DNA of 64,000 nt from Nitrospirota bacterium (GTDB lineage Bacteria > Nitrospirota > Thermodesulfovibrionia > Thermodesulfovibrionales > JdFR-86), in assembly GCA_963721805.1 (NCBI GenBank), contig CAVRJY010000001.1:800001-864000 (forward strand). The letters run 5' to 3'. Positions 1-64,000 of the stretch are shown piece after piece. The notes beneath the pieces are model-generated. The model searched no databases. It was given only the letters and a program-made list of their open reading frames with translations, and was not told where the DNA came from. Position 1 is the stretch's first letter, and each line of letters begins with the position of its first letter. Made by a program: the position numbers and the translations under genes.

Positions 1-777
1 CTTTCCCCGGCCTCCGGGTTTAAGGCCATGCCCGGCTACGGGGTCTCGGCCGTGGTCGATGACAGGCCGGTGTTGATCGGAAACGAGACCTTGATGGAGC
101 GCGAAGGCGTCGCACTAGGCGAGCTGGCGCAGAAGGCCGCGGCGTTCGCCTCAGGGGGCAAGACCCCGATGTTCGTCGCGCTCGGGGGCAGGCCGCTTGG
201 GATGCTCTGCGTGGCCGATACAATAAAGGACGGCGCTGCCGAGGCGATCTCGGCCCTCAAGAGGCTCGGCGTCGAGGTGGTGATGCTCACCGGAGATAAC
301 CGCCGCACCGGCGAGGCCATGGCGCGCCAGGCCGGGATCGGACGCGTGCTCGCCGGGGTCCTCCCGGACCAGAAGGCCGAGGAGGTGCGACGGCTTCAGT
401 CCGGTGGACGGGTGGTCGCGATGGTCGGCGACGGCATAAACGACGCGCCAGCGCTCGCCCAGGCCGACGTCGGGATCGCGATAGGCACAGGGACGGACGT
501 TGCGATGGAGGCCTCCGACATCACGCTCATCAGGGGCGACATCCGCCTGATCGCGGTCGCAATCGCGCTGTCGCGCGCGACGATCACGAATATCAGGCAG
601 AACCTGTTTTGGGCCTTCGCGTACAACACCGTCCTGATCCCGATTGCGGCCGGCGTGCTGTTTCCGTTTTTCGGCATACTGCTAAACCCGATACTCGCGG
701 CCGCGGCGATGGGCATGTCATCGGTCACGGTCGTGAGCAACGCCCTCCGGCTCAAGAGGTTTTCCCCGGACCGCTGA
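1..777 (+). CDS. copA: Heavy-metal translocating P1B-type ATPase (CopA-like), 5'-truncated by window edge
   Basis: MLTGDN, MVGDGINDAPALAQADVG hinge, YN..LIP and MGMSS transmembrane motifs typical of Cu(I) ATPases. Confidence 0.88.
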   Translation, partial: LSPASGFKAMPGYGVSAVVDDRPVLIGNETLMEREGVALGELAQKAAAFASGGKTPMFVALGGRPLGMLCVADTIKDGAAEAISALKRLGVEVVMLTGDNRRTGEAMARQAGIGRVLAGVLPDQKAEEVRRLQSGGRVVAMVGDGINDAPALAQADVGIAIGTGTDVAMEASDITLIRGDIRLIAVAIALSRATITNIRQNLFWAFAYNTVLIPIAAGVLFPFFGILLNPILAAAAMGMSSVTVVSNALRLKRFSPDR

Positions 778-1061
778 TAACGGCCGCGAGAGAAGCGGCC
801 CTCCAACGGCGGTCAATCCCGGCCCTCCTTTCCCGTCCCGAATCAGACCGGCGGAGACCCCCACAATGGCGGCGCAGAGCCCTTATAAGCCTTAGCCTAT
901 CTATCAATAATATTTTTTTATTTGACCGAGACCATGCGGGTATATTACCTTCATACACCGCCGTCATAGGGGGAGAACTCATAATTCTGTATCTGGGCGG
1001 CGTTTTGAGGGTGGAGTTTCCATCACGATAACTGATTCAAAATAAAGAAGGAGGACGTACA

Positions 1062-1397
1062 ATGGCAAGTTTTGATTTTCAGGGCAGGGCGATTGAGATC
1101 GATGATGACGGATACCTCGTCAACCTCGGCGACTGGGTACCGGAAATGGCACAGTCCCTTGCGGACCAGGACGGCATCAAGCTGACCGAGGCCCACTGGG
1201 AGGTCATCAACTTCCTGAGGGACTACTATGCGAAGTACCAGATTGCGCCGATGATCAAGATCCTCGTGAAGGAACTTGGCAAGGCTATGGGCCCGGAGAA
1301 GGGCAACACGAAGTACCTCTACGAGCTGTATCCCGGCGGTCCGGCCAAGCAGGCCTGCAAGTACGCCGGTCTTCCTAAGCCCACGGGCTGCGTATAA
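1062..1397 (+). CDS. dsrC: Dissimilatory sulfite reductase partner DsrC
   Basis: DsrC/TusE family; C-terminal CKYAGLPKPTGCV has both cysteines (CX10C); GAGGA RBS; first gene of dsr cluster. Confidence 0.96.
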   Translation: MASFDFQGRAIEIDDDGYLVNLGDWVPEMAQSLADQDGIKLTEAHWEVINFLRDYYAKYQIAPMIKILVKELGKAMGPEKGNTKYLYELYPGGPAKQACKYAGLPKPTGCV

Positions 1398-1415
1398 CAA
1401 GCCAGCGAATGTCGT

Positions 1416-1440
1416 CGGGGGGCCGCATGGCGGCCCCCCG
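1416..1440 (+). other. Strong GC hairpin after dsrC, no U-tract (possible mRNA stabiliser or partial terminator)
   Basis: CGGGGGGCCGC-ATG-GCGGCCCCCCG perfect 11-bp stem. Confidence 0.55.
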
Positions 1441-1515
1441 ATTCCTGATATGGCGTCCGAGGGGAGAAGTGCAGGGCGCCATTGCTAAAAACGGGGAGGG
1501 GTCGGGCTACAGGGG

Positions 1516-2007
1516 ATGAGCCTTACAAGCCGAAAGCTGGAGATGAAACGGGAGGTCCTTACCTCCTGGTTCGAGCACGTTCTGGGTACGTATCCGGAGG
1601 CGTCCGCAAAGGCTATCCGCGGAAACCCCGACCGTTTCGCCAACCCCGTCGGAAACACCCTCAAAGAATCCCTCTCAATCCTCTACGACGAACTCAGGGA
1701 GGGCGCGGACCTTCATAAGGCCGGCGCCGCCCTCGACGGCATCATCCGCATCCGCTCGGTCCAGGACTTCACCGCATCAGGCGCGGTCGGCTTCATCACG
1801 GCGCTTAAGGGCATCATGAGGCGCACCCTCGGCGAAGACGTCGGCAGCGCGGCCGAGTGGCGCGCCCTGGACGAGAGGATCGACGCGATGCAGCTCGCCG
1901 CCTTCGACATATACACCGAGTGCAGGAAGTCCATTTACGAGATAAGGGTCGAGGAGGTCAAGCGACAGGTTTACATGCTCCTCAAGAAGGCGGAGGCGGT
2001 CCCGTAG
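1516..2007 (+). CDS. dsrT: DsrT (RsbRD N-terminal-like domain)
   Basis: DRFANPVG and IIRIRSVQDF motifs; position between dsrC and dsrM. Confidence 0.9.
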   Translation: MSLTSRKLEMKREVLTSWFEHVLGTYPEASAKAIRGNPDRFANPVGNTLKESLSILYDELREGADLHKAGAALDGIIRIRSVQDFTASGAVGFITALKGIMRRTLGEDVGSAAEWRALDERIDAMQLAAFDIYTECRKSIYEIRVEEVKRQVYMLLKKAEAVP

Positions 2008-2064
2008 GGCTCGCACCGCTTTTTTTTCGGAAAAACATTCATATAGACAGCGAGGTGCTACGAG

Positions 2065-3091
2065 ATGAGGGTGATAATTCCCTTGGTTGCGGTGGTGGTG
2101 CTGATACTGCTCGGTTACGTGGGCGGGCAAGCACCGGGGCTGCACTTCCTATTCGGCGTGGTGGTGCCGTACATCGCGGCCGCGGTCTTTATAGTGGGCT
2201 TTCATGGCCCGCGTCGTCAGGTGGGCCAAGTCCCCCGTGCCGTTTAGGATCCCCACCACCTGCGGCCAGGAGAAGTCTCTGCCGTGGATCAACTGGAGCA
2301 AGCTGGACAATCCCGACAGCACCAAGGGCGTCATCGGGCGCATGCTGCTGGAGGTCCTGTGTTTCCGGTCGCTGTTTAAGGGCACCTCGTCCAAGGTCAA
2401 AGAGGGGCCCCGGATCACCTACCAGACCAGCCTCACTCTCTGGCTCGCAGGGCTCGCCTTCCACTGGTCCTTCCTCATAATATTCATCCGCCACTTCAGG
2501 CTGTTCACCAACCCCGTGCCGGGCTTCATCGGCATGATCGAGAGCGCGGACGGGTTTTTCCAGATCACGCTGCCGACGTTCTACATGACCGACGCCATAC
2601 TGGTCGCGGCCGCGACTTACCTGTTCATCAGGCGGCTCACCAACCCGCAGGTGAAGTACCTCTCGCTCGCGGCCGACTATTTCCCGCTCTTCCTTATATT
2701 CTCGATAGCCTGCACCGGCATATCGATGCGCTATCTCTTCAAGACCGACATAGCGCACGTAAAGCAGATGATCAACGGCATCATGACCTTCAGCCCGGTC
2801 GTCCCGGAGGGCATCAGCCCGATGTTCTACGTGCACATATTCCTCGTCAGTTCGCTGCTGGTCTACTTCCCGCTGAGCAAGCTGATGCACATGGGCGGAG
2901 TCTTCATGAGCCCCACCAGAAACCTCGCCAACAACAGCCGGCAGGTGCGCCACATCAACCCGTGGAACCCCGAGGTGAAGTTCCACACATATGCGGAATA
3001 CGAGGCCGAGTTCTGGAAGGCCATGAAGTCCGTGGACCTGCCCCTTGACAAGGACTACGAGGGTGAAGAACAGAAACAGGGGGATCACTGA
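2065..3091 (+). CDS. dsrM: DsrM membrane cytochrome b subunit (one +1 frameshift at ~2200-2203)
   Basis: ORFs 2065-2247 and 2204-3091 join if one T of GGCTTTCATG is removed; PVPFRIPTTCGQ, FHW, RHFR, YVH, SKLMH motifs. Confidence 0.92.
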
Positions 3092-3093
3092 GA

Positions 3094-4747
3094 ATGGCCA
3101 AGAATATAAAGCCAGCCGAGATTATAGACAGCCTCATAAAGAAGCCGAACCTGCTTCAGGGACTGCCGCCGGCGACCGAATGGTTCGATACCCCGGTCGT
3201 ATTCGAGCCCGGCAATTTCTGCCACGCGGGCAAGGCGAAGATAGTCGAGTACCATCACTTCCCGAACCCGAGGGAGTGGAGGGCCACCGACGAGGACTGG
3301 AAGCTCCCCGAGAACTGGAAGGAGATAATCATCGAGGGCATCAGGGAACGCCTCGACAAGTTCCGCTCCTTCAAGCTCTTTATGGACATATGCGTGCGCT
3401 GCGGCGCATGCGCCGACAAGTGCCACTTCTTCATCGGCTCCGGCGACCCCAAGAACATGCCGGTGCTGCGCGCCGAGCTCATGCGCTCGATCTACCGCGG
3501 CGAGTTCACGACCGCCGGCAAGATCCTCGGGCGCATCGCCGGAGGCCGCAAGCTCACCAAGGACGTGATCAAAGAGTGGTTCATGTACTTCTACCAGTGC
3601 ACCGAGTGCCGCCGCTGCTCGGTCTTCTGCCCTTATGGCATTGACACCGCCGAGGTCACGATGATGGCCCGCGAGATCATGCACCTCGATAGGCGTCAAC
3701 ATCAACTGGATCCTTGAGCCCGCGGCCAACTCAAACCGCACCGGCAACCACCTGGGCCTGCAGCCCCACACCATCAAGAGCAACCTCGAGTCCTTAAGCG
3801 ACGACCTCTTCGATGCCACCGGTATCCGCGTGGACGTCCCCTTCAATAAAAAGGGCGCCGAGGTCCTGTTCGTCATTCCTTCGGCCGACGCCTTCGCAGA
3901 CCCCGGCGTCTACACGATGATGGGCTACATGCTGCTGCTCAAGCACATCGGGCTCGACTACACGATGAGCACGTACGCATCCGAGGGCGGCAACTTCGGC
4001 CTCTTCACCAACACTACGCTGATGAAGAAGCTGAACGCCAAGATATACCACGAGTCCAGGCGCCTCGGCGTCAAGTGGATACTGGGCGGCGAGTGCGGCC
4101 ACATGTGGCGCGTCCTGAACCAGTACATGGACACGATGAACGGCCCGGCGGATTTCCTTGAAGTCCCCAAGAGCCCGATCACCGGCACGGTGTTCGAAAA
4201 CGCCAACTCGACCAAGATGATCCACATCTCCGAGTTCACGGCCGACCTGATCAAGCACGGCAAGCTCAAGCTCGATCCCAAGCGCAACGACCACCGCAAG
4301 GTCACGTTCCACGACTCGTGCAATACGTCGCGCGGCATGGGCCTGCTCGAGGAGCCCCGCTACATACTCAATAATGTGGTGAACAACTTCCACGAGATGC
4401 CGGAAAACACGATACGCGAGCAGACATTCTGCTGCGGCTCGGGCACAGGCCTTAACACCGACGAGCTGATGGATGTCAGGATGCGCGGAGGCCTTCCGAG
4501 GGCAAACGCGGTCAAGCACGTCGCTGACACGCACGGCGTGGACATGCTCAGCTGCGTCTGCGCGATCGACCGCGCCACGCTGCTTGCGGCCATGCGCTAC
4601 TGGGTCCCCGGCGTCGAGGTATGCGGCGTCTCCGAACTGGTGGGCAACGCGCTGATCATGGACGGCGAAAAAGCTAGAGACAAGGACCTCAGGGGCGACG
4701 ACCTCGTCGCACCCACGGGGCCGATGGCTGAAGGAGGTGACGCGTAA
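3094..4747 (+). CDS. dsrK: DsrK catalytic Fe-S/CCG subunit (one +1 frameshift at ~3688)
   Basis: CVRCGACADKC and CTECRRCSVFC ferredoxin motifs; +1 frame continues IGVNINWILEPAANSNRTGNHLG into ORF 3830-4747 with HDSC...CCG. Confidence 0.93.
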
Positions 4748-5124
4748 TGTACGACGCGGGAAAAGTAATCACCGGGCTGGTAATATTCGCGGTGCTCATG
4801 ACCGCGCCTTTCTGGCTCAACACCGGCACCGCCGAGTTCCCCAAGGTGGAACTCCCGACCGTGGAGAAGAAATGCATCGAGTCCAAGGAGTACATGCTGC
4901 AAAACCACATGCAGATGCTCGACGCCTGGAGGCTCGAGGCCGTACGCGAGGGTGAGCGCACCTACACCTCGACTGACGGCAGGAAGTTCGACAAGAGCCT
5001 CACTCGCACCTGCCTGCACTGCCATGACAACAAGAAGAACTTCTGCGACCGCTGCCACGAGTACGCAAACGTCAGGCCCTACTGCTTCGAATGCCATGTA
5101 GACCCGAAGAAGGAGGTCCAATAA
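4747..5124 (+). CDS. dsrJ: DsrJ triheme cytochrome c
   Basis: N-terminal TM/signal; three CxxCH (CLHCH, CDRCH, CFECH); operon position. Confidence 0.93.
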   Translation: MYDAGKVITGLVIFAVLMTAPFWLNTGTAEFPKVELPTVEKKCIESKEYMLQNHMQMLDAWRLEAVREGERTYTSTDGRKFDKSLTRTCLHCHDNKKNFCDRCHEYANVRPYCFECHVDPKKEVQ

Positions 5125-5125
5125 T

Positions 5126-5911
5126 ATGGGAATGGACAGAAGGGAATTTCTGAAAATCGGAGGTGTCGCTGCGGCGCTCGGCCTAGGGGCCATCGCCACC
5201 GGCGACGTCCTTTTGGGAAAAGGGCTCGGCGCGGCCGAGACGGCGCCCGAGGTCTCAAACATCGTGCCCAGTTCCGACGTCAAGTGGGGCATGGTCATAA
5301 ACACCAAGAAGTTCACCGAGGAAGACTACAAGCGCTGCATCGAGGCATGCCATACCATCCACAACGTCCCCGACTTCGGCAACCCGAAGGACGAGATCAA
5401 GTGGATATGGACCGCCCCGTTCCAGAACGCCTTCCCCACTCTGGAGAACAAGTTCCAGGGTACGGAGACCGAGGAAAAGCCTGTCGGGGTGCTATGCAAC
5501 CACTGCTCCGAGCCGCCATGCGTCCGGGTCTGCCCGACCAAGGCCACGTTTAAGAGCGCGGACGGCATCACGCAGATGGACATGCACCGCTGCATCGGGT
5601 GCCGCTTCTGCATGGCTGCCTGCCCTTACGGCGCGAGGAGTTTCAACTGGCGCGACCCGAGGCCCTTCATCAAGAAGATCACCCCGGACTTCCCGACCAG
5701 GGAGCGCGGCGTGGTCGAGAAGTGCAACTTCTGCACCGAGCGGCTCGCCAAGGGGAAGATCCCGGCATGCGTCGAGGCCTCTAACGGCGCGATGGTGTTT
5801 GGGAATCTCAAGGACCCCAATTCCGAGATCAGGAAGGTCCTCGCGGAGAATTTCAACATTCAGCGTAAACCCGAGCTGGGCACAATCCCCTCGGTTTACT
5901 ACTTAGTGTGA
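5126..5911 (+). CDS. dsrO: DsrO periplasmic Fe-S protein
   Basis: Tat signal DRREFLK; CNHC..PPC..VCP, CIGCRFCMAACP and KCNFC motifs. Confidence 0.93.
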   Translation: MGMDRREFLKIGGVAAALGLGAIATGDVLLGKGLGAAETAPEVSNIVPSSDVKWGMVINTKKFTEEDYKRCIEACHTIHNVPDFGNPKDEIKWIWTAPFQNAFPTLENKFQGTETEEKPVGVLCNHCSEPPCVRVCPTKATFKSADGITQMDMHRCIGCRFCMAACPYGARSFNWRDPRPFIKKITPDFPTRERGVVEKCNFCTERLAKGKIPACVEASNGAMVFGNLKDPNSEIRKVLAENFNIQRKPELGTIPSVYYLV

Positions 5912-5918
5912 GGGTGAT

Positions 5919-7091
5919 ATGCTAGAAAAAGCGTTTACAGGCGGCAAGACTTACAAGATGTGGATGGGCTTCCTCTTCCTCCTTGTGGTGATGGGCTCGC
6001 TGGCCTATCTGCAGCAGTTCAACCACGGTCTCGGGATCACGGGCATGAGCCGGGACGTCTCGTGGGGCGTGTACATCTCTCAGTTCACGTTCCTGGTCGG
6101 CGTTGCGGCATCGGCCGTGATGCTCGTCCTTCCGTACTACCTGCACGACTATAAGACGTTCGGCAAGATAGTCGTCCTCGGGGAGATGCTCGCGGTCTCG
6201 GCCATCGTGATGTGCCTGACCTTCATCATGGCCGATCTCGGCAAGCCGATGAGGGCCCTCAACGTCCTTCTGCACCCCACGCCCAACTCTATCCTATTTT
6301 GGGACATGATAGTGCTCAACGGATACCTCTTCCTTAACCTGCTGTGCGGCTTCGTGGCGATGGAGTCCGAGCGCAACGAGACGGCCCCGCCGAAGTGGAT
6401 AAAGCCGTTCATCTACCTCTCGATACCGTGGGCAGTCAGCATCCACACCGTAACGGCGTTCCTGTATGCCGGCCTACCGGCGCGCCACTACTGGCTCAGC
6501 GCGATCATGGCCCCCCGCTTCCTCGCGTCCGCGTTCGCGGGCGGCCCGGCGCTACTGATCATCCTTGCGCTGATCGTCAGGAAGTTCACCGGGTTCGACG
6601 CCGGCAAGGCCGCGATCCAGAAGCTCGCGGTCATCGTCACCTATTCGGCCCTGCTGAACGCCTTCTTCATCGGGCTGGAGGTATTCACCTCGTTTTACAG
6701 CAACATCCCCGAGCACAAGACCACATTCCAGTACCTCTGGCAGGGCATCGACGGCCATAACGTACTCGTGCCGTTTATGTGGACCTCGGCGATACTCGGC
6801 GTAATATCGATCGCGATGCTCTTGTTCCCGAAGGTCAGGCAGGACGAGTCGAAGCTCGTGTGGGCCTGCGTCATGCTGTTCATCTCGCTCTGGATAGACA
6901 AGGGCATCGGCCTCGTCATCGGCGGCTTCGTCCCGAGCCCGATGGAGCAGGTCACGGAATACCACGCCACCGGGCTCGAGATCATGATCACGGTCGGCAT
7001 CTGGGCCCTGGGGTTCTTTATCCTCAGCGCGCTGTACAAGGTCGCTATAGACATCAAGCTCAGCAAGGGAGGCGTCGAGACCCCACATTAG
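5919..7091 (+). CDS. dsrP: DsrP NrfD/PsrC-type membrane protein
   Basis: TGMSRDVSWG, FTFLVGVAASA, WAVSIHTVTAF; about 10 TM segments. Confidence 0.93.
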   Translation: MLEKAFTGGKTYKMWMGFLFLLVVMGSLAYLQQFNHGLGITGMSRDVSWGVYISQFTFLVGVAASAVMLVLPYYLHDYKTFGKIVVLGEMLAVSAIVMCLTFIMADLGKPMRALNVLLHPTPNSILFWDMIVLNGYLFLNLLCGFVAMESERNETAPPKWIKPFIYLSIPWAVSIHTVTAFLYAGLPARHYWLSAIMAPRFLASAFAGGPALLIILALIVRKFTGFDAGKAAIQKLAVIVTYSALLNAFFIGLEVFTSFYSNIPEHKTTFQYLWQGIDGHNVLVPFMWTSAILGVISIAMLLFPKVRQDESKLVWACVMLFISLWIDKGIGLVIGGFVPSPMEQVTEYHATGLEIMITVGIWALGFFILSALYKVAIDIKLSKGGVETPH

Positions 7092-7098
7092 ACCGATC

Positions 7099-7148
7099 GA
7101 CCCCCTGTCTGGGCAGTTCGGCTGCCGGGACAGGGGGTTGGACTTTTC
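7099..7148 (+). terminator. Probable intrinsic terminator after dsrP
   Basis: CCCCCTGTC..GGCAG-TTCGG-CTGCC..GACAGGGGG hairpin followed by short T run. Confidence 0.6.
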
Positions 7149-7211
7149 TGCGGACAGCGGATTAAACTATAACAAGATTATAAAAACCCTTATATCAAGG
7201 AGGTGAGAATC

Positions 7212-7397
7212 ATGTACATGGTAACAGTTGACACCGAGAAGTGCACTGGCTGCGAGGAGTGCGTAAGCGTGTGCCCCAATGAGGTATTCCAGATGACCGA
7301 CGGCAAGTCCGACCCGCACCAGACCGGCGAGTGTGTGTTCTGCGAGAGCTGCATCGGCGTATGCCCCTCGGGTGCGATCACTATCAACGAGATGTAA
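7212..7397 (+). CDS. 2x[4Fe-4S] ferredoxin
   Basis: CTGCEECVSVCP and CVFCESCIGVCP; AGGAGG RBS upstream of ATG 7212. Confidence 0.92.
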   Translation: MYMVTVDTEKCTGCEECVSVCPNEVFQMTDGKSDPHQTGECVFCESCIGVCPSGAITINEM

Positions 7398-7414
7398 TTC
7401 ACCCAAGGCTAATT

Positions 7415-7452
7415 AGAGAGGGACGCCCCGAGAGGGGTGTCCCTCTTTTTTT
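7415..7452 (+). terminator. Intrinsic terminator after ferredoxin
   Basis: AGAGGGACGCCCC-GAGA-GGGGTGTCCCTCT then T-tract. Confidence 0.8.
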
Positions 7453-7626
7453 ATGGTTTGAAGGGGCGTCCTCACGGCCCGGCAATTACGCTGCCGCAGG
7501 GTCGGAGTTCAAATCTGAAAGCACCTCCTCAACTTCAATTTGGCTGGCTATTTTTCCGCTTGTGCATTCGTGGTATATTAAGATGATTTTCCGCATCCAT
7601 ACACCAAAATACGAGGTGCCAGCGAT

Positions 7627-9532
7627 ATGGGCAGACATGACGATTTCGCTACGCAAGGCCTCTTGCGATTGCGGCGGCTTCTGGGCCAGGGCAGCCGAGG
7701 CCATAGACTGGAACAAAAAATGGGACACCGTGCTGGACGACTCGAACCCGCCGTTTTACCGCTGGTTTCAGGGCGGCGAGCTCAACACCTGCTATAACGC
7801 CCTTGACCGCCACGTCGAGCGGGGCCGCGCGGACCAGGTCGCGCTCATATACGACAGCCCGGTGACGAACACGATCGAAAAGTTTACTTACGCGGAGCTG
7901 CTTGATAAGGTCGCCTCATTTGCCGGCGCGCTCAAGGGGCTCGGTGTGGTGAAGGGCGACACGGTCGTGATCTACATGCCGATGATCCCCGAGGCGGTCG
8001 TGGCGATGCTCGCCTGCGCGAGGCTCGGCGCGGTGCATTCGGTCGTCTTCGGCGGGTTCGCCCCGCATGAGCTCGCCCTGCGCATCGACGACGCCAGGCC
8101 GAGGGTCGTCGTCTCGGCCTCGGGCGCGATAGAGGTGACGCGCATTATCGAGTACAAGCCGCTTCTCGATAAGGCCATCGACCTTGCCGACTCACAAGCC
8201 CGAGCGAGTGCGTGATATTCCAGCGCTCGCACGTGAAGGCGTCGCTGAAGCAGGGCCGCGACCTCGACTGGGACCGAGCTTGTCTCGAAGTCCGAGCCTG
8301 CCGGGTGCGTGCCCGTGCTCGCGACCGACCCGCTTTATATCCTCTATACCTCTGGCACGACCGGCAAGCCCAAGGGCGTGATGCGCGACAACGGCGGGCA
8401 TGCGGTCGCGCTCCGCTGGAGCATGGAGAACATCTACGACGTACACCCGGGCGACGTGTTCTGGTCCGCCTCGGACGTGGGCTGGGTCGTTGGGCACTCA
8501 TATATCGTCTACGGCCCTCTGCTTACGGGCTGCACCACCGTGCTCTACGAGGGCAAGTCCGTCGGCACGCCAAACCCCGGCGCCTTCTGGCGCGTGATCG
8601 CGCAGCACGGCGTCAAGGTGATGTTCACCGCGCCGACCGCGTTTAGGGCGATCAAGAAAGAGGACCCCGAGGGCAGGTACGCGGCTGACTATGACCTGAC
8701 TGAGTTCAAGTACCTGTTCCTGGCCGGGGAGCGGCTCGACCCGGACACTTACCACTGGGCATCGAGGATCCTGCGCCGGCCAGTGATCGACCACTGGTGG
8801 CAGACCGAGACCGGATGGCCGATAGCCTCAAACTGCATGGGGATCGAGCAGTTCCCGATCAAGCCCGGCTCTCCGTCGAAGGCCGTGCCGGGCTTCGACG
8901 TCAGGATCGTGGACGGCGAAGGCAGGGAGCTGGGCCCCCATCAGGAGGGAAACATAGTAATCAAGCTCCCGCTGCCGCCGGGCACCCTGCCGACGCTCTG
9001 GATGGATGACCGCCGATTCGTCGAGTCATACCTCAGCACATACCCCGGCTATTACCTGACTAGCGATGGCGGCTACATGGACGAGGACGGTTATCTATTC
9101 GTGATGGGCCGCGTCGACGACGTGATAAACGTGGCCGGCCACAGGCTCTCGACCGGCGAGATGGAGGAGGTCATCGCCACGCACCCGATGGTGGCCGAGT
9201 GCGCCGTGATCGGCGCGGCCGACTCGCTTAAGGGCCAGCTACCGCTGGGCCTGATCGTGCTTAAGTCCGGGGCGGTCACGGACGAAGAGTCGCTGGGCAG
9301 GGAACTGACACGCATGATCCGCGACCAGATCGGCCCGATCGCGTGCTACAAGACCACCGCGATAGTAAGCAGGCTCCCAAAGACGCGCTCCGGCAAGATA
9401 CTGCGAAGCACGATGCGCAAGATCGCAGACGGGGCCGACTTCGCGGTGCCCTCTACTATCGACGACCCCGCGATACTGGACGAAATCGGCAGGGACCTGA
9501 GGCGCGCCGGGTACCCCGCGTGCAAGAAATAG
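7627..9532 (+). CDS. prpE: Propionyl-/acetyl-CoA synthetase (PrpE/Acs family); about four apparent +1 frameshifts (~7650, ~8190, ~8207, ~8274)
   Basis: GELNTCYNALDRH, YILYTSGTTGKPKG, DHWWQTETG, LPKTRSGKILR spread over ORFs 7331-8215, 8184-, 8212- and 8309-9532; GAGGTG RBS before ATG 7627. Confidence 0.82.
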
Positions 9533-9603
9533 CCTAAGGCAAGCGCCGGCAGAGACTGAGGCACTTAACGGCACTTGCATCATGGCGGCACCTAAAAATA
9601 TCT

Positions 9604-9622
9604 TAACAAAAATATTTTGTTA
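9604..9622. promoter_or_regulatory. Palindromic candidate operator upstream of SufR-like regulator
   Basis: TAACAAAA-ATA-TTTTGTTA perfect 8-3-8 inverted repeat, 16 nt before ATG 9639. Confidence 0.55.
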
Positions 9623-9638
9623 GTGGTATTCTAGATGC

Positions 9639-10269
9639 ATGGTTCAATTTTTAGATGAGAGCCCGATGCGACAGAAGATCCTTCTTCTGCTGAAGAAATC
9701 CGAGAGGTTGAGCATGGCCGATCTCGGCCGCGAGACCTGCATCACTCCCTATGGCCGTCCGTCAGCACCTGATGGCCCTCGAGAGAAAAGGCATCGTCAC
9801 GCGCAGCGCGAAGAACAACGGTGTCGGCCGCCCGATATACGTCTATTCGCTCACCGAGAAGGGCACCGGCATCTTCCCCCACGCATACGTGAAGTTCTGC
9901 CTCGACATCCTGCGCCTGATCGAGAAAGACCGCGGCCGAGACGGCGTGATCGAGCTGCTCAAGGCCCGGAGCGCCGAGAGCTGCGACGAGCTCCTCAGGG
10001 TCTGCCCGCGCCACTGCACGTGCACTGAAAAGGTTTCCAATTTTCTTGAGCACAAGAACTCCAAGGGCGGCATGGCCGAGGCCAAGAAGGTCGGCGACAC
10101 GCACGTGATCGATATCTACAACTGCATTATCTCCGAGGTCGCGCACAGGTATCCCGAGGTCTGCAAGTTCGAGCTCGATGCCATGAAGGGGGTCTTCGGC
10201 CGCGGCATCAAGCTCGAATACCACATGTTCGACGGGTTCGCCGCCTGCCGTTTTACGGTCCCCTGCTGA
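9639..10269 (+). CDS. SufR-like HTH transcriptional regulator with C-terminal Cys (one +1 frameshift at ~9747-9750)
   Basis: ORFs 9639- and 9751-10269 join (ITP/MAVRQHL); GRP..YSLT.KG...FP..Y and NC-X12-C...C motifs. Confidence 0.75.
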
Positions 10270-10292
10270 CGCCGTCAGCCCGCCGCCTGCCC

Positions 10293-11615
10293 CTACAGGA
10301 CGTTGACGCCCTTCTTCTTCCGCGCGCTCTCGACCTCTTCGCGCTTGGCCTCGTAGCCCTCGCGCCCCATCATGCCGTATGTGAAGTTCTTGCCCTCCTC
10401 GACCGAGGGCTGGTTGAAGGGGTTGACGCCGTACAGGAACCCGGCGTATGCCGTGGCGATCTCGAAAAAGTAAAAGAGCTGCCCCAGGTGGTATGCGTCT
10501 ATTCGGGGCACGGTGATCGTCATGTTCGGCCTGCCGTTCTTGGCCAGGCACAGCTCGGTGGATTCCTCCTCGGCGTTCATGAGCTCGGCGAAGCTCCTGC
10601 CGCAGAGATACCCAAGCCCGCTTTTCTCGAACACCTTGGGTATGGTCACGTCCGCGCCGTGGTCTTCGACCTTGATGAACACGATCACCTTGTCCTCGGG
10701 CCCCTCCATCCAGAGCTGAAGCTGCGAGTGCTGGTCCGTGGTGCCCACCGAGGGGTAGGGCGTCGTGCCCATCCCGAGCTTCCCGAGGCTCTCGGCCCAG
10801 AGCTGGCAGAACCACTCCGAGAGGGGTTTTAAGCGGTCCGAGTATGGGATCATGACGTTTATGTTGCGCCGCTCCTCGACGTCCATCAGGTAGAGGATCG
10901 TCGCGAAGAGGTAGGCGGGGTTTTTCATTACATCCGGCTCGGAGCACCGCGAGTGCATATCGCGGGCGCCCCTGAGCATTTCGTCCGAGGATATGCCGGC
11001 GACCTCGGCGGGCAGCAGCCCCACGGGGCACAGGACCGAGTACCGCCCCCCGACGCCCGATGGCACCGGGAGAGAGCGCATCTTGAGTTCCTTGACGAGC
11101 TTTCTGAGGTACCCCTTCTCGGGGTCCGTGGTGCAGACGATCCGGTCCGCATGGTCGCGCATGCGGTCGTAGAGCACCATGAACGAGGCCATGGTCTCGG
11201 CCGTGCTGCCGGACTTTGTCACGGTGTTTACGAAGGTGGTTTTCAGATCCACGGCAGAGAGGATGTTGCTGAGCGTCATCGGGTCTACGTTGTCGAATAT
11301 GAATATGCGGGGTGTTCTCAGGATGTTGTGCATCGGGCTTAGCGCCTCGATGATCGTCTTGGGCCCGAGCGCCGAGCCTCCGATGCCCAGGTGCACGAAG
11401 TCGGTCGCATCGGTGCGTATCCGCGCGGCGAGCTCCTTGATCTCGGCGAGGTCCTGGCTGATCAGGTCCATGAAAGCGAGTTCAGGCCTGCTCCGGCCGG
11501 CGATTTCGGCGTGCGCCTTGGCGGCCTTCTCGCGCACCGCGTCTATCCGGGATTTCTCGATGCCTTTTTCGCCGATGATATCAGAGAGGACGTTGGTGTA
11601 GTTCAGGCCGAGCAT
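10293..11615 (-). CDS. pgi: Glucose-6-phosphate isomerase
   Basis: GIGGSALG, TKSGSTAET, VGGRYSV, QLWAESLGK, TDQHS, NPFNQPSVEEGK. Confidence 0.93.
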   Translation of the reverse strand: MLGLNYTNVLSDIIGEKGIEKSRIDAVREKAAKAHAEIAGRSRPELAFMDLISQDLAEIKELAARIRTDATDFVHLGIGGSALGPKTIIEALSPMHNILRTPRIFIFDNVDPMTLSNILSAVDLKTTFVNTVTKSGSTAETMASFMVLYDRMRDHADRIVCTTDPEKGYLRKLVKELKMRSLPVPSGVGGRYSVLCPVGLLPAEVAGISSDEMLRGARDMHSRCSEPDVMKNPAYLFATILYLMDVEERRNINVMIPYSDRLKPLSEWFCQLWAESLGKLGMGTTPYPSVGTTDQHSQLQLWMEGPEDKVIVFIKVEDHGADVTIPKVFEKSGLGYLCGRSFAELMNAEEESTELCLAKNGRPNMTITVPRIDAYHLGQLFYFFEIATAYAGFLYGVNPFNQPSVEEGKNFTYGMMGREGYEAKREEVESARKKKGVNVL

Positions 11616-11677
11616 TATATTGGATAACCTCCCAGGGACCGGAAATTTGGGGAACTCCCCCCCCGATCCCGATTATA

Positions 11678-12031
11678 TCACGCGCCGCCGCGGCGCGTTG
11701 AGAAAAACCCCTCTGTAACCGTGCAGGTGAGCACCACGGTGAAACCGACCAGCAGCCCCACGAGGTGCACCGTGCGCGTCAGGGCCAGGAGCACTATCAC
11801 CGCGCCAAGCGCGAGCAGCCGTACGAGGCTCCGGACCATTATGCGCGCCTTGGGGTCGGGCTCGGACGTGAGGGCCTCGAGCCCGCGGGCCATGCCGCGG
11901 AGGTTGAGCATCCCGAGCACCCCGCCCGCGATCACCCCGGCCGGGAACCGCCAGCCTCCGTATACGAGGCCGAGGGCCGCGAAGACGAGCGTGCCGACCG
12001 TTGCGTTCCTATAGATCCTTTTTAGATTCAC
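11678..12031 (-). CDS. atpI: ATP synthase subunit I-like membrane protein (start uncertain)
   Basis: Four hydrophobic segments with G..LG.LN and R-L motifs; follows AtpZ-like gene. Confidence 0.6.
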   Translation of the reverse strand: MNLKRIYRNATVGTLVFAALGLVYGGWRFPAGVIAGGVLGMLNLRGMARGLEALTSEPDPKARIMVRSLVRLLALGAVIVLLALTRTVHLVGLLVGFTVVLTCTVTEGFFSTRRGGA

Positions 12032-12263
12032 CGTTGTCCTGCTTGGATTGACCGTTATCCTGCTTTGCAAAACGGAACAGGTCTCGAAACCCGGCGACTA
12101 TGCCGAGGCACAGAAATACCCATTTCAGCCATGATGTCTTCAGGAAGCTGTCCAGGAAATACCCGATCCCAAACCCGACGAATGTCGATACGACGAGGTG
12201 GATCCCAACCATGCTGGCATTCAGCAGGCCTTTCATCACCGATCTGTCAAACCACGTTCCCAT
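12009..12263 (-). CDS. AtpZ/AtpI (gene 1) family small membrane protein
   Basis: SMVGIHLV.STFVG..IGY.LD...T..W....F..LGI.AGF pattern. Confidence 0.75.
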   Translation of the reverse strand: MGTWFDRSVMKGLLNASMVGIHLVVSTFVGFGIGYFLDSFLKTSWLKWVFLCLGIVAGFRDLFRFAKQDNGQSKQDNGESKKDL

Positions 12264-12282
12264 AGCGTGCCCCTATCATAAC

Positions 12283-12320
12283 AAAAAAAGCGCGGGGGCG
12301 ATTCGCCGCCCCCGCGCTTT
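12283..12320 (-). terminator. Intrinsic terminator after multiheme cytochrome gene
   Basis: AAAGCGCGGGGGCG/CGCCCCCGCGCTTT stem with A7 run (U7 on minus strand). Confidence 0.75.
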
Positions 12321-12344
12321 AAGGCATCGTTGTCCAGGTCCCGG

Positions 12345-13334
12345 TTATTTCAGGAACTTCTGCGGGTCCTTGACCGCCGGGTGGCACTGGGTGCATTTCG
12401 CTGAATTCAGTACGTCAGGCTGCACCACCCAGAGGTGGGGCTTGTGGCAGTCGAGGCACTTGTTCATGCCCATGCCGAAGTGCAGGCCGTGCTTGCCCTT
12501 CTTAGCCATGCCCTGGTGGCAGTTCTCGCAGTCCTTCTGCGTGAGCTTCAGCTGGGTGTGCGGCTTGTGGCAGTCGCCGCAGGGATAGAGCATAGGGCTG
12601 CGCTCCGTGAACTTGATCCTCGTGGCCGCGTTGATCATTGCGAGCTCCGGCGGGTATGTCCTGGAGATGTCCTTGCGCGTGGCCATGATCTTGGCGCGCG
12701 TCTCGTCGTCGCCGTGGCACGAGAGGCACTTCTCGCGGTCGGGCTGCGCGATCTTCAGCGACCTGACGTTATGGCAGTCGAGGCACGGGACGTGCTCCAT
12801 CATCTGGCAGCTGGGGTCGCCGGCGCACTTCTTCTTGTCGCCGTGGCAGTTGGCGCAGAGCGTGACTATCGGCTCGAACTTGTGGATGATCTTGCCGTGG
12901 CACTCCACGCACTCGCGCTTCTTGAACCCGGCGTGTTTTTCGTGGAACGGGTTGTCGGTGATCGTCGGCGCCTGCGGGTACCGCGGGTCCTTGTCCACGT
13001 GGCAGTTCTCGCAGACATGGGTGCCGACGATGATCTTGCCGTGGCGCGGCGGGACCGCGCTGAGGTTCTTGAAGATGAAGCTGTGCATGAGGCCGACCAT
13101 CTCTATAGGCGCGAGGTGGTGGCACTCGTGACAGTTGATGCCCTTGTGCGAGCTCATGCTCCAGGCATCCCAGGCGTTCTTCATCAGGTGGCAGGATACG
13201 CAGAAGTTCGGGTCGTCCTGCGTGTACCTGTAAAACTTGTAGTTGACTACCCCGGCGATCAGGATCAGAATAGCGAGCGTGATGGCCAGGTTCCGTTTGG
13301 TCTTCTTCGACCACCTATCAAAAAACTTAAACAT
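12345..13334 (-). CDS. Membrane-anchored multiheme cytochrome c, 11 CxxCH motifs, NapC/NirT-like N-terminus
   Basis: Single N-terminal TM; CVSCH, CHECH, CENCH, CVECH, CANCH, CLDCH, CLSCH, CGDCH, CENCH, CLDCH, CTQCH. Confidence 0.88.
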   Translation of the reverse strand: MFKFFDRWSKKTKRNLAITLAILILIAGVVNYKFYRYTQDDPNFCVSCHLMKNAWDAWSMSSHKGINCHECHHLAPIEMVGLMHSFIFKNLSAVPPRHGKIIVGTHVCENCHVDKDPRYPQAPTITDNPFHEKHAGFKKRECVECHGKIIHKFEPIVTLCANCHGDKKKCAGDPSCQMMEHVPCLDCHNVRSLKIAQPDREKCLSCHGDDETRAKIMATRKDISRTYPPELAMINAATRIKFTERSPMLYPCGDCHKPHTQLKLTQKDCENCHQGMAKKGKHGLHFGMGMNKCLDCHKPHLWVVQPDVLNSAKCTQCHPAVKDPQKFLK

Positions 13335-13370
13335 TCCGCCTTCCCCTTTCGGTGCTAAGTTATCCGCTAT

Positions 13371-14660
13371 TTATAAAGAACGCATGGTGTCGTAAGCCGC
13401 CCTTGCGGTTTTCTCTATATCGGCCCCGGAGTGCGCGAGCGACATGAAACCGGCCTCGAACTGGCTGGGCGCGAGGTTCACGCCGCGCCTGAGCATCCCG
13501 AGGAAGAACCTGCCGAAACGCTCCCTGTCGGCCTTGCATGCGGTCGGCCAGTCGTAGACCTCGGCATCGGTGAAATAAGTGCAGAACATCGTTCCGGCCC
13601 TGTAGAACTTCGTCGGCACGCCGGCCCGCTTCGCAGCGTCCCTGAGCCCCTCTTCCAGGGCCTCGGCCCGCTCGAGGATGCGCTCGAAGTTACCCTTTCG
13701 GGAGAGTATCTTCAAGGTCTCGATGCCCGCGGTCATCGCTATGGGGTTGCCTGACAGCGTTCCGGCCTGATAGACCGGGCCGTCAGGGGCAACCAGCTCC
13801 ATGATCTCCTTCCTGCCGCCGTAGGCTCCCACCGGGAGCCCGCCGCCGATTACCTTGCCCAGGCACGTCATGTCGGGCTTGATCCCGTAGGCCGCCTGCG
13901 CCCCGCCGTATGCAACGCGGAAGCCGGTCATCACCTCGTCGAATATGAGCACTATGCCGTGCTCCCTGGTTATCTTCCTGATGCCCTTCAAAAAACCCGG
14001 CTTAGGCAGCACGCAGCCTATGTTGCCCACGACCGGCTCGAGGATCACGCAGGCAATAGAGCGCCAGTTTTTCTTGACCATGCGCTCGAAGGCCTCGAGG
14101 TCGTTGTAGGGAAGGGTGATCGTATCCGATGCGTATGAGGCCGGAACCCCGGCGCTGTCGGGGGTGCCGAACGTAGCGAGGCCCGAGCCGGCTTTCACGA
14201 GCAGGCCGTCCGCGTGGCCGTGGTAGCAGCCCTCGAACTTTATCAGCTTATCGCGCTTCGTGAAGCCGCGCGCGACGCGTATCGCGGACATCGTGGCCTC
14301 GGTGCCGGAGTTCACCATCCGGAGCTTCTGCATCGAGGGGTAGGCCTTGATCACCATCTCGGCCAGCAGGATCTCGAGTTCGGTCGGCGCGCCGTAGCTC
14401 GTGCCGCGCTCGAGGGCCTGCTTGAGCGCGGCGATGACCTTCGGGTGGGCGTGGCCGATCACCATCGGGCCCCACGAAAGCACGTAATCTATATACGCGT
14501 TTCCGTCGATGTCATAGATCATCGAGCCCTTGGCCTTGTCGATGAAGATCGGGTTTCCGCCTACGGCCTTAAACGCCCGTACAGGGCTGTTTACGCCGCC
14601 GGGAAAGAGTTTTAAAGCCTTTTTGTAAAGCCATCTGGACCTTCGGGTAACTGTATTCAT
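13371..14660 (-). CDS. hemL: Glutamate-1-semialdehyde 2,1-aminomutase
   Basis: [51 protein letters not shown]. Confidence 0.96.
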
Positions 14661-14796
14661 AACCCATAAGATTAACATTACGGCCGGATATGTGTCAAAA
14701 TAGTATTGCTTATAGGGCTATTGCATCGGGAAATGGGGGGACGGCCGGAATCGGCGGCCGGAATCGGCGGCCGTACCGAGGGGTTTTTTTAAAGCG

Positions 14797-15120
14797 TCAG
14801 TCCTTGAAAAGGTCCTCGAATTTCTTGCGCGCGTCTTCCTTGTCCTGAGTGCCCCCGCCGCCTATCGAGAGATCTCCGCCCCGAGCCCCGCGCGACTTCG
14901 GAGCGCTGTCTCTGAACTCGAAGAACTCGCAGAAGTTCGCCCGGTCACGCGTGCGCTGGTGCTCGGCCCTGGGCTCGGCGCACTGGTTGTGGCTGCTCGG
15001 GGCGTGAAACCGGCAGTTGATGCAGATGTGAAGGTCTCCACCGCACTGCGGGCAGGTCGCCTTGTGAGAGACGAACCTCTCGATGCTGACTTCCTTGCCG
15101 CACATCACGCACACCTTCAT
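14797..15120 (-). CDS. Conserved Cys-rich (zinc-ribbon-like) hypothetical protein
   Basis: CxxC, CPxC, CxxC, C, ANFC motifs and C-terminal ARKKFEDLFK; GAGGAGG RBS. Confidence 0.7.
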   Translation of the reverse strand: MKVCVMCGKEVSIERFVSHKATCPQCGGDLHICINCRFHAPSSHNQCAEPRAEHQRTRDRANFCEFFEFRDSAPKSRGARGGDLSIGGGGTQDKEDARKKFEDLFKD

Positions 15121-15185
15121 CCCGAAGCCCTCCTCATGGCACATTGACCACGAAAGGCATTATATCCATTCCCCCTCCCCAATTC

Positions 15186-15442
15186 AAGGGGCCGACTGGC
15201 CCCTCTCCCTATTCGCAGGGTCACAGACCCCTCTCACAATTCGCGCCACAGCGCTCATCTCTAATCAAAGCTGTTGACCTTCGGGGCGCGGGGGGCTTCC
15301 GTTATCCTCGCCCCCCGAAAGCGCGCCCAAATCGGCTTCAGACAAGGCAGGGCGAGAAGACCGTCCGATGGTGTACTGTGACGTACATAGAGGGCGAGTC
15401 TTTGATGCCCAACGCAGTATCAAGCGATTTGGGCGCGCTTTC
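15186..15442 (+). repeat. Modular structured repeat, copy 1 (full: D-C-B-core; core 15317-15442)
   Basis: Perfect 18-bp inverted repeat GAAAGCGCGCCCAAATCG/CGATTTGGGCGCGCTTTC; GTAC-N6-GTAC apex; homologous to reverse complement of 26041-26288. Confidence 0.85.
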
Positions 15443-15514
15443 AATAGGTGCTAAACCTTGATTGCAATAGGTTATTGCTGTTAATATATACGTTCAACGG
15501 GGGTATATACGGCC

Positions 15515-16582
15515 ATGGACGAACTCAAAAAGCTCAGGCAGGGCATCGACAAGATCGACGAGGAGATACTCGGCGCCCTAAACCGCCGCGCCAAGGTGGT
15601 GCTCGAGGTCGCGAAGATCAAGCGCTCGGCGAACGCGAAGTTCTACTCCCCGCTGAGGGAGCAGGAGATAATAGACCGTCTGAGGGGCATCAACAAGGGG
15701 CCTTTCCCTAACAGCGCCCTGAGGCCGGTCTTCCGCGAGATCATGTCCGCGTCCCTGTCGATAGAAAGCCCGCTTAAGATCGCGTTTTTCGGCCCGCAGG
15801 CCACGTTTACGCACCTGGCTGCGCTGCGCCACTTCGGCTCGTCCATGGAGTTCGTCCCTTTCGGGAACATAAGGGGCGTCTTCGATGCGGTCGAGACCGG
15901 CAAGGCCGACTTCGGAGTGGTCCCGGTCGAGAACTCAAGCGAGGGCGTGGTGAGCTACACGCTCGACATGTTCATGGACTATGACCTTAAGATCAGCTCG
16001 GAGGTGATGCTCGAGATAGCCGAAAACCTGCTTTCGAAGACCGGCGACCGCTCGAAGATCAAGAAGATTTACTCGCACCCCCAGCCTATAGGCCAGTGCC
16101 GCAACTGGCTCGATACGAACATGCCGGGCATCCCCGTGCTCGAAAGCTCGAGCACCGCTGCCGCGGCCGAACTCGCGGCCAAGGACCCGAGTGTCGCTGC
16201 GATTGCCAGCGAGCTCGCGGCCAAGATATACGACCTGCACTTCGTCGAGCGGCATATCGAGGACAGCAGGAGCAACTTCACGCGGTTTCTAGTGATCGGC
16301 AAGGAGCCGACCCCGCGCACGGGGCACGACAAGACCTCGATCATGTTCTCGATCAAGGACCGCGCCGGGGCGCTCTATGACATGCTCTCGCCCTTTAAGA
16401 AGGCGAAGATCAACCTCACGAAGATCGAGTCGCGGCCATCGAAGCGCAAGGCCTGGGAGTATATCTTCTTCGTCGACATGGCCGGGCATATCGAGGACCG
16501 GAAGGTCAGGCGCGCGATAGACGAGATGACAGAGACCTGCCTGTTTCTGAAGATCCTCGGGTCGTACCCGTGCGGGGAGTGA
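15515..16582 (+). CDS. pheA: Chorismate mutase/prephenate dehydratase
   Basis: N-terminal CM domain LR..ID.ID; VVPVENSSEG, NFTRF, NLTKIESRP. Confidence 0.95.
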   Translation: MDELKKLRQGIDKIDEEILGALNRRAKVVLEVAKIKRSANAKFYSPLREQEIIDRLRGINKGPFPNSALRPVFREIMSASLSIESPLKIAFFGPQATFTHLAALRHFGSSMEFVPFGNIRGVFDAVETGKADFGVVPVENSSEGVVSYTLDMFMDYDLKISSEVMLEIAENLLSKTGDRSKIKKIYSHPQPIGQCRNWLDTNMPGIPVLESSSTAAAAELAAKDPSVAAIASELAAKIYDLHFVERHIEDSRSNFTRFLVIGKEPTPRTGHDKTSIMFSIKDRAGALYDMLSPFKKAKINLTKIESRPSKRKAWEYIFFVDMAGHIEDRKVRRAIDEMTETCLFLKILGSYPCGE

Positions 16583-16586
16583 CGCG

Positions 16587-17678
16587 ATGATAAGGGTGCC
16601 TGATTACGTCGCGAGCATCACGCCTTACAAGCCCGGAAAGCCTATCTCGGAGCTCGAACGCGAACTCGGCATCAACGGCTCCATAAAGCTCGCATCGAAC
16701 GAAAATCCGTTAGGCCCATCAAAGAAGGCGCTCGCCGCGATCAGGGCGAACCTCAGGGACCTCAACCGCTACCCCGACGGCGGCGGGTATTACCTGAAGG
16801 CCGCGCTGTCGGCCAAGCTCGGGGTGCGGGAGTCGCACCTCATACTGGGCAACGGCTCGAACGAGCTTCTGGATATCGCCGCGCGCACGTTCCTGCGTCC
16901 GGGTGACGAGGCCGTCATGGCCACGCCGTCGTTCGTAGTCTATTCGATGGCGGTGCGCCAGATAGGGGCCCGCGCGATAGAGGTGCCGTGCCTGAACTTC
17001 CGCCACGACCTCGCAGCGATGGCCAACGCGATAACCGAGCGCACGCGGATGGTCTTCATCGCGAACCCGAATAACCCTACCGGGACGATGAACTCCAAGC
17101 CAGAGTTCGACGCGTTTATGGATGCGGTCCCCGAGGACATCATCGTCGTGATCGACGAGGCATACTACGAATACGTCGTGAGCCCTGAGTACGCCGACAG
17201 CTTAAAGCACCTCAGGCAGGGCAGAAACCTGCTGGTGCTCCGCACGTTTTCGAAGATTTACGGCCTCGCGGGACTGCGCATAGGTTACGGCATGTCCTCG
17301 GCCGAGATACTCGAGGAGATGAACCGCATCCGGGAGCCGTTTAATACCGGCACGCTCGCTCAGGCGGCCGCGCTCGCGGCGCTCGACGATACGGAGCATG
17401 TCGAGCGCACCCGCAGGATCAACGGCCAGGGCAGGAAGTTCCTCTACCGCGAGCTCAGGAAACTGAAGCTTCGCTCCGTGCCGACCGAGGCGAATTTTAT
17501 CTACGTCCCGGTCCAGTTCGAGTCGTCCGCCCTCTACGATGCGCTGCTTCGAAAGGGCGTGATAATCAGGCCCGCCGGCCCCCATGCGGTGCGCATCACA
17601 ATAGGCACGATGGCCGAAAACAGGCGGCTCGCCGCGGCGCTCGAAGACGTGCTGCCCGGCCTCGTTGGAGGGCAATAA
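16587..17678 (+). CDS. hisC: Histidinol-phosphate aminotransferase
   Basis: [40 protein letters not shown]. Confidence 0.95.
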
Positions 17679-18706
17679 TGGACATCATCGTACTTAAGCC
17701 CGGCGTAACCAAAGACGAGATCCGGCGGATCGAGAAGAAGCTGTTCGCCTGGAACCTCACGGCCAACATCACGATCAAGGGCACCGAGCGCACGATCATC
17801 GGCGTCAAGGGCGATACCTCGCGCATAACCCAGGATGAGGAAAACGCGGTGCGCGCGATGTCCGGCGTCGAGGAGGTCATGCGCATCCTCAAGCCCTACA
17901 AGCTCGCGAGCCGCGAGTTCCAGAAGGCGAACTCCGTGATCTCGGTCCGGGGCCGCAAGATCGGCGGCAAGAAGGTCGTGATCATGGCCGGGCCGTGCGC
18001 GATCGAGGGCCGCGATGTCATGCTCGACGTAGCCCGGAAGGTTAAAAAAGCAGGGGCTTCGTTCGTGCGCGGCGGGGCGTTTAAGCCGCGCACCTCGCCA
18101 TATGCCTTTCAGGGCATGGGTGAGGAGGGCCTCAAAATCCTCAAAGAGGTCCGTGAAGTTACCGGGCTGCCTGTCGTCACCGAACTGATGGACCCGCGCG
18201 ACATTGAGCTGCTCGTTAAATACTCCGACATCATACAGATCGGGGCGCGCAACATGCAGAACTTCCGGCTGCTCCTGGAGGTCGGGATGTGCAGAAAGCC
18301 GGTGTTGCTTAAGCGCGGCCTCTCGGCCACGATCAAGGAGTGGCTGATGGCGGCCGAGTACATCATGTCCAACGGAAACCACGAGGTCATACTCTGCGAG
18401 CGCGGCATCCGCACGTTTGAGACCGCGACCAGAAACACGCTGGATCTTAGCGCGGTGCCGGTGCTCAAGCAGCTCACGCACCTGCCGGTTATAGTCGACC
18501 CGAGCCACGGCGTCGGAAAGTGGGACCTGGTGGCCCCGATGGCCAAGGCCGCTGTCGCGGCCGGGGCGGACGGCCTGATGATCGAGGTGCACACGAACCC
18601 CTCCGAGGCCCTCTCAGACGGCGAGCAGTCGCTGACTCCAGATGCGTTTGCAAAGCTCGTTAAGGAACTCGGCCCGGTCGCGCGCGCGGTCGGAAGGACG
18701 ATATGA
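17678..18706 (+). CDS. aroF: DAHP synthase class I-beta with N-terminal regulatory domain
   Basis: [38 protein letters not shown]. Confidence 0.92.
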
Positions 18707-19554
18707 AGTTTAACAAGATAGCGGTGCTCGGCGTCGGGCTCATCGGCGGCTCGTTCGCGATGGCTATGCGGGCGCACGGGCTTGCCGGGCATATAAGCGG
18801 GTATGGCCGCACCACAGAGAACATAGAAAAGGCGCTCAAGCGCGGCGTGATCGATTCGATCTCGACCGACCCGGCAGAGGCCGTGGCCGGCGCGGACCTC
18901 GTCCTGCTCGCTACCCCTGTCGGGCATTTCGTGACGATTGCCGGCCTGATACGCGGGTCGCTCAAGCCGGGCGCGATAGTGACCGACGCCGGGAGCGTCA
19001 AGGGCGCGGTGGTCGGTGAGATCGAGGCCCTGATGCCGGAGGGCGTGAGCTTCGTCGGCGCGCACCCGATAGCGGGCAGCGAGCGCGCGGGCGTTGATAA
19101 CGCGCAAGAGGCGCTGTTTAAGGGGGCGACCTGCATAATAACCCGCACGCCCCGCACCGACGAGAATGCGATCAGGGTTGTCAAGGAGCTATGGCTGGAG
19201 CTAGGTGCGCATATACGCGAGATGACCCCCGATGCGCACGACAGGGTCTATGCCCTCGTGAGCCACCTGCCGCACGCGGTTGCCTATGCGCTCGTAAACA
19301 CCGTGGCCGACGCGGACCCCGCATACCTGCGGCTCTCGGGCCGGGGGTTTAAAGACGCCACGCGGATAGCGATGAGCCCTCCGGACCTCTGGAAAGAGAT
19401 ATGCATGCTTAACCGCGAGCATATGATCGAGGCGCTCGCCGGACTTCGGCTGAACCTCGACAGGATAGAGGCGCACCTCAAGGCCGGGGACGCCGAGGCC
19501 CTGCGTGCCGAGTTCGAGCTCGCACGCTCGATGAGGGTCGGCCTTGGAAATTGA
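18703..19554 (+). CDS. tyrA: Prephenate/arogenate dehydrogenase
   Basis: [24 protein letters not shown]...A.VSHLPH. Confidence 0.92.
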
Positions 19555-20854
19555 GGTAACGCCCGCCAGTCGGCTTAAGGGCGAGATCACCCCTCCGCCG
19601 GATAAGTCCATCTCGCACCGTTCTATAATGCTCGGCTCGCTCGCGACCGGCAGAAGCGTGGTAAGAAACTTTCTCCGCGCCGCAGACACGTTAAGCACCG
19701 TTGGGGCGTTTCAATCAATGGGCGTTGAAATCAAGGTTGCCTATGCTGCCTATGAAAACTTTACAGGTATTGAGGTCGTGATAAACGGAGTCGGGCTACA
19801 CGGATTAAAAGAGCCCGTGGCTCCTATTGATTGCGGAAACTCAGGCACGACTATGCGGCTCATCTCGGGCATACTCTCCGGCAACCCGTTCTCTAGCGAA
19901 CTGGTCGGGGACGAATCCCTGAGCACGCGGCCCATGGGAAGGGTCGTCGAACCCCTGAGGCTCATGGGCGCGAATATTGACGGCGCTAGAAGAGATAACA
20001 AGATATATCCGCCCCTTAAGATCAAGGGCGGCGGGCTGAAGGGCATACGGTACGAGCTCCCGGTGCCTAGCGCGCAGGTGAAGTCCGCGATCCTGCTTGC
20101 GGGGCTATACGCCGAGGGCACTACCGAGGTGGTCGAGAGGGTGCGCTCGCGCGATCATAGCGAACGCATGCTCCCGGCCTGCGGTGCCGATCTGGTGGTC
20201 GACGGCCTGACCGTCCGCATAAAGGGCGGGGCCGAGCTCCACGCAAACGAGTTCATAGTCCCGGCGGATTTTTCGTCCGCAGCGTTCTTCATCGCGGCCG
20301 CACTCATCACCAAAGGTTCGGAGCTATTGATCAAATCAGTCAACATGAACCCGACGCGCACAGGGCTATTAAGCGTGCTTAAGGCCATGGGTGCGTCTAT
20401 TGAGATATTAAACGAGATGACCGTGGCCGGAGAGCCGATAGCCGACCTGCTGTGCAGGAGTTCGTCTCTGAAGGCCGTGACGGTCGACGAGGCTTTGATG
20501 CCGTCTATGATCGACGAGGTCCCGATCCTCGCGGTGCTCGCGGCATGCGCCGAGGGGACCACCGTGATACGCGGCGCTTCCGAGCTTCGCGTGAAGGAGA
20601 CCGACCGGATTAAGACGATAGCCGAGGGATTAAGGGCCATGGGCGTTGAGGTCGAAGAATTCCCTGACGGCATCGCGGTGACCGGCGGCCCGCTTAAGGG
20701 CGCGAACGTCCAGAGCCACGGCGACCACCGCATAGCGATGTCTCTGGCCGTGGCAGGGCTCGTGGCCGAGGGCAACACAAGGATAAGCGGCGCGGAGGCG
20801 GTCGATATATCGTTTCCGGGGTTCTTTGGGATGCTTGAGGGGCTCAAGGGCTGA
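19544..20854 (+). CDS. aroA: EPSP synthase
   Basis: DKSISHR, CGNSGTTMR, SAQVKSA, RDHSE, ELRVKETDR, DHRIAM. Confidence 0.95.
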   Translation: MEIEVTPASRLKGEITPPPDKSISHRSIMLGSLATGRSVVRNFLRAADTLSTVGAFQSMGVEIKVAYAAYENFTGIEVVINGVGLHGLKEPVAPIDCGNSGTTMRLISGILSGNPFSSELVGDESLSTRPMGRVVEPLRLMGANIDGARRDNKIYPPLKIKGGGLKGIRYELPVPSAQVKSAILLAGLYAEGTTEVVERVRSRDHSERMLPACGADLVVDGLTVRIKGGAELHANEFIVPADFSSAAFFIAAALITKGSELLIKSVNMNPTRTGLLSVLKAMGASIEILNEMTVAGEPIADLLCRSSSLKAVTVDEALMPSMIDEVPILAVLAACAEGTTVIRGASELRVKETDRIKTIAEGLRAMGVEVEEFPDGIAVTGGPLKGANVQSHGDHRIAMSLAVAGLVAEGNTRISGAEAVDISFPGFFGMLEGLKG

Positions 20855-21504
20855 TGCGTGTTATCGCTATCGACGGCCCCTCGGGCGCGGGAAAGAGCTC
20901 GGTCGCGAAGCTGCTGGCCGCCGCGATGAAATTCAACTACCTCGATACCGGTGCGCTTTACAGGGCAGTGGCGCTCGCGCTCAGGCGCAAGGGCATCGAG
21001 CCCGAGGCCGCGGATGCCGAGATAACGCGTGCGCTTGAGGGCGTCTCGGTATCATTCAGAAACGGTGCGGTCATACTCGACGGCGAGGACGTCTCGGGTT
21101 TAATACGCACGACCGAGATGGGGCATTTCTCCTCGGTCTTCTCGGCGCGCCCGCCTGTCAGGAAGTTCCTGATGCCTGTGCAGCGCGAGGCCGCCCTTCA
21201 CCACGACCTCGTGGCCGAGGGCCGCGACATGACCACGGTGGTGTTCCCCAACGCCTGGAAAAAAATATACCTTGACGCGACTGTCGAGTCCCGCGCGATG
21301 AGGCGGTTCCTGCAGCTTAAAGACACCGGGGGAGTTACGCTTGAGGCCGCGACCGCTGACGTGGTCGAGCGCGACCGCCGGGATTCCTCGCGCGATATCG
21401 CCCCGCTTCGGCGCGCCGATGACGCGCATTACATCGACTCCTCGGCCCTCACGTTAGAGGAGACCGTGGCCGACGCGATCGCACACATAGGGGCCGGGGC
21501 GTGA
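20854..21504 (+). CDS. cmk: Cytidylate kinase
   Basis: IAIDGPSGAGKS, YLDTGALYR, EGRDM.TVVFP. Confidence 0.95.
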   Translation: MRVIAIDGPSGAGKSSVAKLLAAAMKFNYLDTGALYRAVALALRRKGIEPEAADAEITRALEGVSVSFRNGAVILDGEDVSGLIRTTEMGHFSSVFSARPPVRKFLMPVQREAALHHDLVAEGRDMTTVVFPNAWKKIYLDATVESRAMRRFLQLKDTGGVTLEAATADVVERDRRDSSRDIAPLRRADDAHYIDSSALTLEETVADAIAHIGAGA

Positions 21505-22352
21505 ACGTCCGCGTGGCGAAGACCGCAGGGTTCTGCTTCGGGGTCAAGAGGGCCGTGGACAGGGCCTTCGAGCTCGCGAGGCGAAACCCCGAGGGCGGGG
21601 CCTGCACGTACGGCCCGATCATCCATAACCCCCAGGTGGTGACGCAGCTCGCGGACGAGGGCGTCCCGCCTGTCAGGGACATCTCCGAACTCAGGGGCGA
21701 CGGGCACAGGACGGTCATAATCCGCACCCACGGGGTCTCGCTCGAGGTCATGGACGCGCTGGCCTCGATGGGCCGGGAGATCATGGACCTGACCTGCCCT
21801 TTCGTGACAAAAGCCCAGCAATATGCTAAACTTTTAAGGATCGAGGGCTATCAGATCATCATCCTCGGCGAGGAGGAGCACCCGGAGGTCGTAGGCATCA
21901 AAAGCTACGCGGGCGAGGACGCCATAGTAGTGAGGGGCGCCGAGCAGCTTCCGGAACTTCGGAGTAAAGTTGGCGTAGTCGTACAGACCACGCAGCAGAC
22001 CGAGACCCTCAAAAAACTGCTTTCGGCCCTGGTAGAGCACACCAAGGAGCTGAAGGTATATAATACTATTTGCAATTCGACCGCCATGCGCCTTCGCGAG
22101 ACGAAAGAGATGGCAGAGAGCGTGGACGTCATGGTCATCGTGGGCGGCCGGAACAGCGCCAATACGACGCAGCTTGCGACGCTCTCGCGGTCCCTGGGGG
22201 TGCCTACGCACCACATCGAGACCGCCTCGGAGCTTCAGGATGAGTGGTTCGAGGGCGCTAACACCGTTGGGATCACCGCCGGGGCATCGACCCCCGAGTG
22301 GATCATACAGGAAGTAAAAAAACGCATAAGCGATATAGGAGGAATGGGATAG
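21501..22352 (+). CDS. ispH: 4-hydroxy-3-methylbut-2-enyl diphosphate reductase
   Basis: AGFCFGVKRA, IIHNP, TCPFV, HPEV, NTIC, NSANT, TAGASTP. Confidence 0.95.
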   Translation: MNVRVAKTAGFCFGVKRAVDRAFELARRNPEGGACTYGPIIHNPQVVTQLADEGVPPVRDISELRGDGHRTVIIRTHGVSLEVMDALASMGREIMDLTCPFVTKAQQYAKLLRIEGYQIIILGEEEHPEVVGIKSYAGEDAIVVRGAEQLPELRSKVGVVVQTTQQTETLKKLLSALVEHTKELKVYNTICNSTAMRLRETKEMAESVDVMVIVGGRNSANTTQLATLSRSLGVPTHHIETASELQDEWFEGANTVGITAGASTPEWIIQEVKKRISDIGGMG

Positions 22353-23944
22353 TGGTGGACAACGAGGAAATCAACGAAGACGAGCTCGAGCACGAAGACT
22401 TCGAGCAACTTTACGCCGACAGCTTTCAGGGCATCCAGAACGGCTCGGTCCTGAAGGGCAAGGTCGTGACGGTCAAGCAGGACACGGTGATCGTCGACGT
22501 GGGCTACAAGAGCGAGGGCGTCATCAGGGGCAGCGAGTTCACGCCCGAGGAGCTTGCGGCCCTTAAGCCCGGCGACGAGATGGAAGTCTACGTCGTCGCG
22601 GTCATAGACTCCGAGGGCACGATCATCCTGTCGAAGGAGAAGGCATCGCGCATCAAGTCCTGGGACGTGATCGAGGAGGCCTTCAAAAACGGCACTCCGG
22701 TGGAGGGCACCTTCCGCGAGAAGACCAAGGGCGGCATGTTCGTCGACATATCGGGCGTCAGGGCGTTCCTGCCGGCCTCGCACGTGGACCTCAGGCCCGT
22801 AAAGGACCTCGACGCGCTCGTAGGCCAGAAGGCCGAGTTCAAGATCATCAAGATGAACAACAAGCGCTCCAACATCATCGTCTCCCGCCGCGTGCAGCTC
22901 GAGGAGACCCGCTCGAAGCTCAAGAGCGGGACGCTCGAGGGCCTGGCCGAGGGCGCTATAATAAAAGGCACGGTCAAGAACATCACCGATTACGGCGTGT
23001 TCATCGACCTTGGCGGCATAGACGGCCTCCTGCATATCTCCGACATCTCCTGGGGCAGGATCACGCACCCCTCCAAGACCTTCACCGTCGGGCAGGAGGT
23101 CGAGGTCAAGGTCCTGAGCTTCGACCGCGAGACCGAGCGCGTCACGCTCGGGTACAAGCAGAAGTTCCCTGACCCCTGGAGCACGGTCGAGGAGAAATAC
23201 CCCGCCGGCACCCGCGTCAAGGGCAAGGTCGTGAGCATCACGGACTACGGGGCGTTCATCGAGATCGAGGACGCGCTCGAGGGCCTCGTGCACGTCACAG
23301 AGATCGAGTGGGGCACGCGCCCCAAGCACCCTTCTAAGTACCTCTCGCCCGGCGACGAGGTCGAGGCCGTGGTGCTCAAGGCCGACAAGACCGAGAGACG
23401 GCTCTCTCTGAGCATCAAGCAGATCAAGCAGAGCCCGTGGCAGCTCGTATCTGAGCGCTACCGCCCCGGCCAGACGATCTCCGGCAAGGTGCGCGGCATC
23501 ACCGACTTCGGGGCCTTCATCGGGCTGCCGGAGGGCGTGGACGGCCTCGTGCATATCTCCGACATGTCATGGACTCGCCACATAAAGCATCCCTCCGAGC
23601 TCCTCAAGAAGGGCCAGACGGTCGAGGCGGTCATACTCTCGATAGAGCCCGAGAAGGAGCGCATTGCGCTCGGGATCAAGCAGCTCACCCCAGATCCGTG
23701 GATCAACGACATACCGCAGCGCTTCACGATAGGCGACGAGGTCGACTGCATCGTGCTCAAGCAGACCGAGTTCGGCATATTCGTCGAGCTCGAAGGCGGC
23801 ATCGAGGGCCTGATCTATTCCTCCGAGGTGGTGCCGACCGAGGTCCCGATCTCAGACGGCGACCAGATCACGGCGCGGATCATCAAGGTCGACCTGGTTA
23901 ACAGGAAGATCGGCCTCAGCATGAAGAACCTCACAGGGGAATAG
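22352..23944 (+). CDS. rpsA: 30S ribosomal protein S1
   Basis: Tandem S1 domains (VKNITDYGVFIDLGGIDGLLH etc.); GTG start after GGAGG; follows cmk-ispH. Confidence 0.95.
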   Translation: MVDNEEINEDELEHEDFEQLYADSFQGIQNGSVLKGKVVTVKQDTVIVDVGYKSEGVIRGSEFTPEELAALKPGDEMEVYVVAVIDSEGTIILSKEKASRIKSWDVIEEAFKNGTPVEGTFREKTKGGMFVDISGVRAFLPASHVDLRPVKDLDALVGQKAEFKIIKMNNKRSNIIVSRRVQLEETRSKLKSGTLEGLAEGAIIKGTVKNITDYGVFIDLGGIDGLLHISDISWGRITHPSKTFTVGQEVEVKVLSFDRETERVTLGYKQKFPDPWSTVEEKYPAGTRVKGKVVSITDYGAFIEIEDALEGLVHVTEIEWGTRPKHPSKYLSPGDEVEAVVLKADKTERRLSLSIKQIKQSPWQLVSERYRPGQTISGKVRGITDFGAFIGLPEGVDGLVHISDMSWTRHIKHPSELLKKGQTVEAVILSIEPEKERIALGIKQLTPDPWINDIPQRFTIGDEVDCIVLKQTEFGIFVELEGGIEGLIYSSEVVPTEVPISDGDQITARIIKVDLVNRKIGLSMKNLTGE

Positions 23945-24799
23945 ATGAAGAAGCTCCTCATCGCAGGGCTCGTGCTGCTGGTGGTGCTGGTCCTCATCAG
24001 CGCCGTCGTCGCGATGATGGGCTCCGACGCGCTCCCCATAGGCGAGAAGGTCGCGGTCCTCAAGATCGAAGGCCCGATAGTGGACGCCGACAAGACCATC
24101 GAGGAACTCAAGGGCTACGTCGATGACACCTCGGTCAAGGCCATAGTCGTGAGGGTCAACAGCCCGGGCGGCGCGGTGGCCCCCTCGCAGGAGATATTCG
24201 AGGAGATCAAGAAGGCTACCTCGATTAAGAAGGTCGTGGCCTCGATGGGCGCCGTGGCCGCATCCGGCGGGTTTTACGTCGCGGTCCCCGCAAACAGGAT
24301 CGTGGCCAACCCCGGCTCGGTCACCGGCTCGATCGGCGTCATCGTCGAGATCCCGAACATCGAGGGCCTGATGCAGAAGGTCGGCGTCCGAAGCGACGTG
24401 ATCAAGAGCGGCAAGCACAAGGACATGGCCTCGATGTTCCGCACGATGACCCCCGAGGAGCGAGCCCTGCTGCAGGGCGTGGTCGACGACATCCACGACC
24501 AGTTCGTTGACGCCGTTGCAAGCTCGCGGAAGATGCCGGTCGAGAAGGTCAGGCGCATAGCGGACGGCCGCGTGTTTTCGGGCCGGCAGGCCAAGGAGCT
24601 CGGGCTGGTCGACGAACTCGGCGATCTCAAGGACGCCATAAACCTCGCGGCTAAGCTCGCGGACATAAGCGGCGAGCCGAAGGTGGTCACAAGGAAGGAA
24701 AGGACGTCCCTGTTTGAGATGCTCAAGGGGATGTTCAGCGGCAACATATCCGGAAGCTTTTTCCCCGGCTTCGGCATAAAATACATGATGGTCCCGTAG
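23945..24799 (+). CDS. sppA: Signal peptide peptidase SppA (36K type)
   Basis: RVNSPGG, AASGGFY, TGSIGV, ADGRVFSG. Confidence 0.92.
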   Translation: MKKLLIAGLVLLVVLVLISAVVAMMGSDALPIGEKVAVLKIEGPIVDADKTIEELKGYVDDTSVKAIVVRVNSPGGAVAPSQEIFEEIKKATSIKKVVASMGAVAASGGFYVAVPANRIVANPGSVTGSIGVIVEIPNIEGLMQKVGVRSDVIKSGKHKDMASMFRTMTPEERALLQGVVDDIHDQFVDAVASSRKMPVEKVRRIADGRVFSGRQAKELGLVDELGDLKDAINLAAKLADISGEPKVVTRKERTSLFEMLKGMFSGNISGSFFPGFGIKYMMVP

Positions 24800-24810
24800 G
24801 AGGTCTCCGC

Positions 24811-25134
24811 ATGACGCGATCAGCGCTTATCGAGAAGGTGTCAGAGAGGGTCGAGGGCCTCACGCTGAGCCAGACCGAGATAATCATCGAGACGGTCTTC
24901 GACAGCATTCAGGAGGCGCTCGTAAAGGGCGAGAAGGTCGAGATACGAGGGTTCGGGAACTTCCGCCTCAAGCAGCGCCAGCCACGCAAGGCCCGCAACC
25001 CGAAGACCGGGGAGAGCGTCGACGTAAGCGAGAAGCAGGCGATCCGCTTCAAGGCAGGCAAGGCCTTAAGAGAAGCGCTGAATCCCGGCCTCGCCGACAA
25101 AGAAGACAAAGAAGATAAAGAAGAAGAGGACTAA
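24811..25134 (+). CDS. ihfB: Integration host factor beta / HU family
   Basis: VEIRGFGNF, ARNPKTGE, FKAGK; follows rpsA-sppA; acidic DKE-repeat tail. Confidence 0.85.
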   Translation: MTRSALIEKVSERVEGLTLSQTEIIIETVFDSIQEALVKGEKVEIRGFGNFRLKQRQPRKARNPKTGESVDVSEKQAIRFKAGKALREALNPGLADKEDKEDKEEED

Positions 25135-25150
25135 TTTATCCAGACTATAG

Positions 25151-25182
25151 GCCACACCCGGTTATGCCGGGTGTGGTTTTTT
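25151..25182 (+). terminator. Intrinsic terminator after ihfB
   Basis: CCACACCCGG-TTATG-CCGGGTGTGG followed by T6. Confidence 0.8.
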
Positions 25183-25220
25183 ATTGGCCTTGCAACCCTG
25201 GCCTTACAAGGAGGTACGTT

Positions 25221-26042
25221 ATGGGGCTTTTCACTGTCGAGCGCGAGCTCTGCATGCGCGACGGGGTATGCGCCGCCGAGTGTCCGAGGAAGATCATAGG
25301 CACTGATGCGGACGGATTCCCAATACCGGCCGAGGGCGCTGAGGCGCTCTGCGTGGACTGCGGCCACTGTGTGGCGGTATGCCCCACCGGTGCGATCTCG
25401 CTGGCCCGGATGCCGAGGGAACTCTGCGCCATCATCGAGGACGGCCTCAAGTTGAGTCCTGAGCAGGCCTCGCAATACCTCAAGTCCCGCCGGTCTGTCA
25501 GATCTTACAAGAAAGAGCCGCTCCCGCGCGAGGTGATTCTTAAGATCATGGACATCGTGCGCTATGCGCCCACGGGCATGAATACGCAGGACGTGCAGTG
25601 GACCGTGATCGGCCCCGAGGGCTCGCGGCGCGTCGCGGAGTCCGTGATCGGCTGGATGCGTGCGCTCGTCGCGCTCGGCTCTCCGATGGCCGGGGCGTAC
25701 AACGCCAAGTCCATCGTCGAGGGCTGGGAGGCCGGGACGGACTTCATAATGAGGGGTGCGCCCCAGCTCGTCGTGGCCCACGCGCACAAAGACAACGCCC
25801 TGGCCCAGATCGACTGCACCATAGCGCTGACGTACCTCATGCTGGCCGCTATCCCCTATGGAGCCGGGACCTGCTGGGCCGGGTTCGTGCAGCTTGCGGC
25901 CGCGATGTCCCAAGACGTGCTCAAGTCCCTGGGGCTGCCCGAGGGACATAGGTGCAACGGGGCGATGATGCTCGGGTTTCCGTCCCACGAATTCCAGCGC
26001 ATCCCGTCACGCAAGGAGCCGGTTATTAACTGGGTGGTGTGA
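25221..26042 (+). CDS. Nitroreductase family protein with N-terminal 2x[4Fe-4S] domain
   Basis: CMRDGVCAAECP and CVDCGHCVAVCP; SRRSVRSY, APTG.N.Q, GTCWAG; AGGAGG RBS. Confidence 0.88.
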   Translation: MGLFTVERELCMRDGVCAAECPRKIIGTDADGFPIPAEGAEALCVDCGHCVAVCPTGAISLARMPRELCAIIEDGLKLSPEQASQYLKSRRSVRSYKKEPLPREVILKIMDIVRYAPTGMNTQDVQWTVIGPEGSRRVAESVIGWMRALVALGSPMAGAYNAKSIVEGWEAGTDFIMRGAPQLVVAHAHKDNALAQIDCTIALTYLMLAAIPYGAGTCWAGFVQLAAAMSQDVLKSLGLPEGHRCNGAMMLGFPSHEFQRIPSRKEPVINWVV

Positions 26043-26288
26043 AAGTGCGTTAAAGTCGCGTGATACGTTGTCACGGCTTCGGAAATCCGTCCTCCAGAGT
26101 ACGTCTCAGTACACTTGCGGACGTTTTCCTCGCCGTTCCTAGTCTGACGCGCTTTATCGCACTTTATGGGGTTGGTCGCGGCTCCGCCGCTGGACCCCAT
26201 GCCCCAAGGTCAACGGCTTTAATTAGAGTGAGCGCGGAGCGCGAATAGGTGAGCGTAGCGAATAGGAACAGGGGCCAATCGGCCCCTT
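26041..26288 (-). repeat. Modular structured repeat, copy 2 (full; core 26041-26165)
   Basis: AAAGTGCG/CGCACTTT closing stem, TGATACGTTG, GTAC-GTCTCA-GTAC, CCTAGTCTGA, AAGGTCAACGGC, terminal AGGGGCCAATCGGCCCCTT hairpin. Confidence 0.88.
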
Positions 26289-26343
26289 GGCACGGTTCTT
26301 GTTTACCTGTCTCGCCCCATGTGTTAATATATAGCCATACATT

Positions 26344-26841
26344 ATGGAAAAAGTTCTGCTGGCCGTGCTGGTTGCGATCGTGATAGTGATACCTATGTAC
26401 CTGGTGGAGACCGCCGAGAGGTTCCAGGGCAGGGGGGACACGGCCTCGATCATAAGCAACGCGGTGATATCGAACAAAAAAGACGGCAAAATCACATGGT
26501 TGATAAAGGCCAATAAGATGTCGATCGCGCCTGACATCTCAAACGCGATACTAAACGGCATAACGGTCGACGTGACCTCGGAATCGGCTAAAGTGGCGGC
26601 TGACCGGGGGGATTACGATTTCGGGACGCGAAACCTGCTGCTTACAGGCGGCGTACAGGCCGTCACGAAGGACCTTGTAATCACCGGCGACACGGCCATG
26701 GTCAAGGCCGAGACCGGCGAGATCACCTCCGATGGCGAGGTCAAGGTCACGGGCAAGAACATCAGTCTCACTGGCACCGGGCTATGGATGCTCGGCAATA
26801 AAATGAAGGTGATAAGAAATGTCAGAGCGGACGTCAAGTAA
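26344..26841 (+). CDS. lptC: LPS export protein LptC-like
   Basis: N-terminal TM, beta-jellyroll-like sequence, upstream of lptA-lptB-rpoN. Confidence 0.7.
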   Translation: MEKVLLAVLVAIVIVIPMYLVETAERFQGRGDTASIISNAVISNKKDGKITWLIKANKMSIAPDISNAILNGITVDVTSESAKVAADRGDYDFGTRNLLLTGGVQAVTKDLVITGDTAMVKAETGEITSDGEVKVTGKNISLTGTGLWMLGNKMKVIRNVRADVK

Positions 26842-27424
26842 ACATATCAAGGGTGCTGCCGCGGCCATCGCCATGGCGTGCTCGGTGCTTTGCCTGTGCC
26901 CTTCGCTGTCAGCGGGGGCGCCGGCCGCCGGCAAGGCCCCGGCGGTCAGCAACTCCGCCGCGGTCGCGAACGCCCCGAAGCCGGGCTCGGAGCTCGGCAC
27001 CGGGCCGATGGTCATAACCTCGGCCACGTTTTCTACCGACCGCCAGGCCGGCACCGCGCTTTTTGAGGGCACGGTCGCGGCCAAGAACAACGACGTCACG
27101 CTGCACGCCGACAAGATGCTCGTCTATTACGCCGAAGGCGGTGACGTCACGCGCATAGACTCCACCGGCCACGTCAGCTTTGCGACAAAGGACGGTACGA
27201 TCACCTCCGACTACTCGGTCTATTACGCGGACGACAAGAGGCTAGTCTTCACCGGCGAGCCCAAGGCGGTCGAGGGCTCGAGCGTCGTCACCGGCAAGGA
27301 GATCGTCTACTACATCGACAAGGAAAAATACAACGTCAAGGGCAGCAAGGTCCTCTTCGTGGGCAAGAGGAAAGAGACCCAGCAGCAGCCTCAGGCGCAG
27401 CCTCAGCAACCACCACAAAAATAA
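26819..27424 (+). CDS. lptA: LptA/OstA family LPS transport protein
   Basis: Signal peptide; ITS...FEG.V.A...L.ADK..VYY, TG.V, LVFTGEP; adjacent to lptB. Confidence 0.78.
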   Translation: MSERTSSKHIKGAAAAIAMACSVLCLCPSLSAGAPAAGKAPAVSNSAAVANAPKPGSELGTGPMVITSATFSTDRQAGTALFEGTVAAKNNDVTLHADKMLVYYAEGGDVTRIDSTGHVSFATKDGTITSDYSVYYADDKRLVFTGEPKAVEGSSVVTGKEIVYYIDKEKYNVKGSKVLFVGKRKETQQQPQAQPQQPPQK

Positions 27425-27436
27425 GGCGGGCCATAC

Positions 27437-28159
27437 ATGCATACACTTTCGGCCACCGGACTCTCGAAGAGCTACGACAAGAAGCTGATAATAAGTGACA
27501 TCAACGTCAGCGTACGCTCCGGCGAGATCGTCGGGCTCCTGGGCCCCAACGGCGCGGGCAAGACCACGACGTTTTACGGCATTGTGGGCATGGTCAGGCC
27601 CGACACCGGCACGATCACCCTCGACGGCGAGGACATAGGCGGCCTGCCGATGTACAAGCGATCTCTCAAGGGCCTGAGCTACCTGCCTCAGGAGCCCTCG
27701 GTCTTCAGGAAGCTTACGGTGCGCGACAACCTGCGCGCCGTGCTGGAGATCCGCGGCATCGAGGGCGGCGACATCGATGCGCGCATCGAGAAGCTGATAG
27801 AGGAGTTCGACATGCACAACTTCGCGGACCGCGAGAGCATCAGGCTCTCGGGCGGCGAGCGCAGGCGCACCGAGATCGCCCGCTGCCTGGCCACAGAGCC
27901 CAAGTTCATACTCTTTGACGAGCCGTTCGCTGGCATCGACCCTATAGCGATCATCGAGCTCAAGAAGATGCTCGCGTACCTGAGGGACTCCGGCCTGGGC
28001 ATCCTGATCACCGACCATAACGTGCGCGACACGCTCTCGATCACCGACCGGGCCTATATCCTTAGCGGCGGGGGCATATTGGACGAGGGCAATCCCGAGA
28101 TGCTGGTCGCGAACCCCAAGGTCCGGGACAACTACCTCGGCGAGGGTTTCTCTCTCTGA
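27437..28159 (+). CDS. lptB: LPS export ABC transporter ATPase
   Basis: GPNGAGKTT, YLPQEPSVFRKL, LSGGERRR, DEPFAGIDP, ITDHNVR. Confidence 0.95.
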   Translation: MHTLSATGLSKSYDKKLIISDINVSVRSGEIVGLLGPNGAGKTTTFYGIVGMVRPDTGTITLDGEDIGGLPMYKRSLKGLSYLPQEPSVFRKLTVRDNLRAVLEIRGIEGGDIDARIEKLIEEFDMHNFADRESIRLSGGERRRTEIARCLATEPKFILFDEPFAGIDPIAIIELKKMLAYLRDSGLGILITDHNVRDTLSITDRAYILSGGGILDEGNPEMLVANPKVRDNYLGEGFSL

Positions 28160-28198
28160 TGGCCGCAGCCTCAGGCATAAACGCGGAGGTCACGCGCG

Positions 28199-29650
28199 AT
28201 GGCGCTTGAGCAGCGCTTAGAGCTCAAGATGCTCCAGAAGCTGATCCTCACCCCGCAGCTTCAGCAGGCGATCAAGCTCCTGCAGATGCCCCAGCTTGAG
28301 CTCTCGCAGACCCTCCAGAGCGAGCTGACCGAAAACCCCTTCCTCGAAGAGACCACCGAGGAGCCGGTCCGCGAGGAGTCCGAGCAGGAGGTCCAGAACT
28401 CGCCCGAGTCCGACTCGCTGGCGATGGCCTCCGACGACGTCGAGACCCCGCTTGAGGGGCTGATGGGGTTTTCGGTGGACGATTATTTCGAGAGCCGGAG
28501 CTTCGACGGCCGCGACCTCGGGTACTTCACGCCGGACACTACCGCCTCGGAGACCGTCGAGCAGTTCATAAACGAGGGCGAGGGCCTGATCGAACACCTC
28601 AACTGGCAGCTCCGTATGTGCAAGGCCCCCGACAGGGTGCGCATCGCGGCCGAGACCGTGATCGGCAACATCGACGACCGCGGGTACCTGCAGTCCACCG
28701 GTGAAGAGATGTCGGGGAACGCCGGGCTGGCGCTGCAACTCATGAGAGAGGCGATCGCGCTCGTCCAGTCGTTCGACCCTTGCGGGGTCGGGGCACGGGA
28801 CCTCAGGGAGTGCCTGATACTTCAGCTAGGCCCGCTCGAATTGCGCGGGAGCATGGTAGAGCATATAATTCAAGATAACCTCGAAGACGTAGAGAAGCGC
28901 AGGTACCAGAAGATAGCGCAGCAGTACGCCTGCACGCTCGAGGACGTCAAACACGCGATACGCGTGATCGAGTCCCTCGAGCCCAAGCCCGGGCGCGGCA
29001 TGGCCGAGGCCTCGACGGTCTATATCAGGCCCGACGTCTACATAATCCGCGACGAGGAGGAGTTCCGCATAGTGCTCAACGACGAGAACATCCCGAACCT
29101 CAGGATAAACGGCTACTACCGCAAGCTCATGATGCAGAAAAACAGCCTCTCGAAGGAAGACCGCGATTTCCTCGAGGACAAGAAGCGCGCGGCCGAGTGG
29201 CTGTTAAAAAGCCTCGACCACCGGAACAAGACGATCTACCGCGTGACGCAGAGCATACTGAACTTCCAGCGCTCGTTTTTCTTTGAGGGCGTCTCGCGGC
29301 TGCGCCCCCTGAACCTCAAGGACGTGGCGCAGGAATTGGGCATGCACGAGAGCACCATCAGCCGCGCCACCTCGAGCAAGTACCTCTCGTGCGAGCACGG
29401 GATCTATAACTTCAAGTACTTCTTCTCCAGTGCGGTTAGCGTGGACACCGGGGCGGTCTCTTCGACCTCGGTAAAGGAGATAATAGGCAAGATCATCGGC
29501 GAGGAGGACATCAGAAAGCCCTGCAGCGATCAGAAGATCTCGGAGATGCTGAAGGAACGCCACAACATCACCGTGGCCCGCCGCACGGTCGCGAAATACC
29601 GCGAAGAGATGCAGATACAGCCGCAGAACCTGCGGAAGAAAATAGACTAA
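28199..29650 (+). CDS. rpoN: RNA polymerase sigma-54 factor
   Basis: TPQLQQAIKLLQ, HESTISR, RpoN box ARRTVAKYRE. Confidence 0.96.
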   Translation: MALEQRLELKMLQKLILTPQLQQAIKLLQMPQLELSQTLQSELTENPFLEETTEEPVREESEQEVQNSPESDSLAMASDDVETPLEGLMGFSVDDYFESRSFDGRDLGYFTPDTTASETVEQFINEGEGLIEHLNWQLRMCKAPDRVRIAAETVIGNIDDRGYLQSTGEEMSGNAGLALQLMREAIALVQSFDPCGVGARDLRECLILQLGPLELRGSMVEHIIQDNLEDVEKRRYQKIAQQYACTLEDVKHAIRVIESLEPKPGRGMAEASTVYIRPDVYIIRDEEEFRIVLNDENIPNLRINGYYRKLMMQKNSLSKEDRDFLEDKKRAAEWLLKSLDHRNKTIYRVTQSILNFQRSFFFEGVSRLRPLNLKDVAQELGMHESTISRATSSKYLSCEHGIYNFKYFFSSAVSVDTGAVSSTSVKEIIGKIIGEEDIRKPCSDQKISEMLKERHNITVARRTVAKYREEMQIQPQNLRKKID

Positions 29651-29671
29651 AAACCCAAAGGAGAACCCGCC

Positions 29672-30211
29672 ATGAACATCACGGTAAACGGCAGACACGT
29701 CGAGATCACACCGGCCCTCAGGAGCTACGCCGAGGACAAGATAGGGAAGTTCGACCGCTACTTCACGAACATCACGGGAGCGGTCGTCACCTTAAGCGTG
29801 CAGAAATACCTCCATACGGCCGAGGTCCTGCTGCACGCCAACGGCACCCTGATCCAGGCCCAGAGCACCACGAACGAGCTCTACTCGGCCATAGACGAGG
29901 TCGCTGACAAGCTCGACAGGCAGGTCAAGAAGCTCAAGGAGAAGGTCTCCTCGCACCGCAAGGGCGGCGAGGAGAAGGCCTCGGCCGCCGCGCCGGCCCC
30001 GAAGGCCTCGGCCGCCAAGGACGAGGAAGTCGGCGTGATCTTCAAGCGCGAGCGGTTCGACGCAAAGCCGATGTCGGCCGAGGACGGCGCGATGCAGATG
30101 GAGACGCTCGGCAGGGACTTCTTCGTGTTCATGAACTCCGAGACCAGCGAGATGAACGTGCTGTACAGGCGCACGGACGGCAACTACGGGCTTATCGAGC
30201 CCGCGAAATAA
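29672..30211 (+). CDS. hpf: Ribosome hibernation factor (long HPF/RaiA)
   Basis: ITPALRSY, LYSAID, KPMS.E, NVLYRR.DG.YGLIEP. Confidence 0.92.
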   Translation: MNITVNGRHVEITPALRSYAEDKIGKFDRYFTNITGAVVTLSVQKYLHTAEVLLHANGTLIQAQSTTNELYSAIDEVADKLDRQVKKLKEKVSSHRKGGEEKASAAAPAPKASAAKDEEVGVIFKRERFDAKPMSAEDGAMQMETLGRDFFVFMNSETSEMNVLYRRTDGNYGLIEPAK

Positions 30212-30262
30212 CCGGCTCGGCACTGCCTGTGCGGGCGGCCCGGCGGGGTCGCATATAAGCTA

Positions 30263-31120
30263 TTGAAAAGCACCATAGTCATCATAAGCGGGCTCTCGGG
30301 CTCGGGGAAGACCGTGGCCCTCAGGGCCATGGAGGACGCGGGTTTCGTGTGCGTCGACAACCTCCCGCCCGAGCTCATAGACTCGCTCGCCTCGACCATA
30401 GTCGAGAAGGGCTCCCCCGCGCGCATCGCGGTAGGCGTGGACATCCGCGAGAAGGACTTCCTCAACACCGTCCGCGACGTCCTGCCCGCCCTGCGGCTGA
30501 AGTACGACCTGCGCATCCTGTTTCTGGAGGCCGAGCAGGACGTCCTGCTCAGGCGGTTCAAGGAGACTCGCAGGCCCCATCCGCTGATGGTCTCGGGCAT
30601 CCGGGACCTGCAGGACGCGCTGCGCGTCGAGCGGCCCCTGCTCGAGCCGCTCAGGGACGAGGCCGAGAAGGTGATCGAGACCGGAGCGCTCAGCCCCCAT
30701 CAGCTAAGGAGGCTCATACGCGAGATGTTCGAGCCCCAGACGAGCCCCGACAGATCGATGCGCGTGGCGCTCCTGTCTTTCGGGTTCAAGTTCGGCCTGC
30801 CGCAGCACGCGGACCTGGTCTTCGACGTCCGGTTCCTCCCGAACCCGTTTTTCGTGCCTGAGTTAAAGGACCTTGAAGGCACGCGCCGGGAGGTGCGGGA
30901 ATTCGTGCTCGGCAAGCCCGCGAGCGGGGAGTTCATCGAGAGGCTCTGCTCGATGCTGGATTTCCTGATCCCGCAATACGCGGCCGAGGGCAAGAGCTAC
31001 CTCACCGTGGCCATCGGCTGCACCGGGGGGGTACACCGCTCGGTCGTGATATGCGAGGAAGTGTCGCGGCGGCTCTCCGCGAAGTCCATCAACGCCGAAC
31101 TCGTGCATCGCGAGTTATAA
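30263..31120 (+). CDS. rapZ: RNase adapter RapZ
   Basis: SGLSGSGKT, VDNLPP, ETRRPHPL, SFGFKFG, DVRFLPNP, GCTGG.HRSV. Confidence 0.93.
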   Translation: MKSTIVIISGLSGSGKTVALRAMEDAGFVCVDNLPPELIDSLASTIVEKGSPARIAVGVDIREKDFLNTVRDVLPALRLKYDLRILFLEAEQDVLLRRFKETRRPHPLMVSGIRDLQDALRVERPLLEPLRDEAEKVIETGALSPHQLRRLIREMFEPQTSPDRSMRVALLSFGFKFGLPQHADLVFDVRFLPNPFFVPELKDLEGTRREVREFVLGKPASGEFIERLCSMLDFLIPQYAAEGKSYLTVAIGCTGGVHRSVVICEEVSRRLSAKSINAELVHREL

Positions 31121-31162
31121 CCAATTGCCAACCTGCAGGCCTCAGAGGGCCGCAAAGGAAAA

Positions 31163-32086
31163 ATGATAATCACCGCTGAAGAGGGCGCCGGGCGCCTTGA
31201 TAAGTACCTCGTCGCTAAGAGCGGCCTTACCCGCTCGCGCATACAGTCAATGGTCGAGCACTCGCTTGTGCTCGTAAACGGAGAGCCCGCCGCGAGGGCG
31301 GGGCAGGCCGTCAGGGCCGGAGACCTGATTGAGCTGAGCGACGAGTCCCCCAACGAGGGCGTGCTCGTCGCCGAGGACCTGCCGCTTGAGGTCCTGTTCA
31401 TGGACGACGACCTCGCCGTCGTGAACAAGCCGGCCGGGATGGTCGTATATCCCGCGCCGGGGCATGCCTCGGGCACGCTGCTAAACGCGCTTGCATACCG
31501 CGCCCCGCACCTCGCCACCGTGGGCGCGCCGCTTCGGCCCGGCGTGGTGCACCGCCTCGACAGGGACACCTCGGGCGTCATGGTCGTGGCTCTAAGCGAC
31601 GAGGCGTACTATTCGCTGGTCGAGCAGTTCAGGCTCAAGGAGACCGGCAGGCGGTATATGGCTCTCCTATACGGCAAGCTGCCGACCTCGCGCGGCGAGA
31701 CCGACAAGCCGATAGGCCGCGCCTCCTCTGACAGAAAACGCATGTCGACCCACACGCGCCGCGGCAAGGAGGCCAAGACCTCGTGGCGCGTGATCGAGCG
31801 CCTGGGGCCGGCCACCCTTATTGAAGCAATACTAGGCACCGGCCGCACGCACCAGATACGCGTGCACATGACCTTCAGCGGCCACCCTGTGCTCGGCGAC
31901 CAGACGTACGGCAAGAAGACCTCGGTAATGCTGAAAAACGGGCTGAAGCTCACCTTCCCGCGCCAGATGCTCCATGCCCGCTCGCTCGCGTTCAGGCACC
32001 CGCGCACCGGGGTCGAGATGGAGTTTTTGGCCCCGCCGCCCCGCGACATGGAAGACGCGATCAGCTCGCTGCGCGGCTCCTTGTGA
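31163..32086 (+). CDS. rluD: RluA-family 23S rRNA pseudouridine synthase (RluD-like)
   Basis: S4 domain, VNKPAG, HRLDRDTSG, TGRTHQIRVH. Confidence 0.85.
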   Translation: MIITAEEGAGRLDKYLVAKSGLTRSRIQSMVEHSLVLVNGEPAARAGQAVRAGDLIELSDESPNEGVLVAEDLPLEVLFMDDDLAVVNKPAGMVVYPAPGHASGTLLNALAYRAPHLATVGAPLRPGVVHRLDRDTSGVMVVALSDEAYYSLVEQFRLKETGRRYMALLYGKLPTSRGETDKPIGRASSDRKRMSTHTRRGKEAKTSWRVIERLGPATLIEAILGTGRTHQIRVHMTFSGHPVLGDQTYGKKTSVMLKNGLKLTFPRQMLHARSLAFRHPRTGVEMEFLAPPPRDMEDAISSLRGSL

Positions 32087-32226
32087 GACCGGGCATCAAC
32101 TCCCCTGCCTACAATATTGTCAATAGGCGGGCGGCCCGGCGTGAATTCAGCCGGCGGGGACGGTCAGCCTTGCGCCGCCCGCGCGGAACCGCCGATGAAA
32201 TAATCGCTTTTCCTTGATTGGCGTGC

Positions 32227-32256
32227 TTTACAAACATTCCGGCGAATTGCTAAAAT
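32227..32256 (+). promoter_or_regulatory. Putative sigma70 promoter for tRNA-Ser
   Basis: TTTACA-N18-TAAAAT with TG extended -10, 14 nt before the tRNA. Confidence 0.45.
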
Positions 32257-32270
32257 TATGAGCTTTATGT

Positions 32271-32360
32271 GGAGAGGTGGCCGAGCCGGTCGAAGGCAGC
32301 CGCCTGCTAAGCGGTTGTGGGGGTAACACCTCACCCTGGGTTCGAATCCCAGCCTCTCCG
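32271..32360 (+). tRNA. tRNA-Ser(GCT), long variable arm, CCA not encoded
   Basis: GGAGAGG/CCTCTCC acceptor stem, anticodon loop CTGCTAA, GGTTCGAATCC T-loop. Confidence 0.93.
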
Positions 32361-32408
32361 TATTAGAAACGCTTACAATTAACTTTATCTCAAGGAGGAT
32401 TCAAGACG

Positions 32409-32936
32409 ATGGTGAAGAAGCTGGCCGTTTTGGTTTTGGCTGTTGGTCTTATAGTGTCTTTCGGGGCTTGCAAGCAGAAATCGCCCGAGAAGGTCGTGGC
32501 GCCCGCCTCCGTTCCCGCTAATGCCCCGGCTAACCCGCACGGGGCCGCTGGCGGACCCGGCGTCATGGTTCCTCCAGGCGAGATGCAGGTCGTCGTGCCC
32601 GAGAACGTAAAGGGCAAGTATGCGTCCGTGAAGCTCGTCATCGAGGACAAGTCCACGAACAAGTCTTCAGAGGCCGTGGTCAAGCTCGGGTCGGAATACA
32701 AGGTCCCGAACTCGGACCTTACGGTCAAGGTCGGCGAGTTCCTCCCGGACTTCAAGATGGAGGGCTCACTTATCACCTCCTCAAGCGCGGAACAGAACAA
32801 CCCTGCGGTCAGCATCGTCGTGAGCGAGAAGGGCAAGGAGATATTCAAGGGCTGGCTCTATTCGAAGTTCCCGGCCATCCATCCCTTCCAGCACGAGAAG
32901 TACGGCCTGACCCTCAAAGAGGGCAACAAGAGCTAA
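32409..32936 (+). CDS. Lipoprotein, DUF2155-like C-terminal domain
   Basis: Lipobox FGAC; FLPDF, NPAV, GWLYSKFP..HPFQH. Confidence 0.7.
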   Translation: MVKKLAVLVLAVGLIVSFGACKQKSPEKVVAPASVPANAPANPHGAAGGPGVMVPPGEMQVVVPENVKGKYASVKLVIEDKSTNKSSEAVVKLGSEYKVPNSDLTVKVGEFLPDFKMEGSLITSSSAEQNNPAVSIVVSEKGKEIFKGWLYSKFPAIHPFQHEKYGLTLKEGNKS

Positions 32937-33030
32937 GGATTTTTTACGGCCGCAGACGCTGTGGCCCGACGTATGGCATGATCGGGCAGGGGGCCCGCAA
33001 GGGCTCCCCGCTTTGCTTCAGAGGGTGGTT

Positions 33031-33106
33031 GCGCCCATAGCTCAGTTGGATAGAGCATCGGACTACGAATCCGTGTGCGGGGGTTCGAATCCTCCTGGGC
33101 GTACCA
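33031..33106 (+). tRNA. tRNA-Arg(ACG)
   Basis: GCGCCCA/TGGGCGT acceptor stem, TAGCTCAGTTGGATAGAGC D-arm, CTACGAA loop, GGTTCGAATCC, ACCA end. Confidence 0.93.
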
Positions 33107-33201
33107 CCCATTTTTTTGCCTCCAGCCTCGCCCGCTCCCTCCCGTTTCCCCATTGCAGACAATTAGTTTCCACCTCCCGCGTTTGCTGATATAATCGGGC
33201 C

Positions 33202-36200
33202 ATGAGCAGGCGAAGCAAGATCATACTGCTTGCATGCGCGGCGGTTTACGTCCTGTTCGTGGCGTTCGGATTTCTCTTCGCCCCGTCCATCGTTAAGGAC
33301 ATCGCTGTGCGCAAGCTTTCGGAGGCCTTAAAACGGCCGGTCTCGATCGGGGAGGTCAGGATAAACCCGCTGGCGCTCTCGGCCACGATCAGGGGGCTGC
33401 GAATAGGCGAGCCCAAGGGCGGCACTGACTTCGTCTCGTTCAAGGAGCTATATCTGAACCTCGAGGCCTCGTCGATCCTCAGGCGGGCACTGGTGGTAAG
33501 GGAACTGCGGATCATATCCCCCTACGCGAGGGTCGAGCGCACCGCCGAGAATGCGTATAACTTCTCGGACCTGCTTACGGGGGAAAAGCCGAAGGAGCCC
33601 ACAAACTCCGAACCCCTCAAGTTCTCGGTCAACAACATCCGGATCACAGATGGCCGGGTGGAGATATTCGACGACCCGAAGCATGCGCACCACGTCCTGG
33701 GGGACATAAACATCTCGATCCCGTTCATCTCGAACTTCAAGTCCAATGTCGAGACCTTCGTGCAGCCCCATTTCTACGCGACCTTTAACGGCTCCCCCCT
33801 GGTGGTCGAGGGCAGGGCCAGGCCGTTCGTCGAGACGCGCGATACCGCGATGGACATAAGCTTCCATGGCATAGACCTTCCGGAATACGTCAAGTACTCT
33901 CCGGTCGCGCCGCCGGTGGTCCTGAGGTCCGGGAGGCTCGACATAGACTGCGTGCTCTCGTTCCTGCAGGGCAAGGGCGATAACCCGCGGCTCTCGCTCT
34001 CAGGGCTCATAGGCCTAAGCGGCCTCGCCGTTGATTCAAGGGACGGGAAACGGCTTGCGGCGATCCCGTCGCTTAAGGTTGCGATCACGAACTCCAGCGT
34101 GTATGAGCGCATATTCAGGCTCTCCGGAATCACGATTACAGGCGCCAGCGTGAACGTCGAACGAGATAAGGGCGGCCGGATAAACCTGTTAAGCCTGATG
34201 CCAGCCGGGGAGGAACCCCCCGGGCAGCCCAAGCCGGAGGCTCCGTCGGAGCCCATGATATTCTCGGTCGACTCGATCCTCATCATCAACTCGGGTGTCG
34301 ACTACAAAGACAGCTCGTTCAGCGCGCCGTATGAGACCGCGATCAAGCCGATTAACTTAGAGGTGCGCGACCTGAGCACCGAGCGCGGCCATAAGGGCAG
34401 CTATGCGTTCAGCGCGATGAAGGACGAAGACGAGACAATAAAGGCCGAGGGGGCGCTTATGCTCGACCCCATGCTTACCGAGGGCTCGTTCGATCTCGCT
34501 GGTATCGATCTGACGCGGCTCAAGCCGATATACAAGGGCTTCGTGGGCATAGTGATAGACCACGGCATATTCGGCGTCAAAGGAAGATATTCGTTTGTGA
34601 AGGGCCGCGCCGAGGGCCCGGCGAACGTATCGGAGGTCGCGGCATCGATCGACGGGCTGAGGCTGCGCGATCCGGCGCAGAGGAAGCCGTTCCTCTCGGT
34701 CGATGCGCTGTCAATCCTCAACTCGTCCGCCGACCCCGGCAGGCAGCAGCTTCATATCGGCCAGTTAAGTACGAGCGGAGGGCTGATCAATATCCTGCGC
34801 CAGAAGGATGGGGCGCTCGCGATCAATGCGCTTTTGAATGCCCCCGTTGCGCACCCCGCAAGGCCGGTCGCAGCGCCCCGGTCGCAGCCGAAGCCATGGC
34901 TGGTCGATATGGACTCGATGGAGGTTTCGGGGTACGCGGTGAACTTCAAAGACCTCACCCCGCCCGGTGAGACGTTCTCTGTCTCGATCAAGAACATCGC
35001 GGTAGGGCTTAAGGGGTTCTCGACCGATCACGCGAAGTCCGCCACGCTTTCGGCAAGGGCCCGGGTGGACAAGCGGGGCTCGGTCTATGCGGCCGGCAGC
35101 TTGGCCATGAGCCCCGTGAGGCTGAACCTCGCGCTGAGGGCGCGCGACATAGGCGTATGGCTGGCGCAGCCTTACGTGCAGGATGCCCTGAGCGCGAAGA
35201 TCGGCGACGGGTATCTCAGCGCATCGGGCCGCATGACGTATAACGCCTCAAACGGCGCTGCGACGTTCAGGGGCGACGCGGGCATAAGCAGCCTTATGCT
35301 GCTGGATGCCGAGCGCAGCGAAGAGGTCATAGGATGGAAGGCCCTCAGCCTGAAGGGCATACGCGCATCGCAGAACCCGAACTCTGTCGATATAGGCGAG
35401 ATCGTGCTTGCGGGGCTCAAGGCCAACGTCGAGGTGGCCGAGGACAAGTCCACGAACATCGCAAGGCTAATGAGGCAAAAGGCGGCGGCTACAGTGCCGC
35501 CGGTGCAGCCGTCAGCCGCAGCCCAGCCAATAGCCAATCAACCTTCACCTCCGGCGCAGCCCTCCGCGGTGCAGCCTGCGCCCCCGGCTCCGAAATGGGA
35601 CGTCAAGATCGGCGACGTGGTATTAAGCGATGGGGCTGTCGCGGTCTTCGACCGCTCGGTCTCGCCCTCATACAGGGGCAGCCTGAGCAGCATCGAGGGC
35701 AGGGTCTCGGGCATATCCTCGATCGCGAAGGAGCCAGCGCGCGTCGATCTCAAGGCGATGTGGGACGGCCGCGCGCCGCTTATCATCAACGGCACGCTGA
35801 AGCCGTTTAAGGACGACCTCCACGTGGAGCTCAACCTAAAGTTCACGAACATGGACCTGAGCACTCTGACCCCCTATTCCGGCACGTTCGCCGGCTACAC
35901 GATCTCAAACGGCAAGCTCTTTGTCGAGACCTCGACGAAACTCGAGGGCAAGGCCCTCACGTCCCAAAACAAGATAATGATCGACCAGTTCGATTTCGGT
36001 GACGCGGTCAAGAGCGCGAGGGCCATGCACCTGCCGTTTAAGCTCGCGGTGGCCCTGCTTCGTGACCGAAAGGGCCAGATCAACCTCGACCTGCCGGTCT
36101 CCGGCAGCACCGACGACCCGAACTTCAGCTACGGCGGGATCATCATAAAGGTGATAGTGAACCTCATCACGAAGGCCGCGACCTCGCCGTTTTCGCTGAT

Positions 36201-36786
36201 CGCTGGGGCGTTCGGGGGCGAGGACATCTCTAACGTGGAGTTCGAACCCGGCACGGCCCTGCTGGCCGATGCCGGGCAAAAAAGGCTCGCCGAGATGGCG
36301 GACGTGCTCTATGACAGGCCGGGCCTCAAGGTCGAGGTCAAGGGATATGCCGGGCGCGGCGCGGACGAGGCCGGGCTTAAGGACGCGATATTCATGCGCA
36401 AGCTCAAGGCCGCGAAGCTCAAAAAGCTTATCTCGGCGGGCAGCCACGAGACTTCGCACGGCACGGTCACTATCGCGCCCGAGGAGATGCACGAGTACCT
36501 CGAGCTGGCCTATAAGGACGAGAAGTTCAAGAAGCCCCGCTACTTCTTCGGCCTCGCCAAGGGCCTGCCGGACCCCGAGATGGAGAAGCTCATGAAGGAG
36601 AACATCGAGGTGTCTGATGACGACCTTAGGGAACTCGCGACCGCACGCGCGCGTGCCGTGATCGCCTTCCTGAATTCGACCGGCAAGGTCGAGCCCGCGA
36701 GGGTGTTTCTCGTCGAGGGCGAGCTGTTGACGCCGCAGCAGGCAGGGAAGCTCACGCCGAGCCGAGTGGAGTTTACGCTGAAATAA
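33202..36786 (+). CDS. DUF748 (AsmA-like) repeat protein with C-terminal OmpA-like region
   Basis: N-terminal TM, NP..L, repeated D...N motifs, LAVALLRD..G.I.LDLPVSG..DDP.F. Confidence 0.82.
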   Translation: MSRRSKIILLACAAVYVLFVAFGFLFAPSIVKDIAVRKLSEALKRPVSIGEVRINPLALSATIRGLRIGEPKGGTDFVSFKELYLNLEASSILRRALVVRELRIISPYARVERTAENAYNFSDLLTGEKPKEPTNSEPLKFSVNNIRITDGRVEIFDDPKHAHHVLGDINISIPFISNFKSNVETFVQPHFYATFNGSPLVVEGRARPFVETRDTAMDISFHGIDLPEYVKYSPVAPPVVLRSGRLDIDCVLSFLQGKGDNPRLSLSGLIGLSGLAVDSRDGKRLAAIPSLKVAITNSSVYERIFRLSGITITGASVNVERDKGGRINLLSLMPAGEEPPGQPKPEAPSEPMIFSVDSILIINSGVDYKDSSFSAPYETAIKPINLEVRDLSTERGHKGSYAFSAMKDEDETIKAEGALMLDPMLTEGSFDLAGIDLTRLKPIYKGFVGIVIDHGIFGVKGRYSFVKGRAEGPANVSEVAASIDGLRLRDPAQRKPFLSVDALSILNSSADPGRQQLHIGQLSTSGGLINILRQKDGALAINALLNAPVAHPARPVAAPRSQPKPWLVDMDSMEVSGYAVNFKDLTPPGETFSVSIKNIAVGLKGFSTDHAKSATLSARARVDKRGSVYAAGSLAMSPVRLNLALRARDIGVWLAQPYVQDALSAKIGDGYLSASGRMTYNASNGAATFRGDAGISSLMLLDAERSEEVIGWKALSLKGIRASQNPNSVDIGEIVLAGLKANVEVAEDKSTNIARLMRQKAAATVPPVQPSAAAQPIANQPSPPAQPSAVQPAPPAPKWDVKIGDVVLSDGAVAVFDRSVSPSYRGSLSSIEGRVSGISSIAKEPARVDLKAMWDGRAPLIINGTLKPFKDDLHVELNLKFTNMDLSTLTPYSGTFAGYTISNGKLFVETSTKLEGKALTSQNKIMIDQFDFGDAVKSARAMHLPFKLAVALLRDRKGQINLDLPVSGSTDDPNFSYGGIIIKVIVNLITKAATSPFSLIAGAFGGEDISNVEFEPGTALLADAGQKRLAEMADVLYDRPGLKVEVKGYAGRGADEAGLKDAIFMRKLKAAKLKKLISAGSHETSHGTVTIAPEEMHEYLELAYKDEKFKKPRYFFGLAKGLPDPEMEKLMKENIEVSDDDLRELATARARAVIAFLNSTGKVEPARVFLVEGELLTPQQAGKLTPSRVEFTLK

Positions 36787-36816
36787 AAAAGGGGCCGCCT
36801 TTCGGCAGCCCCCTTC
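36785..36816. terminator. Hairpin between convergent DUF748 gene and dapA (likely terminator)
   Basis: A-run then AAGGGGCCGCC-TTTC-GGCAGCCCCCTT. Confidence 0.55.
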
Positions 36817-36820
36817 ATGA

Positions 36821-36882
36821 TTAATTGGATAGTGAGCGGTGCGTTGTCACCGCGAATGGGGAGAGGGGCCAGTCGGCCCCTT
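36821..36882 (-). repeat. Modular structured repeat, copy 3 (C-tail plus D end only)
   Basis: GCGAATGGGGAGAGGGGCCAGTCGGCCCCTT differs by one base from the reverse complement of 15186-15216; preceded by TTAATT..GTGAGCG as in copy 2. Confidence 0.75.
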
Positions 36883-37759
36883 ATATGAGCTTGTACTTCT
36901 TCATCACCGTGACGAGCCTCTTTCTGGGCTCCTCCGACATCCTGCAAAGCGGGAGCCTGAACTCCTCCTGCACCAAGCCCATCAGCGCAAGAGCGGTCTT
37001 CACCGGTATCGGGTTCGTCTCGAAGAACATCGCGGAGTTAAGCTCGTCGAGCTGGTAGTGTATCTTGCGCGCCGCATCGAGGTTGCCGCCGTCCCAGGCG
37101 TTCCACATCTGGCTGCACTCGGCCGGCGTTATGTTTGCGGTCACTGAGATAGACCCCTTGCCGCCCAGCACGAACAGTGGCAGGTTCGTGAAGTCGTCTC
37201 CGGAGTACACGGCGAACCTGCTGCCGCAGCGGCGGATGAGCTCCGTCACTTGCTGCATGTTGCCGGTGGCCTCCTTGATGCCGACGACGTTCTTGCAGCC
37301 GTCCGCTATGCGCTCGACCACGGCCGGGGGCACGTTCTGCGCGGTTCGCCCCGGTACGTTATAGAGGATCAGCGGGAAACCCTTGACGGAGTCCGCGATC
37401 TTCTTGTAGTGCTGAAACAGGCCGTCCGCGGTCGGCTTGTTGTAGTAAGGCGAGACCACGAGCGCGCCGTCGGCGCCGACCTCCCTGGCCTTCTTCGTGA
37501 GGAAAACTGCCTCATCCGTGGCGTTGGCGCCGGTGCCCGCGATGACCGGTATGCGGCCCTTCACGGTCTGCACCGTGAGTTCCATGACCCTGATATGCTC
37601 GTCAAAGCCGAGCGTGGCCGACTCTCCGGTCGTGCCGCACGGGACGATGGCATGGGTGCCGCTTTTTATGTGCCACTCTATGAGGGACTTCAGGGCTTTC
37701 TCGTCGACCTTACCCTTCTTAAACGGCGTAACTATCGCGACCATCGAGCCCTCGAACAT
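36881..37759 (-). CDS. dapA: 4-hydroxy-tetrahydrodipicolinate synthase
   Basis: AIVTPF, GTTGESATL, PYYNKP, YNVPGRT, IKEATG, ETNPIPVK. Confidence 0.96.
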   Translation of the reverse strand: MFEGSMVAIVTPFKKGKVDEKALKSLIEWHIKSGTHAIVPCGTTGESATLGFDEHIRVMELTVQTVKGRIPVIAGTGANATDEAVFLTKKAREVGADGALVVSPYYNKPTADGLFQHYKKIADSVKGFPLILYNVPGRTAQNVPPAVVERIADGCKNVVGIKEATGNMQQVTELIRRCGSRFAVYSGDDFTNLPLFVLGGKGSISVTANITPAECSQMWNAWDGGNLDAARKIHYQLDELNSAMFFETNPIPVKTALALMGLVQEEFRLPLCRMSEEPRKRLVTVMKKYKLI

Positions 37760-37760
37760 C

Positions 37761-38591
37761 TCAGTACCCTCCTCCTTGGATTTTGATTTCGCCTTCAAAG
37801 ACCTCTTCGGCCGGCCCGGTCATATAGACGCGGTTGTCGGCCTCGGACCACTCTATCAGCAGGTCGCCGCCTTTTAGGTGCACGGTGACTTTTCTCTCTA
37901 TCAGGCCCTTTATAACAGCCGCGACCATCGAGGCGCTGGCCCCGGTGCCGCATGCCATCGTCTCGCCCGCGCCGCGCTCCCAGACGCGCATCCTGAACTC
38001 GGTACGGTTCATTATCTGTATGAACTCGACGTTCGTGCGCTTGGGGAATAGCGGGTTGTTCTCGATCGCCGGGCCGTAGCGTATGATCGGGAAGTCCAGG
38101 ACGTTATCGACGAATATCACGGCGTGCGGGTTGCCCATCGAGACACAGGTGATCAGGAACTTGCGGTCCTTGACCTCGAGCGGGTAGTCTGTGACGCGGC
38201 CTTCGAGCTTCGTCGGGATAAGGCTGCCCTCGAGCACCGGCTCGCCCATGTCCACGCGGACCATCGAACCCTCGCGGCGCGGCCTGATGATCCCGGCCAG
38301 CGTCTCGATCTCGAGCGTCTCGCTGGCGCTCAGCATGCGGTCCCAGATGTACTTCGCCAGGCAGCGGATCCCGTTGCCGCACATCTCGACCTCCGAGCCG
38401 TCGGCGTTGTATATGAGCATCTTGAAGTCCGCAATCTCAGAACGTTCTAACGCGAGCATCTGGTCCGCGCCGACGCCGAAGCGCCTGCGGCAGAGCTTCC
38501 TGGCGATCTCGCCGGGCTCGGTGAGCTTGTGCTCCCTGGCGTCGATCACGATAAAATCGTTGCCCAGGGCGTGCATCTTTGTAAACCGCAT
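37761..38591 (-). CDS. dapF: Diaminopimelate epimerase
   Basis: KMHALGNDF, NADGSEVEMCGNG, SMGNPH, ERGAGETMACGTG. Confidence 0.96.
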   Translation of the reverse strand: MRFTKMHALGNDFIVIDAREHKLTEPGEIARKLCRRRFGVGADQMLALERSEIADFKMLIYNADGSEVEMCGNGIRCLAKYIWDRMLSASETLEIETLAGIIRPRREGSMVRVDMGEPVLEGSLIPTKLEGRVTDYPLEVKDRKFLITCVSMGNPHAVIFVDNVLDFPIIRYGPAIENNPLFPKRTNVEFIQIMNRTEFRMRVWERGAGETMACGTGASASMVAAVIKGLIERKVTVHLKGGDLLIEWSEADNRVYMTGPAEEVFEGEIKIQGGGY

Positions 38592-38593
38592 GG

Positions 38594-39853
38594 CTAGCCG
38601 AGCTCCTTGGGGATGAGCTCCCCGCGTATCAGGTCGGGGTACTTCTCGCGCCTGCGGATCAGGAAGTGCTGGTCTCCCATCACCATGACCTCGGCCGCGC
38701 GCGGCCGGCTGTTATAGTTTGAGCTCATCGAAAACCCGTAGGCCCCGGCGCTCATGACCGCGAGGTATTCGCCCTGCGTGGTGCGCGGGATCAGGCGGTC
38801 CTTGGCGAGGAAGTCCCCGCTCTCGCAGATCGGCCCCACGATGTCGGAGAGTTCCGGCCTGCGCCCTGCGCGGCGGCGCACCGGGAGTATCTCGTGGTAT
38901 GCGTCATACAGAGTCGGGCGGATGAGGTCGTTCATCCCCCCGTCGACGATAACGAAAGTCTTCTTGGGCCCTTCCTTGAGGTACAGGGCCTTGGTGACCA
39001 GTATACCGGCGTTGCCCACAATAGAGCGGCCGGGCTCGGCCACGAGCGTAAGGCCGCGCCCCTTTATAAGCGGCAGCACCCGCCTGGCGAGATCGGCAGG
39101 CATGGGGGTTTTCTCGTTATGGTACGGGATGCCGAGCCCGCCGCCGATGTCGATGTGCGTGATCTCGATGCCGCGCGTGCGCAGCTCGTCGACGAGCGCG
39201 AGCACGCGCTTGATCGCGTCGGCGAAGGGCGTGGTCTTGGTGATCTGAGAGCCTATGTGCTTGTGTATGCCCACGATGCGGACGTGCTTCATCTTCGAGG
39301 CAGCAACGTAGTATTCGAGCGCCTGCTCCATCGGTATGCCGAACTTGTGCTTCCTGAGCCCGGTAGATATGTAAGGGTGGGTCCTGGGGTCGACGTCCGG
39401 GTTGACGCGCAGCGATATCGGCGCGGTCGCCTTCATCGTGCCGGCCACGCGGTTGATCTCCGCGAGCTCGTCGCCGGACTCGATGTTGAACATCAGGATG
39501 CCGGAGCGGATCGCGTACCTGATCTCGTCCTCGGTCTTGCCGACGCCGGCGTAGACTATCTTCGAGGCCGGGACTCCGGCCTTGAGCGCCCGGAAGAGCT
39601 CTCCGCCGGATACGACGTCCGCCCCCGCGCCGCGTGCGGCGAGCGTGCGTATCACCGCGATGTTCGGGCAGGCCTTCACGGCGAAGCATATGTTGTTGGG
39701 CACGCCGTCGAACGCCGTTAAGTAGGCGTCGATATGGCGCGTGAGCGTGGCATGGCTGTAGACATAGAGCGGGGTGCCGTACGTCCCGGCCAGTTCGCTT
39801 ACGGGTATGCCCTCGGCGTAGAGCTGGTTTCGCTTGTAGTTGAAGTGGTGCAT
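38594..39853 (-). CDS. lysA: Diaminopimelate decarboxylase
   Basis: FAVKA, DVVSGGE, HIGSQ, DIGGG, EPGR, GPICESGD, MSSNYN. Confidence 0.95.
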   Translation of the reverse strand: MHHFNYKRNQLYAEGIPVSELAGTYGTPLYVYSHATLTRHIDAYLTAFDGVPNNICFAVKACPNIAVIRTLAARGAGADVVSGGELFRALKAGVPASKIVYAGVGKTEDEIRYAIRSGILMFNIESGDELAEINRVAGTMKATAPISLRVNPDVDPRTHPYISTGLRKHKFGIPMEQALEYYVAASKMKHVRIVGIHKHIGSQITKTTPFADAIKRVLALVDELRTRGIEITHIDIGGGLGIPYHNEKTPMPADLARRVLPLIKGRGLTLVAEPGRSIVGNAGILVTKALYLKEGPKKTFVIVDGGMNDLIRPTLYDAYHEILPVRRRAGRRPELSDIVGPICESGDFLAKDRLIPRTTQGEYLAVMSAGAYGFSMSSNYNSRPRAAEVMVMGDQHFLIRRREKYPDLIRGELIPKELG

Positions 39854-39925
39854 AAGTTAGTAATTTACCATTGAGGTGTTTGCGTTGTCAAAAACGCAAA
39901 AAATTCCGGTGCTTGAGGTTGCGTC

Positions 39926-41629
39926 CTATCCGGCGTGCTCCCGTAGCGCCCTGATCTGGAGCTGGGGGTTTCGGCGGCCCTCCCATTCGTTGATCGAGAC
40001 CGAGAACGCGGCGTCCACGGCCGGTGAGTCCTCGAGCGCGGCCATCATGCCGCCCATGTCGAAGCCTATCGCGTCGAGCATATTGCCGCGGTGCCTGAGG
40101 CGCAGCCTCAGGTGGTTGTTGCCGACGATGCGCGCGCTTGCGACAGCGAGCCCCCGCGCGCCCAGGACGGGCTGCGGGTTTCCATACCCGAACGGGGCGA
40201 GGCCCTCGATCTCCTCGACGAGGCGCGTCGTGATCTCGCCGAGCGTCACGCCGGCGTCGATCTCAAGCGTCGGGACGAACTCCGGCACCGCCGCGCCGAC
40301 CACCTCGTTGAACCTCTCGCGGAACGCGCCGATCTCGGAGGGCCTGAGCGAGACCCCGGCCGCCTGCTTGTGGCCGCCGAAGCTCATCAGCAGCCCCGAG
40401 CACTCGGCAAGCCCGCTGAAGATGTCGAACTCCGGGATGCTCCGTCCGGAGCCGCGCGCCTTCTCCCCCGATACCGAGAGTATGACCGTCGGGCGGTAGA
40501 AGCGGTCCACGAGCTTCGAGGCCACGATGCCTATGACGCCTTCGTGCCAGCCCTCGCCCTCAAGCACGATGGCGTTGCCGAACCCTTCGGCCTCGAGCCT
40601 GCGCAGGGCCTCTTTGAGCACGCCGTCCTCTATCTTCTGGCGCTCTGAGTTCAGGCGGTCGAGGTCGCGCGCGAGCTCCATGGCCTCGTCCTGCGACTCT
40701 GCCAGCAGCAGCCCGACTACGGGCGCGGCGTCAGCGAGCCGGCCAGCCGCGTTTATGCGCGGCACTATCGTGAAATTAAGGAAGGTCGAGGTGACCGGCC
40801 TGTCCGTATGGCCGACCGTGGCGCGCAGCGCAGCGAGCCCGGCGCGGCGGCCCGCCCGGATGTCGGCCAGTCCGCGTATGGCGATCAGGCGGTTTTCGCC
40901 TATGAGAGGCACCGAGTCGGCGAGCGTGCCGATCGCGGCGAGGTCGTAATACGCGGCAGGGTCCACGTCAGCGCCGGAGGCCGCGAGGGCCTCGATCAAT
41001 TTAAGCGCTACCCCGGCCCCCGAGAACTCCGGCCCTATGCCGGCGCCCATGAGCTTGGGGTTGACGATAGCCAGCGCGTCAGGGAGGATAGGGGCGCCGC
41101 CCTCGAGCGCGGGCTCGTGGTGGTCGGTGACGACCACGTCTATGCCGAGGCTGCGCGCCTCGGCCACGGCCTCGAAGGACGAGACGCCGCAGTCGACCGT
41201 GACGATCAGGCCGCAGCGCTCCTGATGCGCGAGCCGCACGGCCGGGGGGTTGAAGCCGTAGCCGTCCTTGAAGCGGTTTGGGATGAAGTGCATGACGTCG
41301 GCCCCGAGGGCTCGCAGGCCCCCGGCCACGATGGCGGTCGAGGTCAGGCCGTCGGCGTCGTAGTCGCCGTGGACGAATATGCGGGTGCCGCGCCGGAGCG
41401 CGTCGAGTATCCGCGAGGCCGCCTCGCGCATGCCTGGGATGTCGAAGGGGTCGGTCGTGCCGCGCTCAGGGGCGCGGTCAAGGAACGCGCGTGCGACCGC
41501 GGGCTCCCTGATCCCGCGGTTGATCAGGATCTGCGCCAGGACGTGCGAGACGCCGGCCTCCCGCGAGAGGTGGCCGACGTACTCGGGATTGGTTTTCTTG
41601 ACGAGCCAGCGCCGGCCGCTGTTTAGCAT
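39926..41629 (-). CDS. recJ: ssDNA exonuclease RecJ
   Basis: GDYDADG, TVDCG, TDHH, DSVPL..ENR, PRINAAGR, GSGRS, GGH. Confidence 0.95.
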   Translation of the reverse strand: MLNSGRRWLVKKTNPEYVGHLSREAGVSHVLAQILINRGIREPAVARAFLDRAPERGTTDPFDIPGMREAASRILDALRRGTRIFVHGDYDADGLTSTAIVAGGLRALGADVMHFIPNRFKDGYGFNPPAVRLAHQERCGLIVTVDCGVSSFEAVAEARSLGIDVVVTDHHEPALEGGAPILPDALAIVNPKLMGAGIGPEFSGAGVALKLIEALAASGADVDPAAYYDLAAIGTLADSVPLIGENRLIAIRGLADIRAGRRAGLAALRATVGHTDRPVTSTFLNFTIVPRINAAGRLADAAPVVGLLLAESQDEAMELARDLDRLNSERQKIEDGVLKEALRRLEAEGFGNAIVLEGEGWHEGVIGIVASKLVDRFYRPTVILSVSGEKARGSGRSIPEFDIFSGLAECSGLLMSFGGHKQAAGVSLRPSEIGAFRERFNEVVGAAVPEFVPTLEIDAGVTLGEITTRLVEEIEGLAPFGYGNPQPVLGARGLAVASARIVGNNHLRLRLRHRGNMLDAIGFDMGGMMAALEDSPAVDAAFSVSINEWEGRRNPQLQIRALREHAG

Positions 41630-41644
41630 CGCGGGGCGGCCCAG

Positions 41645-42562
41645 CTACTTCTTGAGCCCGCCCAGAGCCCTCTTTTCGCCCCAGAGAAGCACTACGGGGC
41701 TTGCCACGAACACGGAGGAGTAAGTGCCGACGATGATGCCCAGGAGGATCGCTAGCGCGAAGTCGTGGATCACCTCGCCGCCGAACAGGAACAGCGAGAG
41801 CGCGCAGAAAAACACGGTCATCGAGACAATTACCGTCCTTGAGAGCACCTCGTTGATGCTCGCGTTGATGATCTCGTTGGTGGGTACCCTGGTGCGGTTT
41901 CGCAGGTTCTCGCGTATCCGGTCGAACACGACGACCGTGTCGGTGAGCGAATAGCCCGCGATAGTCAGCAGCGCGCTTACGAGGATGAGGTTGATCTCCC
42001 TGCCCATGAGATAAAACGCCCCGAGCACCGCCAGCACGTCATGGAAAGTGGCTATCGTGGCCCCTATCCCGAACCAGAACTGGAAGCGGAACGCGATGTA
42101 GATGAGGATGCCGATGACCGAGGCTCCTATGGCGATCAGCGTGTTGCCGCGCAGCCTCTGGCCGACCTTGGGCCCGATCTCGGTCGTCGAATCCACGACC
42201 GGGTGCTGGGCGGAGAACTTGGCGTTGAGCGTCGAGATGATCTTGTCGGAGATGCCGCCGAGCTTGTCCTCGTTCTTCTTGACGCGGATGAGGATTTTGT
42301 TCTCGGTCGGCAGGTCCTGCAGGTCGGCGTCCTTGATGCCCGCGTCCTCTATGGCGACGCGCACGTCGTGCAGCGGGACGTGGGAGTCGAACTTTATCTG
42401 CACCGAGGTGCCCCCGGCGAAGTCTATGCCCAGGTTCGCGTTGCCGAGGGATATCTGCACGACCGCGAAGATCCCTATCAGCGAGAGTATGCCCGAGATC
42501 ACATAGGCGTACCTGCGCTTGCCCATATAGTCGAGGTTGGGTTTCTTTATCAGTTCTATCAT
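41645..42562 (-). CDS. secF: Protein translocase subunit SecF
   Basis: [36 protein letters not shown]. Confidence 0.95.
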
Positions 42563-44172
42563 ATGCTTAGCCTCTTAACCTCTCTGCGCTGGAAGATGAG
42601 ATCGAAGATCGTCTTGGTGCCGACCAGTGCGGTATAAAGATTGATCGCGACGCCGAGGCTCAGCGTGACCGCGAAGCCCTTGATAGGGCCGGTGCCGAAC
42701 TGAAAGAGCACCGCGGCCGTGATGAGCGTCGTCACGTGCGCGTCGAATATCGTCCAGAAGGCCTTGTCGTAGCCTGTGTCCACCGCGGCGCGCGCTGTCT
42801 TGCCCGCGCGGATTTCCTCGCGCATTCGCTCGAACATCAGCACGTTACTGTCGACGGCCATGCCGACGGCGAGTATTATGCCGGCGATGCCGGGCATCGT
42901 GAGCGTGGCGTTAAGCGAGGCCATCGCTCCGAGCAGCAGTATGATGTTCAGCACGAGGGCGAAGTCCGCTATCACCCCGGAGAGCCTGTAGTAGAAGATC
43001 ATGAATACTATGACCATGATCGAGCCGATCAGCCCGGCCATCTTGCCGGCCTGTATCGAGTCGCGCCCGAGCGACGGGCCGACCGTGACGTTCTGGAGCA
43101 TCTTGACCGGGGCCGGCAGAGCGCCTGCCTTCAGCACGATGGCCAGGTCCTTGGCCTCGTCCATCGTGAAGCTGCCGGTGATCTGGGCGCTTCCGCCGGA
43201 GATGCGCTCGCGTATGACCGGGGCCGAATATACGTTGTTGTCTAGGATGATCGCCATGCGGTTGTTGACGTTGGCGGCCGTGACGTCGTCAAATATCTTG
43301 GCGCCGCTCGCGTTAAAAGTGATGGACACGTAGGGCTCGCTGTAGCGCTGGTCGATGCTCACGCGGGCCTCCGAAAGCAGGTCGCCGGTCAGCAGCGCGG
43401 TCTTGTGCAGGAGCAGCGGGACCTTGATGACCGCGCCGGTCTCCTTGTTGGTCACGCGCTCAAAGAGGATCTCGTCGTCCTCGGGGATCTTGCCCTTTAA
43501 CTTTTCAAGCAGCGCGACTTCATCGCCCGGAGCGAGCGAGCGCGGAAGCTCGGCCGCGACCGGGGACTTGTCGTCCACTATCTTGAACTCCAGCAGCGCG
43601 GTCTTGCCGATGATGTCGATGGCGCGCTTGGGGTCCTTGATGCCCGGCAGCTGGATCACGAGCTCGTTGGTGCCCTGGCGCTGTATCGAGGGCTCGGCCA
43701 CGCCGAACTGGTCGATGCGGTTGCGGATAGTCTCGATGGCCTGCTCGGTGGAGTTGTCACGGACGCGGTTGCGCTCGGCCTCGGAGAGCATGTAGTTGCC
43801 GCTGCCCTTGCTCTCGAGCAGCGGAAAGTCGTCCTTGATCAGCTGGTCGATCTCGGGCGTCGCCGGAGTGACGTTTATCGTAAGCCCGCTGACCTTGACG
43901 TCGACGTTGATGTTCTTCTTCTTGGCCGAGTCCTTGATCACCTGCCCAAGGCGCTCGGTCGTGATCTCGACGGCCTTGTCGCCCTCGACCTCGAATACGA
44001 GGTGCAGGCCGCCCTGCAGGTCGAGCCCCAGCGTTATGCCCTTGCTGGGCATCGTGTTTTTCCACCATGAGGGCATGGCGTCGAATACCGGTGTGTTGGG
44101 AAGGAAGAACACCGTGGCCAGCACTATCGTGGCTGCTATGATTATGATGCGCCCTAGTACGCCCTGTTTCAT
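42559..44172 (-). CDS. secD: Protein translocase subunit SecD
   Basis: [43 protein letters not shown] 44172 with GGAGG RBS. Confidence 0.95.
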
Positions 44173-44353
44173 CCACCCCTCCAAAGACAAGGCATCTTAA
44201 CGATGCGGATATGTCATATGCATATTGATATGCATATAGATTAAACCCGGTTATTTTGCACTAAATGCCCCCCATTCGGCAAGTCCATCCTTAAAAGGGC
44301 GGCTCGGGGCGGCTATTGATATTCGGCCGCGATTATTGGACAATAGCGGTGAG

Positions 44354-46327
44354 ATGAACAAAAACCGGCTTATTTTGCACGGGTTGGCCCTGTGCTCCAC
44401 GCTCATGTTCCTGGCGTTTCAGCTCTACGACCCTGCCGTGCTCCGCGAGCAGGTCGAGGCCAAGACGCTGGATCTGCGCCAATACCTCCGCAACCGCATG
44501 ACCAAGCCCGCGCCGCCCGAGGACATCCTTATCGTGACGGTCGACGAGCACAGCATCGCCGAGGTGGGGCGGTGGCCCTGGAGTCGCACAGTGATAGCCG
44601 GCCTGATAAACACGATATCCTCCGGGGCCCCGAAGGCGATCGGCGTGGACATACTGTTCAGCGAGCCAGAGGGCAAGGGGCCGGACGAGGCGCTCGGACG
44701 GGCGATATCGGAGGCCGGAAACGTCGTGCTCGCAACCGGGTTTCTGGTCTTTGCCGATACGGGCGAGCGCATGAAAACGGTCAAGCCCGACTACCTGTGG
44801 GAGCACGCATTCATGGAGGTCAAGGGCACGAAGGATATCCCGTGGAAGCGCTGGGTGCTCAACGCAGACAGCGTGCTCGCGCCGGTCGCGCCGATTGCCT
44901 CGGGGGCGGAGATAGGCTCGGTCTATACACAGCCGGACCTCGACGGGGTGCTGCGCTGGGAGATTCTTGCGCTTCAGTACGACGGGGACTTCTACCCATC
45001 GATGCCGCTTCAGGTCGTGAGGATCGCCAAGGGCCTCAAGCCGCAGGACATGGCCGTGCTTGGCGGCACCGGCATCAAACTCGGCGCCGAGACGATACCC
45101 ACGGACTTAGGTATGCGGATCCTCCTTAACTACCGGGGCGGCGCGGGCAGCTTCCGCTATATCCCGGCCGCCGACCTGATGAAAGGACGCGTCTCGCCAT
45201 CGGTATTCAAGGATAGGATCGTGCTGCTCGGGACCTCGGCGCTCGCTACCTATGACCAGAAGGTGACGCCGCTTTCGGCCAACATGCCGGGGGTCGAGAA
45301 AAACGCCACGGTCATCGACAATATCATCCATCGGAGCTATCTGACCCGCAGCCCCGGCGTGATAGAAATGGTTATCACTGTCCTGACCGCCGTCATACTG
45401 AGCATCATTACCCAGCGCACGAGGGCGCTGGTCGGCGTATCTTTCGCGCTGCTGCTGATCGCGGGATATATCGGGTTCTCGTTTTACATGCTCGAGGCTC
45501 GCGGCGTATGGCTGAACGTTATCTATCCGGTCGGCAACATGGGGCTGATCTTCGTCTCGCAGGGCGCGGCGAGGTTCTTCCTCGAGGAGCTTAAGGCGAG
45601 GCACATCAGGCATATGTTTTCGAGCTACGTCTCTCCGAAGGTCGTCGAGGCCCTGATCGAGAACCCGGAGAAGGCGAAGCTCGGCGGCGACAAGAAGGAA
45701 CTGACGGTGCTGTTCTCCGACGTGGCCGGCTTTACGAGCATATCGGAGAAGCTCGACCCCGCGGAGGTCGTGGCGCTCCTTAACGAGTATTTCAAGTCGA
45801 TGACGGACGTGATATTCCGCTGGGACGGGACGTTTGACAAGATCGTGGGCGACGAGATCATGGCATTCTGGGGCGCGCCGGTTGACCAGCCAGACCATCC
45901 TGAGCGCGCCGTGCGCTGCGCGCTCGACATGCTCAACAAGCTTGAGGTCCTGCGCGAGAAATGGCGCGCCGAGGGCAGGCCGCTCATCCAGATGGGCATA
46001 GGCATCAACACCGGGCCGATGCTGGTTGGAAACATCGGGGCCGAGGACAAGAAGATGGACTATACCGTGATGGGCGACTCGGTCAACGCCGGGGCGCGCG
46101 TCGAGGCGCTCACAAGGTCGTATAACGCCAAGATACTGATCACCGAAGCGACCTACGAGAAGATACGGCCGCAGGTCGAGGCGGGCCACTTCGGCCACAC
46201 TAAGTTTGAGTGCAGGGGAGAGGTCAAGGTTAAGGGGAAGGAGATTTTATTCCAGGTCTATGAAGTCTATGACACGGAAGCCAAATGGGATCACACGTTC
46301 GACGGAACGGGCTCGGATACTAAGTGA
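44354..46327 (+). CDS. CHASE2-domain class III adenylate/guanylate cyclase
   Basis: VDE.S...GRWPW.R, DILFSE, D.DG..R, PGVE; TVLFSDVAGFT, DKIVGDEIMAFWGAP, DYTVMGDSVN..AR.E. Confidence 0.9.
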   Translation: MNKNRLILHGLALCSTLMFLAFQLYDPAVLREQVEAKTLDLRQYLRNRMTKPAPPEDILIVTVDEHSIAEVGRWPWSRTVIAGLINTISSGAPKAIGVDILFSEPEGKGPDEALGRAISEAGNVVLATGFLVFADTGERMKTVKPDYLWEHAFMEVKGTKDIPWKRWVLNADSVLAPVAPIASGAEIGSVYTQPDLDGVLRWEILALQYDGDFYPSMPLQVVRIAKGLKPQDMAVLGGTGIKLGAETIPTDLGMRILLNYRGGAGSFRYIPAADLMKGRVSPSVFKDRIVLLGTSALATYDQKVTPLSANMPGVEKNATVIDNIIHRSYLTRSPGVIEMVITVLTAVILSIITQRTRALVGVSFALLLIAGYIGFSFYMLEARGVWLNVIYPVGNMGLIFVSQGAARFFLEELKARHIRHMFSSYVSPKVVEALIENPEKAKLGGDKKELTVLFSDVAGFTSISEKLDPAEVVALLNEYFKSMTDVIFRWDGTFDKIVGDEIMAFWGAPVDQPDHPERAVRCALDMLNKLEVLREKWRAEGRPLIQMGIGINTGPMLVGNIGAEDKKMDYTVMGDSVNAGARVEALTRSYNAKILITEATYEKIRPQVEAGHFGHTKFECRGEVKVKGKEILFQVYEVYDTEAKWDHTFDGTGSDTK

Positions 46328-46336
46328 TCGATTTTG

Positions 46337-46540
46337 GAAAGCGCGCTAAAGTCGCGTGATACGTTGTCGCGGTTTCAAAGACGCGCCCTCGGAGTACGTC
46401 TCAGTACACCGTCGGGCGGTCTCCTCACCGCTCCTAGTCTGACGCGATTTATCGCGCTTTGCGGGGTTAGACGCGGCCCAGCCGCTGGACCCCGCACCCC
46501 AAGGTCAACGGCATTTATTTGAGTAAGCGCTCTGTGCGAA
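46337..46540 (-). repeat. Modular structured repeat, copy 4 (core 46337-46460, B, C; D absent)
   Basis: AAAGCGCG/CGCGCTTT, TGATACGTTG, GTACGTCTCAGTAC, CCTAGTCTGA, CCCCAAGGTCAACGGC. Confidence 0.88.
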
Positions 46541-46901
46541 GATTGAGCGGGGCAGGTGGCAGTTTTAATCTTATGCGGGATGCTGTGCTCCCCTGCACTC
46601 TCAAAAGGGCCTGACGGCATGCATGCGCAAATTTGTTCTATCAGGCCATGTTCCGCGAGACGTTTCCATTGATTTTTGAAATGTAACAATCGCGGCGATT
46701 GGAACTTATATGGATAAAGGCTTCGATAGCGGTTTCGCCGCATCAGGCAAGCCCTGCGAGCTATCGCTACAGCTTTATATGGTTGTTTTGGGATACATGG
46801 AACATGAATATAAGATGCAAGTAATGGTAAACTAATCAAACATTTATCAATATCCTCGTGTTTTAAAGCGAGGGATATGACAACATGAAAGGAAAATAAT
46901 C

Positions 46902-47753
46902 ATGAGTCTAGTTAAGTTTAGTGCTTATGCAACTTCTACTCAATATCCTGGCATTGAGAAAATCCCAGCTGATCATATTTTTGTTTGCCCAGGAGATGGT
47001 AGTCATAATTGGAACTGCTTTGGCGGAGGATGCGAAATAATTATAAATAAATCGAGGGAATTAAGGAAATTAGAGAACGGTTCGGGATCGGGAAACGCCC
47101 GGTGGGCCAGCTTGATATATGGCCCTTCTTCCGAGGGAGATCCAAATTTCTACGGCAGCGCGGCTGGTATTAGAAATGTGTATGATGGAGTTTGTCACAA
47201 TGTTGCGAATCGAATTCTAGTGATTACCGGAGAGGGGATAGACGTAAGCGGAGCAGCCGGAAATGAGTTGGTAACATTGATGTACGGAAAATTTGGGTAT
47301 AATATTGAAAAGTTTATTGATAATGTTAGGATTACCGCTAAGCTAGTAAATGAGGAGCAACCAGGGACATTGACTGATCAAGAAATTGAAGACGTTGTAA
47401 ATCGGATTACGCGGGGGGTATCTCCTGATAATGAGTTGGAGATATTGAAGAAGGATTTGGATGAGCATTTTGGTCCGCATCTTTCCCATTTGAGCGACGA
47501 AGAACGGTCAAAGTTTGACAGCATCTACAAAGATTTCCAAGATGATCGTAAGACGGCTTATTATGATGCTGAACCACAAACTGGAACTGGCCTAGAGTTT
47601 CAAAGAAGATTTGCTGATCGGATAGAACCCCATCTGAAAACATGCTTGTTAAAACTCGATGAGTTGCTCGGAAGAGATCGATTTCTAGCGCTTTTTAAGG
47701 GTGTGCCCGAATCTGTTATCGCAGCTGCTAAAGGATTCTTGTTTATGCGATGA
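46902..47753 (+). CDS. AT-rich hypothetical protein (possible permuted papain-like His...Cys hydrolase)
   Basis: 283-aa ORF with AAGGA RBS in visibly AT-rich DNA; ADHIFV...GVCHNVANRIL. Confidence 0.7.
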   Translation: MSLVKFSAYATSTQYPGIEKIPADHIFVCPGDGSHNWNCFGGGCEIIINKSRELRKLENGSGSGNARWASLIYGPSSEGDPNFYGSAAGIRNVYDGVCHNVANRILVITGEGIDVSGAAGNELVTLMYGKFGYNIEKFIDNVRITAKLVNEEQPGTLTDQEIEDVVNRITRGVSPDNELEILKKDLDEHFGPHLSHLSDEERSKFDSIYKDFQDDRKTAYYDAEPQTGTGLEFQRRFADRIEPHLKTCLLKLDELLGRDRFLALFKGVPESVIAAAKGFLFMR

Positions 47754-47840
47754 AAACGATTAGGTATGCCTCGCACGTTACCGCTCACCTCATTGTCCAC
47801 AACTACCCCGCTTGCTGGTAGAGCTTATCTCTAATTTAAT

Positions 47841-48974
47841 TTACAAACCCAGCGCTACGAACAGCCTGACCGTAACCGGGTTCATGAGCATGAGGGCATC
47901 GGGGGTTAAGGCCACGCGGCCGGCGCGCTCGACTATCATCCCCTCCCTTATAAGGGGGGCGCATGCGGCCGAGAGGTCAAGCCCGTGCTCGTTTTGGAAG
48001 CGAGCGAGTTCAAGCCCCTCCGAGGTGCGCAGGCCGAGCATGACCTCCTCCCGAAGCGCGTCGGCCTCGGATAGCTCGTGGCGTTCGGCCACGGGCTGGA
48101 TGCCCTCTCCGAGCATCCTTACGTAGGCGTCCGTGTCCTCGACGTTCCACCATCGCGCAGTTCCGTCGAAGGAGTGCGCGCCGGGGCCGAGCCCGAGGAA
48201 GCTCCCCCGCCGCCAGTAGTTGAGGTTGTGGCGGCACTCCATGCCCGGCAGGGCGTAGTTCGAGACCTCGTAATGCCCGTACCCCTCGGCCGTGAGCAGC
48301 TCCCTGCCGCGGTGAAACATATCGGTGACGAGGTCCTCAGACGGCATCGCCACGCTCCCGCCCTCTATCGCGTCCCAAAGCGGCGTGCCCTCGGCAGGCG
48401 TAAGCTCATAGGCCGATACGTGCGAGGGCCGGAGTTCGAGCACCCTGCCGAGCGTCCGCTCCCAGTCCCTCATGGCCTGCCCCGGCAGCCCGTACATCAG
48501 GTCGACCGAGAGGTGCAAGCCGTGGTCCTTGATCATCAGCGCGGCGCGGAGCGCGTCCTTTGCGGTATGCAGCCGTCCGAGGCTGCGCAGTTCGGGGTCG
48601 TTGAGCGACTGCACGCCGAGGCTCATGCGCGTTACCCCAGAGCGTTTTAAGATCCCGAGTTTTTCGTCATCGAGAGTGCCGGGGTTGGCCTCGACCGTGA
48701 ACTCACGCGCCTCATGGGTGATCTCCGTGACAATCTCAAGCAGAGAGGAAAGCATAGGGGCGGGAAGCGAGGTGGGCGTGCCGCCGCCTACGTAAACCGT
48801 ATCGGGCGGGCCGGGGGCCAGGAAGCGCGCCTCGCTTCCGAGGGCGTTGAGGTATGCGCGCGCCGGGGCCTCCTCGATCCTGACCGAGTAGAAGTCGCAG
48901 TACGCGCACTTGCCGATGCAGTACGGCACGTGCACGTAGAGCCCCTCGTACCTGCGCCCTTTTATTATTTCCAT
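47841..48974 (-). CDS. hemW: Radical SAM heme chaperone HemW
   Basis: YVHVPYC..KC.YCDF, GGGTP, EANP, YEVSN, HNLNYW signature. Confidence 0.88.
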   Translation of the reverse strand: MEIIKGRRYEGLYVHVPYCIGKCAYCDFYSVRIEEAPARAYLNALGSEARFLAPGPPDTVYVGGGTPTSLPAPMLSSLLEIVTEITHEAREFTVEANPGTLDDEKLGILKRSGVTRMSLGVQSLNDPELRSLGRLHTAKDALRAALMIKDHGLHLSVDLMYGLPGQAMRDWERTLGRVLELRPSHVSAYELTPAEGTPLWDAIEGGSVAMPSEDLVTDMFHRGRELLTAEGYGHYEVSNYALPGMECRHNLNYWRRGSFLGLGPGAHSFDGTARWWNVEDTDAYVRMLGEGIQPVAERHELSEADALREEVMLGLRTSEGLELARFQNEHGLDLSAACAPLIREGMIVERAGRVALTPDALMLMNPVTVRLFVALGL

Positions 48975-48991
48975 GGCTACTTTATAATACA

Positions 48992-49327
48992 ATGATGTTG
49001 ACCGGATATAATACCAACGTGCCGCACAAGGGCCGCACCCTGCACGTCCAGACCGAGGACGGGGGGCGGGGCAACCCGGTCATAACCACCCTTTTATACG
49101 AGCGCGGGGCTATACTGGATTCGGTGCGCGCGGCCTATGCCGACCTCCTGATCGACGAGGACTGGAAGGAAAAGGTCGTAGGTATGATGCGCGAGCAGCA
49201 CAAGCGGCTGATACAGGCCGTGATGTCGGGCAGCTATGACGAGGCCCCCTCCGGGGAGGCCGCGCCGGACGCGGATCAGGCAGGGCAAGAGGACATAGAC
49301 TCAGTCGTTGCCGCATACATAATCTGA
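48992..49327 (+). CDS. Conserved hypothetical protein
   Basis: GYNTNV...G...HVQTED.G..NP.I.T..Y..G.I pattern; upstream of ftsE. Confidence 0.65.
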   Translation: MMLTGYNTNVPHKGRTLHVQTEDGGRGNPVITTLLYERGAILDSVRAAYADLLIDEDWKEKVVGMMREQHKRLIQAVMSGSYDEAPSGEAAPDADQAGQEDIDSVVAAYII

Positions 49328-49346
49328 GCGCGGAGGTGCCTGAAGC

Positions 49347-50006
49347 TTGATAAAGTTCGTGGACGTGACAAAGACCTTCGAGAGCTCCACGATCATCAGG
49401 AAGGCGAACTTCGAGATCGGGCGCGGGGAGATGGTATTCATCTCGGGGCCCAGCGGCTCGGGGAAGACCACCCTGCTGAAGATGATCTTCATGGAGGAGC
49501 GGCCGGACGAGGGCCAGATCCTCGTCGACGACAAGGACCTGACCAACCTGCCCCCGTCGCACATCGCCCACCTCAGGCGCATGGTCGGCGTCGTGTTCCA
49601 GGACTTCAGGCTCCTGCCGATGAGCGTATACGACAACGTGGCGCTGACGCTGCGCATACGCGGGATGAGCGAACGCGCGCTAAGGCCGATAGTCAACGAC
49701 ACGCTGAAGCTCGCGGGCCTCAGACACAAGGCCGAGAGCTTCGCCGAATCGCTCTCGGGCGGGGAGCAGCAGCGGGTATCCATCGCGCGCGCCATTGTGG
49801 GCGAGCCGCAGGTCCTGCTCGCCGACGAACCGACGGGCAACCTCGACCCTGACACCGCGGCCGGGATAAGGAAGCTGTTTAGGGAGATCAACATGCACGG
49901 CACCACGGTGGTGTTCGCCACGCACTCGCGCGAGCTGTTTCGCGACCTCGGCAACCGCGTCCTGAGGCTCGAGGACGGCGTGATAATGCAGGAGGCCGGG
50001 CTTTGA
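49347..50006 (+). CDS. ftsE: Cell division ATP-binding protein FtsE
   Basis: GPSGSGKTT, GVVFQDFRLL, LSGGEQQRV, ADEPTGNLD. Confidence 0.92.
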   Translation: MIKFVDVTKTFESSTIIRKANFEIGRGEMVFISGPSGSGKTTLLKMIFMEERPDEGQILVDDKDLTNLPPSHIAHLRRMVGVVFQDFRLLPMSVYDNVALTLRIRGMSERALRPIVNDTLKLAGLRHKAESFAESLSGGEQQRVSIARAIVGEPQVLLADEPTGNLDPDTAAGIRKLFREINMHGTTVVFATHSRELFRDLGNRVLRLEDGVIMQEAGL

Positions 50007-50875
50007 ACGCATACCAGATCCGCACTGCCGTAAACGGCATAATGCGCGAGAAGTGGATAAACGCCATAAGCGTCCTGGCTATCGCCACCGGGCTGCTTCT
50101 GGCCGCGATGGCGTACCTCGCGGTCTATAACGTCAAGCTCGCGGCCGACCGCCTGCCCGAGCGGTTCTCCGTCACGGTGTTTTTGAGCGACACGCTCACC
50201 GGGGCCCAGGGCCGCGACCTGGCAAACCAGGTCAGCCGCATCGAGGGCGTAAAGCAGGTCACTTACATATCGCGCGATGATGCCCTCGCGGAACTGAAGC
50301 GCACCATGGCCGACGCAGATACGATACTCGGCGGCCTCGCAGAAAACCCGCTGCCCGCGTCCCTGGACGTCAGGGTCAACGAGGACTCCGTGACGGCCGA
50401 GGCGGTGCGCACGGTCGCGGACGCGATAAAGAGGATCAGCGGCGTCTCGGACGTCGAATACGGCGAGAAGCTGCTGGGCGTGATACAGAAGGTGAGGTAT
50501 TACGCCGGCACGTTCGCCTCGGCGGTGATGACGATAATCGTGGCCGGGATGCTGTTCGTCTGCTACAGCACGGTGAAGATCCTGCTGTACCGCAAGCGCG
50601 AGGAGGTCGATACGCTCATGGTGCTCGGGGCCACCAAGTGGTTCATCCGGGGGCCGTTCATCATGGAGGGCGCGATCGTCGGGCTTTTGGGCGGCCTGAT
50701 CGCGGCCGGCGGGCTCATGGCCTTCAAGGTCGTGGTGTTCGACCAGATGATGTCGACGATGCCGCTGCTGGGCGAGTTGAGCGCGCCGCCCGAGATCCTG
50801 CTGGCGCTGCCCCTTGGCGGCCTGCTGGTTGGCGCGCTCGGGGCGCTTATGGCCGTCGGGGCCATAAAATATTAG
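50003..50875 (+). CDS. ftsX: Cell division permease FtsX
   Basis: ENPLPAS, M.VLGAT.WFIRGPFIMEG; follows ftsE. Confidence 0.9.
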   Translation: MNAYQIRTAVNGIMREKWINAISVLAIATGLLLAAMAYLAVYNVKLAADRLPERFSVTVFLSDTLTGAQGRDLANQVSRIEGVKQVTYISRDDALAELKRTMADADTILGGLAENPLPASLDVRVNEDSVTAEAVRTVADAIKRISGVSDVEYGEKLLGVIQKVRYYAGTFASAVMTIIVAGMLFVCYSTVKILLYRKREEVDTLMVLGATKWFIRGPFIMEGAIVGLLGGLIAAGGLMAFKVVVFDQMMSTMPLLGELSAPPEILLALPLGGLLVGALGALMAVGAIKY

Positions 50876-50882
50876 GCCGCCG

Positions 50883-52046
50883 ATGAGGCCCATCGCCGGT
50901 CTCGCCTCAGCGGTGGCGGTAATATGCGTTTTGTGCGTCTTTTGCCCGCCCGCCGCCCTGGCGGCCGGCGCCGGTGCCAACGATACCGAGCGCGAGTACC
51001 AGGACATGAAGCGCAAGATCGAGAGCAACGAGCAGCAGCTGAAGATCTACAGGGGCATCGAGTCCTCGACGCTCTCCGAGATAGAGAAGACCAACCGCGA
51101 GCTCTCGGCCGTCTCCAAGGACCTGCGGTCTTACCGGGCCGGGCTCGCGGACACGCAAAACAAGATAGCGGGCGTGAAGGCCGACATCGACGCCCTCGGC
51201 GGCAAGCTCGAAAAGCGCAAGGGCTGGCTCCGCATGAAGGTGCGCGCGATGAACCGCTACGGCAGGTACGCCAACCTGCTGCTGAGCCTCGAGGGCTCCT
51301 CCGACATGTCGCAGTTCATAAGGCGCTGGCGGTATCTGAGCGTCCTGGCCTCGCTCGAGAACAAGGCCATAGACGGCTACAAGCGCGACCTGTCCACGCT
51401 CCACAGCCGGCAGGCCGAGCTGGATTCCCTTTACCTGCGCATGCAGTCCGACGAGCACCGGATATCCGCGGCCGAACGCCTCGTGGCCGAGAAGAAGGCC
51501 GAGAAAGAGACCGAGCTTGCGAACGTTAGGAAGAAGAAGGCCTCGCAGGAGCAGGTGCTGAGCGAGATGCGCGAGGCCCAGCAGCGGCTGTTTGACATGC
51601 TCAAGAAGGCCGAGCGCACCACCCCCCAGTATACCGGCAAGGGCTTCGGCGCGCGGAAGGGCTCGCTGCAGTGGCCTGTCAGGGGGACGGTGGCGGCCGG
51701 ATACGGCACCGGCAACGACCCCCGCGTCAATACCCCGGTGTTTAGAAACGGCATATACATCACGACCGCCGAGGGCACGGTGGTGTACTCCGTCTCCGGC
51801 GGCAGGGTCGTCTTCGCGGACTACTTCAAGGGCTTCGGCCAGCTCGTGATCGTGGACCACGGCGAGGGCTACCATTCGCTGTACGGCGACCTGTCCGAGA
51901 TTTTTTTGAAGACAGGAGATATAATAGAAGGACGCACCAAAATCGGCGTGGTAGGCGAGTCGGGCATGTTCAGCAAGCCCTCTCTCTATTTCGAGATCAG
52001 GTATAAGGGCAAGCCCCTCGACCCGCTGCAGTGGCTCGGTGGATAG
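50883..52046 (+). CDS. envC: EnvC-like murein hydrolase activator (coiled coil plus degenerate M23)
   Basis: Signal peptide, long coiled coil, WPVRG, GQLVIVDHG, LYFEIR, DPLQWL. Confidence 0.82.
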   Translation: MRPIAGLASAVAVICVLCVFCPPAALAAGAGANDTEREYQDMKRKIESNEQQLKIYRGIESSTLSEIEKTNRELSAVSKDLRSYRAGLADTQNKIAGVKADIDALGGKLEKRKGWLRMKVRAMNRYGRYANLLLSLEGSSDMSQFIRRWRYLSVLASLENKAIDGYKRDLSTLHSRQAELDSLYLRMQSDEHRISAAERLVAEKKAEKETELANVRKKKASQEQVLSEMREAQQRLFDMLKKAERTTPQYTGKGFGARKGSLQWPVRGTVAAGYGTGNDPRVNTPVFRNGIYITTAEGTVVYSVSGGRVVFADYFKGFGQLVIVDHGEGYHSLYGDLSEIFLKTGDIIEGRTKIGVVGESGMFSKPSLYFEIRYKGKPLDPLQWLGG

Positions 52047-52111
52047 TGCGCGGGCGCACGGGCTTATTTTCTATCAATAACTTGTGAATCAGCCGGAGGA
52101 ACTCAGACTAA

Positions 52112-53479
52112 ATGTTTAAGAAGACCAGATACTGGGCGCTGCCATTCGTAGTCGCCTTGTTCGCCGCGGCCATCCTGATGGGCCGCCTCGCGGCCGCGGA
52201 CGTAAGGGCCGGGGACACCACTTACGAACGGCTCAAGCTCTTCACCGAGGTCCTCTCGGTCGTGCAGCAGAACTACGTCGAGCCCGTCGACGACAAGACC
52301 CTCATCTATGACGCCATAAACGGCATGCTCCGCTCCCTCGACCCGCACTCGGCCTTCATGACCCCGGAGTCCTACAAGGAGATGCAGGTCGACACGAAGG
52401 GCGAGTTCGGCGGCTTAGGCATCCAGATCTCGATCAAAAACAGCATCCTGACCGTAATCGCGCCGATCGACGACACGCCGGCCGCGCGCGCCGGGATCAT
52501 GGCCGGAGACCGCATAGTGAAGATCAACGGCGAGTACACGGACAAGCTCACGCTGCAGGACGCGGTCGAGAAGATGCGCGGCAAGCCCGGCACCCCCGTG
52601 ACGCTCTCGATCATGCGCGAGGGCTTCAAGGAGCTGCGCGACTACACGATAGTGCGCGACATAATAGTCATAAAGAGCGTCAAGAGCAGGATGCTCGACA
52701 ATAACATCGGCTACATCAAGCTCAGCGCGTTCAACGAAAAGAGCGCCGGGGAGGCAGAGCATGCCCTCAAGGAACTCTCGGACAAGAAGATGACCGCGTT
52801 TATCCTGGATTTGAGGAACAACCCCGGAGGGCTGCTCAAGAGCGCCATCGACATCTCGGACATGTTCCTGCCCGCAAACACGCTGGTCGTCTTCACGAAG
52901 TCCAGAAGCGGCGAGCGCGTCGAGTACAAGACGCGGGCCGGCTCGCAGATACCGCAGATCCCGATGGTCGTGCTCGTAAACCCTGGCAGCGCCAGCGCCT
53001 CGGAGATCGTGGCCGGCGCGCTCAAGGACTGGAAGCGCGCGGTGATAGTGGGCGAGACGACCTTCGGCAAGGGCTCGGTCCAGAGCGTCATCCCGCTCAG
53101 CGACGGAGCCGCGCTGCGCCTGACGACGTCGAAATACTACACGCCCAACGGCGAGTCGATCCAGAACACCGGGATCACGCCCGACATAGTCGTTAAGCTC
53201 AAGAGTTCGGGCGAGAACAAGCCGCACCCGATAATGCGCGAGAAGGACTTGACGGGCCACCTCGATAACGAGCAGGTCGACGGCAAGGTGCAGAAGCCCG
53301 AGGTCAAGACGCCGGAGAAGGGCGCCGCGCCCGAGGAGGAAGAGGAGGCCGTGATGGCCCCGAAGGACGACAAGGACGACAACCAGCTCCAGCGCGCCAT
53401 CGACCTGCTGAAGACCTGGGAGATATTCAAGAAGCTCCCGGACGTCACGGCAGGCGCGGCCCCGGCGGCTGCAAAGTAA
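52112..53479 (+). CDS. ctpA: C-terminal processing protease (S41)
   Basis: LDPHS, PDZ GGLGI, DLRNNPGG, SASASE, TFGKGSVQ, YYTP.G. Confidence 0.92.
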   Translation: MFKKTRYWALPFVVALFAAAILMGRLAAADVRAGDTTYERLKLFTEVLSVVQQNYVEPVDDKTLIYDAINGMLRSLDPHSAFMTPESYKEMQVDTKGEFGGLGIQISIKNSILTVIAPIDDTPAARAGIMAGDRIVKINGEYTDKLTLQDAVEKMRGKPGTPVTLSIMREGFKELRDYTIVRDIIVIKSVKSRMLDNNIGYIKLSAFNEKSAGEAEHALKELSDKKMTAFILDLRNNPGGLLKSAIDISDMFLPANTLVVFTKSRSGERVEYKTRAGSQIPQIPMVVLVNPGSASASEIVAGALKDWKRAVIVGETTFGKGSVQSVIPLSDGAALRLTTSKYYTPNGESIQNTGITPDIVVKLKSSGENKPHPIMREKDLTGHLDNEQVDGKVQKPEVKTPEKGAAPEEEEEAVMAPKDDKDDNQLQRAIDLLKTWEIFKKLPDVTAGAAPAAAK

Positions 53480-53481
53480 TA

Positions 53482-54156
53482 TTGCCGCCAAGACGGCTCG
53501 TAATTGACATAGAAACCAGCGGCGCCCTGCTTGAGGACCTCGACGAGGGACTCAGGCAGGGCCTGCTGAAAAAGGCCGAGACCCCGGAGGACATAGACAA
53601 GATCCGCCGCGAGACCGGCCTGAACCCCGTCACAGGCGAGGTCATCGCCATCGGCACCTTCGACCCCGACCTGCGGCGCGGCACCGTCCTTTACCAGGCC
53701 CCCGGAGAGCTCCCGCTTACGACCGAGGAGGAGGGCATGCGCTACGTCTCGGGCTCCGAGGCCGAGATCCTGCGCGCTTTCTGGGACGAGGTCAGGGGCG
53801 TAAAGACCGTGGTGACCTTCAACGGCCGCGGCTTCGACGGGCCGTTTCTGATCATCCGCTCCGCGGTGCACCGCATCAAGCCCACGCGCGACCTCATGCC
53901 CAACCGGTACTCCGACGACCACGTAGACCTCTTCGACCGGCTCTCGTTTTTCAGCGCGACGCAGCGCCGGTTCGGGCTCGACATCTGGTGCCGGGCGCTG
54001 GGCATAGCTAGCCCCAAGGACGCGGGCATATGCGGGGCCGAGGTCGGCGACGCCTTCCGCGCCGGGCGTCACCTCGACATAGCCCGCTACTGCGGCCGCG
54101 ACATCCTCGCCACGGCCGAGCTTTACGCAGTCTGGGAGAAATTCATCAAATCGTAA
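53482..54156 (+). CDS. PolB-like DEDDy 3'-5' exonuclease domain protein
   Basis: DIET, FNGRGFD, HVDL, YC..D. Confidence 0.8.
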   Translation: MPPRRLVIDIETSGALLEDLDEGLRQGLLKKAETPEDIDKIRRETGLNPVTGEVIAIGTFDPDLRRGTVLYQAPGELPLTTEEEGMRYVSGSEAEILRAFWDEVRGVKTVVTFNGRGFDGPFLIIRSAVHRIKPTRDLMPNRYSDDHVDLFDRLSFFSATQRRFGLDIWCRALGIASPKDAGICGAEVGDAFRAGRHLDIARYCGRDILATAELYAVWEKFIKS

Positions 54157-54185
54157 GCTCCGCCACGCCGTGATATAATCTTTCC

Positions 54186-54779
54186 ATGAATGAGTTTCTG
54201 CACGCGCTGCCCAACACGTTCATCCCGATCTTCGTAGCCATGGACCCGTTTATCATAGTGCCGGTCTTCGTCTCGCTGACCGAGGGGATTAGCGCGAAGT
54301 CCCGTGACCACGTGGTGAACACCTCGGCCGTCACCGCCCTTACGGTGAGCCTGATCTTCACGATGGGCGGAAGCGCGCTTTTCAGGGTGATGGGCATCAC
54401 GGTATTCGACTTCAAGGTCGCGGGGGGGCTAGTGCTGCTCGTGATCGCGATACTCGACCTCGTGAGCACGGGGGCGAAGGCCGCGACCCGAAACTCTGAG
54501 CACGCCGGGGTGGTGCCGATAGGGGTGCCGCTGATCGTCGGGCCCGCGGTGCTCACGACGATCATAGTGCTGATGGACAACCAGGGGCTTGTCCTGACCG
54601 TGACCTCGCTCGTGCTCAATATCCTTATCGTATGGATCGCGATGAAGAGCGCGAAGGCTATCGTGAGGTTCATGGGCATAAACAGCATGAAGGCTATTTC
54701 AAAAATCATGGCCATTATGCTGGCGTCGCTCGCGGTGATGATGATTCGATTGGGCATCGCTGGCATGACCGGGCACTAG
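54186..54779 (+). CDS. MarC family membrane protein
   Basis: FVAMDP, F.VAGG, VVP..VPLIVGP, K.M..LA..AV. Confidence 0.88.
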   Translation: MNEFLHALPNTFIPIFVAMDPFIIVPVFVSLTEGISAKSRDHVVNTSAVTALTVSLIFTMGGSALFRVMGITVFDFKVAGGLVLLVIAILDLVSTGAKAATRNSEHAGVVPIGVPLIVGPAVLTTIIVLMDNQGLVLTVTSLVLNILIVWIAMKSAKAIVRFMGINSMKAISKIMAIMLASLAVMMIRLGIAGMTGH

Positions 54780-54809
54780 GTGGAAGTCGTCCATTATCGA
54801 GAGCCATTG

Positions 54810-54985
54810 GAAAGCCGCGCTAAATTGGCTGATACGTTGTCGCGGCTTCGGAATCCGTCCTCGATGTACGCCCAAGTACACCGTCGGACGTCTTCCTCGC
54901 CGCTCCTAGTCTGAGTCTAATTTATCGCGCTTTGATGTGGCCGATGCCTGATCGTGCGAGCGGTCAACGGCATTGATAGGAGCGG
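54810..54985 (-). repeat. Modular structured repeat, copy 5 (core 54810-54933, variant B', C)
   Basis: TGATACGTTG, TGTAC-GCCCAA-GTACA, CCTAGTCTGA, CGCGCTTT, GCGGTCAACGGCATT. Confidence 0.85.
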
Positions 54986-55021
54986 GCCAGCTACGACTCC
55001 ACTTTGCTTTATCAGTGAACC

Positions 55022-55786
55022 TTATTGATTAAATTCGGTTTGTTCCAATGCTAAGCGCTTTTCAATTTCAATAAGTGCTTCCGACAAAGATAAATTATAA
55101 AATCCATCAGTTTCTTTGAGCGCTGTTAACATTAAGTCGCATGCCACTAGTAAATATAGTGACCTGTCTTCCTGATAAGGGAAAAAAGTAAATACGACAG
55201 GTTTGTTTGTTCCGCTGAGAATTAGATGTTCAATAGTCTTAGGTTTAACATGCACCACTTCAGAAAGGATACGATAAACGTGTTGATACCAATCATTCAT
55301 CTCAACCTTTTTAGCCAGCCATTCTGTCGAAATCCCTTGTTCTTTAGTTTCTTTAGCCACTGATAGTAGCATTGGCTTTAACTCAAATTCTTCATCTGGA
55401 AATAAATCAGGATGATCCTTCATAACATTCCCCATCTTTTTTTGACATGCCTCATGAGACTTCAAATATTTGTCAGCAAATGTTTCATCGTTTAGATTTG
55501 CTTTCAATAAAATTATGATTTCGAATAAATGCCTTAATAGAATTTGTATCTCAGCATTAAGTTGATACTCACCCAACTTGTAGAGACCTTTAAAAGTATT
55601 CATTGCTTTAATAAGAAAACCTAACGAATAAATATTGCGTGGATTAAGGTTGTCAGAATTGATTGCGGATCCGACTGCGGTAATGGCTTTCTCGCATATT
55701 TCGAAGAGTTTCTTGTATAAGTCTATGAGTTCGGGACTAATATCCCCATAGCCATATTTACTGTCAATCGAGACATCATTATCCAT
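55022..55786 (-). CDS. AT-rich DUF5677-like (HEPN-superfamily-like) protein
   Basis: All-helical 254 aa; ILLRHLFE and Y...YRILSEVVH motifs; composition unlike flanks. Confidence 0.6.
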   Translation of the reverse strand: MDNDVSIDSKYGYGDISPELIDLYKKLFEICEKAITAVGSAINSDNLNPRNIYSLGFLIKAMNTFKGLYKLGEYQLNAEIQILLRHLFEIIILLKANLNDETFADKYLKSHEACQKKMGNVMKDHPDLFPDEEFELKPMLLSVAKETKEQGISTEWLAKKVEMNDWYQHVYRILSEVVHVKPKTIEHLILSGTNKPVVFTFFPYQEDRSLYLLVACDLMLTALKETDGFYNLSLSEALIEIEKRLALEQTEFNQ

Positions 55787-55902
55787 GATCTATTATAGGT
55801 TATTGCGTGCAACAATGTTCCGCTAATAGCCGCCTCAGGCAAGCCCGGCGAAGCGTTCCGAAGTATTTATCGGGTAATGGATTGCCCGCAATCGGATGTT
55901 CC

Positions 55903-55943
55903 GGGGTCACGGACCCTATTCTTTAAGAAGGGGGCCAGTCGGC
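55903..55943 (-). repeat. Detached D-end fragment of the modular repeat
   Basis: GGGGTC-ACG-GACCCT...GGGGCCAGTCGGC parallels GGGGTC-TGT-GACCCT...GGGGCCAGTCGGC in the reverse complement of copy 1. Confidence 0.55.
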
Positions 55944-55967
55944 ACCGCGGTCGTGGTATAATTGCCC

Positions 55968-56264
55968 ATGGCCAGGTCACTTAAAGAGATAAAAAGCGCC
56001 ATAGTGCGGCATAGGGCCGAACTCAGGAGCGTATACAAGATCAAGGACATCGCGCTCTTCGGCTCATACGCGCGCGGCGAGCAGAAAAAAAACAGCGACA
56101 TGGACCTGCTCGCGGACTTCACCGGTCCGATAGGTCTCATAGAATTGGTGGGGGCCGAGCAGTACCTGAGCAAAATCCTCAAGGCGAAGGTCGACCTTAT
56201 CCCGAGGCGCGACGTGCGGCCGGAACTCAGGGCAGGAATACTTAAAGACTCCGTTTCGCTATGA
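55968..56264 (+). CDS. mntA: MntA-type minimal nucleotidyltransferase antitoxin
   Basis: GSYARGEQKKNSDMD = GS-X10-DxD; KVDL; overlaps downstream HEPN gene. Confidence 0.85.
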   Translation: MARSLKEIKSAIVRHRAELRSVYKIKDIALFGSYARGEQKKNSDMDLLADFTGPIGLIELVGAEQYLSKILKAKVDLIPRRDVRPELRAGILKDSVSL

Positions 56265-56608
56265 ACCGCGACCACGGCCTGTTTATCAAAGATATCCTCG
56301 ATAACATGGAGCGTGCCGAAGCTTTCATCAGCGGCATGACCTACAGGGAATTCTCAAAAGATATAAAGACCGCATACGCAGTAGTGAGATGCCTTGAGAT
56401 AATCGGCGAGGCCGTAAAGAACATTCCCCAGCCGGTCAGAAAACGATACCCCGAAATCCCGTGGAAAGAGATGGCCGGGATGCGGGACAAGGTGATCCAT
56501 TTTTATTTCGGAGTGAAGTTCAAGACCGTTTGGACTACCGCCAAAAAGGACATCCCCAAGCTTAAGCCGCTCATATTGAAGATCAAAGAAGACCTGTCCG
56601 AAGTCTAA
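56261..56608 (+). CDS. hepT: HepT/DUF86 HEPN ribonuclease toxin
   Basis: LEIIGEA, IPW..MAGMRDKVIHFY = RX4HXY. Confidence 0.85.
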   Translation: MNRDHGLFIKDILDNMERAEAFISGMTYREFSKDIKTAYAVVRCLEIIGEAVKNIPQPVRKRYPEIPWKEMAGMRDKVIHFYFGVKFKTVWTTAKKDIPKLKPLILKIKEDLSEV

Positions 56609-56813
56609 GACTAACTAAAGTTAATCGTAAGTTAATAGAAAACGCACGGGGATCAAATTATTTATCAACTCCGGTTTATATATAAACATTAGTTCCATGG
56701 ACTTTTCGGATTCGATGTGATTCAATACGGGATGATGTACATATGCTTATTTTTGAGAGTGTGTAAATCGCTGAGCGGCGGCTCGGAAAATGTCTTTGAG
56801 CACCCGGCTGGCG

Positions 56814-56999
56814 CATCCGAACAAACGGCCGGATTTGGGGGTAAAACATCCGAACATCCGAACACGGATAAAACAAAAAAGATAGGCAAATCACCATCTT
56901 ATGATCTGTTTTGCGCCCAACATCCGAACAAAAAAGGACAAAAACGCGCGCGCACGCGCGCGGAATGCATAACTATACCTAAGCGAGCGCATCCGAACA
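56814..56999 (+). repeat. Five direct copies of CATCCGAACA plus an alternating CG tract
   Basis: Copies start at 56814, 56847, 56855, 56921, 56990; CGCGCGCG-CA-CGCGCGCG at 56945-56962. Confidence 0.75.
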
Positions 57000-57000
57000 C

Positions 57001-57161
57001 GCCTTTGACCGCTCGCACGATTAGGCATGTGAAACTTAAAGCGCGAGAAATCAGCGTCAGACTAGGAACGGCGAGGAAAACGTCCGAGGGTGTACTGAGA
57101 TGTACATTGAGGACGGATTTCCGAGTCGTGACAACGTATCACGCGATTTGGCGCGACTTTC
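57001..57161 (+). repeat. Modular structured repeat, copy 6 (C, variant B', core 57038-57161), inverted relative to copy 5
   Basis: TCAGACTAGG...GTAC-TGAGAT-GTAC...CAACGTATCA; 57001-57028 is the reverse complement of 54944-54971 with 2 mismatches. Confidence 0.87.
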
Positions 57162-57221
57162 TGCCCTCTTACTATTATTTACGGAATTTGATAGTATATG
57201 GGTGTAGATAGGGGGTAGACC

Positions 57222-57863
57222 GTGATCGGTGCCGAGCTGGACATAACCTCCAACGACCTCAACGTGCTCATGAACGCCGTGAGCCAGGCCCAGAAGTCGC
57301 TGAAGGGCGCGGTGCAGGATGCCGCGGTCACTGCGTCCGGTTCCGTCACCGGGGCGGCCGCCTCAAAGCCGCCACCCACTGCCGCCACGACCATCGGCAG
57401 CACTCAGGAAGAACGCGCTATAGCGCTCGAGATACAACAACTCCAGCAGCGCGAGAAGGCCGTCATCGCGCACGAGCAGGCCCACATAGCCGTCGGTGGC
57501 CAGTACGCCGGCCCGGCCAGCTATTCATACACCCTCGGCCCGGATAAGAAGGACTACATCTCCGGCGGCGAGGTCTCGATAGACGTCTCGGACGAGAGCA
57601 CCCCTCAAAAGACTATCCCGAAGATGCAGCAGGTCCGCGCGGCCGCGCTCGCCCCGATGGACCCCTCAGCGCAGGATATGTCGGTGGCCGCCACCGCGAC
57701 GCAGAAAGAGGCTGATGCGCAGCGGGAGGTCTACGCCGAGCAGATGGAGTCCGCGCAGCAGGCCGAGGCCGGTCAAAAGGGGAATTCGATCCTATCCGGC
57801 ATCTACGGCAGTGCGTCCCCGGGTTCAGCGCCGGCCGGGGCCTCGGTTTCGGTCTACGCTTAG
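57222..57863 (+). CDS. SprA-related / putative metalloprotease (HExxH) protein
   Basis: V.AHEQAH..VGG, GPD...Y..GGEV.ID, AALAP.DPS.QD..VA. Confidence 0.75.
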   Translation: MIGAELDITSNDLNVLMNAVSQAQKSLKGAVQDAAVTASGSVTGAAASKPPPTAATTIGSTQEERAIALEIQQLQQREKAVIAHEQAHIAVGGQYAGPASYSYTLGPDKKDYISGGEVSIDVSDESTPQKTIPKMQQVRAAALAPMDPSAQDMSVAATATQKEADAQREVYAEQMESAQQAEAGQKGNSILSGIYGSASPGSAPAGASVSVYA

Positions 57864-57873
57864 GCCCCGCTGA

Positions 57874-58209
57874 TCACACTATGCCCGCGCCGCCTTCGAG
57901 GTATTCCTTCAGCTGGTCTATGGGCCTGGGGAGCCCGGCCACCTTGTATGCGACGAGCGGCTCAATGAACTTTTCGGCCAGGCAGTCCTTGGGCTCGTGG
58001 ATGTTCCGGCAGACGTGGCCCAGGATCGGGAAGAAGTCGTATTTCATGTAGTAGTCCCTGAGGAACCTGATGATCTCCATCATGTCCGGCTTTAGCTCTT
58101 CGATGCCCGCCCGCTCGGCCAGGGCGCATGCGACCTTCTCGTTCCATTCGGCCGGGTCGATCAGGTATCCCTCGTTGTCGATGCGTATCTCCTGCTGCGC
58201 CTGCGCCAT
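57874..58209 (-). CDS. TusE/DsrC-family protein lacking the C-terminal catalytic cysteines
   Basis: D.EGYL....WN..VA..LA, II.FLR.YY, KVAGLP.P; C-terminus IDQLKEYLEGGAGIV has no Cys; GAGGAGG RBS. Confidence 0.8.
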   Translation of the reverse strand: MAQAQQEIRIDNEGYLIDPAEWNEKVACALAERAGIEELKPDMMEIIRFLRDYYMKYDFFPILGHVCRNIHEPKDCLAEKFIEPLVAYKVAGLPRPIDQLKEYLEGGAGIV

Positions 58210-58309
58210 GTCGTCCTCCTCTGAGCCCGATGGTATCGCTATGCTCAAGAATTATCACAGAACGCCGGGGCTGTCAATCGGCAGGGGGCCGCTGCATGCG
58301 CGCTGCGGT

Positions 58310-58711
58310 TCAGCCGCGCTCGATCTCGATCTCCCGCTCGTCGCCGCCCGCGAACTCGATCCGCACCCTGATGGCGCCATCGAGGCTGATGCGCTCGGCC
58401 CACTCGATCACGGCTATGCCGCCGCTGCTGAGCACGTCGTATATGCCTGTGCTCTCTATGTCGTCCTCCCCGCTGATCCTGTAGAGGTCGACGTGGTAGA
58501 GCGGCGGGGTGGTGGGGTATTCGGCGATCACGGTGAAGCTTGCGCTGATTACGTCGCGGGGGTCCATGCCGAGGGACGAGGCGATGCCTTTTACGAACGT
58601 GGTCTTGCCAGCGCCGAGCTCGCCGTAGAGGCAGACGATGTCCCCGGGCCGGAGCGATGCCCCGAGGGCCGCGCCGGCAGCCTGGGTCTCCTCAGGCCCT
58701 CGCGCCCTCAC
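58310..58711 (-). CDS. tsaE: t6A biosynthesis ATPase TsaE
   Basis: GELGAGKTTFVKG, S.SF....Y, LYHVDLYR, IEWAE. Confidence 0.9.
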   Translation of the reverse strand: MRARGPEETQAAGAALGASLRPGDIVCLYGELGAGKTTFVKGIASSLGMDPRDVISASFTVIAEYPTTPPLYHVDLYRISGEDDIESTGIYDVLSSGGIAVIEWAERISLDGAIRVRIEFAGGDEREIEIERG

Positions 58712-59156
58712 CGCCGAGCCCCTTTACGATGTCGTGGCGGCTTACGAGCCCGACGACCTTCCCGTCCCTCACGACCGGCAGCAGGATCAGGTTGCGCTCG
58801 GCCATTATGGTAGAGATCTCGTCAAGCGGGGTATCGTCGCGTATCGAGACGACCTGCCGCGTGCAGATGTCCGAGACCGTGGCGGCGGCCATCTTCCTGA
58901 GCTCGTTGTCGAGGGCCTTGGTGCCTTCGAGCGTTATGAAGGCGTCGAAGATGCGTATGACCGTAGGTATGTGCAGGCGCTTGCTGCGGCTGATGAGGTC
59001 GTACTCCGTCACCATCCCGATGAGCTTCCCGTCCGGGTCGAGCACCGGTGCGCCGGTGAGGTCCTTCTCTATGAACAGCCGGCCGAGGGCCTCGACCGTG
59101 GTCGATGGCGCTACGGCAGTGAACTCATTCTGCATGATGTCGGCGGCCTTGAGCAT
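58692..59156 (-). CDS. CBS-pair domain protein
   Basis: A.DIM, APVLD..GKLIGMVTE.DL, LPVV..GKVVG.VSR.DI. Confidence 0.85.
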   Translation of the reverse strand: MLKAADIMQNEFTAVAPSTTVEALGRLFIEKDLTGAPVLDPDGKLIGMVTEYDLISRSKRLHIPTVIRIFDAFITLEGTKALDNELRKMAAATVSDICTRQVVSIRDDTPLDEISTIMAERNLILLPVVRDGKVVGLVSRHDIVKGLGGEGARA

Positions 59157-59164
59157 ATGTCTCC

Positions 59165-59845
59165 TTATGGCATCCCTATGTATCCGCCCTGGCGCCGCTT
59201 GGCCGCCGGGCTGTCCGGCCCGCCGTGCTTGAGGGCGTAGCGGTAGGAGTAGTAGCGCTCGGGGAAGCAGTAGGTGCATTCCTCGATGATGCTGATGTTG
59301 CGCTCCGGCACGCCCAGCGAGAGGGCCTGCAGCTTGTTCGCGCTCTGGAGGTCGAGGCAGTATTTGCCAGCCTTCTTCGGCTTGAAGTACTCGCCTTCCT
59401 TGCCGGTCTCTTTCGAGACGGCGTCTATGACCTCGCGGCCGACCTCGTAGCAGCACCAGCGGATTGAGGGCCCCATGCTGATGAGCAGGTCCTCCGGGTC
59501 GGTGCCGAACGCGGCCTGCATCTCGGCGATGGTCTTTTTGAGTATGCCAGCGGCGGTGCCCCGCCATCCGGCATGTGCGGCGCCTATCGCGAGGCCGACC
59601 TTGTCGTACAGGAGTATCGGCACGCAGTCGGCAGTCTTAATGCCGAGCAGGACGTCGCGGCGCCGCGTGATGACAGCGTCGCCCACCGCGGGCTTGGTCT
59701 TCTCCTTAAGGTGGATGACCGTGTCCGTGTGCTTTTGGACCGGATAGTAGACGCGCCTGCCCGTGATGCCCTCCACCTCAAGGCCAATGTCCTTGCCGGT
59801 GAAGAACGCCATCGCGAAGCCGTCGAATATTTCGGGATATATCAT
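59165..59845 (-). CDS. pgeF: PgeF/YfiH (laccase-like) protein
   Basis: Q.H, DA.IT, TADCVP, AHAGWRG, GPSI..CCYEV, CT.C, YSYR. Confidence 0.88.
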   Translation of the reverse strand: MIYPEIFDGFAMAFFTGKDIGLEVEGITGRRVYYPVQKHTDTVIHLKEKTKPAVGDAVITRRRDVLLGIKTADCVPILLYDKVGLAIGAAHAGWRGTAAGILKKTIAEMQAAFGTDPEDLLISMGPSIRWCCYEVGREVIDAVSKETGKEGEYFKPKKAGKYCLDLQSANKLQALSLGVPERNISIIEECTYCFPERYYSYRYALKHGGPDSPAAKRRQGGYIGMP

Positions 59846-59850
59846 CGGCC

Positions 59851-61377
<1,527 letters not shown>

Positions 61378-61456
61378 GCGCCTCCCCTTGACATCCGAAT
61401 TATATCACGATACGCGGAACTTGCCACCTGCTGCGTCTCGGTATATCCTAATGGCA

Positions 61457-61870
61457 ATGGGATATGAATTCTTGGACCTATCGGGCGACGCCGGGGTGCG
61501 GGCCACGGGCGAGGATCTCAGAGAGGCGTTTCAGGAGGCCGCACTGGGGATGTACGCCCTGATCGCGCCGCCTGAGAGCGTGCGGCCCGAGCGCGAGGTC
61601 AGGGTCGCGGTCGAGGCCGATACCCCGGAGGGCCTGCTCGTAAGGTTCCTCAATGAGCTGGTATTCCTTTTCGACGCCCGCGGGTTCATCGGCAGCGGCG
61701 TCCGCATAGGCCGCATGGACGCCCAGAGCCTTTGCGCCACGATTGCGGGGCAGGATTTCGACGAGGGCGAGCACGGGGGCGGGCTGCTGATCAAGGCCGC
61801 GACGTACCACGGCCTGCGCATCTCGTGCGAACGCAAGGGGTGCGTCGTAGAGGTGATGTTCGACATATGA
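61457..61870 (+). CDS. Archease
   Basis: YEFLD..GD.G..A.G, L...LNEL, IKAATYH, C-terminal FDI; directly upstream of rtcB. Confidence 0.85.
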   Translation: MGYEFLDLSGDAGVRATGEDLREAFQEAALGMYALIAPPESVRPEREVRVAVEADTPEGLLVRFLNELVFLFDARGFIGSGVRIGRMDAQSLCATIAGQDFDEGEHGGGLLIKAATYHGLRISCERKGCVVEVMFDI

Positions 61871-61880
61871 TGGAGGCTCT

Positions 61881-63326
61881 ATGACGATCGAGGGCATCAG
61901 GCGCATAGACGATTACCGCATCGAGGTCCCGGCCACGTTTAAGCCGGGGATGCGAACGCGCGGGCTGATATTCCTTGACCGCGGCCTTGAGAGTTCGCTG
62001 GAACTCAAGTCAATTCAGCAGGTCGCGAACGTGGCCATGCTGCCGGGCATCGTCGGGGCCTCGCTCGCGATGCCGGACATCCATATGGGTTATGGTTTTG
62101 CCATCGGCGGCGTCGCGGCGTTCGACCTCAAGACCGGCGTTGTGTCACCCGGAGGCGTGGGGTATGACATCAACTGCGGGGTGCGGCTCCTGCGCACCAA
62201 CCTTATGAAACAAGACGTAGCCCCCCGCATCAAGGAGATCGTGACAGCGCTATATAACGACGTCCCGGCGGGCGTAGGCTCCAAGGGCAGGCTGCGGCTG
62301 AGCCCCGAGGACGAGCGCCGGATACTCATGCAAGGCGCGCGCTGGGCCGTGGATCAGGGCATGGGCGGCAAGAGCGACCTTGAGCATACCGAATCAGGCG
62401 GCTGCATCGAGGGCGCGGACCCGGATCTCATAAGCCCCAAGGCATACGAGCGCGGCCGCCAGCAGCAGGGCACGCTCGGCTCGGGCAACCACTTTTTGGA
62501 GATCCAGTTCATCGACGAGATATATGATGAGAAGGCCGCGGAAGCCATGGGGCTCCATGAGGGCCAGGTCACGGTGATGATACACACCGGCTCGCGCGGG
62601 CTCGGCCATCAGGTCTGCACCGACTTTCTGGAGGTCATGGCGCGCGCCGCGAACAGATACAACATCGACCTGCCGGACAGGGAACTCGCCTGTGCGCCGA
62701 TTATGAGCAAGGAGGCCAAGAACTACCTCGCGGCCATGGCCGCCGCGGCGAACTACGCATGGGCCAACCGCCAGTGCATCATGCACTGGTGCTCCGAGGC
62801 CCTGATGCGCGTGATCGGCTCGTCTCCATCCGCTCTGGGGATATCGCTCGTATACGACGTCGCGCACAACATCGCCAAGATAGAGGAGCACGAGTTTGAG
62901 GGCCGCAAGCGCAAACTCATGGTGCACAGGAAGGGCTCGACGCGCGCATTCCCGCCTGGCCACCCCGAGCTTCCGCCCGCTTATCAAAGCCTCGGGCAGC
63001 CGGTGCTCATACCCGGCGACATGGGCCGTGCGTCTTTTGTGCTATTGGGCACCGAGGCGGCGATGCGCGAGACATGGGGCTCTACGTGCCACGGTGCCGG
63101 GCGGCTGCTCTCGCGGCATGCTGCGATAAAGCACGCGAAGGGCCGCGCGATATGGCGCGAGTTAGAGGACAGGGGGATAACCGTTATGTCGCGCGGCCGC
63201 GAGACGCTCGCCGAGGAGATGTCCGAGGCGTACAAGGACGTCTCGGCGGTCGTCGAGGTCGTCCACCGCGCGGGGATATCGACTAAGGTCGCGAGGCTAA
63301 GACCCATGGGGGTGGTGAAGGGATGA
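61881..63326 (+). CDS. rtcB: RtcB RNA ligase (archaeal/archease-dependent-like)
   Basis: MPDIH.GYGF.IGGV, GYDINCG, GTLGSGNHF, HTGSRG, HNIAK, HRKG.T, PGDMG, HGAGR, YK. Confidence 0.95.
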   Translation: MTIEGIRRIDDYRIEVPATFKPGMRTRGLIFLDRGLESSLELKSIQQVANVAMLPGIVGASLAMPDIHMGYGFAIGGVAAFDLKTGVVSPGGVGYDINCGVRLLRTNLMKQDVAPRIKEIVTALYNDVPAGVGSKGRLRLSPEDERRILMQGARWAVDQGMGGKSDLEHTESGGCIEGADPDLISPKAYERGRQQQGTLGSGNHFLEIQFIDEIYDEKAAEAMGLHEGQVTVMIHTGSRGLGHQVCTDFLEVMARAANRYNIDLPDRELACAPIMSKEAKNYLAAMAAAANYAWANRQCIMHWCSEALMRVIGSSPSALGISLVYDVAHNIAKIEEHEFEGRKRKLMVHRKGSTRAFPPGHPELPPAYQSLGQPVLIPGDMGRASFVLLGTEAAMRETWGSTCHGAGRLLSRHAAIKHAKGRAIWRELEDRGITVMSRGRETLAEEMSEAYKDVSAVVEVVHRAGISTKVARLRPMGVVKG

Positions 63327-63862
63327 AGCTGATAGCAGAGAAGAAGGTCGGGGCGAAGACCCTGCGCGTGGTGCAGGGAGACCTCACCGAGCGCGACACG
63401 GACGCGATCGTCAACGCGGCCAACGAGTATTTGCAACACGGCGGCGGCGTGGCGGGAGCTATAGTCAGCAAGGGCGGACAGATCATCCAGGAAGAGAGCG
63501 ACCGCATAGGCTTTACGCCCGTCGGCACAGCGGTGATAACCGGGGCGGGCAGGCTGCATGCCCGCTACGTGATCCATACGGTAGGGCCGCGCATGGGCGA
63601 GGGCGACGAGAACTTCAAGCTCATTAGCGCGGTGCGCAGCGTGCTCGAACTCGCCTCGGGCCGGGGGCTTAAGAGCATCTCGATGCCAGCCGTGAGCGCC
63701 GGGATATTTGGGTTTCCGAAGGAGCGGTGCGCGGCGATACTGGTGGGTGAATCCGCGCGCTACCTCGCATCTCACCCTGACAGCAGCCTTGAGCTTGTGG
63801 AGTTCTGCCTGCACGACGGCATGATGGCCGCGCTCTTTGAGGCGGAGCTAAAGCAGCTCTAG
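63323..63862 (+). CDS. Macro domain (ADP-ribose binding/hydrolase) protein
   Basis: GDLT, AIVNAAN..L.HGGGVAGAI, VIHTVGP, PA.SAGIFG; overlaps rtcB stop (ATGA). Confidence 0.92.
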   Translation: MKLIAEKKVGAKTLRVVQGDLTERDTDAIVNAANEYLQHGGGVAGAIVSKGGQIIQEESDRIGFTPVGTAVITGAGRLHARYVIHTVGPRMGEGDENFKLISAVRSVLELASGRGLKSISMPAVSAGIFGFPKERCAAILVGESARYLASHPDSSLELVEFCLHDGMMAALFEAELKQL

Positions 63863-64000
63863 ATGCCTATCCCGATGTCCGGGAAGATGGCCGCGACGTC
63901 GCGGACGCGGTTGGTAAGCAGAAGGATGCCGAAGATTATCAGCAGGATGCCGCTTACGAGCTTTATGACGCGCATGAACCGTCCGATCACGCTCATGCGG
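63859..64000 (-). CDS. 3' end of a membrane protein, probably CcdA-type cytochrome c biogenesis protein (truncated by window)
   Basis: Reads ...RFMRVIKLVSGILLIIFGILLLTNRVRDVAAIFPDIGIGI*. Confidence 0.5.
   Translation of the reverse strand, partial: RMSVIGRFMRVIKLVSGILLIIFGILLLTNRVRDVAAIFPDIGIGI

Follow-up and report, generated by a model that had tools for sequence, protein, structure and literature searches.

Hairpin repeats of the REP, ERIC, and Correia kinds were described decades ago, and it is still debated whether they are selected as DNA, selected as RNA, or are mere parasites. The attC sites of integrons are imperfect palindromes of 57-141 bp, with one folded strand as the substrate. 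They lie beside cassette genes, in one-directional arrays beside an integrase, and have core sites RYYYAAC/GTTRRRY; unpaired or non-canonical positions decide which strand is used. In Correia elements, the terminal inverted repeats are 26 bp long and there is a TA duplication; Correia/NEMIS elements are cleaved by RNase III. The Correia/NEMIS elements of Neisseria, which are listed in the table of PMC3184786, are hairpins of ~100-150 nt that are transcribed with their neighbors, and they are plausible ribonuclease substrates. The portion of the same source that deals with the ERIC (or IRU) elements of the Enterobacteriaceae describes imperfect palindromes of ~127 bp with many intergenic copies in either orientation, which are co-transcribed and are conserved over a wide bacterial group; elements of this type have terminal inverted repeats, target duplications, and a flanking TA.

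Here we describe a family of hairpin repeats from Nitrospirota, with its fold, covariation, strand asymmetry, and genomic contexts. The family is clean material for the question of DNA, RNA, or parasite: it has hundreds of copies per genome, heavy covariation, and strand-specific non-canonical pairs. The stretch of DNA that we analyzed (the window) has 64,000 nt (G000:C1:800001-864000) and comes from a 2.78-Mb assembly with 9 contigs and ~60% G+C. The features that we refer to are listed below. For each copy of the hairpin core, the strand in the list is the favored strand; scores are from cmsearch, and fold energies (kcal/mol) are given for the favored strand and then for the reverse strand.

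57037..57160, plus strand: hairpin core copy, a 124-nt imperfect palindrome with 45 model pairs (127.7 bits on the plus strand vs. 25.5 on the minus strand; nhmmer bounds 57031-57164)
Within the 57037 copy, plus strand: outer stem, AAAGCGCG/CGCG(A)CTTT
Within the 57037 copy, plus strand: asymmetric loop, TCAGACTAGG / GACAACGTATCA
57000..57036, plus strand: lineage-specific head of the 57037 copy, with box CGCCTTTGACC (consensus AATGCCGTTGACC) and then the "class C" spacer GCTCGCACGATTAGGCATGTGAAACT
56810..56999, plus strand: upstream non-coding module, common to a subset of copies, with repeated CATCCGAACA motifs and the palindrome CGCGCGCGCACGCGCGCG
56261-56608, plus strand: HepT-like RNase gene (Pfam, 6e-29)
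55962-56264, plus strand: MntA-like nucleotidyltransferase gene (Pfam, 6e-16)
55022-55786, minus strand: DUF5677 gene (Pfam, 2e-18)
54811..54934, minus strand: core copy that faces the 57037 copy head-to-head (113.4 bits; fold -52.6 vs. -48.7)
46337..46461, minus strand: core copy (132.3 bits on the minus strand vs. 35.9 on the plus strand; fold -62.5 vs. -58.6)
26041..26166, minus strand: core copy (121.4 bits on the minus strand vs. 40.6 on the plus strand; fold -55.9 vs. -54.0)
15317..15442, plus strand: core copy (115.5 bits on the plus strand vs. 27.5 on the minus strand; fold -70.6 vs. -61.9)

A preliminary description of the window had counted six copies. Five of these were found by both cmsearch (E ≤ 1) and nhmmer (E ≤ 10), and "copy 3" was found by neither. 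Across the five copies, the favored strand scores 113-132 bits against the covariance model; the reverse strand scores 25-41 bits in four of them and has no match in the fifth. The favored strand also folds better in all five, by 1.9 to 12.3 kcal/mol. For the 57037 copy, the RNA fold is -50.8 kcal/mol on the plus strand (z = -5.5) vs. -38.5 on the minus strand (z = -4.0), and the DNA fold is -24.3 on the favored strand vs. -21.1. This copy also holds two GA/GA internal loops, G.T wobbles, and an apical GTAC...GTAC stem. The 15317-15442 copy is a member of a large, young subfamily and has a GC-hairpin head. When we read the sequences, all of the stems that had been quoted were present in the copies named. 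These are the compensatory stem pair AAAGTGCG/CGCACTTT (26041 copy) vs. AAAGCGCG/CGCGCTTT (46337 copy); the alternatives CGTCC/GGACG and CGCCC/GGGCG; ACGGC/GTCGT and GGTGTAC/GTACATT in the 57037 copy; GGAGAC/GTCTTT in the 46337 copy; and CGTCC/GGGCG in the 15317 copy.

We take the element to be the core of a structured repeat, abundant and interspersed, with a range that spans the phylum Nitrospirota. An iterated nhmmer search of the 2.78-Mb genome gave 235 matches (106 on the plus strand and 129 on the minus strand), 193 of them full length. At 90% identity there are 90 clusters: the largest is young and has 64 members, and the others are small, mostly singletons.

This repeat shares with ERIC elements its near-equal length, a palindrome over the whole element, and its many intergenic copies, but ERIC is from another phylum, and the two are compared by description, not by sequence. 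Like REP, BIME, and REPIN elements, it has hundreds of intergenic hairpin copies that form mosaics with small modules and show compensating changes, and REP elements also adjoin stop codons. However, the REP/REPIN unit is a palindrome or inverted doublet of ~20-40 nt, while the Nitrospirota unit is one continuous hairpin of 124 nt with 45 pairs. We rejected membership in the REP/REPIN-RAYT system, as no RAYT gene is flanked by the repeats and the only Y1 genes are IS200-like. The six matches to PF01797 are identical copies of a 602-bp element that encodes a 144-aa Y1 transposase:

G000:C1:42147-42748 and five further places (L001-L006): IS200-like insertion sequence, with end hairpins CCCCGTGGC...GCCACGGGG

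We also rejected an origin of the repeat as a palindrome derived from IS200/IS605, because the end hairpins differ and because the orientation of the repeat is not tied to replication: there is no replichore bias on the main skew arm of C1 (49 plus, 61 minus), on C2 (16 and 20), or on C4 (13 and 18). The IS200-like copies lie in AT-rich accessory DNA, and five of the six are within ~1.2 kb of a copy of the repeat.

The logic of a strand-specific folded substrate is shared with attC sites. By arrangement and core sites, the hairpin is not an integron attC, as its copies are dispersed on both strands and have the ends GAAAGCGCG/CGCGCTTTC. In size and as a plausible ribonuclease substrate, it resembles the Correia/NEMIS elements, but we saw neither their terminal inverted repeats nor their duplications, and they are from another taxon. 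The longest words common to the 70-nt outer flanks of 159 copies were the same as in a shuffled control, apart from one 16-nt case (the test is blind to duplications of 2-4 bp). Long target duplications are thus not supported as a habit of this family, and we rejected a MITE of the ERIC or Correia type as judged by target-site duplication.

To follow the family beyond its source genome, we used a covariance model built from the 67-copy alignment described below. Of 150 other Nitrospirota genomes, 39 have a full-length match to it, or about a quarter of those sampled. By family code, these include all 11 genomes of f22, 14 of 18 for f23, all three for f3, three of seven for f18, and none of the 27 genomes in each of f19 and f24; f10 is negative as well. 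The covariance model was needed here: blastn with the core found nothing in 30 relatives. Rfam 15 at gathering thresholds identified only two tRNAs in the window, and E-value scans of Rfam with the window copy and three foreign loci gave nothing beyond tRNA, tmRNA, and microRNA or snoRNA noise below threshold. The hairpin is a candidate for a new Rfam family. Our search of the literature found no account of it. In the portion of the RepRanger paper considered here (PMC12306157), three Nitrospirota appear only as tabulated repeat counts, and the corresponding portion of PMC12439589 is about protein-only RNase P, not leader hairpins.

The f22 genomes revealed a genomic context that did not figure in the preliminary description. 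Among 42 sampled f22 copies, 19 precede a co-directional tRNA or tmRNA gene by 2-13 nt (for one tmRNA, the gene was read in the flanking sequence). In two whole f22 genomes, 10 of 22 and 5 of 22 model matches are upstream of tRNA or tmRNA genes, with gaps of 2-16 nt, and the hairpin precedes 14 of the 84 tRNA genes and one tmRNA. (The leader loci are L077-L082, L089, L106, L111, L113, L114, L116, L117, and L121-L123.) Before tRNA and tmRNA genes, the sense orientation is exclusive. At three of these loci there are sigma-70-like promoters (TTGACA-17-TAnnAT) upstream of the hairpin, so the favored strand is part of the precursor RNA there; that it exists as RNA is certain in the f22 precursors. 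To our knowledge, neither a position in tRNA or tmRNA leaders nor a conserved tandem G.U/G.A motif is a feature of ERIC elements.

The stems covary between copies, as the preliminary description had claimed from a handful of them, and this exceeds both shuffled and slid controls in three alignments. The own-genome alignment has 67 of the 193 full-length copies (65 fetched loci and two window copies), with the 45-pair structure drawn by hand. In this alignment, 90.7% of cells are paired vs. 84.1% after shuffling, and 22 of the 45 pairs have changes on both sides (shuffled mean 14.4; none of 500 shuffles reached 22). Double changes occur in 222 cells, vs. 72 in the shuffled control and at most 45 when the 3' partners are slid. 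The foreign copies give a larger contrast: 92.6% of cells are paired vs. 63.8% shuffled in set 1 (34 copies from 29 genomes; 37 of 45 pairs double-changed), and 89.9% vs. 63.0% in set 2 (50 copies from 40 loci; 40 of 45 pairs double-changed). The foreign alignments were fitted to the covariance model, which also chose the orientation, and both of these favor the structure. Despite this, the slid controls and the visible sequences leave little doubt about the foreign covariation: sliding the 3' partners by 1-3 columns lowers pairing to 28-43% in all three alignments. RNAalifold reported almost no structure for all 193 copies, with either hmmalign or L-INS-i as the aligner, since the arms are put out of register by indels between subfamilies; we replaced it with self-alignment of each copy and the covariance model.

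We also compared, across genomes, hairpins that occupy one and the same tRNA or tmRNA site (12 pairwise comparisons over 5 site sets, which are partly non-independent). There were 87 double Watson-Crick changes, 27 single steps between Watson-Crick and G.U pairs, no steps between Watson-Crick and A.C, and 14 other single-step mismatches. Compensatory change at the same site across species implies that selection acts in place, and not only at transposition.

A set of non-canonical positions is preserved: two tandem G.A loops, a tandem G.U beside the apical CGUAC/GUACG stem, and the asymmetric AAGG / (G/C)AACG loop. Across the 193 copies, the loop motifs TCAGAC(A/T)AGG and GAC...GTATCA (columns 30-39 and 103-114) are near-invariant. 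The GA/GA internal loops, which had been pointed out in the window copies, are kept in the larger set as well: 46/97 is G.A in 111 of 146 copies, 47/96 is A.G in 131 of 150, and 59/83 is G.A in all 108. The clearest feature across the phylum is CCG(G)A-GGCGTAC-loop-GTACGTT-GA-GG, in which a tandem G.A runs directly into a tandem G.U. One pair of the tandem G.U is G.U in 30 of 34 copies in foreign set 1 and in 35 of 50 in set 2; for the other pair, this is so in 22 of 33 and 35 of 46. We considered a kink-turn, in which one strand has a bulge of three nucleotides just 5' of the tandem G.A pairs. The strand with CC-GA-GG has just zero or one extra base before GA (CCGAGGCGTAC or CCGGAGGCGTAC), so we rejected this motif.

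The preliminary description also stated that most imperfect positions are G.T wobbles on one strand, which would be A.C mismatches on the other. G.T is indeed favored over A.C on one strand, but the commonest imperfections are purine-purine, not G.T. Among the 84 foreign copies, purine-purine oppositions outnumber pyrimidine-pyrimidine ones by 105 to 9 in f22 and by 137 to 17 in other families. The wobble bias depends on where one counts. A naive census of whole copies by self-alignment is opposite to it (610 A.C vs. 386 G.T), due to the flanking CC/AA columns 8-9, which account for 95 A.C outside the hairpin, and to loop column 36/107. Within stem columns 10-68, there are 253 G.T vs. 83 A.C, and 42 of those A.C are at loop column 36/107, which leaves 41. 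Minimum-free-energy structures from RNAfold also run counter to the bias, with 731 G-U pairs on the reverse strand vs. 525 on the favored strand.

By counts of events and of pair positions, the bias holds. Parsimony on a tree of the 193 copies gives 78 changes from Watson-Crick to G.T vs. 26 to A.C, along with 127 double changes; the tree, built on ~130 columns, has poor resolution, and it over-counts events, but equally for G.T and A.C. In the foreign copies, G.T exceeds A.C at 30 of the 45 pair positions, A.C exceeds G.T at 6, and 9 are ties. With RNA parameters, the favored strand is the more stable in 139 of the 193 own copies and in 81 of the 84 foreign ones; with DNA parameters, the counts are 170 of 193 and 78 of 84.

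These results bear on the explanation that the element is just a double-stranded palindrome, whether bound by a dimeric protein or serving as the inverted ends of a MITE, with no single-stranded fold under selection. The inverted repeat is near full length, the conserved boxes could be protein-binding half-sites, and shared descent alone can give covariation in related copies. But across the phylum, the arms differ at the same positions, and almost always by G.T or purine-purine on one strand. The stems covary freely, where a double-stranded site for a single protein should keep its sequence, and the same-site copies combine many double changes with a lack of A.C steps. We consider this explanation to be very improbable. 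The earlier proposal, that selection acts on the fold of one defined strand and not merely on a double-stranded inverted repeat, survived every larger test that we ran, and we are highly confident that the fold of one strand is selected in place. That evolution keeps the fold of one strand suggests that the element is more than a DNA palindrome and works as a folded RNA or as single-stranded DNA.

Which molecule is selected is less clear. We tentatively favor, at slightly below an even chance, that the favored strand acts as RNA, as a folded module that is recognized by a conserved protein or ribonuclease. Selection would then keep a hairpin of ~124 nt on one defined strand, with stems that may covary freely while the non-canonical set is held. 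In f22, the favored strand is demonstrably the sense strand of the precursors of tRNAs and tmRNA, with a gap of 2-16 nt to the mature 5' end, and there such a leader or spacer hairpin would mark or protect the sites of tRNA and tmRNA processing. The copies would have multiplied by a duplicative or mobile process, and those in the source genome gained an extra 5' "head" module. Some observations argue against RNA. In protein-coding contexts, the neighbor's mRNA mostly has the other strand. G.T and tandem G.A are stable in DNA too, and DNA parameters choose the same strand. The window copy has no promoter-like site on its own strand: a promoter scan found no sigma-70-like promoter before it on the plus strand, 57000-57036 included. 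And the tRNAs of the source genome do not have a leader copy: none of its 49 tRNA and tmRNA genes has a co-directional copy directly upstream.

A more specific version of the RNA reading seems to us possible but doubtful. It has a mobile, structured RNA, spread through the phylum and uncatalogued, whose tandem G.U/G.A platform docks a protein or ribonuclease. In Thermodesulfovibrionia-like bacteria, this RNA would govern how tRNA and tmRNA precursors are processed, and in other lineages it would have been re-used as antisense-oriented punctuation exactly between stop and start codons. Since the hairpin has a fixed place before tRNA and tmRNA genes in one lineage, an RNA role is directly testable.

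By our own crude gene calls for the source genome (2468 genes, 83% coding), 125 of 192 copies have the tail (3' end) of the core towards a convergent gene's stop codon, with a median distance of 12 nt, and 67 have it towards a start codon; the head side has no preference (96 vs. 96). In the window, the tail of the 54811 copy is towards the stop codon of a MarC-family gene (54186-54779, plus strand; Pfam). For the foreign copies, we classified the context of 75 of the 84, and dropped 9 with flanks under 300 nt. Between two genes on the same strand, 17 copies were antisense and 3 were sense (13:2 in other families and 4:1 in f22). Outside of f22, 10 of 19 cases had the tail no more than 2 nt away from a convergent stop codon. 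For the head, the distance to the next start codon was 0-16 nt in 9 of 22.

This tight fit between genes is what would be expected if the hairpin acts in any mRNA that runs through it, as REP, ERIC, and Correia elements do, by stabilizing or punctuating transcripts or by bringing together a stop codon and the next start codon. The portion of PMC3184786 that we cite for ERIC and similar repeats has them co-transcribed and affecting mRNA stability. The strand asymmetry would then be a by-product, for instance if purine-rich, Shine-Dalgarno-like loops are avoided on the mRNA strand, which would leave the purines on the opposite strand. The excess of antisense copies between same-strand genes is in line with this, as are the loops of the mRNA, which are pyrimidine-rich in antisense orientation because purine-purine far exceeds pyrimidine-pyrimidine on the favored strand. 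However, this does not explain the excess of G.T, as each G.T on the favored strand is a destabilizing A.C mismatch in the mRNA. Changes that are private to single copies have a G.T:A.C ratio of 34:9 for the 103 copies that are antisense to the neighboring gene, 15:6 for the 48 that are sense, and 10:4 for the remaining 41. The bias is equal whichever strand the neighbor transcribes, so read-through mRNA is not the selected molecule in most of the own-genome copies. The conservation of the tandem G.U across the phylum and the exclusive sense orientation before tRNA and tmRNA genes are not explained either. We consider a role in read-through mRNA to be unlikely.

The same independence from the transcription of neighbors could be explained if the asymmetry belongs to a mobile element and not to local gene expression. 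Single-stranded DNA would be selected, with the folded favored strand recognized by an enzyme of the element's own propagation, such as an HUH/Y1-type transposase (as for REP/REPIN and the ends of IS200/IS605) or an attC-like recombinase. The preference of DNA parameters for the favored strand is consistent with this, and so is the burst of 64 copies at ≥90% identity. We infer that the copies spread by a duplicative or mobile process. The ends of the copies also fit: the 3' end of the core (the tail) is sharp and is mostly followed by a short purine-rich run, beyond which the flanks are unrelated, while the 5' flanks are homologous between copies over 60 to >300 nt. At one f22 locus (L116), there are tandem arrays before tRNA-Glu with scores that rise towards the tRNA (28, 39, 48, and 65 bits), as might result from repeated insertion at one site.

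The arrangement of some copies points the same way. Own-genome copies often flank accessory genes, and we read six head-to-head pairs of copies from the list of genome matches. One of these is in the window, where the 54811 and 57037 copies enclose the DUF5677 gene and the MntA/HepT toxin-antitoxin pair (55022-56608). There is no transposase among these accessory genes. Outside of the pair are the MarC-family gene and a SprA-related gene, which are on the same strand as each other; the block looks as if it had been inserted between these two host genes.

On the other hand, the sole Y1 transposase of the source genome is that of the IS200-like element of 602 bp, and the hairpins at the ends of that insertion sequence bear no relation to the repeat. 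Y1_Tnp does not track the hairpin element in other genomes. It is present in 26 of 27 f19 genomes, where the element is absent from all 27, and G003, G037, G042, and G155 carry the element without a match to Y1_Tnp. The lack of a replichore bias and of target duplications beyond chance is not what such an enzyme would lead us to expect. Also, the same-site copies in different species keep the fold by compensatory change. We therefore think that selection as single-stranded DNA is somewhat unlikely, and we prefer the RNA reading.

The 5' flanks of the own-genome copies have a modular structure. The head has the box AATGCCGTTGACC, followed by one of several short spacer classes, which often contain GC hairpins; subsets of copies have further modules upstream. 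In most own-genome copies the box is 30-45 nt upstream of the core (for example, window 57000-57010), and it is absent in the f22 copies, which have no conserved head. We considered whether a head box with TTGACC might be a promoter, as this is similar to a -35 box, but rejected this, because no head class has a -10 box at 16-18 nt and the promoter scan of the window gives no prediction there. In the module upstream of the 57037 copy, the palindrome CGCGCGCGCACGCGCGCG and a run of T have a terminator-like score on the minus strand (56962-56945). Instead of this module, some copies have upstream arrays of small covarying hairpins, each followed by CTCACTATTCGC. The family would also be a confounder for gene calling and for the assembly of Nitrospirota genomes from metagenomes.

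Finally, two copies (G000:C4:138129-138377 and one in the C1:1546534 region) are broken at the apical GTAC loop by other sequence (…GATGGTGTA|TCCCC…), which suggests that the apex of the hairpin can itself be a point of insertion or recombination.
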